Positions 1 through 64,000 of a stretch of 64,000 nt of DNA are shown one piece after another (position 1 is the stretch's first letter; the number at the start of each line of letters is the position of its first letter). Made by a program: the position numbers and the translations under genes. Below the pieces are notes generated by a model. It did no database searches, had not been told where the DNA came from, and saw only the letters and a program-made list of their open reading frames with translations. This DNA comes from Penicillus capitatus (lineage: Eukaryota; Plantae; Chlorophyta). The stretch spans positions 1,022,477-1,086,476 of the forward strand of contig OZ287699.1 in NCBI GenBank assembly GCA_965649825.1, written 5' to 3'.

Positions 1-157
1 GAGGAGGATACCGCCGTGGCCGAGGAGGAGGATACCGCCGTGGCCGAGGAGGAGGATACCGCCGTGGCCGAGGAGGAGGATACCGCCGTGGCCGAGGAGG
101 AGGATACCGCCGTGGCCGAGGAGGAGGATACCGCCGTGGCCGAGGAGGAGGATACCG
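1..157 (+). repeat. Perfect 24-bp coding tandem repeat (GAGGAGGAGGATACCGCCGTGGCC, encoding EEEDTAVA), 5 full plus partial copies, running off the window start
   Basis: Units at 22-45, 46-69, 70-93, 94-117 and 118-141 are identical by direct reading. Confidence 0.97.
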
Positions 158-2441
158 TTGTTCCCGAGGAGCCTACAGTATCAACAGCCATCTCCGATGT
201 AGAGAAGGAGGAGGAAGAAGAGACCGAATCGGCCGAGCAAGCCGCCATCTCCGAGTCATTGCCCGGTATCAGCGACGAAGAGGAGCCAGTTATCGAAACT
301 CCCTCTCCATCGGAGGATGCAATCCCATCTGTCTCGCCGATCGAATCGCCGCCGACAGAGTCCACGACAGACTCGTCGCAGGAAGCACCACCCTCGGAAC
401 CAGAAACGACGTCGAAGCAGGAACCCGTCGTCGATCCCGAGGACGTCGAAGCCGCAGAGCCGTCTTCGCCAGGACAGTCGCCCGTGCACCCGGAAGAAGA
501 GGATCAAGTCCAGGAGGAAGAGGAGGATCAAGCAGCCGGCTCCTCGGCGACCGGTGAGGATCCTGTCGAATCGTCGACGGGCGCGACGGAGGAGGCCCCC
601 GTGGCAGCGAAGGCAGCAGAACCTCAGGCGCCGACAACCTTCTATCCATCGGCCCTGGGATCTCGGCAACAGGTCTCCACGTTGGCCGCCCTGAAGGAGA
701 TCTTGGGCAGCGCCTTCGCCAATGCGACCAACGTCAAGACGGACGTCGAGACGGAGGAAGGAAGAGTGGCCATCCTGATCGAGGAGGGTGGCGATCTGCA
801 GCTGGAGGGACTGGCGATCGGACCCATGGAGGGCGTGGACGTCCTCGTGAAGGTCGCCGCCGGCGGAGAGCTGAGACTCGACGACGTCTCCATTCGCGAT
901 CGTCCGCAGCGTCGACTCAGGAAGGCCCTGAACGGCCGGGCCTCGATCAAGACGGGTCTGCTCGTCGACGGCGGCTCCGTCGTTTCCATCCGCGACTCCA
1001 CCTTCGAATCGGCCACCGACACGATGATCAGGGTCGCCGGAGGATCCCATCTCTCCTGCTCGGGATGCGTCTTCAGCAACAACGCCGGAGACAGAGGGGG
1101 AGCGCTGCTCGTCCGGGATTCGACCCTGCACCTCCGATCGTGCAGGATGACGGAGAACTCTGCGAACACGGGAGGCGCCGTCCACTTCGACGCAAGCGGC
1201 AGCGCTGCGGACTTCGATGCCTCAGTGCTGATCGAGGACACTCTGTTCTCCAGAAACGAGGCCCGCGGAAGAGGTGCCGGCGTCTACACGAGTTCCGCGC
1301 GGGCGATCCACATCGTAGACAGCAGGTTCCAACACGGCTCTGCGTCAGACGGCGGCGCCGTTTACATTCAGGATGTACGCATTGCTCAGATCGACCGTTC
1401 CGATTTCATCGACAACAAGGCCGATGGGTCGGGAGGTGGTCTCGTTGCCAAGTCGACTGAGACGCTGTCCGTTCTCAAATCCACTTTCAAGAACAACGAA
1501 GCGTTAGGTTCATTTGCTGGTGCTGGGTTCATGAGCAACTGCAGCGATGCAACATTCAGGTCCACCAATTTCGTTGATAATTATGCTGTGGAAGGAGGCG
1601 CATTGGCAAATATTGCTTACTCCACGCATCTAAGTAAATTCTATCTCCAAAACACTCAGTTCATGAACAACAAGGCCGACAATCTCGGCGGCGCATTACT
1701 TATACGTGGAGACACGAAATCTGAGGCATCTCACGAGGACGAGCGATCGCAGTCTGAATCTTTTTTGGCATCCATCAACTTAACCAGTTTTTCTGGAAAC
1801 TCTGCTAGGAAGGGCGGTGGAGTCTTTATCTCCTCCGACGTTTCGATAGATTTTGACGTGAAAATTGCCATGCAGCGTAGCAACTTTACGCAGAATAAAG
1901 CATCTGAAACAGGCGGGGGTATATACTGCGGAAATCATTCCAGAGTAGTGCTGTCCTTCTCAAAATTTGAACACAACAAGGCCTACAAAGGCATCAACTG
2001 TGCCGAGCATTGTGGATGTCAAGTAAATGCCTCTTACACTGTCTGCTTAAATCAACTCACTCTTTTGTTTAGGTAACTCTGACGAATTCACTGTCCCATT
2101 TGTCTGGAAACGAAGAACGCAGTCGCTTGATTCAAGACACGTGCATATCAGACGGAGCGGAATCGCCTCGTTCTTCCGGAAAGAAATCATCCTATCTTAT
2201 AGTCTATGTCTGTCTGAGTTTGGGTGTCGTCTTCGTTTTCTCAGTCATAGCTGCCGTGATCGTTGTTGTCAAGAAGCGTAGAATGCCGGAAAGAGAAAGT
2301 AGCGTTTCTCATGATGAAGAGCAAAGTTTATTGTCACCTGACAATATGATTGACGAAACGCACTCACCTGACAATATGATTGACGAAACGGACTTCTGCA
2401 CAATGAACGCAGGAGATGAGGAAGACACATCGTTTATCTGA
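1..2441 (+). CDS. Type I membrane surface protein with acidic low-complexity stalk, Pmp/POMP-like right-handed beta-helix repeats and C-terminal TM helix (5'-truncated by window edge); paralog A
   Basis: Frame +1 open from base 1. About 10 FxxN...GGA(L/V/I) repeats (e.g. FSNNAGDRGGALLV, FMNNKADNLGGALLI). GT-AG intron 2023-2072 (50 bp) joins in frame to exon 2073-2441, which encodes TM YLIVYVCLSLGVVFVFSVIAAVIVVV followed by KKRR; stop is TGA. Confidence 0.8.
2334..2390 (+). repeat. 30-bp tandem duplication in the cytoplasmic tail of paralog A (SPDNMIDET x2)
   Basis: TCACCTGACAATATGATTGACGAAACG occurs at 2334-2360 and 2364-2390. Confidence 0.95.
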
Positions 2442-4040
2442 AGAATCCAATAGTTCCCTCGTTTCAGTTCCTACTCCAATTCATCTTTTTACAAATTTAT
2501 CTAACTCTTATTCTTCTTATTCTTGTTTGGTGCAGCGTCATAAGCATCCGATTCAGAAGTATGTGGTATACGTCCTCCCTTTCAGCTACGGCAAGTCTAA
2601 ATCTGCGTTGATCGAGATGCAAACTTGAGGGGAGAGAAGAACGTGCGAGTTTTCCAAGTCAGCCTCGATGATCACGATTTCTTCAGCAAGTGTAGATGGG
2701 AATAAATGGATAACTCTCACGCATTTTCAAGAATGGTCAAAAAAGAAGATCGACACATATGTTTACGAGATTACAAGTGTTAGGCACGAAGATCACGATT
2801 CTTGAAAAGCTGTTCTGTGTATTCTGATAACTCGTTTGTCTATGTTTATTGCCTCGCACCTTTGTTGCTATTCGCAGTATGCACTGTGCTTGCATTACAC
2901 TCCAAAAGTAACTCAGATAGTTAGTGCACTGTAGAATATGTCATGTAACGTTGCTGTTCTATGAATGACAATCAATGACCCATGGGACTAAGGTCCAATT
3001 ATCTTTGTTTTCGCCGACATACTGAAAAACACCCGACAAGTATTCGTTAAGAGTAGTATGACAGGGGGACTGATTGTTTTGAACGATAACAAACGGGGGT
3101 GCAAGCTTTGAAAGGTTTTTCCACTTCAAGCAATAAGCAAACAACTACATAACAACTCTATTCTTGGTCAGACACAGACGGCATCTGTTAGTCGAGTTCC
3201 TCCTCTGCGATGATTTTCGATACTGATTACAGATCTTCTCACCCTGTAGAAGCTATGGATGTACTCTGTCGTAGTTTGATGCCGCACTCTGCCAAAAAGT
3301 CCTGAGATTCGCAATGGAAACAAACAAGCCTTGAAAGTCTACAGTTTCATCAGAGTTGCCCTCATTCTCTGAATCGTATAAGAATCGTACAATCCTGTGT
3401 TCGACACTCCTTGATTGTATTCTGTTGAAATCTTAATGAATGTTCGAAGACGAATTGCCTGCTTAGTCGAATTGTCGCAATGCGCCATGCGCGCTCGCCG
3501 CCATGACAAGTCATCCATCACTCTATACGTCAAAACTGTGGCACGGGTATAACTCAGTATTCCAGTATTCAACACCGCCACCTATTCGAGATAGGAGATA
3601 GGAATGCAGATTGATGGATGGACAGTGGAGAGTGATCAATCGACCATTGTCCACTATGAGGTGTGAAACAACAGTACTGTAAGAACGATAAAATGAAACA
3701 GCTAAGGTCCGTTTATCTGACAAAATGTCGATGTGACAGACAGTGAAGAAGTCTGTCATATAACCACAGAGCGACAGCGGGAGCAGGCAAGCTAAGTCTG
3801 ACCCATTGATGCTAAAACCGCGAGTCACAGTTCGTCCCTCAGTTCGAAGACTAGAAAATTAGCGCACAACAAATTCAGATATCGAACACCAACAAACTAG
3901 CAGAATTTCAGCTTGGCACGGAGAAGTTTCCAAAAAGATGGCAGCCATCTTTTTGGTTTCAATGCTTTACGAAGTTGCAAGCGGTTATCGTTCTGAAATA
4001 CGGCAAAAGAAATCGCGTTCTCCGAAGAATGGTCTCGAGA

Positions 4041-4203
4041 GTCGCCACGGGTGTGCGGCGGACGGCGGACAAAGTCGTCGGAAGAGTCGTCACGGGTGCG
4101 CGGTGGACGGCGGACAAAGTCGTCGGAAGAGTCGTCACGGGTGCGCGGTGGACGGCCGACAAAGTCGTCAAGGAGTGGTCGGAAGAGTCGTCACGGGTGC
4201 GCA
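4041..4203. repeat. GC-rich 45-bp minisatellite, about 3.3 copies
   Basis: Unit GTCGTCACGGGTGCGCGGTGGACGGCGGACAAAGTCGTCGGAAGA starts at 4041, 4086 and 4131, with a partial fourth copy after a short insertion. Confidence 0.9.
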
Positions 4204-4229
4204 TAAGTTGGCGACGGCGTCTTCTCGAC

Positions 4230-4470
4230 TGTGGGGATCGACCCGAATGCGGATGGTGCAGTTGGACCAGTTCGAGAAGTACGACCGCGGGGGTTCGATT
4301 CCTGCGCCGGACACAGAGGAGGGACGTCCCATCAGAGTTGACCCGGTTGTGTCTGGCGAGCCCGCGCCGAGTTGGATGGGTTACGGCGGGGAAAGGACAA
4401 CGTCGCGCTAAGTTCGGGGGCCGACGATAGGGTCACCACCCGGACAAAAACTTTTGTCCCCTTCACTTTT
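4230..4470 (+). mobile_element. tRNA-derived SINE-like element or Pol III ncRNA, copy A
   Basis: A-box TGGTGCAGTTGG (~4254-4265) and B-box GGTTCGATTCC (~4292-4302) at tRNA-like spacing. 3' hairpin GGACAAAA-AC-TTTTGTCC followed by T-runs. Homologous to the reverse complement of 48335-48574 (24 mismatches in 156 aligned nt, counted by hand). Confidence 0.65.
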
Positions 4471-7400
4471 AACTTCTCTAGCTGACGAAAGTGCAGTTTT
4501 TTCGTCCAAACCACAATTCTGAACGATCCGTTTTTCGATCACACTCCGAATGCTCTGTCTATTGCGTCGTCCGAAGAACCAAGTCTACCGGTCTGTGCAC
4601 GACTGCGCGCTCGGGTGCGTCAAACAAAGAACGCTTCGCGCGCGATGTGCGATGCATTTCCTGCTCGTCGAAGTGTACCGGCGAATAGCGGGTCTACTTT
4701 TCAACTTAGAGTTTCGCTGGCTGACGTGGACGGTGCCGTCGCTTTGCTTTGGAGGGAGACAGCGAATGTGACGGATTCTTCAAGGCGACGAAATCCGGAT
4801 TTGATAACCACTGGGACTGTTACCAAAGACGGCGTCCATTTCTGCGAAGAATGACCCTAAGAGTTGTCACGGCTGTGCGGTATTGCCGGCGGCTTTTTTG
4901 AGCAGGGTGGCCGCGAGAAACGACAGTCGCGATGACTGTCGCCCATACCAATGCAACTCGAAAACGAAACATGGGGTCGACACGGAAACGGTCACTCGAA
5001 AAATTGATCTTTAAAACAGACAATCATCCACACAAAAATGGAGATCTTATAGCTGTCCAAGGGATCTGGCTGTCATATCGTGACCGCCTAGATTTCTGAG
5101 GGTTCTGTCTCCGAAGGGGCGCTTACACGACATGTCATGTCACCTGTGGCATATAAGGACATGACCGTGGACACATGTGGACCTTTATCTCTGTAAGCGT
5201 GAAAGTTTTCTTTTGACAATAGCGTCGATCTCTAATTGTCTCATGTTGCCCATTTCAGTGGCACAAACTGCTGGGGTGATGGCTGGGTTGTTTAGTCGAG
5301 CACCTTCTGCTGCTGGCCAACGGCCAACGACGAAATTGAGGCGAGAAAGGAACAGCAAACTTGGACTTTGAAGCAAGATCAGAGAAGAGAAATTCTTTGA
5401 TATAAGGGATAGATCTTTACGCATGCTACGGGGGGAGTCAGCCGAGCATCAAGACAGTCGGCATTAAATTCCCCTCTAAACAACCTGCTTTCTTGTCAGT
5501 CTAGTTTGAACAATGTTCTCAGGCTTTTCTTACAGATATCCGCCCCAGGTTTCTTGGGTGTTGTTATTCCCTAGACGGATATTTCAAGGGATGATTCAAA
5601 CGCCATATAGGCAAATGAGGGATCATATACGTTCGAAGCTTCTCGAAGAACTCGGAAAGATGAAGAACCATTGAAAGATCGGATGCTTGTGTTTTTCTGT
5701 GACAAGCCGCGTTGACGAGTCAGGTAGGTATTTGTGAGTAGAGAATGACGTTGCCTGACAAAGGGATGTCTCACTTATCCACAGGTATTTAGATGATGAA
5801 ATGGTATTGCTGTTATTGCTCACAAAAGGGAATTCCTGTCCGTTTACGCCCCTCGTTAAATACCTCTTGATCAGGAAGGCGCTAATACGCAATTGATCGC
5901 GATTACTGTAAATGTTGTGACTAGTCATCGCCGTTAATATCGTCCACAAGAGCTCACAGTGGCACTCGCGCTTGCGTCGGACAAACTAGCGAATGTAATG
6001 CAAAATCTTAAATCAGAATAATCCTCGACAGTGAAGCACCAAACCTCTTAATTGTAATACGCATCGATTCTCATTTGCCGACAGATAGGCTAATTTATAC
6101 TCCAAACAGAAACAAAGCCGACGCCCGTGCACAATGAAGTTTCTTTAGGAAACAAAGGAGCTTGAGATAGCGGCAAGATTCCGAAGGAAAGACATTGGAC
6201 GATATGGGTAACGACTTCCGCTATGTTACAGTCTATCGTTAAGAATGCGAAATCTTCCTCCTAAGCTTGGGATCGATGTAAAGGGAATTTCCATCTAATA
6301 TAGTAATGTTGTGCCCAGCTTAACCTAACATACCAGGCATCGCCTGTGGAAACGGATTTTTTTATTGAAAACACCAATCTCTGCAAAGGACAAAACGAAC
6401 AGCAAAGCGCTTATTTAACCGAAGAAGTAATAATACCGGAATTAGCAGAGAAAAGCTGGCGTGGGGATCGATACCTTTATCACGTCGAAGCAAAATTTCA
6501 TTCGCATTTTAATGGACCTCAGCGCTATGGATAGGTAGTTGCAAGAACAACTATCTGTCCCAAGCCATTGAGATAAAGGCGGGACTACAAGTAAGGATGT
6601 TAGTGTGAAACTACGGAAGGCTTAATGGAGCAATCGAACCAATTCTTAGGAAGCTATGATTGATGCCTGTGAGGTTAAGTGAGGAAGAAAAACCATGTCG
6701 GACTTGTTGAACATAGCAGTCAAAATGTCATTTTAGGAACAACGATAAAAGAGTTCTCAGATTAAGTTTTATCAGGTAAAGATTGATCTGAAACGATAGA
6801 AGAAGCAAAATCTTTGGCCATCACATGGTCTTAAAAACAATCAACTTTCGTGATCTCGACCGGTGCAATGTTTAGGGAATTTTAGCAAAAATATCCACAC
6901 AAAGATCTTTCGTGAATTATGACAACCGACACCCAAAAAGATAGAGACACGATGTCATTGGGGGACGTTATTTATTAGGCCTTGATCTAGTAGAGCTGTC
7001 TGTTATTCTGCTATGTAAATTTACGGGATAACGGGTTTTGGAACATGCTGGTCACTTGTGGATATGTCAATGTGAAAACAGATCATATGCACTTGAACCT
7101 AAAAGAGAAAATATTTAGGCACGATTGAAGAATTTACAGCTTAAAACGGACTAGCAAACTCTCTCCAAAGAACGAAATGCAAGACCAACAGTAATTTTCG
7201 AGAAAGAGAAAGACAGCAAGCAGACTGCATTTATTGAATGACCGACCACAAGATGCTAAATGGGTTTATTGTTATTTGGAACACAACGTTCGTGGGATTG
7301 TATTTACAGGTAGCATCTCAATGAAGCAAGCATTCAAACGTGCACGAGATTGGGTTTATTTATACCCTTTGTTTACGTTATTGCGAGAGATAGAAAGCGA

Positions 7401-8302
7401 CAGTATTAGAAATAAAAACGGAAGTACGTGCTATCTGGAAGAGCAAACAAACCCACTCGGAAAACACATGATGTCTTTCTTGTCACAGACTTTGGCGAAG
7501 ATATAAAACACCGCGTATAAGAAGATCGTTGCGATGCTCCCTGAGCCTTCTATTCGTTCTGAGACAGCGACGCCAATGCAACAAACCCTGTTGAAGCTTC
7601 GTAGATCATGTATCTTCTACTTTTAAAGCACCGACAAACAGTAAGCCACCGAGTTGCCTCTTCAATGGCGAAATCGAAGCAAGATCTGTCGACAGCTTTG
7701 TACGAGTTGCCAAATTCTATTGTCGACGTTCTTAATGATACGGAGACTGACCAGTTGACTCGACTACTAGGCGAACATGTTCCGACCTGATGCTCAGAAT
7801 GCGCCCACTACATTGAAAACCTGCCCGTTATCCCATAACAATGTCAATTCAGTTATCACACTCCCCACTCCCCGCGTAGAACCATGCAGGTTTTGCAATT
7901 AGCAGTAGTGAAAAAAGGATTCAAAGTCTACATCTGACCACAAACTGTCAAAGCCCAAGGATCGGAATGCAGAGGATACGTGTTTCTGCATTCTGCATTC
8001 CTCTTTACGCGGTCTTTTTTATCGCTAGAATCATGTTTTGTTTGCCTTTTGCCCAAGTGCTAACTAATATGTACGCGCCCGAATCGTCGTTTAAAGCCCA
8101 TCATCGCTAGTGGGATGTAACGGCCAGTTAATAAGTGAGTATGCGGCACCTGGAATAGTTTGCGCGATACCAGTTGGAAGTAGTTGATTATACGCGTTCA
8201 CGGTTATATAGTTCGCGAAAACTTCCGTTACAAGTATCCGTGCCATCCATAATAGCATTGCAAAATCAAGACCGTCTATTCTACATTAACTCCGTTGCTT
8301 TG

Positions 8303-10422
8303 ATGGCTGAGCACACAGATGCTGCGCGTTACCTGGAAGAGATACAGGCCGCTTTGGCGGATATAAAACAGCAGCGGCTTTCTGACGATGACCGCAGACT
8401 CTTGACGGATGTGCTCTTATCCAATGCTCTGAAGGAACTTGGCCGAGATCCTATTGTCACCCTATGCGATCCTGAAAGCTCACGAGTGTTCGAATCCTTA
8501 CTGGGTGATACCAGCTGTGATGCAAGGTTATCTTTTTTGGAAGAATCCAGTAAACAGCTCTACGAGATCTGCAGCAAGTTCTATTTCGACTCCCCATTCA
8601 GCAACTTGATTGATCACTTTGTTCATTTGTTGAAGTCCTTTTGGATCTCATGTTTGCGAACACCTTCTGACATCTATTTCCGATAGCTGCCACACAGTAG
8701 ACACTCAAAAGGTGGAGCAAAGGGCGGGAGATTAAGTATAGTGATGTCATGTCGCGCAGGTATTGAATGTTATGTGCAGTACTCTCTGCGATTCGTTGTC
8801 GCATTTTGTCTCTGACAAGTTCGCCACACATATTGTCCGGTGCATTGTTTCTTTGCTTGGTGGTGTCAATACCGCAGATGTCATCAAAAGGATGAAGGTC
8901 AATCAAGTACCCCTTAAAACACAGTTTGGTCACGATATTTTTGGCAGTCGGGGATATCTAACGTCGATATGAAAGCACTTCTGCAACAAGGGGCGAAACC
9001 GTATCCGTTAAGAAACCTGGTCGATCAACTAGCAGACTCTTTTCTAAAGATGCTGCAAAGTGAACCAGAGATTTCAATGCGAGTCATCTGCAGTCCTATT
9101 TCAAGCCCTACCCTCCAGATTGTTATGATTACCCTGGCTATACGCAACAGGTAATTTATTGGTTTCTTTCAGGCAGCAACGAAGGCTGGCCTTTAGACCA
9201 AAGCTGAAGATCCTGCTTCGCACTTTGTTGTGCAAAAACAATGGAACTTCTGAATTAGATAACGACAGAGTGCTGCGATGTATGAAAGGCAAATGTTCGA
9301 GCCATTTTATGGAAGTCCTTCTAAGGATTGCTCCCAAAGTGCAGTCGGCCTGCTTATGTCTTCTACTATCGATGCTTGCAGTCTATCGTGAGGAACGTCG
9401 TGAAGACATGTCTAATGGACAGTATCTCGTCCCTTTGTGCACATCCCTATGCAAACTTTCCACTCCAGACAGTCATTAATGCGACGACTTCGACAGCACA
9501 GGTGCGTAATGATGCTTATAGGCAATGCCTGGCCGTGAGTCTATTGACGGATGATGACAGGTTGCTCGGTTTTCCGATGTACTGGGACCGCACTTTGGAG
9601 AGATCATCTCCAAGAACTGCACCGGTGTCATTCTAGCTTTAATGAAGAAGACACTGGAAGTCAAAGGGAATCAGACAGGAATCTGCTCGTGTCTTATAGA
9701 GGCGTTAAAAAGCCTGAAACGCGATAAAAGATATGGACTGTGTGAGATACTTCTGTGCTATGGGACACAGGCCGAACTCGGTGAAAATTTTCAAAAGTTG
9801 TCCCACGCAGGCTGCATGCTTCTCGAAACTGTGTTGCATTGCTCACCGGTATACATACAGTCTTAGATGGTCCTTTGCCCTTGTGAGCTTTTGGTTGTTT
9901 CTGTAGGAATGCATTGAACCATTTCTTCGTAATCTTAAAAGCTTAAGTGAAAAGTGTGTGCATCATGTGGCCAGCGACAGTTGCGGCAGTCGCGTTTTGG
10001 AGCAGCTGTTGAGAAATGAAGATATCCGTGCACCGTTCAAAAAAGCTGTCTTGGATAAGCTCAAAGGACAGTGGACACAGATGGCCATGTCCTCATCGGG
10101 GTCGCACCTTTTGGAAGCATGCTTCGATTTTGCTGTAAGTCATCTCATCTTTCTGCCGTCCATTATTTAGAGATGGTTGTAGAAGTCGCAAACCAAGGCA
10201 GAGATTCTTCAAAATCTGCAGAACAATCGACAAGAGATCTGCAAAACAACTTGGGGAGCAGCCGCTCTTAGACATTGCGAGAATGGCCAGTTAAAACTGC
10301 CCAAAAACACTTCCCCTTCCAAAAGGAGTGATCGTGCTCGTACAACATCCGCGGAGAAAAAAAGCAAGAGGCACAAAACAATTGAGACAATGGGTTTCGT
10401 TACACCATCTTACAGAGCATAG
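8303..10422 (+). CDS. NOP9: Nucleolar protein 9 / APUM23-like Pumilio-repeat protein (multi-exon)
   Basis: Exon peptides YLEEI...NALKELGRDP...DPESSRVFESLL, DKFATHIVRCIVSLLGG, SSHFMEVLL, NFPLQTVI, SDSCGSRVLEQLL and GSHLLEACF match the PUF-repeat pattern of Nop9. The last intron 10135-10182 restores frame to TAG at 10420-10422. Confidence 0.8.
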
Positions 10423-10496
10423 GACAGGTTATAAAAAGCATCACGGAAACCGATCACCCTTACATCCTGACAGTTTCGAAATCTGAAAAGGCTGTT

Positions 10497-11093
10497 CTAG
10501 GCTTCAATGACCTCCGGGGTTTTGTATTCTGTCATTTTCTTCTTCTGCTTTACATCCTTGATGGCCGCCTTTATGGCGTCCTCTGCCAGCATGGAGCAGT
10601 GAAGCTTGACAGGAGGCAACTTCAAATGTGCAGCAATGTCACTGTTTCGAATCTCTGCACATGGTAATGGTCCATCATGAAGTAAGTTATCTCAGCATCA
10701 CCATACCTGCAGCTTTATCAACAGCCTGTCCTTTGACCCACTCAGTAGCGACGCTGCTCGAAGCGATGGCGCTGGCACATCCAAATGTCTTGAAGCAGGA
10801 GTCGACAATCTTCCCATCATCGTTCACTTTGATCTGGAGTTTCATAACATCGCCACATGCAGGTGCTCCAACGAGACCTAAAAACATGACGCTCGCAAAA
10901 GATAAAAGCACGGCATCTGACCTGTTCCAACGTTGGGGTCCGACTTGTCGAATGACCCGACGTTTCTCGGATTGTCATAGTGGTCGACGACGTTCTTATG
11001 ATAAAAGCGAGAAAACAAAACGGGCACACTGACGCGCTCGCTGTAAAACAAGCGAAGTGCTTCTCGGCCGAACGTCCGACTATGCATCGCCAT
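10497..11093 (-). CDS. ISCU: Mitochondrial Fe-S scaffold protein IscU/Isu1
   Basis: YHKNVVDHYDNPRNVGSFDK, GLVGAPACGDVMKLQI, FKTFGCASAIASSS and LPPVKLHCSMLAEDAI are present with all three Cys. N-terminal presequence-like segment; TAG at 10497-10499. Confidence 0.95.
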
Positions 11094-11631
11094 GTTCTCA
11101 AGTGCTCGTGTCTCCTTGTTTGAGAATTTAAGCAAAGTCTACGTCGCACCAGAAATGCAAAAATCTATTGCATTTATGCTTGGCAGTATGGTTGGAGCTT
11201 TGAGATCATGCACGAATAAACAACAAACGGTCTGACGTCAGCATGCCTCCTATGCGAATGTCTAGCTGATACTGATCGCACCGTTCATATCATGTGCGCG
11301 GGCGGCTGAAAAAGCACGACAGGAGGTAAACGTTCCGTGAACCTACGCGGGAAACGGTTTAAAAGGCCAGTTCTCAGCAAGAGCTTACGCGCTTGCAAAA
11401 TCGCACCGACGTTGAAAAGGAAACGAACCGCGAAGAAAGGTGAAAACTGAGACGCCACGCACACATCCAGAGTGTTGACTATTTTGATGTTCAGACAACG
11501 AAGTCAATTGCCGCTTCAAAGTGGTTGCTTCAGATTTCAGTAAGAGGAAGGTGTCACGTGGTTACGATTTTCGCGTTCCTTGTTTTTTGTCTGTTTTATC
11601 TCAGTGAGTTTGTCTTAACGTCCCCGTTATA

Positions 11632-14600
11632 ATGCGGTCGACCAAACGAACACTGTTCACGGGTTTTGCTGTGTTGTCCTTCCTGATTTTGTTGACCTCG
11701 CCCACAGCAAACGCGCTAGACATCTTCAATCGCCTGAGCTGGAAGAATCCTTTCGGTTTCCGGAGACAGTCGGAAAAACCGGTTGAAGATGACACGCCAA
11801 AAGAGTCTGAAGCGGTCGTCGTAAAATTCGGACAGCTCCCGACAAAGGACGACGACGTATCGAAAACGATGACAACGGCACTTACGTCACAGTCTGAAGA
11901 AAGCGTTTTCGACCGACCCGTCATTGTTCAAACACCAACGCTCGTTCCAGTCGAGGAGCTGACCGAGGAAGACACACAGCAAGGAGTAACATTTGATGAT
12001 GGGATGCCGATGGAGGATACAGTGGTGATGCCGGTAATAGGATTCGGAATGGGAATCGTGCCTGAGGCAGTAAAGTCATCTCAAGTGTCAGAGCCATTCA
12101 AAATGGATCTACCTTTGAAAAGTTCCTCAGCGGAAGAAATGCCAGTTGCTCAAGATAGTGAGACATCGCAGGCCATGCCACAACTCTTTTCCAAAGAAGT
12201 GATCTCTGTTCCCATGCTCCAAGCAGAACAAGAGAGCATGGAGGAAGAAGTTTCTTCTCCAACGAAAAAGGGCGATGATGTTATATCTAAGCAAAGCAGC
12301 TGGTCCGCATCTGGAATACTGGAGGAAGAGGAGTCCACTCAAATGGAAACGGAACAGATGGCTGAAACAGAGCCACAGACGGGTGATATGCCAATCACAG
12401 GCAGAGGTTTCTGGGGGGACATGTCAACCGTAAGCATACAACACGTAGTCGAAGAGCAGACCAAAGCTGAAGAACCAGTAGTCAGGGAAGAGGTCGCAGA
12501 GGGAAAGCCAGCCAAAACTGAAGAAGAGAAGGCAGAGGAAACAGATCTTGCCTTCAAAGCACTGTTTGACACAACTCACATTAAAGAAGATTTAGCCAAA
12601 GACACCACATCAAAACAGACAGAACATGAATCTAAAGGCGACGAACATCGTGAGACTGAAATGGCAGAAAGTGTGAAAGGCAGTGGCGGTTCTGAAGAAC
12701 AGACAATTGTCCCATTCATTCCAGGGAAAGTCATAATTCCAACAGGACAGAAGAGCCTCGGTTCCGTTCAGACGCCGGTTGATCGACCAGCTTCTCCCAG
12801 CATAGTCCTTCCAGTGAGTTCGATCGTAGCCAAGGGAGAAGAAGAGAGTACCACTGTGCCCGAGGAGCCCACTGCGTCGACGGCGATTTCTGATGTAGAG
12901 AAGGAGGAGGATACCGCCGTGACCGAGGAGCCCACAGTGTCCACAGTCATCTCCGATGTAGAGGAGAAGGAAGAAAAGGGCGCCACTGAAGCCGACAAGC
13001 CAACAGAGTCAACCGCCGTGGCCGAGGAGGAGGATACCGTGGTTCCCGAGGAGCCTACAGTATCAACAGCCATCTCCGATGTACAGAAGGAGGAGGATGC
13101 TGTCATGACCGAGGAGGAGGATCAAGCCGCCATCTCCGAGTCATTGCCCGGTATCGGCGACGAAGAGGAGCCAGTTATCGAAACTCCCTCTCCATCGGAG
13201 GATGCAATCCCATCTGTCTCGCCGATCGAATCGCCACCGACAGAGTCCACGCCAGACTCGTCGCAGGAAGCACCACCACCGGAACCAGAAACGACGTCGA
13301 AGCAGGAACCCGTCGTCGATCCCGAGGACGTCGAAGCCGCAGAGCCGTCTTCGCCAGGACAGTCGCTTGTGCACCCGGAAGAAGAGGATCAAGTCCAGGA
13401 GGAAGAAGAAGATCAAGCATCCGGCTCCTCGGCGACCGGTGAAGATCCTGTCGAATGGTCGACGGGCGCGACGGAGGAGGCCCCCGTGGCAGCGAAGGCA
13501 GCAGGACCTCAGGCGCCGACAACCTTCTATCCATCGGCCATGGGATCTCGGCAACAGGTCTCCACGATGGCTGCCCTGAAGGAGATCTTGGGCAGCGCCT
13601 TCGCCAATGCGACCAACGTCAAGACGGACGTCGAGACGGAGGAAGGAAGAGTGGCCATCCTGATCGAGGAGGGCGGCGATCTGCAGCTGGAGGGACTGGC
13701 GATCGGGCCCATGGAGGGCGTGGACGTCCTCGTGAAGGTCGCCGCCGGCGGAGAGCTGAGACTCGACGACGTCTCCATTCGCGATCGTCCGCAGCGCCGA
13801 CTCAGGAAGGCCCTGAACGGCCGGGCCTCGATCAAGACGGGTCTGCTCGTCGACGGCGGCTCCGTCGTGTCCATCCGCGACTCCACCTTCGAATCGGCCA
13901 CCGACACGATGATCAGGGTCGCCGGAGGATCCCATCTCTCCTGCTCGGGATGCGTCTTCAGCAACAACGCCGGAGACAGAGGGGGAGCGCTGCTCGTCCG
14001 GGATTCGACCCTGCACCTCCGATCGTGCAGGATGACGGACAACTCTGCGAACACGGGAGGCGCCATCCACTTCGACGCAAGCGGCAGCGCTGCGGACTTC
14101 GATGCCTCTGTGCTGATCGAGGACACTCTGTTCTCCAGAAACGAGGCCCGCGGGAGAGGTGCCGGCGTCTACACGAGTTCCGCGCGGGCGATCCACATCG
14201 TAGACAGCAGGTTCCAACACGGCTCTGCGTCAGACGGCGGCGCCGTTTACATTCAGGATGTACGCATTGCTCAGATCGACCGTTCCCATTTCATCGACAA
14301 CAAGGCCGATGGGTCGGGAGGTGGTCTCGTTGCCAAGTCGACTCAGACGCTGTCCGTCCTCAAATCCACTTTCAAGAACAACGAAGCGTCCGGTTCATTT
14401 GCTGGTGCAGGGTTCATCAGCAACTGCAGCGATGCAACATTCAGGTCCACCAATTTCGTTGATAATCGTGCCATGGAAGGAGGCGCATTGGCATACATCG
14501 CCCCTTCTGGACAAGCTGACAAAATCTATCTCCAGAACACTCTGTTTGAAGAAAACAATGCAGAGAAAAGGGGAGGAGCACTACTGATCCAAAGAGACAG

Positions 14601-15249
14601 AGACGACGATATAACAGAAATCTCACAGTCTCTCTTGGCATTGGTAAATCGTACTGCTTTCATCTCAAACTCTGCACAAAGAGGAGGTGCAGTATTCGTA
14701 TCTTCGCAAGATGTGGAAAAATCCGATGTGAAGATTTCAGTTAGCAGATCGAACTTCACGCAGAATAAAGCGCACGAAAAGGGAGGTGGAGTATTTTGTG
14801 ATAGTTCGACCGTGGTGTTTTCCTACGCCTATTTTGAGCACAACGAAGCTGCTGAAGCCATGAATTGTGCCGAGCATTGTGGTTGTCAGGTAAAGTACTC
14901 TTACACGTGTTCAAGCTTAATATTTTTTGTTCAGGCAACGTTGGAAAACCCGTTGTCACATCTCTCTGATAATGTTGTACGGAGCAGGTGGATTCAGGAT
15001 ACGTGTACAAGAGACGACGTCCATTCAATTACCGAATCTGAGAACAACGGCGCGCATCTCATGGTGTACATCTATGTGACACTGAGTGTTGTGCTTGTTT
15101 TCCTGATCATGGCCATTGTGATCGTCGTTAAGAAGCGCACCACGTTCACTGAACGAAGAACAAGTCGTTTGACACACAGAAGTCTGTCAAGCTATGTCGG
15201 TCCAAGTCGGTCTCAAAGTGCCATGTCTGTACCGTTTCAGCGAGAGTAA
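11632..15249 (+). CDS. Type I membrane surface protein with signal peptide, long acidic S/T/E/P-rich stalk, Pmp-like beta-helix and TM helix; paralog B
   Basis: 1205-codon ORF. Signal peptide MRSTKRTLFTGFAVLSFLILLTSPTANA, FxxN/GGA repeats, TM LMVYIYVTLSVVLVFLIMAIVIVV followed by KKR. A probable 45-bp in-frame intron at 14890-14934 lies at the same position (after HCGCQ) as the intron in paralog A. Confidence 0.85.
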   Translation: MRSTKRTLFTGFAVLSFLILLTSPTANALDIFNRLSWKNPFGFRRQSEKPVEDDTPKESEAVVVKFGQLPTKDDDVSKTMTTALTSQSEESVFDRPVIVQTPTLVPVEELTEEDTQQGVTFDDGMPMEDTVVMPVIGFGMGIVPEAVKSSQVSEPFKMDLPLKSSSAEEMPVAQDSETSQAMPQLFSKEVISVPMLQAEQESMEEEVSSPTKKGDDVISKQSSWSASGILEEEESTQMETEQMAETEPQTGDMPITGRGFWGDMSTVSIQHVVEEQTKAEEPVVREEVAEGKPAKTEEEKAEETDLAFKALFDTTHIKEDLAKDTTSKQTEHESKGDEHRETEMAESVKGSGGSEEQTIVPFIPGKVIIPTGQKSLGSVQTPVDRPASPSIVLPVSSIVAKGEEESTTVPEEPTASTAISDVEKEEDTAVTEEPTVSTVISDVEEKEEKGATEADKPTESTAVAEEEDTVVPEEPTVSTAISDVQKEEDAVMTEEEDQAAISESLPGIGDEEEPVIETPSPSEDAIPSVSPIESPPTESTPDSSQEAPPPEPETTSKQEPVVDPEDVEAAEPSSPGQSLVHPEEEDQVQEEEEDQASGSSATGEDPVEWSTGATEEAPVAAKAAGPQAPTTFYPSAMGSRQQVSTMAALKEILGSAFANATNVKTDVETEEGRVAILIEEGGDLQLEGLAIGPMEGVDVLVKVAAGGELRLDDVSIRDRPQRRLRKALNGRASIKTGLLVDGGSVVSIRDSTFESATDTMIRVAGGSHLSCSGCVFSNNAGDRGGALLVRDSTLHLRSCRMTDNSANTGGAIHFDASGSAADFDASVLIEDTLFSRNEARGRGAGVYTSSARAIHIVDSRFQHGSASDGGAVYIQDVRIAQIDRSHFIDNKADGSGGGLVAKSTQTLSVLKSTFKNNEASGSFAGAGFISNCSDATFRSTNFVDNRAMEGGALAYIAPSGQADKIYLQNTLFEENNAEKRGGALLIQRDRDDDITEISQSLLALVNRTAFISNSAQRGGAVFVSSQDVEKSDVKISVSRSNFTQNKAHEKGGGVFCDSSTVVFSYAYFEHNEAAEAMNCAEHCGCQVKYSYTCSSLIFFVQATLENPLSHLSDNVVRSRWIQDTCTRDDVHSITESENNGAHLMVYIYVTLSVVLVFLIMAIVIVVKKRTTFTERRTSRLTHRSLSSYVGPSRSQSAMSVPFQRE

Positions 15250-16634
15250 TCGATCTCCTACTCTAAGATGATATCTAACACATATCGATGCAGAGATGGA
15301 GATGATGACGCAGAAAGAGTGCAACAGCCAAGTTTGTTGCCATCTCGTACATTTGGAGAAATGGATTACTATGTCAAGGAAGGTCGCGCCCGACAGGCTC
15401 AGACGTATGATCACGCTGTAAGCCACGATACCGCGATGCATTGTTCGAAGATCTGACGGATGACTGTACAGATGTATGTAGAAGAGCAGGAAAGCGCATC
15501 TTTGGCCCAGACGCTTTCAGCTGATCACGCTTTCTTCGAAGCGGAGTTTCGTGATGATGAGCTTGAAACTCCGTTGATCCCAAAGCTGGCCAATATTCCA
15601 GAGATTGACAGTCATCCATAATTTGATGACCGCATGCAGACAAGGGTTTCAGGTTCTCGCGTGCATTTGTTCGTTTCTGTACATTCTTCCTTTTGTATCC
15701 AACTGTCATTAGAAGATTACATTTCATTTTTTTACTCCGTTACTACACGAGGGCGAGGACCGTGGATGGAACAGTCTGCATGCACCTTGAGCAATTGATG
15801 GTATCCAAGTGACGCCCCATGACTTGACTGGAGGGACTTAATGACCATTTTCTTTATCTATTTTACGGAAACGACGATTCACAGATTCAATGGCTTGCGT
15901 TGAGAGTCATGAAAGTAACCGTTTTCCGATGCAATGACAGTGGATGGGATCTAAAGATCGATGCAGTTACTGTGCGCTCTTACAGACACAAGCATACGAC
16001 ATCGGTTTTTAAACTGACATACCCGAGATTGCATATTCACATCAGGAATTGTCTCTTCCAGTCGACGGCGATCCGGAAATGGTTAGAGTGGTGCATGAAA
16101 AGAGTTTTCTTTTCTGCCATTTTCCGAGCTGAATGTCCAATGTGTAGAAAGCTGTGCCCATTGATGAGGTGGCCAGTTTGACAGTTGTTACGTCACATGT
16201 CGCTGTTTTAGTCACACATATCGATCGCCGTTGTGTTACGGACTATTCTAGTGAAACGTAGAGAGGGCTGGCGCGTTGTTGACTTTATCTGTTCAGCCTT
16301 GATTTTAAAGAAGAGCACCAAAGATGACAAACATCGATTGCCTATCATTACGACATCTGGAGGAATCGCCATCCACTTCGCGACATGATGATCTCGCTCG
16401 GTGGGAACAAGATCCTTGTGGAAGCAATGTTTGGCGCCTTTCGCACCGGAAATGGCGTCGGCTCTTGTGTCTGATCGACGTATCACGTGTAGCGTGAAAA
16501 ATTCTTGGATGCTCCGTCATGTCTCGACGCACTTTTCGACTCGAGAATCAGAGCTCGGTGCCAACGACGGAAGAGAACTTTGGTCGTCGGTTGTTCATTA
16601 GTTCACCTATCCGCCCATCAATCGAGATTTCTGC

Positions 16635-18392
16635 ATGAGCCTTGAAGAGAATTCCACGAAGCATGCCATCGAGAGAGGTCGGTATACTCAGTGAGAAGCA
16701 AATGCAACAGTGCCGTGTGTTATTAGAGTACTCTACGTTGCTCCCTCTTTCTGAAACAACGATTTCTCCCTCCTCGTTGAAATGCATTCTGAAACATGAG
16801 TGGTCGACAACGCCTGCACCTGTAGAGGCATCTTTGACGGACGCTGATCGTGATGAACATCGCAGGGAGATATCAGACACTAAGACACGCGGCAGTCTTA
16901 TCAGCGAGAATGTGCGTCATCCAGTAACGCGATCTGGGCGAGTCGAACCGCAGATAGAAAAGACCAGCTCGGAATGGATTGATATTTGCAACCGGAAAGA
17001 AGCGGAAGATGACGCCGACGCTGTAGTATCTGCATCCACTCGGCGATCACTCAACGAAGCTACGAGCGAAAGCGAGATGGTTGCTAGCGAGAACGCAACA
17101 GACGACGCATCTTTGTGCTCGATTCTGACTGGACATCAAGATGACATGAGCTTTACTGGTATGCTCTTGTGGCAAGGCCGAGGTGTTTGAGTTTTCCTTC
17201 AGATATAACGAGGGCGCTGAGTTCGTGGCAGCAGCAGAAAGAGGAGCTCAGACACGAGAACCAACAGCTTGATCGTCTTCTTGAAGAAATGCGAGTGGCA
17301 TCATTTGTCGACTTGTCAACGACAAAAGACTCTCTGAGCTTTAAGGAGAACGTTGAATTTTTGGAACAAACACTGCAGTACAAAACAGAACGGATTCTGG
17401 ATCTGGAGAAAAGACTAAAGGCATCGGAGAAAGAGAAGCTGCAACTGTTAGAAAGAATCGGCGCTTCCGAGGAAGACAAGAAAAAAACATTACAGTTCAA
17501 AAGAGAACGTATTCTGGACCTGGAGAACAGACTAGAGGCGTCGGAGAAGGAGAAATCGCAACTCGTGGAGAGAATCGACGCCGCAGAGGAAGAGAAGAAA
17601 CAGACGACTGAGCAACTGGAGAGTGTCGCAAAAGAGAAAGACGGCTATGAGATCGCCTATACTCAAGCCCAGACAGAAATAACAGCAATCCAAGAGCGGT
17701 GCCACCAGAAGGAACAGCAACTCCATTCACTCGCAAGACAGCTCTCTGATATGGAGTCTGAGGCGGCAGACAAAACGAAGAAACCGAAGATGCTGTTCAG
17801 GCGGCTGACGAATGTGCTAGCACGAAAGGAGCAAAGCAAAGATGCCTCTCCGACTAGCGTCTTGGCTTTGTCGGAGTCCATACCTTTATCCGAAGCGACG
17901 GAGTCTGCCTGCAGGAATGGTCCACGCGATACAGAGAGCGGTGAAGTTATGGAGCCGCCATCGCCAGTGGTCACTAGCGTCGAGAAGGGAGAATCGGAAG
18001 ATATTCTGTCGGCTGGCCAGATGCTATTAATGGCTAGAAAGCAGCTGCAGCATCAGGAGCTTCACCTCGACGAGCTGCGCTGCCAACTGCGCCGAGAAGA
18101 ACGTGTTCGGATGAATCTGGAACGCCTTTTGCTGGAAGGAAACGAGCTGATGCATTCGTTGGTCGTTGGATGCAAAACGCGACTACGAAGCGCACACTCC
18201 TCTCTGTTGGAGACGACGAAAGCGGGATGGACAGTGGAGAACGAGCAGCTTTGGGTCTGTGAACTGGAGAGCATCATTGCTTTCTTGGATAAGATTCCGC
18301 CGCCTGACGCATCGAAGACAGACGACGAAGGTTTCATTGAACCGCCGCTGCATCCGGAAGAGATCCGCTCGGAGTCGATGAAGATCGTCTAG
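16635..18392 (+). CDS. Coiled-coil protein of unknown function (5' end uncertain)
   Basis: ORFs 16642-17190 and 17169-18392 join in frame via a GTATGC...CAG intron at 17159-17202. E/K/L/Q-rich heptad sequence; no family recognised. Confidence 0.6.
17373..17606 (+). repeat. Internal 117-bp (39 aa) tandem duplication in the coiled-coil gene
   Basis: LQYKTERILDLEKRLKASEKEKLQLLERIGASEEDKKKT versus LQFKRERILDLENRLEASEKEKSQLVERIDAAEEEKKQT. Confidence 0.9.
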
Positions 18393-18775
18393 GTTACTAT
18401 ACCTGTCGGTGTACACCTTGACTGTGGTGGATACTGTGCTGCTTACATTAACGTGCCGATGGGCAACGGGATGGAAATCGTCTCACGGAGATTCGTGCGG
18501 GTGCTTGGAAACGAGGGTGTGTGTGGAAACGAAGGCGAGCTTTGTTGTAAACGTATTTGGAATCTTTGATACACTGGCTTGTTCCAACAGTAGGAACTCC
18601 GTGTTCGGCGATGTGTATTGCCGAACTGCAAAAGGGAGAAGCTTCAGCATCTCCATCCATCCAACACGCGTTGCGTATGCAATCGAGCAATGTTTACAGA
18701 TTCTTTCGCGGACGAAATTTAAGAACAACTGAAACGGAGTTCGAAATCAGGTTCTAAGACTGTGAAAGCGACTTA

Positions 18776-21700
18776 CTATGCGTCGTCAAAAAAGCTGTCG
18801 CATTCGAGGTGCACAAGTGTGACTGTGCGGTTTGTTCCGGAGACACCGATGAGTCCATCAGCTTCTTCAATCACCTAAGGGCAACAATGAGATTTTTCAT
18901 GGCTAGAAGGAGAATTACATCCGTTTTGTGCGAGATGACAAAGTATTGAGCATCATGCTGTTTCTGAATATACGTCATCACTTGATGAGCATTGCGCTTG
19001 TCCAATGCGCAGTCCAACTCGTCAAAGAAATAGAAGGGACAGGGAAAAGAAGCCTGCAGAGCAAACGACAGGGCGAGAAACACAACACACTGTTGCCCGA
19101 TCGACAACATAGCAAAACGCCCACCACTCGCAAGACGTCGATCTGGCCTACGTCACACTCTCTGAGCTGTCATTCAAAACGGCCGATACGGTTACTTGCA
19201 ATAGAGATCAACACCCTCACGAAAAAGAAGAGAAGGGTTCTTCGCGAAGTGACAGTGAGCGTCGCCTTCTCCTGAAGTCAAGAAGCCATAGATCTGTTCC
19301 AGATGGAGGTTTATGGAGTCCAGGGCTTGCACAAGCGTCTGATAGCGCTGATTTTCAAGACTGGCTTTCTCCGTGAGATTGTCGGATGCGCTTTTCTGGA
19401 GGAGATTGCGATCGAACTTGAGCTTCTCGATCTCGCCCAGAAGACAGAAATCTTGAAAGAGCACGTCTCGTTTTAGAATGGACGCTGCTGTTTTCAATCG
19501 CTCCTCTTCGGCTGTCAGATTCAGCCATTCGCGTTCAAAATCGACAGACGTCTTCCATGGACATCGCTGTTTTCCTCTGTCGCAGCTCAGATGCAGGAAG
19601 AGGAGATCCTCCATCTCTTGCTCGAAACCCATTTGTTCCCTCACAAACTGCCGAGCGCTCTTCTCTGATCGAGTATTCCCTGACGAAACATCCTCATCAA
19701 CGCAGAGAAAGAGGATCACATACGACGCCTCTTGTGGCCTTGTCCTTTTTGCGTTCTGACGTGAGGTCTTTTGTTTCTATAGCGAGAGGCGTTTGCATTC
19801 AGCCGTCTCTTCTTTTTCTGCATCGAGAGCAGTGCTTCGAGAGAGGCTTGAAGTTGACTCTTTAATTTGTCCACAGAGTGGCTCGTTTTCTGAAACAACC
19901 GTTCCTTCTCATCCAAGTCGTCTCTGATTCTATTGCCCTGTGTTTTGGATTGCTTAAGGTCGGACTCGGATGCAGCAATCTTCTCGTACAAAGCATTACT
20001 CTCTTCCCTGGCCACATAAAGGACCAGTTAATAATGAATGTGCAGTTGGTGGGGTTGGTTTTGTTACTTTAGCTGCTCCAGTTCTGTCCTCTGTCGATCC
20101 ACCTGTCCCTCGAGAATTCGAATACGATTGGCAAGAGCGTCGGCCGCATCCCGTAGCTTCTCTGCTTCATGTTGTCTCTCTTGGCAACCGTCGAGAATAT
20201 CTTGTTGGATCGTGCACTCCATCTCTAACTGTCTCTTCCTTTCACTGAGAGTCGCTTCCTGACACAAGAGGCTTTCTACCGTGTCTTCCACCTTCAAAAG
20301 TTCTTCCTTGCCATACCATCGAAGTCTGAGATCGTGGTACGCTGCCTAGACATGAATAATAGAGGACAGTAGTGGGAAACGAAAGAAGACTTTGGCTCGA
20401 TTCAGATCTGTCTGGATCGATTGCTGCTCGGCATCAGAAGACTGTGCACATTGCCTCAGACGACTCTCTTCGCTCTCCAGCTGTGAACGCAGGTTCTCTC
20501 TCTGCATCTTCATGTCATGATATAATTGTTCGATGTCGCCAACTGCCTTCCTTTCGCTCTGCAAATTCTTCGAGCACTTCAAATGACAGGTCTCCAGATC
20601 GGCACATTCTTTTTCCACTGTTCTTTCCTGACGATGAACAGACGGTATCAACAGTCTGACGCATGTACAGAGCTTACCGTTAACTCCAACTCCGAAACTT
20701 CTGCTTTCACTTTGTCTATGCCTCTTTTGTCATCTTTACAGGACATTGCCTGACCGAGGTTCCGAAATTCTTCTTGGATCGAACAGGCTGCCCTTAACTG
20801 CGACACTTTTCTTGGCAAACTGATCTCTCCATCCATCTTAAACAAAACACCTTCGCTGTGTAACAACAGCCTGGATGCTATGATGCATCTGTATGCGAGA
20901 AGGGACGCACCTGGTGACGACATTGCAACAGACACGGGATCGTGAGTCTTTTCTGAACTGCACGGCATGCTCTGTCTTGTCGATCAGAATCCACGAGCCT
21001 AACAACGACTGAAACAACGGCAGATATCGAGGATCTCGGATCTCCAGACAATCCAACAAAGACGGCCATTTCTTCGTAGACGCATTCGGTGATGGATCCA
21101 ATTCTGCCAAGATCTTGCAGGTGACCCGGCCAACCTTATTCTTTGAAAAGTATTCGATCACACGTCTTGCCGTTGCGTCGTCCGAAACCACGATCAACGC
21201 AAAGAGGTCCACAATCTCATGCAGGACAGCATTGACAGGAACGCAGTGAATTGGATCCGTCACTCGTGCCAAGCAATGCAATCTCCCGTAAAGAAGGGGG
21301 CGACCATCGGCACCCACCATCCTTGCCTGCAACTCGACAATTGCCGATTGAAATCTGTCACGAGATGCCACTCCATCTGTCTCGGTCGACAGAGACATCC
21401 ATTTCGTCTGTCATCGTCCATGAGAACGAAAACACCAATAAACTCGCCAGGTGCACCTGAGCTGCTATTCTTTTTTCACAGATTGCGTCTTTCTTGATGT
21501 GGATTGCATCTATGGCATGACGCAGGCGGGTCAGATCTGCTTCGATGCTACGGATGGACGATTTCTTCTGCTCGCGCTGTTGTGTCAGTTCATCTTGCTT
21601 TTGCACACACTCCTGAAACGCCATTTGTAACTGGCGAATGTATTCCTCTGTCTTTTTTGTCTCCGTTCCATCCTGCGCAGCTCTCCATCTAGACGATAGT

Positions 21701-23270
21701 AACTACGCGACCAATATAAGAACATCAGAGCCGCACACAGGTACAGTGATGAAACTTCGATGAGCGATTTCTTCTGTTTTATCTCCTTCGCGATGTGACA
21801 TTTGAGATGCTCTTCTTTGCTGCATCTTCCCTTCCCCAACAAAAGTCGCAATTTTTCGATCTCGAAAACGACGTGTGTGCTCTGTTCGGCCAGAGAATCG
21901 ATCTCGATCTTCTTTTGCGACATCTCGAGTTGTGCCTGAGCACAGCGTTCTTTGTCTTTGCTCTCTGTCTCTTGATAACGCCGCATTTCCGCCATCGTCG
22001 TAGATCGCTGAGCACGGCACTGACGGACAACTGACGCATCACTCTCGATCTGTCAGAGCTGACCTTCATCTACAGAGCAAGTGCGATGCACAGATGACAC
22101 ACCTGTTTCTGTTTTTCCTCTACAGAGACATGACAGCTGTCGAGACGCAACCGGCAGTCTCGTATCTTTTGTGTGGTTTTCTCGACAGCCTCTGCCACGG
22201 CGCAGAAAGACTGCTGACAAGATTCAATACGCATCTCCAGCTTCTCCATCTGTAACATTCAGCCTGACGTCGAGCACCGTCAGTCCACAGACAAAGAACC
22301 AACCTCTTGGATCCTCTTTTTTAGTTGTTGATAGAGAAAAACGGTGAAGGCGGAATGGAAGGAAGCACGTCTCTCTTCCAGTTCTCTTCGTTTTTCCTGT
22401 GTTTCTCTGATCTGGCTCACTTCTGGTGCCATTTCTTCTCTCTCGCACTCCAACCTATCGAAGCATTTTTAAGCGGAGAGCAAATCTATATGAGCATGAC
22501 ATCTGGATCTTCTCTGTTAACTGCAGACATTGTTCTCGATGGGCCGCTTCCTGTTTCTCGATGTCTACGATGCGTTGCCGGATGGATTCTGTTCCGAGAC
22601 AGCTCTCTATATGTTTCATCAAAGTGAGCGGATGCAACGCATCGACAGGTTTCTGGTTTTGCATCACGACAAACCGCCCCATCATTTCGATCGGAACCCG
22701 ATATCCCAGCAGAACCTTCTTCAGCTCATCCTGAAGACCAAGTTTTGATACTCCTCTACCAAACGGCATAGCTACTTGATTAGATAGCCTCCACTTTAGA
22801 GTGACCGAGCCTGACGTTCTCGCCGTGTACAGACATGTACGCGTCGTCGTGATCGTGCGTTTAATATGGAAGTAATGCGAGTCGTCGTCATCGTCGTCGC
22901 CGATCTTGAGCGTCAGGGTAACCTGAACCAGCAAACACACACGGTGGATATCTCTTTCGAGATTTGGTCGGTGTCGATTGCCTGCGCTGATGGGCGACTG
23001 TGGCACAGACGTGCGGTGTGGATGAGTGAGGAGAGATTCTGTCTTCGCACGAGTCGTTCATTGCCTCCTCCCAACGCAAATGCCACAGCCTCGAACTGCG
23101 TTAACCGATGGAACCGTTAGGACGTTGACATTCCACCTTACCAGACAGCTCTTCCCGCTTCCGTTGGCACCGACGACACATGTGACGCGACGAAACGGCC
23201 CGACACGACATTTCTCTCTGAACGCTTTGAATCCATCGACTTCAATTTGATAGAGCGAACAGTTCGTCAT
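18776..23270 (-). CDS. Divergent structural-maintenance-of-chromosomes ATPase (SMC4-like or SMC1-like), multi-exon
   Basis: N-terminal head IEVDGFKAF..VGPF..VVGANGSGKS; coiled coils; hinge LYGRL...IVVSDDATA...GRVTCKIL; C-terminal head LSIGQQ..LAL.FALQ..PCPFYFFDELDCALD and QYFVISHK. SSLIH, GEGDAH and FREGV segments look more like SMC4. Confidence 0.85.
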
Positions 23271-23459
23271 GAAACGCCCCAATGCCGATAGGGATGATGA
23301 GGATGGCGATGGGCAAATCAACGTGGATGCGGCAGAAGTTACGAACGACTGCGAGGTCGGCGAGACGGTATCCGTAGCCGTCACATCATCGCGATCGCAG
23401 AATTGGCCTTCTGGTGCATTCTACCACATTCCACCTGACAAAGGACAACGCTACTATGT

Positions 23460-25034
23460 ATGCCCAGGAACTCTCTTTCAAGAAGGGCATCGCCGACAGA
23501 TCATCGTTTCTCGCCCCAAAAGTGCGTTTCATTTCGTCGAGCCTCTTTTCTTAAGGCAATCTCGACAGAGAGGAGGGTCATGCAGACGTGCGAAAACGAC
23601 GCTGAGTGTGACGTGTCTGATTGAAGACAAACCAAAGAAGATCCTCATGATGGGTATGGAGTGCTTGACGTAAGAAGGATTGACGCAAAGGGGGGACCCT
23701 TTAGGTGGCACGCGTTTCATTGGTGTCTATCTATCGCGTCTTCTCATCGAAGAAGGCCATGATGTTACACTATTCACACGGGGCAAGACAGCGACGGCAT
23801 TTCAGATACCAGATGACACCCCCGAGAGCTTCGCAGATTTCTCGTCCAAAATCAAACACATAGCAGGGGATCGTAAGGTTTGAGCGAGAAAGAGTGAGAA
23901 GTCAATGTCGCTGTACACAATCATGACATAGGATTACGATGGCCTGAAATCCAAGATCCAACAAGGAGGCTTCGAAGGTGCGCTGTCAGAAGGTGACGGT
24001 CGAATTTCGACTGTCTCATGCCCTAGTGGTGTATGATATCAATGCAAGAGAGGCAGAAGAGGTGAAGCCCATTCTCGATGCCCTGCCAGATCTCGAACAG
24101 TGAACGCCGTTTCTTCAAATACAGTACAAAAGCGAAGGTATCTGGTGCACATAGGTACCTCTTCTGCTCCTCGGCAGGCGTCTACAAGAAGTCCTTTGAG
24201 CTGCCACACATCGAAGGAGATGTCATTGATCCCAATAGCCGACACAAAGTGCCCCAGACGAATGAAGAGAAGGGGTGCGATCGGCATGGTTTGGTAGGGG
24301 AAGTTTCAAACAGAGGAGTTGTTGGATGAAAGAGGGGTAAATTTTACATCCATGCGCCCCGTCTACATCTATGGCCCACTGAACTACAATCCAGTCGAGG
24401 AGTGGTTCTTTCACCGCCTCAAAGCCAATAGACCAATTCCTATTCCCGGCTCCGGAATGCAGATCACACAAGTACGTTATCCTGCTTGATGTGACGTGTC
24501 ATTGCGTGCGTGCTGCCTGTTCAGTTGGGACATGTCAAGGATCTGGCTGATGCCTTCTTGACCTGTCTTAGCAATCCCAATGCCAAGAATCAGATTTTTA
24601 ACATCGCTGGAGAGCGCTTCGTCACTTTTGACGGAATCGCCAAAGCCTGTGCCATTGCCATGGGGAAACCGGAGCCGGAACTCATTCACTTTGACGGTAT
24701 GCCTTATGTGTGCCGACACCCTCTTGGATGCAGACAGCTGATGCAGCCAAAGACTTTGATTTCGGCAAGAAGAAAGCATTCCCCGTGAGAGACCAACATT
24801 ACTTTACCTCGATCCACAAGGCCGACAAGCAACTGGGATGGAAACCGAGATTTGACCTCATCGATGGTCTCAAAGATTCCTACGAAAAGGTGATCTGCTG
24901 GATCAAGCAAGACTGGCGGATATCTGAAGGCATGCTGTTGACAGGACTTCGGTCGCGGAACCTATCGAAAAGAGCCAGACTTCAGCACCGATGACATGAT
25001 TTTGGAGAAGATGCCATCCAAGGTGCGTGTTTGA
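23460..25034 (+). CDS. CSP41b: Chloroplast stem-loop binding protein of 41 kDa b (NAD-epimerase fold); start codon uncertain
   Basis: KKILMMGGTRFIGVYLSRLL, YDINAREAEEV, CSSAGVYKKS, RPVYIYGPLNYNPVEEWFFHRL, GHVKDLA, FDFGKKKAFPVRDQH and ADFSTDDMIL are present; TGA at 25032-25034. Confidence 0.92.
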
Positions 25035-25096
25035 TGGGAGAATTGGAGAGAGAAGATTTTTTGTACAATTCTTGTGAAGCATGCATTCTTTCAACG

Positions 25097-26049
25097 TCAG
25101 TTATCCGAAATGAGAAATCCTTCTGGCAGTTCGATCTTCTTCCCTGGCTCGAATGCCGGCAGACCACGATACGGACAGGAGGCACAGCGATAGGCATCGC
25201 CCAACGGACACTAGACAACCACACCATGATTCTCATCATCTCGTCAATCGCCCCGTAACGTACACTTCCGCATGCAGTCACTGGATTGTCGAGCATGTCT
25301 TGGGTGAGTTTTATCGGCTCTTTGCCTTCGGCAGCACCACAGGTGCAATTATCACAGGGTTTTTTCACGGGTGTCTTTCCGCCTGTGTACCCGCCCCCAT
25401 ATGTCAGAAATGCCATGTTAGACAGTGAAGGGACTTTGGAGAACGGGAGCTGGTTTCAGGTCTTCTTCCGTCAGAAAGGCCTCATCGTCCAGGAGCTCGT
25501 CATCGTCGTCATCCACAACCACTGTCCATTTTGCTGGTGGCTGAGTGGATGACACTTGGGACTTCGCACCGACTTCCCATTCCGGTTTCTGAGCTTTCAG
25601 CAATGTCTGTGCTCCACCACGTTCATGAGCAATGATAACAATGGCCATGTCACACAAGGTACCTTCTCGGCAGCTTCTTCCTCGGTGACAATGAATCCGC
25701 TGAAGATGCAGTTCCGGCGCAGTCGGTCGATCTGCAGTGCAAAAGAAGACTGTGAGAGAATGTATATAAAACGAGGAGAGACGTCATCTGCTGAGGTCTT
25801 GAACAGTATACGGCCTCCAGGCCGAAGGCGTTTCAACAGAAGAGTGAGTTGTGTGACCGACCACGTGTCCTTCTTCACAAAACACATCCCTTTCGAAAAA
25901 AGCGTCGTCCCCGATTCCAAATGCGAAGCATCGCACAGGATACTGCGCGTCATCTCTGACGCCAGCTCTCGGCTCAACAAAGCCGCCACTTCGTCCAGTG
26001 TCACCTCAACGCCATCCACAACGACAAACGTATCGGGGGCTGCTTCCAT
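25097..26049 (-). CDS. DRE2: Anamorsin / Dre2 / CIAPIN1 homolog (cytosolic Fe-S assembly)
   Basis: Methyltransferase-like N-terminal domain, acidic linker [28 protein letters not shown], and intact motif 2 [18 protein letters not shown] after splicing. Confidence 0.9.
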
Positions 26050-26277
26050 CGATCAATGGTTTCTTGAATGGTTGCGTTTTGACAACAATCAATATGCGTT
26101 ATGACCGTCGCAAAGCGTTCATGCTGTACAATAATTCTTTGTCACCTCGTCATATCCAACCGTTCATCAAATTGTGATACACGAATAGATGTTGGGTTTG
26201 GTGTCTAGACAAGACGGGCCGCATGAGGGTCCGTCCATAAAAGTCAAAAAGCACGAAATGGTGTGATGCGTTGTCGT

Positions 26278-27498
26278 TCAGTGTGATCGTTTTTCCTCCA
26301 TTTTCGCACACGACGTGTATGGCATCCACGACATGGCGAATTGCGTCATGTACCAAGGAAAGCAATAGTTATGTCGTCGATAGCTGCACAAATCCCAGCG
26401 ATTCACGAAAACTTGGATCTCTTTCTTTCCTTGGCTCCAGCAGCGAGCGCCGTTGATGTGATTGAATAAGAGGGGCTTCATGGTGTAGCAGTCGTCTCGA
26501 TCGCAACGGGGGCGATAGAGATACTTATGTTCATCAATGAAATCATACTCCGTTATCTCGGCACGGATAAATGCGGCTTGATCGGATGCATCCCTCTCTG
26601 TATCCAACTGTGTGGCCCATCTCTGCAGAACGGCAGCAGACCATATCCGATGCGCAATGAATATTCCGGTGTGAACAATTCCGTTGATATGCGATGGGTT
26701 GTTCTCGGGGAAGACAAAGATCTGCGTGTCCTCGTTGAATCGGTCTTTGTAGTCCCGCACAAATTCCTCCAGTCCATGGAGTGTCTCTCCGGCCACCAAC
26801 ATATCGCAATCCATATAAATCAATACTTCAATTTCTGGATCGGGCATCAGTTCAAAAACACGCGTTTTGTATTTCTTGCTTCTCAGTCGATTGCCGCGGG
26901 TCTTGTAGAGACTCGGAATGGCAAAGCCGGAGGCCAGGTCGTCTTGTACATCGATAATATGAGCGTCTATGGAACAGTCTGTCCAGATTGAATTCTGAGT
27001 GAAACATCGAGGAGCATCTGTGTAGAGAAAAATAGCACCGTCCCATCCACCATGCGTTCTCAAACTCTCGACCGCCGCTTCACATTTCAGCTGACGTGCA
27101 AAGGGACCGAGTCCAAGCAGAGCAAATCCTACCCCCGGAATGCTTGTTCGATTTTGGGCACGGCTGACAAGGACGCCTTCATTTGGAGGATGGTCGAGCA
27201 ACGGGCGTCCCATGTCTTGAGATTCACCGGATGTGAGATTGGCAATGGAGTGAAGATACAGATGCGAAAAATACAGTGAGATGAAGAGGAAGGCAAGAAG
27301 AGGGAAAAAGCAGACCCGTGTCCATCGGTGCGATGCGGAGCCATGTCGATGGCGATATCCTTCATCCAACGATAGGGCTGCCGATGGGACGAAATCGGCG
27401 AAGCTCTTCCGCTTCGGACTATCAGCTTTGTTGCGCATAGATCGACGACGACGATGAAAAGAGACAGAGCGAGTAAAGAAGGCATCATCCAGCGGCAT
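26278..27498 (-). CDS. Intronless type II membrane GT-A fold glycosyltransferase-like protein
   Basis: 406-codon single ORF with N-terminal TM (FFPLLAFLFISLYFSHLYL), DxD motif YMDCD, VHTGIF and DQAAF motifs typical of nucleotide-diphospho-sugar transferases. GT family not assigned. Confidence 0.65.
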   Translation of the reverse strand: MPLDDAFFTRSVSFHRRRRSMRNKADSPKRKSFADFVPSAALSLDEGYRHRHGSASHRWTRVCFFPLLAFLFISLYFSHLYLHSIANLTSGESQDMGRPLLDHPPNEGVLVSRAQNRTSIPGVGFALLGLGPFARQLKCEAAVESLRTHGGWDGAIFLYTDAPRCFTQNSIWTDCSIDAHIIDVQDDLASGFAIPSLYKTRGNRLRSKKYKTRVFELMPDPEIEVLIYMDCDMLVAGETLHGLEEFVRDYKDRFNEDTQIFVFPENNPSHINGIVHTGIFIAHRIWSAAVLQRWATQLDTERDASDQAAFIRAEITEYDFIDEHKYLYRPRCDRDDCYTMKPLLFNHINGARCWSQGKKEIQVFVNRWDLCSYRRHNYCFPWYMTQFAMSWMPYTSCAKMEEKRSH

Positions 27499-27727
27499 AT
27501 CTCCTCTGTCTCTTCACTGAGACAGCGTTGACAAGGATTACGTAATCGTTAGCGAGAAGGACAAAACGTCAACGAACGACGCGATGTATCTTTTTAAACA
27601 GTGTTAGACTCTAGTTCCCAACGCCGGTATCCAGGCAATCGTCTCTTTCCGCCGATGCCTCGATGAACAAACGCGTAACGGTCATGGCGGAGAGCATATC
27701 GCAGAGGCACCCTTTTATTGCACAAAA

Positions 27728-29839
<2,112 letters not shown>

Positions 29840-30183
29840 TTTGACGGGTAGGATGCAACCGCGGCACGCTCGACTTTATCAATATTACGTCTTCGAATAG
29901 GAAGAGGGAAACGATGGCTGGTATGTAATGACGGATGATGATGGAACGGTGGGCTCCAACCCAGCAAACGTCACATCATCTCGTGCTATCTGCCACGAAA
30001 GGCGTTGGAAACTCGATGCCGACAGCAGCGGGCGGTCGTACGTTCGTGCGTGCGTGCGTTCGTACTTAAATGTGTCCTCATTCAAGAGATTCCAATCCAT
30101 GGGATATCAGTTGCTGTCTTCCTAGGCATCCTTCGTTGCATCGGGGCATCCCAGTGAACTTGCTAAGGCATGTCCATGTTCGT

Positions 30184-33100
30184 TTACGCATCCGCGATTT
30201 TGAGCGCCTTCACTTCCCAGATCTCTTCAGCATACTGACTGATTGTTCTGTCTGAGGAGAAGAAGCCAGAACTGGCTGTATAGATAATCGATCGCTTAAT
30301 CCACTCCTTCTGATCATTCCACACGGCATCGACCTCCTCTTGGGCATCTAGATAGGAGGCAAAATCATTTGCCAGGAGAAACCAGTCATTGCCAATCTGC
30401 AGACGAGAGAACACGTAAGAGAGAAAGAGGGTAGAAGGGATGTCGACCTGCATGTCGTCGATGTTGTCCATGAGGGGCTTGAAGAATTTGGCATCTCCAA
30501 ACTTGCCGGAACGAATGGCCTTGATGACTTTGTCCCATCGCTCATCTGTCGCAAACTCGGCACGCTCGTCGCGAAGACGGGGAACATCTTCTGCATCCAC
30601 TCCAAAAATGAAGAGCCCTGTGCCAACCTGCAACCGACAGCATTGCAAGGGTGTGAGAGGGATGCGGCCTACAGGGGCTGTCTTGTTCGTCAGACGGGCC
30701 ACTTCTTCGGCGATTTCGATGTTTGCGCCGTCCATGGTCCCGATGATCAGCGATCCATTCATTTGGAATTTCATATTGGAAGTGCCCGACGCCTCTGTAC
30801 CTGCTGTGCTGATGTGCTGTGACAAATCCGCAGCTGAAAATGCGACATCTCGCTAAAGACAGTGGGGTTTGCTGCAGAAGGCGTACCTGGGATGAGAGTC
30901 TCGGCCAAGGTGACGTTGTAGTCTGGCAGGAAGTAGACCTTCAACAGATCGCCGACATCAGGGTCGTTGTTGATGACTTCTCCCACTGCCGTCACCAACC
31001 GGATCATCCTGTCAGCTGCATGAAGAATAAGAGTGAGAATTGCGCGGTCACACCTTTTGGCAGCATCGTAAGCTGAAGCTGCTTTTCCTCCAAAGATGCA
31101 CACTCGAGGTGCAATGTCTTTACGCTCTTTTGGAGACATCTCCTTCAGTTGCATGTAGCGCCAGATGATGCTCATGATGTTCAAGTGCTGGCGTTTGTAT
31201 TCGTGAATTCTTTTGATCTGCACGCGCCGTCGTTGTTGTATGGAACGATGCCTCGATGCTAACCTGGATGTCGAACATCGCATTGGTATCCACGGTATCG
31301 CCCGTCAGTTCCTTAATCTTGGCAGCCAAACGTTCCTTGTTCTTCTGCTTGACCGATTTCCATTGCTGCTGGAATTCTGGATCCTCTGCCTTGTCCTAAA
31401 AATCCTCCTTCCTTTAAAAGGCTGTCGCAGCGTCCAAACACTCCCTACCCTGATGCTCTCAAGGAGGCCCAAATTGGTTTTCCATTCGTCGTTGCCGAGA
31501 GTGGAGGTGAGGAGTTCTGCCAAATCTGGATTACAGAATGCCAACCAACGCCTATCCTCGTCACGAGACGTCAGTCAGTCCATAGAAACGAATCCCACAG
31601 AGATGCTCTACCGAGGGGTGACGCCATTTGTCTTGTTCTGGAATTTGTCAGGCCAGATATCAAAGAAATCTTTGAAGATGGTCTCTTTGATGATATCTGA
31701 GTGAATGGCGGCCACTCCGTTGACGGCAAACGACCCCACAACGGCAAGGTGTGCCATGTTGATCAGCATTTCTCTCTCGTTCCAAGGATTGGGATGGATA
31801 ATGGAGAGGGCACCGATCTTCTTGTCGCGGACACCCTTTGACAACCCTGCAAATCGATCCTGTCGGAGACAAGACGTGTCATCATTAGTTTCTGGGTAGC
31901 TTCTGCATAGGATGTACTTTGAGCTGTGCCTTCCACTCTGTGTCGATACGTTCGATGATTTCGAAGACTCGAGGCAGCAGTTCGCTCACAACTGTCACTG
32001 GCCATTTCTCAAGCGCTTCTGGCATCACTGTGTGATTTGTGAAAGCAAAAACCTGTCACATCACAAACGTCACAACATGCATCATCTCGTACCCCGTTTC
32101 TTCACCTTTGTTGTAATCTCCCAGGCCTTTTCCCATGCGAGATCCTCCTGATCGACCAGGAGCCTCATCATCTCAGCCACACCAATGGTGGGATGTGTGT
32201 CATTCAATTGAAAACACTGCTTCTGGGGCAGAATATCCCAATTGTTCCCGTGTGCTTCCTTGAAACTGCGACATTGGACACAGACGTCACATCAAAGTAC
32301 CCTCCTCTGTGGGGCGAGCGCACCGTGCCAAGACATCTTGCAGACTGGCACTGACAAAGAAGTACTGTTGCTTCAATCTCAATTGTTTTCCCTCGTTAGT
32401 GGAGTCGTTGGGGTAGAGCACAGATGTAATGGCCTCCGCATGCTCACGTTCGTCATATGCCTACACCCAGATGCCAATCATTCGTGAGGGAAAGGGTGCG
32501 AAGTGGTTTTGTCTAACGTCATAGAATTTTCCGACATTGAAGCTCTCCAAATTAAATTCGTTCATCGGTTCGCAGTCCCACAGACGCAGATTCGCCACAT
32601 TCGATGTGCGGAATCCCGGAATAGGCATATCGTAAGCGACAGCCACCACCTGTCACATCATCTCACACCCGCACCCACACATCTCACACATTTCGTACTT
32701 CCTGTTCTCCAAACGCGACTTTATAACGCACATCGGGTCGTTTCATATCCCATGGATTGTTGTTTGACAGCCACACATCTGGCACCTCCTGTTGGTACTT
32801 TCCATTATCCAGAATCTATCACACATTGATGTGACAGGCCATCAAAGAGAGAAGGCTGTCTGACTTGCTTAAACATGCCATACTTATACCGGATTCCATA
32901 TCCCCATCCAGGGAGATTCAGTGTTGCCATGGCATCCAAGAAACACGCTGCCAATCTTCCCAATCCTCCATTACCCAGCGAGGCATCGCGTTCCTCATCC
33001 GAGACGCCTTCCAAATCACTTCCCAGCTTCTTCACAGCTTCTGAATAGGGCGATTCCAATTCCAAGTTGTGTATCGCATTCCACAGGGATCTTCCCATTA

Positions 33101-33588
33101 AGAACTCGGCCGACAAGTAATTGATCGTCTTTGGATCTTGTTCCCTGAAAAGCGGCGTCGCACGAGTGTGCGATCGTGGGCGGATGGGAGCACTTCCAAG
33201 CATCCATGGTGCGTCTCAAGCGATCGAAGAGGTATTCGCGCACACTCCATGCCGCACCGTTGTACGCCGCTTTCTTTGTCATATCGTCACGGTGTCCTCC
33301 GCAGAAAAACTCCAATTTCTCGATAACGTCATTCGCCAGCGTTTCCGCGTCGCTCGTCACAAATTTTTCAGCCGGTTTCAGGGCAATGCCATTTCCGGGA
33401 CGCATCTCCACGACGGCGCGTGTGCGCACAGGGAATGTGCGTTTTTTGGGAGGGGGATCTGAGGCCTTGGCAGAGAGACGCAGTCGATATCTGCGGATGG
33501 ACGGCCGAGTCGCGAATGTTCGTTTGTGCAACAAAACGACGCGTTTGGCGGAAGGACGCGTCAGACGGTAACGAGTGGCGCCCTCCAT
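30184..33588 (-). CDS. Plastid alpha-glucan (starch) phosphorylase
   Basis: R/S/T-rich transit peptide; [53 protein letters not shown]-binding [10 protein letters not shown], and [15 protein letters not shown]. Confidence 0.95.
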
Positions 33589-33692
33589 TGTTGAAGACCG
33601 CACGAAATGCGAAGACGCGCAGAAAAGCAAATGGGACGAGCGACAGGGATCGTCGATCTGATCCTTTTGATCCGAACGTCAATAACACCGAA

Positions 33693-35491
33693 TCACAAAT
33701 AGTCGTCAAATCCAAGATCACGCAATGCACTGGACGCATCATCTCCACACTCTTGACCAAACCTCTCCTTACAGCGACGTATGTCCGACTCCACATCTGC
33801 ATTCAGATCCTGTGAGGGCCACTGGGCAGACGGAGGGGTGTACTTAGAAGCAGGAAGAGCTGTTTGATGCTCTCATCTCGGACGACGAAGTTCCGTATAC
33901 ATGCGCAGCATTGACGTAGGACCTGGAGAGAGACATGAGCAGGCGATGTGACGGCGCTGGTACTTTTGGACGATTTGGAAACGAAACAAGGATCTGATGG
34001 ATGATCTCATGACATTGTACATCGCAGAAGGCTTTGGCAAATTGTGGCTGTCGAAGTGTGATGAGCGTCATCAGACCGAGAACCACTTCGAGAATCGCCG
34101 GATAGGAGTTGTAGAGGGACAGCAAACTGTAACACACAAAATGCACGTCAAAAGAGTGAGGGAGTATGCATGGCATGATATACTCGGCAAGGAGATGAGC
34201 TCCATTGCGTTTCATGATATCTGCCTTGACAGCATCGCTACAGGAGAGCTGGCGTAGTGTCTGGCACGTTGTTTTGACCAATGCAGCGTCGGAGGGAGAT
34301 GAGAAGATCTGCATACAAGGCGCCATGCCGCCTTCATCAGCGATCTCTTTACAGATCTCGTCGTTCACGCCAAGGCAGCGCAGCGCATTCAGTGCCGACA
34401 TCATTCTCTCCGATGCCACGCTCTTACTGGACATCTGGCATTTCTGTCACGAGTGGAGGGAGCGAGAGATCGGCATACATGATCGGCATCGACTTGGAGG
34501 AATTTGAGAATGTCGAGGTGCACTTTCTGTTGAGCGAGCAACCGAGCGTGCATGAATGTTTGGGAAGCGGAGGACGTTGGATCGTCTGGATTGGTAAGAG
34601 CAGTAAAGAATGAAAAGGCTGTTGAGGCACTGCACTCTTCTGTCCATTCCCTGTTCCAGAGATCTTTGAGATAGCTGTGCATCGTGTTTATGCATTCTTG
34701 GTCCATGAATCTATCAGCCAAAACCCATCATCGGCTAAGAGGCATTCCATCACGGCCTTTTCTACTTGCGCTTAGCTGGCTCACACTTTCGGCAGGCGGC
34801 TATGATCACTGACAGGACCACTTCTGTTCGCTGATCCTGATCGGAAGGGGAGGCACAAATGGTCTTCTTTAAGAAATCGATGCAGCTTTCTGCCGCATGA
34901 ATTTCCAGAAATCTTGCTTGCATCGCAGGGCCGCCGCTTAAGAGGGCGACCATTGCCCGACAGCTCAATGCCAAGACGTCCATCTCTGTGTCTTGATGGA
35001 CGAATGGCAGCAGCCTGTCCATTGTCTTCATTTTCAACGCCACTCAAAACACATGCATTTTGAGACGGCTGTCAAACAATCAACACGAGGCGGCAGTACT
35101 GGCCACGAGATTCTCGGCATCATTCTTCGATTGCAATGCTTCCTCCAAAAGCGTCAGCGATGCCTTTGCATCTGGAGGATTCTCCGAGAGAGCTTTCGTG
35201 GCGAGCGTCACAGGATGACTGCACGTACACACCAACAGGACGTCCTCGTTCGCGATATTCGGCGCTTTGGGTACTCAGAAAGCGACCCCGGGAGGCACTT
35301 GATGACAGTAGAGATATCGACGCCTTGCAGGCGGAGTTCCTCCACAGTCGCATTTAGCGCCTCTTCTGGCTGCGATGCCGACCGTCAACGCGGGATGATA
35401 GAAGAGCGATACGCACCTCGAGGCCCAAAGCATCCATGTTCTCGCGCACCATCTCGTCAAACGCTTCTTGCGAAATCCGTTTCGGCGCCAT
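33693..35491 (-). CDS. ARMC6: Armadillo repeat-containing protein 6 homolog
   Basis: N-terminus MAPKRISQEAFDEMVRENM...EELRLQGVDIS, ARM-type helical exons, C-terminus RNFVVRD...ALRDLGFDDYL. Confidence 0.8.
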
Positions 35492-35609
35492 GACACGTGA
35501 TTGAGCACAAACATCGAACCGCTTTGCATTACATGCGCCAAATGCACTGTGATCTGCTCTCTATCCTCCGTTGGGTGGATGCACATCATGCATCTGCACG
35601 TCCGGTATG

Positions 35610-37485
35610 TCAAGACGAGGTTCTGTGGCAGGCGGTGTAGAAATGGGCCCAGTAGGAATGCTCCCCGTTACAGGAATTTGGGCACTGAGATCTAGACGAG
35701 CACGTTTGGTCATCGGCGAATTGTCGATTCCCTCATCATCGGATAGATCGTCGCCTTGGCTGACACAACAGTCACATCATTATGGGAGTGACATGCAGTA
35801 AACGGAGCCTCCTTACGTTCTGTGTTCTCTGGCAAGATGGCCGCCTCCTCTCTCGTCCATGTTCATTTCAATCTCGTGTTCGACATTGTGCAAGGGAGGA
35901 ACTTCTTCGATGGGACAACCTGGCGCAGCAGGAATCCTGTACAGAAGAAGGAACGCCATGATCCATTTGATCCTCAGCAATGATGACCGACTTGCTCAGA
36001 TTCTGTAGACATTGAATTTTGATCTTTTCCAGAAAGTCTGGCGTATTGGCGTTGCGCATGTTGCTTGTCTGTATGCGAAGGCGTCCTGTATCCATATAGA
36101 AGTTGTGGAAGACAAGGGAAGACTCTGGCAGCCTGTAGGCATCGCACAAATGACAACCAAAACGACTCGAAGAGACCAAGAAAAACACGTACTCATCGGG
36201 CAGATCGCAGCCCATCAGACGTCCTGTCTCGTATGTCCAGCACCTCGAAACATTACGCATCGTATAGCCACCACCTATCTCACACTTTTTAGCAAAAAGA
36301 GTGAGACTATAGAGGCTAGACCTCCAAGAACGAGCATCGGGACGTTGTATTTGGCTAAGAATTCAATGCAGTTGCTGTGGCCTTCCAAAGAGAGATTAAA
36401 GCATCCGATGCGATCTCCGGCCAGAGAATCCGCGCCGGCACAGACGACAATGGCATTGGGCTGATAGATCTGCAAGACCTTGGATAGAATCGGTTCGAAA
36501 ATGGACTTGTAAGAGTCATCATCCATTCCTTCTCTCAAAGGCACATTCAGGGCGTAATACTGTCCCTTCTCATAACCAATGTCACCCAATGCACCCGTTC
36601 CAGGAAAAAAATCTCCGTGCTTGTGAAAACTGACCTACGAGATCCGAATGCCACGGCTGCATGGATCGAGAGAACAGATCTGTTTACAGTCATGACCCGA
36701 TCCGTGCAGTAAAATGCTTCCTCCACTCCATCTCCATGGTGCACATCGATATCCACATACAAAACGCGATGATGAATCTGTCAGCCACACCATCACCCAT
36801 CACTTCATCTGTCACATCAAACCTTCAGCAGTTCCAGAATGGCAAGCACAATGTCGTTGATGTAACAGAATCCAGATGCTTCTGCTTTCTTGGCATGATG
36901 CATTCCACCTGTACAGTCAAGCGGATTCGGCATACCGAGACCAGCCGTCGACCATCTGCCTGACCTGCCCAGTTCAAACAGATATCTGCCCTTCTGGCAT
37001 TCAGCATGGCTGCTCCATCTACGGATCCCCCTGTGTACAGCTGCAGGGCGCAGCATCGGATCGCGATTCCGTGTAACAAGGGCCACGTGATCGTACCTGG
37101 CAGTATTCGAAGAGTCCATCGAAGACAGGACAGTCGGCTTCACCAGCTACACCCACGTTGAAACGTCGGAGTTGTTGTAGGAACTCGTTCTTGTTATCGG
37201 GAGTGACATGTTTCAAGAACGAGACGTACTCTGTTCGAGCACACGTCGGTGTGTGTGGCCAGCGGAATTCGACTGCCGTATGGTACCGTCGGCGTGAAAT
37301 TCAGTCATATCTGTAACGTCTCGCGCTTTCGGTCTGTGCACCAAGAGTTTGTCGGTCAAGCCGTAGTGCTCGACGAGATTGTGCGTCAGACGCAGTCGAT
37401 GGGGACGCATCGGATTCGCATCGCCGTAAGAGTAGTTTCCCAACTCTTCATCGTAGAAGTACGCGACAACCTTGTCCGAATTCAT
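35610..37485 (-). CDS. Class I (RPD3/HDA1-type) histone deacetylase
   Basis: VAYFYD...[71 protein letters not shown] and GGGGYT after splicing; acidic tail with NLS-like PMTKRAR. Confidence 0.95.
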
Positions 37486-37780
37486 CGTCTCCGCGCAACG
37501 CAGAACGCTCAACACGATGGCGACGATGGCGACGACGACGAGGGAGAATGATTCGCAAAAACGGGGACATTTGGTCGATCTCGAACGTCGGATATCGCAT
37601 TGACCCGACTGGCAAGAGAATGGACTGGTGGTATGCATTAAAGGCACGGCGGCGCTCTCTCCATCAGACGTGACGCGATTCTGCCTTGTACAGAGACGAC
37701 TGGCGCGACGAAGGGAAGCAGATGTGTGGTCGAGTCGACGGAGCGAAGTGGGTCGCCACTGCGTCGTTGCTCGCAATACG

Positions 37781-40700
37781 ATGTATCTTTGGCAGGAGGA
37801 TGAGAGAATCATTCCGGATCACGCGCCACTGGCGACGCATCTGCAGAGACGGCGACGTGGTCGACGGGGCAATGGCATTGACGCGACGACCGTTTGCCAA
37901 GAGCGTCACGACGCGAAATCGGCAGAAGAGGCGGAGATGCATACCCGTGTATCGCTGCCGCTTCCAGTCCACGACTGCGCGCTGCGTCCATTGAAACAGG
38001 AGAGCTTTGTTCAGTATCTCGCCTACGAGGTCGAGTGTCGCCAAACGACGTTCCATACGACGCACGTTCCATTCGACGATACAGGGTGCCTGTCAAACAT
38101 GTCTCGATGGACTGCGAACGGAATCGAACGAACAAGCAAGCATGTATCTGCGAGACAACTGCAAGATACTGCGAGAGATTCTCAACGTGGATGCGTTCAT
38201 GTCACTTGCCAAACGGACAGAAGAAGGCGATCCGGCAGCGACAACCTCCAGCGATGATCGGTACGTCCTTGACAGGGCACAGAACGAAAGATCGCCTTTA
38301 AGTCATGAATCTGTCCAGGGCGGCTGTTCAAAAAGCGGACGGTCGCTTTCTGCGCGTTTCGGCGCGGCATATTCGCGATGCCTGCAGGAACAACGATGCC
38401 GTGTCGGCCGGCGATGCCCGTCAGCCATCGACAGCGAGGCAGATGGATGTCCAACTCAAGTACAGAGGTAGGGTACGCGTAAGACGATCGACAGATCGCA
38501 AACGGCGAGAGCGTTCGTTGCTGCAGAAGACATGATCACCAGTCCCTGCTCTGCAAAAGGGCACTGCTACCATTTCACACGAGATCTGCAAATTCCACTC
38601 ATATTCGATGCTGATGCGGTCGAAACGCTGACGGCGTGTTATCTGGAAGACGGTCGGCTCGTGGCCCAGGGAGAAATCGCTGTGAAACATCTGGTCCGTG
38701 TTGCCTCGGTGATCAATCTGTGCACGACGAGACAGAAGTAGGTGGAGATCGCCGAGAATCTTTCAGCGGAATCCCGAAACAACGCAAACGTATCGGACAT
38801 CGCATGCTGTGATGATGGTGACGAACAGAAAGGTCCTCCTTTTACAAGCATCGCAAACGAGACGCGACATCCTGACAGGTCCGCCAGAATCGAGAACGCC
38901 ATCGTCGCATTCGGCAAAGTGGATAGAACTGACAGACAAGGACGGCAAGTCTGTGACGCCCTTGTGTCTGGGAAAGGCGCACAACTGATGCCTCTCTTCT
39001 GTTCCAGGGCATTGCATCTGAGTCTCGCATTGGTGGTGCAGAGCGGAAATGTCGCTGCAGACGCCGCGAGGAGTAGAGCAGATCTGGGCGTCGAGGAAAA
39101 AACGCGGAACGAGAATATGTCTTCTGTTTGTCGCATTTCGAAGCTGCAGGTTCAGTCGCGTCTTTACAGAGAGTCATCAACATGACTGACGACTGGATTC
39201 AGATCTTCGAATGCCTCGTCGACAGCGTTCTCGATTTTGAGAAATGCGATAAGATCGAGCTCGATATCGGAGAAGCGTCGCTGTGGCTGCTCGACGCTTT
39301 CGCGAAAAAATTCAACGTCGCGACGAACCTACGTGATCTCTTTCATCTGACCTGGATCATCAAGTACAAACCAGCCTCGCTAAACAAGACCCCCTGCAAA
39401 TGTATGGCATCTCACTGTTCAGGACAGAGTCGCAGACGGTGACAGAGAATTGCGTGCGTTTTATCCTCCACAAATACGGTAACGTTTGCCGAGGTATGGC
39501 TTCGAAGATGGTCGTGTCTCTTCCGCTAATGTCGTTGTTTTGGAGAACTTGGAAGCGTAGACAAGGCGACATCGCTGTTTCGCAAAGTGTCAGTGCACTT
39601 GGAGGTATGCGTACTTAAGAAAGCGATCTCGGTCTTTACGAGAACGCCGTTTGAACAGTGTCTCTGCGCAATGGCCATCGAAAACTATTTCCGTCTGGCA
39701 GACGGCATCGAAAACGGCATCTGCGAACAGCAATGGAACAGTGCACTCGTAGTCTGTCCACCCTCGGTCCTCGAACCGACCGTTTCTCTCATAAGTCCGC
39801 ACAAACGCACACACAGAGAAGAGATTTCACAAGGGTGTATGGCGGAATAGGCTTGCTGGTCGACGCACACCAGGTCACCGAATCCACAACATGGTACGAG
39901 GCGAAATTCAAAACAGCAGTCCTCGCAAAGTACAGAAGAATCGAAGGTGAGGATACAAAGCGAGCGCATCGTGACAAGAGTAGCCTGTTCTGCAGAAAAC
40001 TGTATCATTGAATCGCAATGCGTTTCCGCATCGGAAGTCGAAAAGAGCGAGGCGCCCGAGGAAAAACGGAACAACAAGGAAGACAACAGCAGTCGCTGCT
40101 CAACCAACGAGGAGAATACGAAACCATTAGCAGAGATCTATGTCCAGCTCAAACGCATCTGCACGGCGTTGCGGCGCGATCTGGAAAAAGACCTCAGAAT
40201 TCAGGACGCTGCTGTTCTTCCAGAATCTGTGCATCTGCCGAGCATCACTGCCGAGATCTACGCGCAGGTAATGCCAGCACCACTGCTGTATGCGTAGCCT
40301 GTCTCTGAGTGGTATGGATGGGACAGGAGCTCAAACGTCGTCTGCTTCAATGCATGGAGGATATTCCACCGGATATGCCCACCCCTCAGGTGGTCGAGGC
40401 GTTTCTGGCCGTCGGCACTTTCTACGATCACCTTGCGGCACATGTTCCCCGTCGGGAGACGACAGAGGATGTGGATTTTCATCCAACGGATGTCCTGGCG
40501 CATTTCATCAGGGAATGGATGCGCCGTTCTCTGGTGCGCTTTCGTCGGTCTTGGCCGCAAGGCATGGACAACGCGTACAGGAAATGCTGTGCCGGACATG
40601 TGACTCCGCCGCCACGCAGCGGCATCTATTCGAATTCGACGAAGGTCCTCACTCTTTCGACAGAAAAGTGTGACCAGATGATGTACACATTAGGAGTCCG

Positions 40701-41944
40701 TGTACCTGTCTTGATAAAGAGTGTCCTCGCTCTGCTCCACGACGAAGTGCTCCTGTATCAACGAATCGTGGAATACTGGCCCTGCTTCGAAAACACATTG
40801 GAGCGTGTTGTCTGTGATGCATTGCGCTACGTCATGGCGACAATCTCAGAGGAATGCGGCATGTATCGAATACAAAAGGTAGATGTCCATGCTGTTGTCC
40901 TCGGCACAGATATGGCAGCGGCCGATGTCTTTCAGCATAGCCCGAGCACAGACGCTCGATGTGTACCGTATGAGGAGACAACGCCTTCAAGACCGTCCTC
41001 GTGTTGGCAATGGAAAGGAGTTTCAGATTTTGCACAGAGTACCCATGAATCGGCTGAGACGCTGCTCACGTCCGCCCAGGCACGGCATATCAGCGTAGCT
41101 CTCTCGCCCACGACACCTGCATTCCCGCCATGCATACGTAGATCCTTCTGCTCCACGCGTTGCACAAGCTAATGGTGGAGGTGCCACACTTTGAAGACAT
41201 CCTTACGAAATGGACACAGTCAAGCGCCGCAAATTCAAGTGCAAAGCTATGCGTTTGCCTTCGTGTTTGCCGAGTGTCCAGTCAAAGGGATGGAGGAGGT
41301 CGGCTGCGAATGCGGTCTGTTGGCAGGAGAGCTCAGAAGTCAGTTCAGCAGTGCTGTCGTCTTTACATCACAGAAACTGATGCACACACTCGCCGTCGGA
41401 TGTCACATCGATTTCCCTGCCCTTCTGCACCACATCGGCGCGTCTTTTCCAGAGGGTGCGTTGCGCAGTGCGCCACAGGGCATCCATATACACACGTGTC
41501 TGCTCTCAGGGGCGACCCCTTCGGAAGTGCAAACCTCTGCAACTGGGCATTTTGAGTGCCTGCGACAAGGACTCGTGGATCTCTTGCCTTTGCTGGACGA
41601 TCGGGTGTTCATTTCTTTGATCCGAGGTCTCTGGGATAACGTTGCCAAAGATCTCTTTCTCTTTGTTGTGGATCTCAGAGAAGATCCAGCGCATCATGTT
41701 CAGGTGCAGCCCGCATATATCTGAAACGATGGCGGGTGATTTCGCGTCGTAGGCGTGGCGGACTCGAATGCATTGCTCAGTCATCGCCGATTCATGTGAC
41801 GGCTTTTTTCGACATCTCCTAACTGACCACTTTTCCCATGAATTAACAGATACAGACATGGTACCTCCCATGCATGCTAGAAAAATTCGAGAAATGCTTG
41901 ATGATAACTCAAAACGCGTCAACATGACGTTTTCGGTATACTAG
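37781..41944 (+). CDS. Large helical-repeat protein similar to plant At4g24610/At5g48310 (Munc13-homology-like); 5' end uncertain
   Basis: Exon peptides LPESVHLPSITAEIY, PPDMPTPQV, YQRIVEYWP and DDRVFISLIRGLWDNVAKDLFLFV, plus the last exon AWRTR...DMVPPMHARKIREML, recall this family. Assignment is from memory, not a search. Confidence 0.6.
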
Positions 41945-42240
41945 TTAGAATCTCTAAACTGGGGATGGATCGACGGATGTATGGATAGATGGATGTTGAG
42001 TGTTCGTTATCTCCCTGGCGCCCACTTATTTGTGGTTCATTGACGCTGAATTAAATCGGTAGGAATCGTCCATCCACCAACAACGAAATGTCGCCTTTCA
42101 AGGTGAAGAACGTCTAGACACAAGGGACACTCGAGCGTTGTTTCTAACACAAAGACAGCGTCCGTCATCGGCATTGAATGAAATCTCTTATTGGAAAGAA
42201 TGAACGCAAAGTGGTCTCATATCAACACCGCTGGGTAATT

Positions 42241-45200
42241 TCATGGCATGAATCCCAATGGTGGATCCCCCAGATCATAATCTGGCAACCTCTGACTATC
42301 ATCAGTCAGTTCAGAAGATCCCATCAGAACCTCATGCAAATAATCTTCGCGCGATCTCTCAGGATTTGCTCCCATCAATCCAACCTCTTCGCACATACTG
42401 ATTCTTCTGCTGTGGAATAAGTCAGAAGTACTGTTTGTACGAGGGCTTGATATGCTGCTGTTGCGAGATGAGTTGGATTTTGCAAGCATCCAACCTGTCT
42501 TTCGCCTGAGATCTTCAGCCACTTCTTCTTTGACAGACATGCCATAGTCTGGAGGTGTCGTTGTGCGTGACAGACCTATTTTTTGCCAATGGCGTTGCAA
42601 CAGGCGCCCCTCGGGAACAAACGGATCTCGAATGGCATCACCAACCTCGTCCCCGAATTCCTGTTTTACAAGATTATTATCCTGGAAGCAGGCATGGGTA
42701 TTAGAAGGCAGGATAGTGTATAGGACTGGCAGACTTCGATGGCATGGACGATTCGATCGGCCAAATCCGTTTCTTTAAATGTGTTCCTGAGTCGTTCCAT
42801 CACCTCTCCACATTCGTCTGCTACGTTATCGGTAAACCCCATGGATGTGTAAGCCAGCACACCTCCAAACTGCCGGCTTGGCTTCAAGCTCTGCATCATG
42901 ACAGCAGTTTACAGTGGAGAGATAAATGCACGGCTGTTTACTGGATGAAGTGCTTCTTCAACATAGGGCAGCCGCACCGCCGTCAGTTCCTGTGTCCCCA
43001 GAAACATTCCAATGCTCAGAAGACACTGATTGGCAAAGAACAACACCGAAACGATCTGTGCTGCCGAACAGTCGTTAAACGTGTTCCCTTCAGGCTAAAA
43101 AACAGACATCAGTACTCAGATCATCTGAAAGAGAAACACACTTCGTCCAAAGCTTCCTTCCATAAACCATGCACAAATTGAAGACTCTTGACCCTTCCTC
43201 TGACGGTACTTTTAGACATGAGCGTGTAGAAGAGAGCTGAAAGCTCTGAGAAATTATAGGGCGAGTTCCCAGAGTTCTTGAGCGTTGCATAGATGGAACT
43301 TAGCACACTGGTCGTTTGCATGTCTGATAACGGAGTATTCCTTGGCCCAACAGGCAGAATCATCCTGAGAATTCCTTGGACATACACGGCCAATGCTGGT
43401 GGGAGATCTTCCACCATTCCCAGCAGTTTATAAATCGTATTATCAAATTTCCTAACTGGCAAACGGCCTCCCTGCATCGGCAACATATGAAGGGTAGATA
43501 GATGGTTTAGCATGAGGGTGCATTGGAGGACTTACGTCTTCGGGGAGATCTGCCAATGCTTCTGCTGCTGCCATGACACACTCGAAAAGGGCAATATTTG
43601 TTTTTGTTTGCAGCACTTTGTCATCATCTACAATGACCTGGTCACGTTTGTCTAGAACTCCTAAAAGAGTGTCGACGAGTTGCATGGCCCCCTCTACTTT
43701 GCGTGCCATTTCTGCAATACCGCACAGAATAACAGACCTGCCAGCAATCATGACTCAGATCTCAGCTTAACAGAATCGTCGGAAATGTGCATTCACCTGA
43801 GCATCCGTTCGTCGTGCTCAGCGTTCGTTGCCTGCTGCTGCACAGCAGCAGCACAGAGGCCGGAACATGCTCGATCATCCCTAGTGCGAGCACACAAGAA
43901 AGATCAGAGAGGGGATCGAGTGGGTGGTCATGTCATGCCTGTTTCCAAAGTATGTCGCTACCGGGATGAGCTCGTTCTCGGCATCGAACTTAGGTTTCGG
44001 CAACTGGCGGTGCAGACAGTCTAGGCACTGACTCAATACGAGAACAGCCATCTGCGAGTCCTGACTGAGTCCTTCTTCCAATGCTCTTTTGATCAATGAG
44101 ATGCGTTCTGGAAATGGAAGTCCAGTGTCTTTAGCAGCATGTCTCAGCAGAATTTTGAACAGCAAAAACTGCTGATGCTCTCTTGCAAAAGCGTCGTGCA
44201 TAACATCAAATGATGTTCCGACAATCTCTGCACCTAACCAGCCGTGGCGTTCATCCAATTGATTCAGCAGCACATTCAAGATGCGCTCTGCACTGCGTGC
44301 AGCCTACATAACCAGAGTTCTTACGTGAAGAGAGACCTGTTGCTCTGTGAGACCATACCCTTGTCAGATTTCCGAGCTCCCTTAGAACTTGGGCAGCGAC
44401 TGGTCCAGGACCGTCTGCTGTAATAAAGTCCTCACCAAAGTGTGCTGTTCGCATTGTGAATCCAAAATCAAATGATGTTCTGGCTTCATGATGTGGTCGT
44501 CGACTGCGGAAGGTCTGCATTGGCTGAAGGCTGTTCAATCCATTCCAGATTCGTCCAACGGGGGACGCTGGTCGACTCGTCGATCCTCCGCCAAACCTTG
44601 AGCTTGGCTCATCCGTTATGTTCAGCTGCAGGAAATCCTTCGAGTCCAGGTTGTCTAGTACGCATGCCATGATGTTCTCGATGTAGCCATCCTTCTCCCC
44701 TAGAGGAACCGAGAGCTTGTGCATCAGAGCTACATGCTCTCTCAAGCTTCGCAGACAGGCAACTCGCAATTCGAGCGTCAGTTTCTTCTCTTCTCGCTTC
44801 TGATCGGTCACCTTCGACATTGTACTGCAGATGTTACAAACCAAAAGTACAAGTTCCTCAAGACGATTGAAATTAACAGAATCGCTCTGAGATGTGAACA
44901 ACACACATATGCACAAAGAGTGAGATGATGATCGATGCCTAACCTGCTTCTTGAGAAAATGTGCCAGAAGCTCTGCTCCGAGAATTTGTAAGTGCATCGA
45001 CTTGTTCTTGAGAAGAATCTCGATCTGCGGCCACCACAACCATCACGTTCTCACAATTTCAGTTCGCAATCATCATATCTGCCCTTACCACTGGATTTTC
45101 TTTGATGATTAGCTCTTGCGCATAGAGAACCACATCTTTGACTTGCGAATGCCATAGAAGGTACACGTAAGCGTGTACGGCGATTTTTACGTATCCCAAG

Positions 45201-45505
45201 TTAACTAAAGCGTCTCCGAAGCACCTACCTTTCCGTGTCATAGCTTTCTGTATCTCACCTGATTTCGATTTCAGTTCCGAACGTATCCTCCTCTCCAGTC
45301 TCCTGGAAACTTTGGAGGTGTTCTTGGGATGGTGTTTGATGTATTCGTGCAGTTTTTCTAGTTTCTTCCCGGTGGCGTACGGCAAGTCTTCGTCGATGGA
45401 CGGAGGCTTGAGTGGAAAAATCGACGGCACGAGGATGTTGTAGCGCTTCACAGGAAATCTTGAAGCTGGCATAGGACTCAAACCAAAACAATTGCACAAA
45501 CTCAT
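42241..45505 (-). CDS. EFR3: EFR3-like / SRL2-like ARM-repeat plasma-membrane scaffold
   Basis: N-terminal Cys cluster MSLCNCF followed by PVKRYNILVPSIFP...KLEKLHEYIKHHP...RRLERRIRSEL...LGYVKIAV, the EFR3 N-terminal pattern. Confidence 0.75.
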
Positions 45506-46110
45506 TCTGTACACCACACAGTGCGTTGGAAAACGTAACGACGACGCTGCTTACGTTGAGATGTCAAGAGCGAGAAAGCACGAACGTACGAACACGTAAC
45601 TAGACGACGAGCGAAGGTAGCGCGTTGTTGCTCTCGAGCGATAAGATTAGCCGTGGACGTGAGAAATGTGACAAGATGGTAGCGATAAACGTGAAGTGAA
45701 CGGTACGAGACATCGACTCCCGCTGACGACTTGTAGTAATGATGTGATGGACGGTCACATAAATCTCACACTTTAGAACGATATTGGCACCAGATGTGCC
45801 CACAAAAATGAGTATTCTAATCTTTTTAGCTCGTACTACAGTGAGAATCGAATGTACCGCACGTCTCAAATATAGGGATGGCGGTGAATGTGTGCGAGAA
45901 AGCTAGGCGGATGTCTGACTGTCTCATTCTTTTTCACACAGGATTTACAAACTGTCTGCGTCGCAAAGACAAGACTGTGAGGTGCCTGTTTGTTTCGTTG
46001 GGAGACTGTCTTTGAAGTAGTCGTTGTTCGAAAACTCGCATTTTCGATCAAGTCTTTCCGCTATCTTCTCGGAAAGCACCTCACCTAGTGGCTTCTTTCC
46101 TCGTTGCCAA

Positions 46111-46474
46111 TTACCAGCTGGCCTTCGTCACCCCAGGGATCATCCCTTTTCGTGCCATGTCTCTGAGGCACTCAGCTCATCTTCAGTCAAGAGGAAGTCA
46201 TGAAGCTTTCATCGCACCTGAAAGTGATCCGACTCAATCCGAAAAAACTGAGGACTCCACCGCCGCGGCCTGTCACTTTGCATCGGTTTCGGATGCGGAC
46301 GAAACTACTGTTACGCGGTAATTCCTCGATCTTTCTTCTCGCCAGTTCCCTCATCTCGACAGGGTTCGCCATATTCTCTGCCACGGACTTGTAGAAGATC
46401 CTTTCCAATGCATGCTTGGCAAAGAGCAGGCGTTTTCTTCGATCCCGTGCAATGAAGTTACGAAAGATGCCCAT
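46111..46474 (-). CDS. RPS14: Nucleus-encoded mitochondrial-type ribosomal protein S14 (2 exons)
   Basis: RD..KRLL.AK...FYK, LPRNSSFVRIRNRC.VTGR and SRITFR; intron 46163-46217 restores DMARKGMIPGVTKASW-stop. Confidence 0.92.
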
Positions 46475-46610
46475 CTTAATAGAAATGTTTGTTCGTTCGC
46501 GTGTTTCGATCAAGTGGCCTTCAACGAACCGATCGACCGTATCCGCCAATCTGAGGCCGAGGTCGAATTCTTATTGAAAAACGCGTGGCTGCCGTTAGAG
46601 AATTCTCCAG

Positions 46611-47556
46611 ATGTCTTCGCGTATTTCTATGAATCCGTTGCTCCTCTCCTTCTCTGATAGATGTCTCGAGACGAAATACACGGAATGGAGGACGCGGGGC
46701 ACATTCGTGGCAATGGATCGAACGTTTTGCTATGTCAACCTCTTTACTCATGTGTTCTTAGCTAGAACAGAGTTCTCTGGCGATGGGACCTATGTGGGAT
46801 GCATGCTTGTCTGTCTCAGTGTCTTAACTTATCTGTTCCAACTCCTGCTGATCGGTTTTCAAGATGGCCAACTTTGGTTGGAGCATAGGGCATACTTTAT
46901 TTCGTCGTTGAGGGTTTTTAGAGTAGCTCTTTCTGTCGTCGGCATACCGTTATGGATCCGAGGGACTTCGCATAACTGGCTAACATTTGTTCGAATGTTG
47001 GTGTTCAAGAGTGGAGCAGTGTTGAATGTATGGATGGCATTTGGAATGCCCGTTATCCTGTCGCAGCATCTGCTGATCCACTTACCACTTTCACTCCTCA
47101 TGCTCGTGGCGACAGGGTGGCCTTCCTGCCGGGATCTCATACAGTCAACAGACGGCGTCGACAAAATATCACTGCTGAAAGATAATGTGAACGGGATGAT
47201 CTCACTATTACTCTTCTCCTACCTTCGTGTGATTGTCTTAGGTCGATAATGTTTTGGAATGGATCGTTAGACCGGATTCGATGCTGAATGCAGAGAGAAA
47301 GCGACTGAGTGGTGACGGATTCTATGAATGCTGCCGTTTGCTGAACATTGTGCACATGACTCTGAGCATGGTGTTTCCTTCCTTTGTCTTATGGCTGCTC
47401 GAAAAGCAATCCAGGATGTCGTTCATCAACGTTATTCAGCAGTCCCAAGACTCGCACTTGCGAAGAGTCTTCGTAGACACGACGCCTGTACCGGATGCAC
47501 CTAAAATGGCCATCCTCTTAATAACGACCGTTCTCGCCCTGGCTGCTTTGTTTTAA
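46611..47556 (+). CDS. Polytopic membrane protein of unknown function (about 6-7 TM)
   Basis: ORFs 46611-47249 and 47254-47556 each carry several hydrophobic helices, with a probable short intron between them. Confidence 0.6.
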
Positions 47557-48334
47557 TCATTGTTTTGCCCCTTTGGCACACAGCTACGGCTGAACCTTGT
47601 GGGTTACAGGAAGTATTTAGTCCGGGAGCTACAGATGTACTCATAGTCGTAAAATTACGTATCTTGTGAACTGATAGCTCCATGAACCTTCAGAAGAGAG
47701 AATTCTGAAAGAATTTGCCAAGTGCTGTATCTCGAGGACTGTGTCTCGAGGACTGACTGACACATTCATTGAGAAAAGCTCCAAATTAGCCTTTTTACAT
47801 TGTCCAAACTTAATACAATGGCTTTCGCCCTTGCAAATTTAGTTTGATTGTTGAATGTATCAATGCCCTTCGAAGCGGCGGTAATCCACCGAAGTCTTGG
47901 GCGAATTCAAACGAGATAAAAGCAACGGTAATGGAAAAGGAGTCTGTTCTGTTGCATTCATGGTATGACGAAGCCACACGTTCTGCACTATCACTTCTGG
48001 GATCTTCTGTTAGCGAAGTCATCAGGTGCCATTAGACGGTAGTGGTCGAAGTCTCCAAATCGTATAAAGAGATACCAAGCGTGGCCAAGTGTTGGTATCC
48101 GTACTTAGCAAGAACTGCTGCTTCGTGCACTTCCTTCGTCTCTTCCGGTTTCCCCCGATTTAGTACCTGCGACTGGTAGGTATTTAAAGCCAAAAGCGTG
48201 CTGTAGAGTGCAAATGGAGAAGCTCGGAGAAGTCCAAGACTCGAGAACTGCTGCACTGGCAAGCGCGGTCAGTGAATGTCCGGACGGAAACGAAATCAAT
48301 CTTTACAGCTTTGTTTTTTAAAGCAAAAAAAACC

Positions 48335-48574
48335 AAAAGTTGTGATTACAAAAGATTTTGTTCGGGTGGTGACCCTATCACAGGCCCCAGAACTTGGCGC
48401 GACGATGTCCATTCCCCGCCGGGACCCGTCCAAATCGGTGCGGGCGTGCCAGACTCGACCGGGTCAACACCAATGGGACGTCCCTCCTCTGAGTCCGGTG
48501 CAAGGATCCATCCCCCGTGTCGTACTTCTCGACATGGCCTAGCTGCGCCATGCCGCTTCGGGTGGATCCTCACA
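48335..48574 (-). mobile_element. tRNA-derived SINE-like element or Pol III ncRNA, copy B
   Basis: The reverse complement aligns with 4230-4470. A-box TGGCGCAGCTAGG, perfect 5-bp stem with 7-nt loop TGTCG-AGAAGTA-CGACA, degenerate B-box, conserved GGGACGTCCC palindrome and ACAAAA..TTTTGT hairpin, T-rich tail. Confidence 0.65.
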
Positions 48575-48964
48575 ATACTGTTTTCAAACACATCCTATCC
48601 CCAAAAATTTCCGTTGCGTGGACGGAAACTGAAGGTCGATGCACCTGACGCGACAAGACGACTCATCTCGACGGAGCCAAAGGCTCAATTTGCTTAAGCT
48701 TGGAGGTTCGGAGGTTTAACAAGCTACGGGTAACGCCGTGAAAGAGTTACTTAAGATACTCCGACTCTCAGAATCTCGTGGAGAAGTTTTTTGATTGAAG
48801 CTTGGAAAACTTCTGGTTCCCAATATAGACTGAGTATTCCTCGCTGTTGAGTTGTAAGTATGATTATCAATTATTTTGCGTTCTAATCTATTCTTTTCTG
48901 CGCACTTTATGGCTCCGATGTCTAGTCATGCGAAAGATAAACAATCTAGTGATTCGTGCATCAT

Positions 48965-50909
48965 TCACCGACCGTATAAACAACTGCCTTGATGAGACTT
49001 AAAGAGCAAAGAAGCATTCGTACCACCAAATCCAAAAGAATTTGAAAGAGCATAGATTTCTGAGCCCTCCAACGACCGTGGCGCATTCGTTATGTGCGTG
49101 TTCAGAAGAGGTGGATCCGGAGAACGCAGATTGACTGTCGGAGGTGCCTTACCATGGAAAACAGACAACACAGTGTAGACCTAAATCCACAGAATCCAAC
49201 AAAAGGCCTTTAATAGAACAAAACATTACGGCCTCTACAGCACCAGCTGCCCCCAAGAGATGTCCAATTGCTCCTTTGGTTGACGATACATATGTTTTGG
49301 CTTCATCTGTCACATCGGATTCAAACACTGTCTTGATAGCTTGCATTTCGATGGCATCACCTGTGCAGAGTCTTCACGCTTTGTTTATCTCAAAAGCACG
49401 CTCTGTTACCAACAGGAGTGGATGTGGCATGACAGTTAATGTACTGAATGCGCCCGGATGGAACGTTCGCCTGTTGCAATGCCGATTTCATCGCAGCAAT
49501 TGCTCCGGTACCAGACGGATGAGGATGCGTGAGATGATGCCCATCGCCACTTGCTCCATAGCCACAAACCTAGTCGCGCATCTCCATTCAGACTCTGTTT
49601 CATGAGAAGGGAGCTCACTTCTGCATAGATCTGAGCTTTGCGTTGAATCGCGCGATCCAATCTCTCGAGAATGACCATCCCCGCGCCTTCGCTCAGAACA
49701 AAACCGTCTCTTCTCTCGTCGAATGGGCAAGAGGCTCTAAAAACGAATCCCCTCGATGGAAACAGAAATGAGATCATTCTACGAGGCCGGGTCGGCGTTG
49801 TGCTTCGTCGAGAGTGCTTTCATCCTGCCAAACCCATTAAAGGCAATGGCATCGATGCACGATTCACTGCCGCCTGCTACCTCAAAACACACAGGGTTGG
49901 TTTGTAAATGTCTCTGTAAAATCCGCAGGGTTGATCAAGATGATACCATAACATCTGCTTGTCCTGTCTTGATCCAATGGTATGCATCACCGATCGCATG
50001 GGCACCAGCGGCACAGGCAGCACTGCTGCAGAGATTGGGTCCTTGAAACCCATATCTGACAGAACTTCACAAGGATATGTAGGAATAGAGCTGCATGCAG
50101 ACCTGACACTAATGTTCCCCGCAGCCATGTTCGGTAGGATCTTCGCAATGAAGTAAGGACTCACTTTCCTGGGCGATTTGACCATCTGAACAGCAGCACT
50201 CCGTCAGAGATCCCTTACATCGCGAGATGATGTGACGCGCCATTGTATCCCATGTCGCTGTCATCTCGTGCGTTCCGCTCATTCCAACTCCAACAGAGAC
50301 GCCAATCCTTGATTTGTCTAATCCTTTGATCTCTAACACTTTTGCATCATTTAATGCCTAAGAGATCACAGGTGAATTCGATCTGTTCTGAAGGAGACAC
50401 TTCTGCAGCTGCCGTTTCCGAAAAATCGACAAAGGACAATGCAGTTCGATGATCCTATCGAAGACATGGTCACACAAACGTCACATCATTTGAGAACAGT
50501 AACGTCGCACATGATTTGGTCTCCATGGGCAATTCAGCAAGGCCTGACGAGGAACGACGGCCACCACTTGAGACGTCAACGCTGCCATCAAAGATCGATG
50601 ATGCTGCAAAAAGGCCGCGATTACAACAGACAGTATAGATGTATGCTTCCTTCACCTCCGGAAAATGCTCTGGCTCCAATCTCCGCACCGCTGAGCGGCA
50701 CTGCATCAACCCTTCCCAATTCTGACACACGCCAATCCCTGCCCCATCCATTTCTCCTGGATCCTCTATCTGCGCCCTCTCTCACCGAGAGGAGTCACCA
50801 ATCCGAGGCCTGTGATGACAACCCGGACGGATCGATCCGTCGAGAATCCGTGTCTTGAGTAGGCATCATTGAAGAGTCGCCGCGAGATGGCTCTCAGGTG
50901 ACGATGCAT
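48965..50909 (-). CDS. OXSM: Mitochondrial 3-oxoacyl-ACP synthase (mtKAS, FabF-like)
   Basis: Presequence [13 protein letters not shown]...; [62 protein letters not shown] and [15 protein letters not shown]. Confidence 0.92.
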
Positions 50910-50983
50910 GGCGTCACATCGATCAACACGACGCCATTCTGTGTTGTTTGCCCCAACGGTTCGTCGTTTTTCTCGGGGTCACG

Positions 50984-53900
50984 ATGACGGGGCTGTGGTA
51001 TTGGTCCGAACCCAGGATCTCGTTCAAGGCTCCTGCCGCGACGCAACGAAGCGCGAGTGCACGTAGCGGTCATTTGAACAACGGTCGCTGCTCGCTGCCT
51101 TCGACCTCGCCTCGACGCAGCGACTTCGTCTGCAATGCCCAACGACGTCCTTTTCTGCCTCGTCTCTCCGTCGCCCTGACAATCTCTCTCAAGGGCGCCG
51201 ATCGTTGATCCAAAGTGATGGACAAGAGCATCTGGGGTCGGCCCTCGATCGATCAAATCCTCGAGATTTTCCCGGACCAAAGGGCAACAGGGGACCGCCC
51301 ATAAGAGTAACCCTCCTTCAGACGACGACAGATCTCTTCATCTCTTGACTGAAGGTTCTGCCAATTGGCGGACTGGGAGAGATCGGGATGAACTGCATGT
51401 TAGTGGGCATTTATGACAGATACATCATGATCGATGCAGGACTCATGTTTCCAGAGTGCGTCCATCCAGACGACGCATTCCCTTAGTCATGAAAATCTCT
51501 CTGCTCTTTTCAGCTTCACGGACATTGGAATGCAGAAGATATTGCCAGACACGTCCTTCATCGCACAGTGGAAAGACAAAATCGAGGCATTGGTCATCAC
51601 TCATGGCCACGAAGACCATATCGGCGCCATTCCTTGGGTAGAGGAGACCCTATTTTTCACATCGTTGTTGATGGGGCGTTCGTGCGTGCGTTCGTTGAGG
51701 TCCTGCCAGCATTGGATCCAAGCACACCGGTCTATTGCTCTGCCTTTGTGAGCCATTTGCTGCATTTTCGGCTGAAGCAGTTCAATCTGTGGGATCAAGA
51801 TCGATTCCATGTCTTCGAAATGAATACGCCCTTTCAATTAGGCCCCTTTGAGTAAGGTTCTTCTGGGACACAGAGTACCCAACATTGGGTGATTGGTGTG
51901 TTCGATAGATGCGAGGCATTGAGGGTGACACATTCCATTCCAGACTGCTGCGGGTTAATCCTACGGAACAGCCATGGCACCATTCTCCATACGGGAGATT
52001 GGAAGATCGACGAAAATCCAGTCGATGGCAGAATGTTTGATCGGGAAACGCTGGAGAAGCTCAGTTCTGTCTGTCTCTCGTTATACAGAGTGTCCCAAGT
52101 CGGTTCTCTGTGTGTTCAGGCAAAGAGAATGTGACATTGATGATGAGCGATTCCACAAATGTGTTGACTCCTGGAAGGAGTCTATCAGAGAGCGTCGTTC
52201 GGCAATCGTTGATCGACAAGATTTGTGATTACAAGGGCGATGGTCGTGTCATTGCCACTCTGTTTGCATCGAATCTTCATCGAATCGGAAGCCTTAAGAT
52301 GGCGGCAGATGCCGCAGGAAGAAAACTCTGCTTTGTCGGTTGGAGTCTGGACTCCTATCTCGCCTCAGCTATCAAGTTGGCGTTCGCAAAGAATTCCTTC
52401 GGCACGATGTCTATTTGGATGGCAGGTCAGGGGATGCACCATTCGATCAGCGGGAACTGATCGACAGCTCAGAACTGGACGACATCGATCCGAACAAGGT
52501 GCTCATTGTGACGACAGGTACGCGTCGTCTCTGGGCGTCGAAAGGAAGATGACGGGATGCTTCAGGTTCTCAGGCTGAACCCCAAGCAGCGCTGTCTCTG
52601 GCATCAAGAAATGCAAGTGCCAGATTAAACCTGTTGCCAGACGATCTCATTGTCTATTCGGCCAAAGTGAGAGAGGCGACGATAGGGAGTGACTGAAAGT
52701 GTGAGATGTCCAGATCGTTCCAGGAAATGAGAAGCGTGTCATGAAGATGATGAATCGGATATCACGTTTGGGGCCCAGAATTGAAATGCGTCGCACAGAC
52801 AATCTACACGCATCGGGTCATGGATATCGAGAGGAGCTTGCCGAAGTCATTCAGCTTGTGAAACCTCAACAGTTTCTGCCAGTCCATGGGGAAAGTGTCT
52901 TTCTCCATGCCCATGCCGAGCTTGCACACGAACTGGGCATTCAAAGAACATCCGTTATTCACGATGGCGAGATGTTGGGTGTCAAATCGTTGCGCAGCCG
53001 CAGAACGGTTTCTTCTGGCGCCATGCAGGTGATCATGCGCCGCCTGACGCCAAAGCCGCAATCTTATCTGCTGTGGTTAGGTATTGGGGAATGTTGATTT
53101 GGTACGCTACTACAATGATGGCAACAAAGGAACAGGGACGTACACAGAGATGGATATCTATCACCGTCTTAAGATTGGCACGGATGGCATCATCATTGTC
53201 TTGGTCGATCTCGAGAGACCGCCTCGTGTTGCAGAAATGATTCGTTCGGGCTCAGAAGGCGAAATGCAGACAGGCCTCAAAGCACGCATAAAGTGAGAGC
53301 CAGGGATGTTAGAGTGAGAGGACAATGTTTGTGTAGATTGACGACGAGAGGCATCTGGACAGACAGAGGGCGAATTGTCCGAGAACTGTACAAGCTGTCT
53401 CTCTTCACCGTTGCTGACTGCCCAATCGATATCAGTTGTATAAACGTGGAGCGAAGAATGACAATGGCGTTGAGAAAAGCATGCCGGTTGGTTGTTTGTC
53501 ATGGTGGCTGTCTCTTAGCTCTCGCTGTTTGTTCAGGAAGTTCAACAAGATCAACCCTGAAGTCATCATTGTTGTGCACGAGGACGATCCGCGTATCGCT
53601 GCAGCTATGGTAGCAGCTAAAATCAGGGTAACCGAAACAGATGAGACAGAAGGAAGAGTGAGAAACAAAGCTGTCTTTTCAAAAAAGAGTGAGACGCGTG
53701 ATCGAGATACCCCAACGGCAGAAGAGAGGGAATCGGAGACGGACGTCGCCGAGATGGAACCTTCCCCGGAAGAAGAGGAATCTGCAATCAACTCCGAAAC
53801 GCTTTCTATGATAGAAGACTTCCTCGTCGAGTCTCCCAATGGCGTCGATGATGACACTCTGTCGATCGAAAGCGGATTGGACAGGGAGGAGAAGCAACCG

Positions 53901-54140
53901 TCGGACAGCAATGCTGTACTAGATGAAGATAAAAAGTACAGGAGAAGAACCTCTTCATCGTCGAAGACGACAACGACAACGAGAAAGAGACGAGGACGAC
54001 CTCCAAAGAAGAAGCCAGAATCTGAAGAGTTCCCTTCGCTTTCTGATTTGATTCTTGCGCCGGAGAGTCTCTTACAAGAACGCCGCATGAATAACCCTCG
54101 AGAGCGACCCGTTCCTGGGGCCGATGTGGAATACGGATGA
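50984..54140 (+). CDS. RNJ: Plastid ribonuclease J (metallo-beta-lactamase/beta-CASP) with acidic C-terminal tail
   Basis: Transit peptide; intron 51147-51193 restores frame; [62 protein letters not shown] and FLPVHGE are present. Confidence 0.93.
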
Positions 54141-54743
54141 TCTGATAGGACAGCACTCTGCTTTGTCGGATCCCATCGATGGGTCATTTCTGAGAGAGAT
54201 GGTGTGGATCCTGTTTGTTAACGCCTTCCACATTTTTCTGTGCTGCCTCCTTGCATCTTTACATCTATCGCGCGCTACATGCAGTAACATCCAGAGAATC
54301 ATCAGATAGGATATCGAATAGCATCTAAGTAGAATAGCACTGGCAAGAAGACAGCTGTGGCTGCTCAACGATCCCCATCTCTGTCTTTGTAGGAGTTTGA
54401 CTTTGAATAGATAAGCATAAAGCACATGGAATGGTTATGATTATGACAGAATTCAGAAAGGAAACGTTCCCCACGCCCTCTAACAATCAAAAAGATCCAT
54501 GCCAATGTCGTCACAGGGTTTAACACGGCAACAGTGCGATCAAAAAGAATGCGAAACAAAAAAGGCTCCGCCTTGTTTATCCAATGCGGTCAGTCATGAG
54601 AAGTCAGTCCAACAACGTAACTCTGCAGTTTGAAGAAGGACCTAGCAGACATCTACTATCAGAAATCTCTTTGACGGCGTCATTTCTTTGACGGAATCTC
54701 TTTGGCGTTTCTAAGCAAATTTGCAGCGATAATTTGCAATTGT

Positions 54744-57612
54744 TTATTGGGTTGACGTGTCTCGAATCTGTATACTTGTTAGCTCGGACTCATCTGCTTC
54801 GATTATTCTCACAAACATACTTGAAGAGGATCCTCTGTCTATAATCTCTTGTTGTGTACTCATTTCCGTCGACATCATGAAGCAAGGATTACTCCTGCCC
54901 TCGAGTCTCAGGTCACAAGTTACCGCATTCCCTTCCAGAGCATTAGTCGATTGGTATAGATTAACGTCACTCGTAGAAAGAACTCCCTCCGATTCATCAG
55001 CAGGTGCCAACACCCACCTGAACAAACCATCCGAACATGAACAGAGTAAGAATAATAAACAAATGGATACAGAACAGCAGATATGAGAAATGGATCGAAG
55101 ATTTTTTGTTTTTTTAGAAGTGTGAAAGAGGACACACAGTTAGTGATGTCGTGATCAATCACTTAAAAGAAAGTTGAATCCCGGGAGGAAAAGAGATCCG
55201 GAACTACACACCCATATTCACGGCCCATCGGTTGGCCGGACGGGAAAGATGGCATTTCGCGTGCCACGGAGTTGGGATTTTCGTTTTGAGCGGCAGTGAC
55301 TGGTGTGCTAGGTTCAGCCTCCAGAGCCATCTGATTCGCCGTCTCTTCCTCGAGCAGGTCCTTTAAACGGTCGACAATCTGAAACGGACAAACACACTCG
55401 AGAGTGCAGAGCATGAGTGAGAGAGTGACCTCTGGGAACCCGGGTCTCTCCAAGTGTGACTGTCTCCAGCAATCTTCGAGCAGCTCAGCGTATCCATCAG
55501 GACAGTAATCGGGAATAGGCGGTCGCTTCTGCCGGTTAACGACAATGAGCATGATCTCTCCATGACTTTTCTTTCCATAAGGACTGGACAGAAAAGAACA
55601 GTAAAAGAGAATTCAATGACAGATTCGATCCCTTACCTTGTTCCTGTCAACAGTTCCCACAAAAGAATGGCGAACGAATAGACGTCGGCAGCAGGCGTGA
55701 GAACACCTCCTTTGAGTACTTCGGGGGGCATGTGTGTGATCGTCCCACACGTGAATGTTTCAATATGTGTGTCTTCCGCCAAGAATCGACTCAGTCCAAA
55801 ATCCCCGACTTTACAGACAAAACCACGAGGATCGGATGCGTCGCTCTTGAGCAGGACATTTTCTGTTTTTAGATCTCCGTGTATGATTCTGACGTTGTGC
55901 AAGTACATCATGGCGCGGGCGATATCCAGTCCTGTCAGAATTGTATGAATAATATTTGCTCTCTTTTCGCTTCCTTGTATTGTCAAAAAGGAACCATCAC
56001 GAATGGCACGAGATAACGCACCCTTGTCGCAGAACTCCAGCACAATCCATGTCTCCAAAGAACTCTCTTCGTGTTCTCCTGGGCCCTAAAACGCAAGAGA
56101 TGCGGAGATGAGAGGGAGGAAAGGGGAGACCCTAGTCATAGATCCAAAAACATCGTCTGTGGACATGATGTCCTCGTTATTAGAATCTTTGAGTTGTACA
56201 TCAGACATGATACTTTCACCCAGCGCTTCATTTCTAGTCGGTGCAGCCCCTCCGACGGGGACTGTGTGAACTATGAAGGTTTGCACAACATTTGGATGTG
56301 ACACTTGGCGGCTAAGGTATGCTTCAAAAGGCTCGTCTCTTGCCTCTAAGAATCTCCTTCCATGCACGATGCACTTGACGGCGACATCTGTTCCTTGCCA
56401 GTGTCCCTTGTACACTTTTCCAAAACTGCCTCGGCCCAGATGTTCTCCAATTTCGATGTCGGAGAGTTTGAAGTTTGCGTTGCCGAACGTGAGTGGATCG
56501 CCACTCATGCCGCCGATCCTTGAATCCATTTCATTGCGTTCCAGTTCTCCTCTCTCGGCCGAATCGAGTTTCTTGAAATTGTTCACTGGAGAGAGACGTG
56601 CGCGTTGTGCGTGCAAGCTGATTTCGGATCTGTCTCTGAAAGACCGTCTGGCCAACAGCAACACCACAATAGCGATAAGAATCACCACCAGAACAGCAAA
56701 AATCACGGAGGTCACGATTGTAATCGTCGCAAAGGAAGAAGACTTCGATGAAGAAATCTCGCTCGAGTTAAGTGAAAAACTGCCAGTGCGGCATTTCTCG
56801 TGGTTGGCAGGCAGGTTGAGTGAATGGACTATCTGTGTATTGATCTCTCCGATTTCGCAGCTATGTATCGTATTGCATGAGTGCACAATCTCTTCGCCCT
56901 GCTCGTTGTACACACTGACATCTCCATCACGCACCGTTCTCCCAACATCTAATCACACCCCCACGGTTCACAACACCGTCTGCCGCTGCGCACTGTCACA
57001 GTGCATCGTACTTTCGACTTGGCCATCTTCGCATAGATCTGAGATGATAGCTGTGTTTTCGACAAAAACTTCAGAGCCTCTTCTGATCTAAGGCAACATC
57101 CACGATGCTCGTCGGACGATCACGTACAGAAGGAGATTTGCCTTCATGAAGGGCAACGTGATGCCTTCATCGAAAGTGTGGACGAATAGAAGTAGACTGT
57201 CGAAGGTCAGGAAGAAATTGGAGTGTAGGACAATGACGGTGTCATTTGGCAAGCGCAGTCGCGCCTGACCAAATGCTTCACCTCTTACAGTGAGGTTTCG
57301 TGTGATATCGATTCGAGGTGGAAAAGCTGCATCGGGATTGCACCGAACGTTGCCTGATACAATAATTTGTGCGACGGTGTCATCCTTCAGGGCTTCAAGA
57401 AACGCACGACAAGAATTGACAGACACCTCGGCGCCGGTAGGTGACAGCAAGGACAATGCGATGAGGCCAAAAAGGACGGTAAAGGGTCTACCTGAAAAAC
57501 AACCGCACATGGCAAAATACGACGTGCAACGTGCCGTCGCATGGTCTTGTGCGAAACGAGACAGTTTTCGCATACCTTCGCACCGCATTGAGCTTCTTAC
57601 ACCGAGAAGCAT
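54744..57612 (-). CDS. Receptor-like TKL protein kinase (signal peptide, ectodomain, TM, kinase); termini approximate
   Basis: Hydrophobic leader FTVLFGLIALSLLSPTGA-EV; TM ITIVTSVIFAVLVVILIAIVVLLLA followed by RR; GRGSFGKVYKG..VAVK, HGDLKTENVLL, KVGDFGLS and GTITHMPPE. Confidence 0.88.
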
Positions 57613-58798
57613 TGTTCTTACAGTCACTTTCCGCCACCTTCGAAATGGAATCCCAACACGCAGTAGACAGGCAAGCGATGTGTTTGTCTTGATGCTGAAC
57701 GGTTGATCCTCTCCTGAGCTGTTTCCCCAATCTGCGCACAACCGTCTCTTCTCTGCAAGACTTAGCTGTACGCATTGAACAAAGGATTCTGAATGTGATC
57801 GTGCATAAAATGCATGACAAGATTTAAAACATCGAACACAATCGTCTGAGCTGTTCAGAATTCTGAATTGAGCACACTCCAATGCCTCACCTCAGCAAAC
57901 GCCCTGACATCAAGTCAAGGACATGGTTAAGGCATCTCCGGTCATGAATGGAAGATGATGGAGGCTTTTCAATCCAAGCGGATCCTGGTGTTTGTCAGAA
58001 GGGACAAAAACGATGGTGGTTGATCCGATAGATCACGTTGACGGCTCGTAAGAGAGTCAATCAACGATTTCACGTGAACTGGCTCTTTCCTTGACTTTGA
58101 CGAACACCATTGTCGCAGTCCGTCAACAAGTCTTCGACGTTGTTCTTGGCATCCGACAAACGCCACTACGACTGCCCATTGCTCGTCTCGCAGGAGAAGG
58201 CCAACCGTGCAACCGACCACATTTGGCGTGAGGTGTGTTGTCAGCATGGATGGGATCTACCTTTACCCCTATCTCTTACGATAATTTTCACTCCAATCTC
58301 CAGCACCAGGCCCTCGATTCTCAATTCCTTTTCTCGGTGGCACCAACAATGGCGTCCATCTTGGACGTCCTCCAATTCGGACAGTATCTTTGAGTGGAGT
58401 CCGTCGAGGGCGCATCGTCGATTGGGGCATCTGGATGATGTCCGTGCCCTTTGAAGAGGCACAAAAATGTTGATGGTTTTCTGTCTATCGGTCTCCCTCA
58501 CCTTTCTTTTGTGTGAGCGTTGACCGTCATGGAATGGATGCGGTTGCCAATTTTATTCTATCTCCACCGGCATTGTCACCATTCATCTTCATTCTCGTCG
58601 TCAGCCGCGGAGAGCATCATCTTTATTTTCGGTTTCATTCGCTTCCTCGCGTTCTACTTTCATCACCCTCTCAGAGTCACGCATTCATCCGTTATTTTCA
58701 CCATAAAATCGAACGTAGGCTACTGGAGAATTTGCTGTTCTTCTGCCAGCGACGGTTTCGTACACGCACGCGCTTCAATTTCGCTGTTCTGTTTTCAG

Positions 58799-60295
58799 AT
58801 GAATCCGCTTTCAGAAACAGTCGAAGTTGCATCTCCCAACGCCGACGAAGGCAGCGATAACGGTCTGTTGTCTATCTCACATGACATCGTTCGAATGTGC
58901 TGTGCACAGATGAAGCCGTCGGAAAGCCCTTCAGTCGGATGCAGAAAATGGCAGTGAAGTTTCTTCTGAACAATATATCCGCAGGCGTCATCATCGGCAG
59001 AGGCGGAACGAACATAACGGAGCTTCAGCAGCACTCGGGCGCCAGGTCAACTGAGCAATGCTCTGTTTGCTGTCTCAATGTGGTTACATATTTGCTGTGC
59101 TGGTTCAGGATTCAGTTGTCACGTAATAATGAGTTCTATCCTGGTACGAACGATCGTGTGATGCTCATTTCCGGAACGGTGAAGTCCGTCTTAACGGCTC
59201 TGTACTTAATACTAACCAAACTGCAATCGGCAAGAAAGACGGGTCAATCCGGAGAGCAGCGCAGCAAGAGCGAAAGTGACGATGGATTAGCTTCAGTGTT
59301 GAAACTTGTCATGCCGGCGGCGTGCTGTGGAGCCATTCTTGGCAAGGGCGGGAAAACAGTGAAACAGTTTGTTGCCGATTCCGGCGCCTCGATTTCGGTA
59401 CTTCCTCAGGTGAGGCCTTCATCTATGTACACATTGGCATGGGGATGACGGAGTGTCTCGGATGGTAGACGTACGTGGCACAAGAGACGGACAATCGCAT
59501 TATTTCCATTTCTGGAGAGCTCGAGCAGATTCTTCGTGCAGTGGCACACGTGGTTGCCAAAGTGGCCGGAGATCCTCAGTACATCAACAATGTTTCTCTG
59601 TCAGTCAACTATATGAGACCTCAATATCAGTCACAAAGTAAGACACTCCTGCGGATCGGCGTGCTGTATGGCTGGGCTGTTGTTCAGTGGCATATGCGAT
59701 GTACCCAGAAGAAATGGCAGGGCCCTATATGTCCTCTAACGGAATGAATATGCCGCGTGGCGGTGCAGTGCTGTATCCGAATCCTCCCTATCACCCAGAG
59801 CACCCAGCTGCAGCATATACGGAGACGGGACCTGCAGGATCTTCTCCGGCAGAGATGCCAGGATCTCCTTCCCATCGCTATCCTCCCATGGGTATGCCCA
59901 TGCCCATGCCAATGCCAATGGGCGTTCCGCTTCCCTGCGATAACCGGGGACCTCGTGTCGAGATGAGTCTGTCGATTCCGGACGATCGAATCGGAGCCAT
60001 CATTGGCAAAGGTGGCGATATCATTACCCAACTGCAAACCTTGGTCGGTGTGAAAATCATCATCTCTAGCCGCAACGAGTTCGAGCCCGGCACACGTAAC
60101 AGACGTGTCACGATCATCGGGGCACCAGATGCGGTTCAAGTTGCCTGCATGTGGATCTCGGTCAAGGAACGGTCCATGTTCTATGCTCCGACGGCCGGCA
60201 TGTATGGTGCAACTCCTTATGGTTGGGCTGTTCCGAGCGCATGGATGAGTGCACCGCCCTCTCCGCCACTGTCCGAAGCCAACGGCTATAACTAG
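58799..60295 (+). CDS. Triple KH-domain RNA-binding protein (BTR1/Nova-like)
   Basis: Three GxxG KH loops: AGVIIGRGGTNI, CGAILGKGGKTV and IGAIIGKGGDII; EFYPGTNDRV and EFEPGTRNRRVTI. Confidence 0.9.
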
Positions 60296-61578
60296 GCAAA
60301 CCAGTTTCAAAGTCTTATGAAAGCTCACTAGTGTGTGGGGGGTTTGTTATACTCTTGATGTGTCAACGACCAATACATCGTGTGTGGCATTCCTGACAGG
60401 GAATTTCGGGGAATGGCTGTGCTGGCTATCAATTCTCCACCCTCCTCAATTGCAGTGGGTACTAGCGTTCGATGAAACTTCTCTTAGACTGTTTGCTTTG
60501 CTTTGCTTTGTCTGTTTCCTTTTTGTTCCAAACAGCAGCCGCACTGAGTTTTCTCTGTTCGTGCAAGGCTCTGTGCTAGACGTTTGAGATCTTAGTGCGT
60601 TCAGCTTTGTTTCAGATGTGCTGAGCGATTATATCTGCTGAAATGAATACTCTTCTCACTAGTCTCATCTCATCAAACTAAAGCATCTCTCACTCGCACT
60701 AGGTCTGTCTTTTCCTATAGAGTTTCTCATTTCACCTGCAGAGGACTATCACCGCCCAAGGCCGGATCCAACGGACGATAGGCCTTTGGGTTGATTGTGT
60801 ATACTGTATGAAAAAACACATGAGAAATGGTTTTTCGGTGTGCTTAAAAATTCAACGCATCGCATGGATGGACGCTGTCCACTGCTGCTGTCTGATTTCT
60901 ATGGTGTTTGCTTTTGTGTACGGTTCGGTTGGCAGTGAGGCGTGATAAATCTTTCCACTCGGCATCAATCATCAAGATACCGGCATTAGGCCACATGTTT
61001 CCAGTTTCACAGACATCCATGTGTATTGCGTTTGTGTGTGTGCAGTGACAAATTCAGAAACAAAAAAAGGACACTGGCTCTATCTGTTCTGCTCTGTGCT
61101 GTGTCGTGCTGTACCGAGCATTTCTGCATCTCTGAACAGAAGTTTGCTTACACAACAACTTTGTATGCAAGATTGCGTTTAGGATTTAATATCACAGTCT
61201 GTTTATAAAAGCCTGCCTGTCTCCTTAAATCAAGGGACGACCTTGAGGGAGCACAGTGTTAATCCACCACCCACATCCAGAAAAGGCGAAAGGGACGACT
61301 TAACAATAGGGAGCCGTTTATTGACAGGTAAGTGAGTGTATATGCAATAAGCGGATGACAAATCCTTCGAGGGACGAAGAAGACAGTACGAGAGATGGAT
61401 GGATCTGACAGAACGGCAGTTTCCTTCCGGAGAGAACAGAAAAGCACACGAGGTATGACGGGAAAGATGGCGTCATTACAGATGCATGAGCGGTTTTCAT
61501 GATCTCTTTGGGAAGGACACGCAAAAAACATGAACCGACATGACCCTCGACAATGCAACCAAACTGCACAACTGTCTT

Positions 61579-63083
61579 TTATGAGACCCTTCTTTCTTCT
61601 CTGTTCCAAGAGAGCACACTCAAATCTCCGGGCTTTCGATTGGATCTCAGATCCATTCCCAGAATGATAATGCATGCAACGGCTGAAAGCGCACCGATGA
61701 CGAAATAGACAACCCCTGTAGAGAACATACACACATTCAGCAAAAAATGCTCCACGCTGATGGGTCATACCTATGACGGTGTTCTTTCCTCCAGTCCAGT
61801 TTGAAGTGCTCAGGATTAGCCGTTTCTGGCCGTCAAAATCATACGTGTTATACCGATGCGTGATCTTGAATGTCAACTTCGACCCTATGAAACACACATC
61901 CCGTTGCATTCCGATCACACAACGCCGCGAAACGGGGGACCTTTTGGAATGTCGTGATGGATGATGCCATACAACTTGCGAACCGTGGCTCTGGATCCAA
62001 CACGCATCCACACCATAAAATGCTCATCTTCATCCAGCGGGCCTGATCATCGACAACAGAGAGATGAGAAGAGAACGGCGGCCACCGATACCTTACCATC
62101 GATGGTTTTACCTCCGCGGTATTTTGCCTCTTTATTAAAGTACTGTGCTTCCATATCTCCATAAAGATACTTGCGATCCCACTCCGTCGCAATGCCTTTT
62201 TCCTAACAGGCATCTCTCTCTTCAGCAAGGCGCGTGCGATGGAAGAGATAGAACCGTCGCACCTCCATCTGAACATCCCCTAACGGCTCGTCCTGAGCGT
62301 CTTGGACAGACTCGAGGGTGAAGGAATCGTTGAAGAAGGAGTGTGCCATCAATCCACAAGGAAGTATGGGCCCTGCACAACATTCCGTCCTCCAGTATCA
62401 TCCATCTAAGCTCAATCATGTTCCACGTACGGGTCTGATCGATAGAGTCATCTTCTGGGTTCTTTGCGTATTGATAGGGTTTGCAATAATCACTTCCTGC
62501 TGGCTTGTCTCCTCCAAGCTGCTTCGGATCTTTGCTGCGAATGTATCTGAAATAGCAACCACTCACGATCGGGTTCCCCTGCTCTGCCTGCCGCTCACCT
62601 CTTATGGTTCTGGTAATAGTCTTTTAACTCGTAGTAGACGTACACCTAGGCATGCGCATTCATAAGAGATCGATTTTTGCTGTATCAACAGTGTCAGTAT
62701 TGCCACGTATTCTGCGAGATTTGGGTGTTTGTATGTACGATGGTTACCGGACTATTCATGTTCTCAGAAATTGAGAATATGTGATTTTCTGTATGAGTCT
62801 CATTCCCCCGCTGAATGATCTCTTTTCTTTCATCGTTTGTTAACCGCGTCTTATCATTCAACGTGAAATTGTCATATCTGAGGATCACTTCCGTATTTTC
62901 CAGTGTTTGCCAGAACAAGGCAGCTCCAAGAGGAATAGCCGCGACGGTGAGCATGCAGAAAAACACAGCCGAATAACACAGTGAGGGCGTGGGACTCATG
63001 CATGCTGACAATTCTTGTCGCACGAACTTCTTAAAGTAAGCAGAAAAGACAGATGGTTTCCGTGAAGCTTCCCCCTTGCTCAT
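61579..63083 (-). CDS. CDC50: CDC50/LEM3 family P4-ATPase beta subunit (ALA-interacting subunit), proximal-start isoform
   Basis: KKFVRQELSA..TM1, VYVYYELKDYYQNHKRY, PCGLMAHSFFND, FITHRYNTYDFDGQKRLILSTSNWTGGKN, and C-terminus KPGDLSVLSWN; TAA at 61579-61581. Confidence 0.92.
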
Positions 63084-63449
63084 TCCCAGCGCCGTGTCGT
63101 CGTACGAGTTCGACGGCAAGCGGCTCACGGAAGTCAGCGACATCGGACAGAGCTAACCAGCGAAGCCTCGACGACGTCAGCCACTGTCGTGTACGAAGAC
63201 GACAAAAAATAAGAAGCTCAGGTGACCGTGGTTATTTTACAAGATACTCAACGCGACGATGTGGCGATTGGCAAAAAGGACGGTGAAATGGGCACGCAGC
63301 GAGCGATATGACTATGGCATGTCGCTTCATCGACGCTTCTGCTCACAGTCGGATGATGAAAACTTCGTAGCTCGTATCTCAGTGGAAACGAGCGCGATGG
63401 CGACCCGCGTGTTCAAAAATACCCAACCCCCTCCTTTTTAGTGGCTTAC

Positions 63450-63840
63450 CGGTGAAGGCATCTTTTTGTCCGTTGTGATCTCCAAGAGTGACTGGTGTCC
63501 GGCATCCGCCTCTCGAATGCGTTGCAGTCTTAGCGAGTTATTTTCTGCCTTGAAATTGTCATACCTGGAAAGCAAAAGCAGCCCCATACATCGAGTGCTG
63601 ACAAGAAGAAATGGGTCATGTACTGGGTACGGACCTGTATGTAAAATCGATGTTTTGCTTAGAGAAGTAAAACAGTGCCCCACCCAGTGGCAGGGCCACG
63701 ACGGTAACAATGACGTAAAAACCAACGGCCCAGCTGAAGCGTGGGATCGGTTGCCATTTGCTTTTTGAATTTCCTTTGGCGAAACGCTGAAACCACTCAG
63801 GGCCATTGATAAGCGACGTCTTTTTATCGCTCATAGCCAT
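63450..63840 (-). CDS. Second CDC50 5' module (2 exons: 63840-63635 and 63564-63450), either alternative first exons or a partial duplicate
   Basis: MAMSDKK...WQPIP..TM1 (VALPLGGALF)...YRYDNF...KMPSP ends in the strong donor CCG|GTAAGC. It is homologous to the proximal exon, which ends NMNSP|GTAACC. No private downstream exons were found before 63083. Confidence 0.75.
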
Positions 63841-64000
63841 AACGCGTTCAGCCGGATGCTAACACACGAAAGAACGATACACAGCAGAGACGAATAAAAC
63901 AGCAGAAGGTACGCGTGCGGGCCAGCTAGTTCCAATCAATGTCGTCGTCATGTGTCCCATCTGTGACATCTATCTCTCGCGACGTGGGCGCATCGGGCCG

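Follow-up and report, generated by a model that had tools for sequence, protein, structure and literature searches.

Can a single CDC50 gene supply two versions of the subunit that it encodes? CDC50 proteins are the beta-subunits of P4-ATPase lipid flippases and are needed for most of these enzymes; members of the family bind a P4-ATPase, which depends on them to leave the ER and to be active. In the window (the whole 64-kb stretch of DNA analyzed), one CDC50 body on the minus strand is preceded by two N-terminal modules, a distal and a proximal one, and the question is whether both of them are used. The features of the locus are listed below.

63840-63635, minus strand: distal exon 1, 206 nt, with start codon, cytosolic tail and first transmembrane helix (TM1), ending 2 nt inside the Arg codon of RYDNF
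63634-63565, minus strand: intron within the distal module, 70 nt, GTCCGT..CCAG
63564-63450, minus strand: distal exon 2, 115 nt, with the first ectodomain stretch YDNF..KKMPSP and the phase-0 donor GTAAGC at 63449
63449-63144, minus strand: non-coding stretch between the modules, lying inside the 804-nt intron of the distal isoform
63143-62748, minus strand: proximal module in a single exon, with tail, TM1 and first ectodomain stretch (..ENMNSP) and the phase-0 donor GTAACC at 62747
62747-62646, minus strand: intron between the proximal module and the first shared exon, 102 nt
62645-62599, minus strand: first shared exon, VYVYYELKDYYQNHKR, beginning VYVYYEL behind a CCTAG acceptor
62546-61579, minus strand: rest of the shared body, with ectodomain core, TM2 and C-tail
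62546-62431, 62372-62263, 62202-62097, 62042-61941, 61884-61771 and 61715-61579, minus strand: the exons of that body, stop codon TAA

Reading of the minus strand and scripted assembly of the exons upheld the coordinates, the donors, the exon lengths and the 804-bp intron of the preliminary description. The distal module has 107 codons, and the proximal exon, counted from 63083, has 112. The phase-0 end of both modules lies at a homologous codon, M.SP, and the first shared exon at 62645 is the sole acceptor open to both. The introns of the shared body, which has six exons after the VYVYYEL exon, are 52-60 nt long; the distal-to-body intron of 804 nt is 8-15 times as long as the other introns of the CDC50 gene (52-102 nt). 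Both splice forms are intact open reading frames, with 350 aa for the distal and 355 aa for the proximal isoform.

The same description held that only one acceptor exon exists and that no second copy of the body lies within 63449-63084. This was borne out by tblastn with both modules and the body, in which no CDC50-like coding sequence was found in that interval, and no second body copy or other CDC50 fragment was found in the 64-kb window or in the 20.6 kb around the gene. The 20.6-kb stretch reaches 7.9 kb past the window end on the parent contig, which is 1.58 Mb long and comes from an ENA metagenome assembly. No runs of N were found in either stretch, and no tRNA or Rfam matches were found in the window. 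The neighboring gene upstream, encoded on the same strand, apparently ends about 430 nt short of the distal ATG.

The two modules are homologous to each other, with 28% identity over 97 residues (E 5e-16), which indicates a genuine and ancient homology. In the DNA itself, no similarity between the modules was found beyond 17 nt at RYDNF, and the regions upstream of the two modules have no remaining similarity to each other.

In sequence, topology, and fold, this is a typical CDC50/Lem3 (TMEM30, ALIS) family protein. Both isoforms match Pfam PF03381 over their full length with 224 bits (E ~3e-66), against a gathering score of 28.6, and they cover profile positions 1-286 and 2-286 of 286. AlphaFold models built from alignments of 86 sequences reached pLDDT values of 80 and 79. 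Transmembrane helices were predicted at residues 33-60 and 301-328 of the distal isoform and at 35-62 and 308-335 of the proximal isoform, and in both models the two helices flank an exoplasmic beta-sandwich. The best PDB matches of both models are CDC50A chains (E ~1e-23, TM-scores 0.65-0.74), which are matched equally well by the two isoforms, and the predicted fold resembles that of human CDC50A, yeast Cdc50p, and Lem3p. The ectodomain cysteine pair of the family (C..PCG) is also kept: in the alignment of relatives, C144 is present in at least 90% of the sequences, and P166, C167, and G168 are invariant. The first disulfide of human CDC50A (C91-C104) has no counterpart here, as neither module has an ectodomain cysteine.

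The modules themselves are predicted to be structurally equivalent. In both models the order of elements is the same, with a short amphipathic helix, TM1, a strand, a helix, and a strand, and the last strand of either module pairs with the first strand of the body. On human CDC50A, the module boundary falls at about residue 116, so that a module is the equivalent of human residues 1 to about 116. Before TM1, the distal module keeps the motif KWQPIP; the proximal module keeps FVRQEL and has lost the Trp. When the isoforms were compared with PDB entries, the alignment to human CDC50A began at TM1 for the distal isoform and only at the end of the module for the proximal one.

In the databases, the spliced protein is matched best by three transcript models that belong to a single gene from another alga.

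Caulerpa lentillifera g6954: EukProt EP00210 P007270-P007272, protein models t1, t2 and t3

A proximal-type module (..IIWQTHQNTEIILRYD..) stands at the start of models t1 and t2, and a distal-type module (..RPEWFEAF..GKWKPIPNFEWTIGFF..) at the start of t3. All three models continue through ..ESP/VYVYYELKDF (slash at the junction) into one body, and the junction lies at the same position as in the window. The body is identical between the models except for a 20-residue insert in t1 and t3. In the protein models of Caulerpa, distal- and proximal-type N-termini thus sit on one body, as in the window. The Caulerpa gene models were built by AUGUSTUS with exon-junction hints from RNA-seq (PMC6476727). 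Gene building with such hints fits transcript support for both g6954 forms, without proving it.

Identity between the window and Caulerpa is 40% for the distal module, 31% for the proximal module, and 60% for the body. When the modules were compared on their own, the reciprocal best pairs were distal with t3 (90 bits) and proximal with t2 (75 bits), and the score between distal and proximal modules was 55 bits. Neighbor-joining (NJ) bootstrap support was 100% for the distal-type clade and 98.5% for the proximal-type clade, and in the NJ tree of the body the window, its close relative L010 (described below) and Caulerpa were grouped at 99.5%. The presence of orthologous module pairs in Caulerpa, on a body that is only 60% identical, places the duplication before the split from Caulerpa. 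The earlier view that the duplication is old therefore stands, both on these pairs and on the 28% identity between the window modules.

The next relative is GMH37301.1 (BSKO_05174) of Bryopsis sp. KO-2023, the closest single-module ortholog. Its N-terminal module lacks the internal intron and occupies one exon, which a 474-nt intron separates from the VYVYYE exon; within 10 kb on either side (22.4 kb around the gene), a second module was not found. The Bryopsis module is nearer to the distal type (53-57 bits) than to the proximal type (38-42 bits). This resemblance, with which the human CDC50A comparison agrees, indicates that the distal copy is the more conservative one. By pairwise scores, the Bryopsis-like sequences are nearer to the distal type and the transcripts P0003 and P0004 are nearer to the proximal type; in the NJ tree, the distal and proximal module types are sisters at 62.5% support only. 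One residue is inserted ahead of the W.P motif in all these Bryopsidales-type sequences; the insertion is absent from other chlorophyte CDC50s. On the CDC50 gene, the source alga, a siphonous green alga (Bryopsidales), is closer to Caulerpa than to Bryopsis.

A contig of 824 kb from a different ENA assembly, L010, is collinear with the locus at 84% nucleotide identity over 20 kb. It was reached by an exhaustive representative search through P0233, a 170-aa prokaryote-style ORF that reads through introns. The two modules, the intron inside the distal one, and the body are all present in L010, with each splice donor and acceptor retained. In the exons only one indel separates it from the window, of 6 nt and in frame, in the proximal module; the introns are 63-84% identical, with indels that are not multiples of 3. 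Distal exon 1 has 87% nucleotide identity and no indels. The 70-nt distal intron has 71% identity and indels that are not multiples of 3, with GT and AG kept, and the 102-nt intron has 73.5% identity, with donor and acceptor kept. The agreement of two independent assemblies excludes an assembly artefact. An assembly gap hiding a full second gene, which had been named as a possible refutation, is likewise excluded by this agreement together with the lack of N runs and of a second body.

The comparison with L010 also bears on the start codons. The distal module has ATGs at 63840 and 63834, the first of which is ATC in L010. Only 63834 is conserved and is the distal start by this comparison; it also fits the start of Caulerpa t3. 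The proximal ORF is open upstream of 63083 to an in-frame ATG at 63143, 20 codons beyond, and a TAG stands three codons upstream of the 63143 ATG in the window and L010 alike. The 20 extra codons (MSLTSVSRLPSNSYDDTALG) carry 4 synonymous and 2 nonsynonymous changes against L010, and the extended proximal module (132 aa) can be aligned with the 134-aa proximal-type module of Caulerpa over the entire length of both. The proximal ORF therefore probably starts at 63143 rather than 63083, which would make the proximal tail about 20 residues longer than the distal tail.

The reading that we favor, with a probability of about 0.75, is that of one CDC50 locus in which the 5' module was duplicated before the Caulerpa split, so that two isoforms are made, the proximal one from an internal promoter. 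The 5' coding module (tail, TM1, and about the first 45 ectodomain residues) was duplicated in tandem, and both copies have been kept, each with a separate start codon and, at the homologous codon, a phase-0 donor. Each would be joined to the single VYVYYEL exon, giving two mutually exclusive isoforms with the same ectodomain core, TM2, and C-tail and with different tails, TM1 helices, and first ectodomain segments. The distal isoform would be transcribed from upstream of 63840 and spliced from 63450 to 62645 across the proximal exon. Transcription of the proximal isoform would begin at an internal promoter, placed in the conserved stretch before 63143, and the modules would then be alternative first exons. 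With selection maintaining both modules in related algae, the gene very probably makes two versions of the CDC50 subunit; that alternative promoters produce them is somewhat probable. A second promoter is the simplest reading because the proximal exon has its own ATG and no obligatory acceptor.

The sequence ahead of the proximal exon was compared with L010 in this respect. The interval 63310-62910 is the best-conserved block of the gene, with 91-94% identity, and it outdoes most coding exons and, by far, introns and synonymous sites. About 250 nt at this level of identity lie ahead of the proximal exon as counted from 63083, 60 nt of which are the probable ORF extension. This conserved sequence and the Caulerpa transcript models are indirect indications of two promoters. 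The interval 63449-63084 is 89% identical overall, and 100-nt windows over 63309-63110 reach 92%. The strongly conserved 3' end of the inter-module stretch, about 170 nt from 63310, is non-coding, as is indicated by the stop and by the indels in the region that are not multiples of 3. Part of it is a block of 31 invariant nt with a TAAAATA, 156 nt ahead of the 63083 ATG. We favor these 170 nt upstream of 63143 as the candidate promoter and 5'UTR of the proximal isoform; their conservation could also come from splicing control or another element that is not a promoter.

We consider another way of making the two isoforms rather unlikely. One promoter would serve both, and by mutually exclusive splicing a non-coding leader would be joined either to the distal exons or to an acceptor before the proximal start. 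A conserved TTAG (63153) is indeed present 9 nt ahead of the 63143 ATG and is itself preceded, at about 27 nt, by a branch-like CTGAC motif, and the real acceptors of the gene are no pyrimidine-richer than this site. However, no leader exon or donor was identifiable upstream of the distal ATG, where only about 430 nt separate the gene from its upstream neighbor. Moreover, the conservation extends over the 170 nt before the TTAG, which better suits a promoter and 5'UTR than an intron end.

Selection was measured as dN/dS by the Nei-Gojobori method between the window and L010, with Fisher tests against equal rates. The value is 0.17 for the distal module (dS 0.61; p = 2e-9), 0.50 for the proximal module (p = 0.02), and 0.15 for the shared body (p = 9e-18). 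By parts, the distal module has 0.08 in the tail, 0.16 in TM1, and 0.21 in the ectodomain stretch (codons 61-107, of which the first 8 belong to exon 1), and the proximal module has 0.05, 0.12, and 0.93. Both modules are kept by purifying selection. This answers the earlier call for dN/dS in relatives, and the accompanying statement that both frames remain intact is confirmed by these ratios and by the retention of both modules and all splice sites in L010. The proximal tail and TM1 are strongly constrained; the proximal ectodomain stretch is nearly neutral between the window and L010, and this counts against the two-isoform reading, as does an intron of 804 nt, unusually long for this gene.

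The long intron, which the distal module needs in order to reach the body, could suggest that this module is a pseudo-exon outside any functional product, left by a partial duplication and dead or dying, as the preliminary description had foreseen. We regard this as very improbable, and the retention of both modules in L010 under selection excludes a decaying duplicate. The distal dN/dS is as low as that of the body, frame-breaking indels are absent from the module and present in neighboring introns, and the donor GTAAGC is identical in L010. Even at a body identity of only 60%, an orthologous distal-type module is joined to the body in the Caulerpa model t3. In comparison with human CDC50A and Bryopsis, moreover, it is the distal module that is the more canonical of the two.

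There is an equally slim chance that the distal module is a separate small gene for a truncated single-pass protein that is not spliced to the body. In the window, read-through of the distal donor adds only 3 codons before a stop, which speaks for such a gene. In L010, however, read-through gives more than 40 codons of unrelated sequence, and thus no common C-terminus, and the end of the module coincides to the codon with the junction to the body in the proximal module and in Caulerpa t3. The inclusion of both modules in one transcript and protein, by splicing of the distal donor to the TTAG at 63153 (..MPSP-LCP-MSLTS...), is hardly credible: the frame happens to be open, but this holds by chance for a third of all junctions, an additional TM1 would reverse the topology so that the ectodomain core came to lie in the cytosol, and the Caulerpa models carry one module each.

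If two isoforms are made as we favor, what would differ between them? In the ATP8A1-CDC50a structure, TM1 of CDC50 packs against M9/M10 of the ATPase, the CDC50A tail touches the cytoplasmic loops of the ATPase, and deletion of the tail lowers activity (10.1101/666321). These contacts identify the swapped segment as an ATPase-contacting one. Both premises of the earlier proposal thus stood: the contact of the CDC50 tail and TM1 with the ATPase by this structure, and the presence of two old, intact modules on one body by the Caulerpa pairs, the dN/dS values, and L010. Each type also has conserved residues of its own, PEWF, KW.PIP, and LPLGG in the distal type and RQ.L, FF..L, and IWQT..NTE.ILRYD in the proximal type. 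Such residues, conserved within a type and different between types, fit functional divergence. The third part of the proposal, that the isoforms differ in their P4-ATPase partner or in membrane localization, is conceivable. Only tentatively do we suggest that the modules might be a natural specificity switch, by which one CDC50 core is directed to different P4-ATPase partners or compartments in a coenocytic alga. If this is true, the partner- or sorting-determining part of the beta-subunit maps to the first 110-130 residues or so.

Further dual-module loci were sought in wider searches. The Logan transcripts P0003-P0007 carry one module each and come from a different sample each, which is compatible with one- or two-module species; no second module was found in their UTRs. 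When 263 full-length CDC50s were screened for identical C-termini with different N-termini, only the Caulerpa pair was recovered. P0026 was considered as a second dual-N-terminus candidate and rejected, being only a 5'-extended ORF. A scan of JGI metagenomes gave 41 loci, nearly all at 26-35% identity, among which there was no further dual-module locus; one short segment reached 42% identity. With the distal module plus 28 body residues as query, only the window's own ORF was returned by a word index that needs shared 5-mers. A profile search built on 10 relatives added only distant CDC50s, about 30% identical, from marine metatranscriptomes. The collections searched yielded no transcript of the source alga. 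In the one literature library searched, nothing relevant was found on alternative first exons, promoters, or N-terminal splice variants of CDC50/TMEM30A, which is absence of evidence.

Partner choice, trafficking, and activity of CDC50 subunits have mostly been probed by artificial chimeras and truncations. The locus would amount to a natural domain-swap experiment kept since before the Caulerpa split, and it would single out the swapped segment as the functionally tunable part of the subunit. It would also mean that subunit diversity can arise without whole-gene duplication, and that single-isoform gene models would miss such diversity when flippase subunits are counted from annotations. As the wider principle is well known, it is to flippase research and to the study of siphonous algae that these results are of value.

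That principle is the joining of variable first exons to constant exons, as in UGT1A and the clustered protocadherins. The algal locus has the hallmarks of a tandem-duplicated first exon, namely two homologous 5' modules with start codons, same-phase donors, and one acceptor. By analogy with UGT1A and the protocadherins, it may be described as tandem diverged 5' coding exons, each with its own start codon, that share donor phase and a common acceptor, and here too the variable part would include a membrane or specificity-determining segment. Unlike those systems, the algal locus has two variable modules only, one of which is split by a small intron, and its promoters are putative. Alternative first exons created by tandem duplication are thus a known principle that, as far as we have found, appears to be new in the CDC50 family. 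To our knowledge, the diversity of CDC50 subunits elsewhere comes from whole-gene paralogs, such as CDC50A/B/C, Cdc50/Lem3/Crf1, and ALIS1-5. In contrast to these paralogs, a single locus here combines a common core with two alternative sets of tail, TM1, and first ectodomain segment.

The downstream neighbor of the CDC50 gene is a KH-domain gene, and two ORFs lie upstream of the window end, in the sequence past that end (L004).

Genes and ORFs around the CDC50 gene
Window 59687-60295, + strand (opposite to the CDC50 gene): KH-domain gene
L004 4782-4985, - strand, outside the window: ORF resembling ribosomal protein L26
L004 5187-5825, + strand, outside the window: ORF with a weak match to the ribosomal L5 C-terminal domain

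The first L004 ORF looks like ribosomal protein L26, with a KOW-like character, as called by eye from its sequence. The L26-like and L5-domain ORFs are found in the same gene order on the collinear contig of the close relative. The highest conservation anywhere in the 20-kb comparison with this relative was at 60610-60809, with 96-98% identity.

Two very long uninterrupted ORFs are found elsewhere in the window, both with repeats of the right-handed beta-helix and Chlamydia-PMP types (Pfam PF13229, PF02415).

Long uninterrupted ORFs
Window 16-2076, + strand: 686 aa
Window 11632-15249, + strand: 1205 aa

The lack of introns in these two ORFs is unusual, whereas the other genes of this genome hold many tiny introns.

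The window was compared with its contig as recorded in ENA. Six single-base mismatches were found (63443, 63227, 62573, 62492, 62459, and 62424), all within a 1-kb stretch of the CDC50 gene (62424-63443), while the remaining 11.7 kb of the comparison had no mismatch. Two of the six are exonic, and both leave the protein unchanged. The mismatches may represent a haplotype or polishing difference.

Within the Caulerpa lentillifera gene models, t1 (P0010) and t3 (P0002) carry a 20-residue ectodomain insert, STTECVLISITEHFMYVLIG, and t2 (P0001) has a single Arg instead. The insert has the look of intron retention or of alternative splice-site use, and its position appears to be a second variable point within these models.

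A conserved TAG is located directly upstream of the 63143 ATG of the proximal module (window 63144-63155), and is preceded, at a distance of about 27 nt, by a branch-like CTGAC motif. Splicing to the AG of this TAG would fuse the distal and proximal modules in frame. At the site homologous to the internal intron of the distal module, the proximal exon (62875-62885) reads CCTCAG/A (..CCTCAG/ATATGAC..; slash, potential junction). The donor of distal exon 1 could in principle be spliced in frame to this site, and the chimeric product would combine the tail and TM1 of the distal module with the ectodomain stretch of the proximal one. An invariant Arg codon dictates the AG of this site, and the conservation of this AG is therefore uninformative either way. 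Bryopsis likewise has no intron at the position of the internal intron of the distal module.
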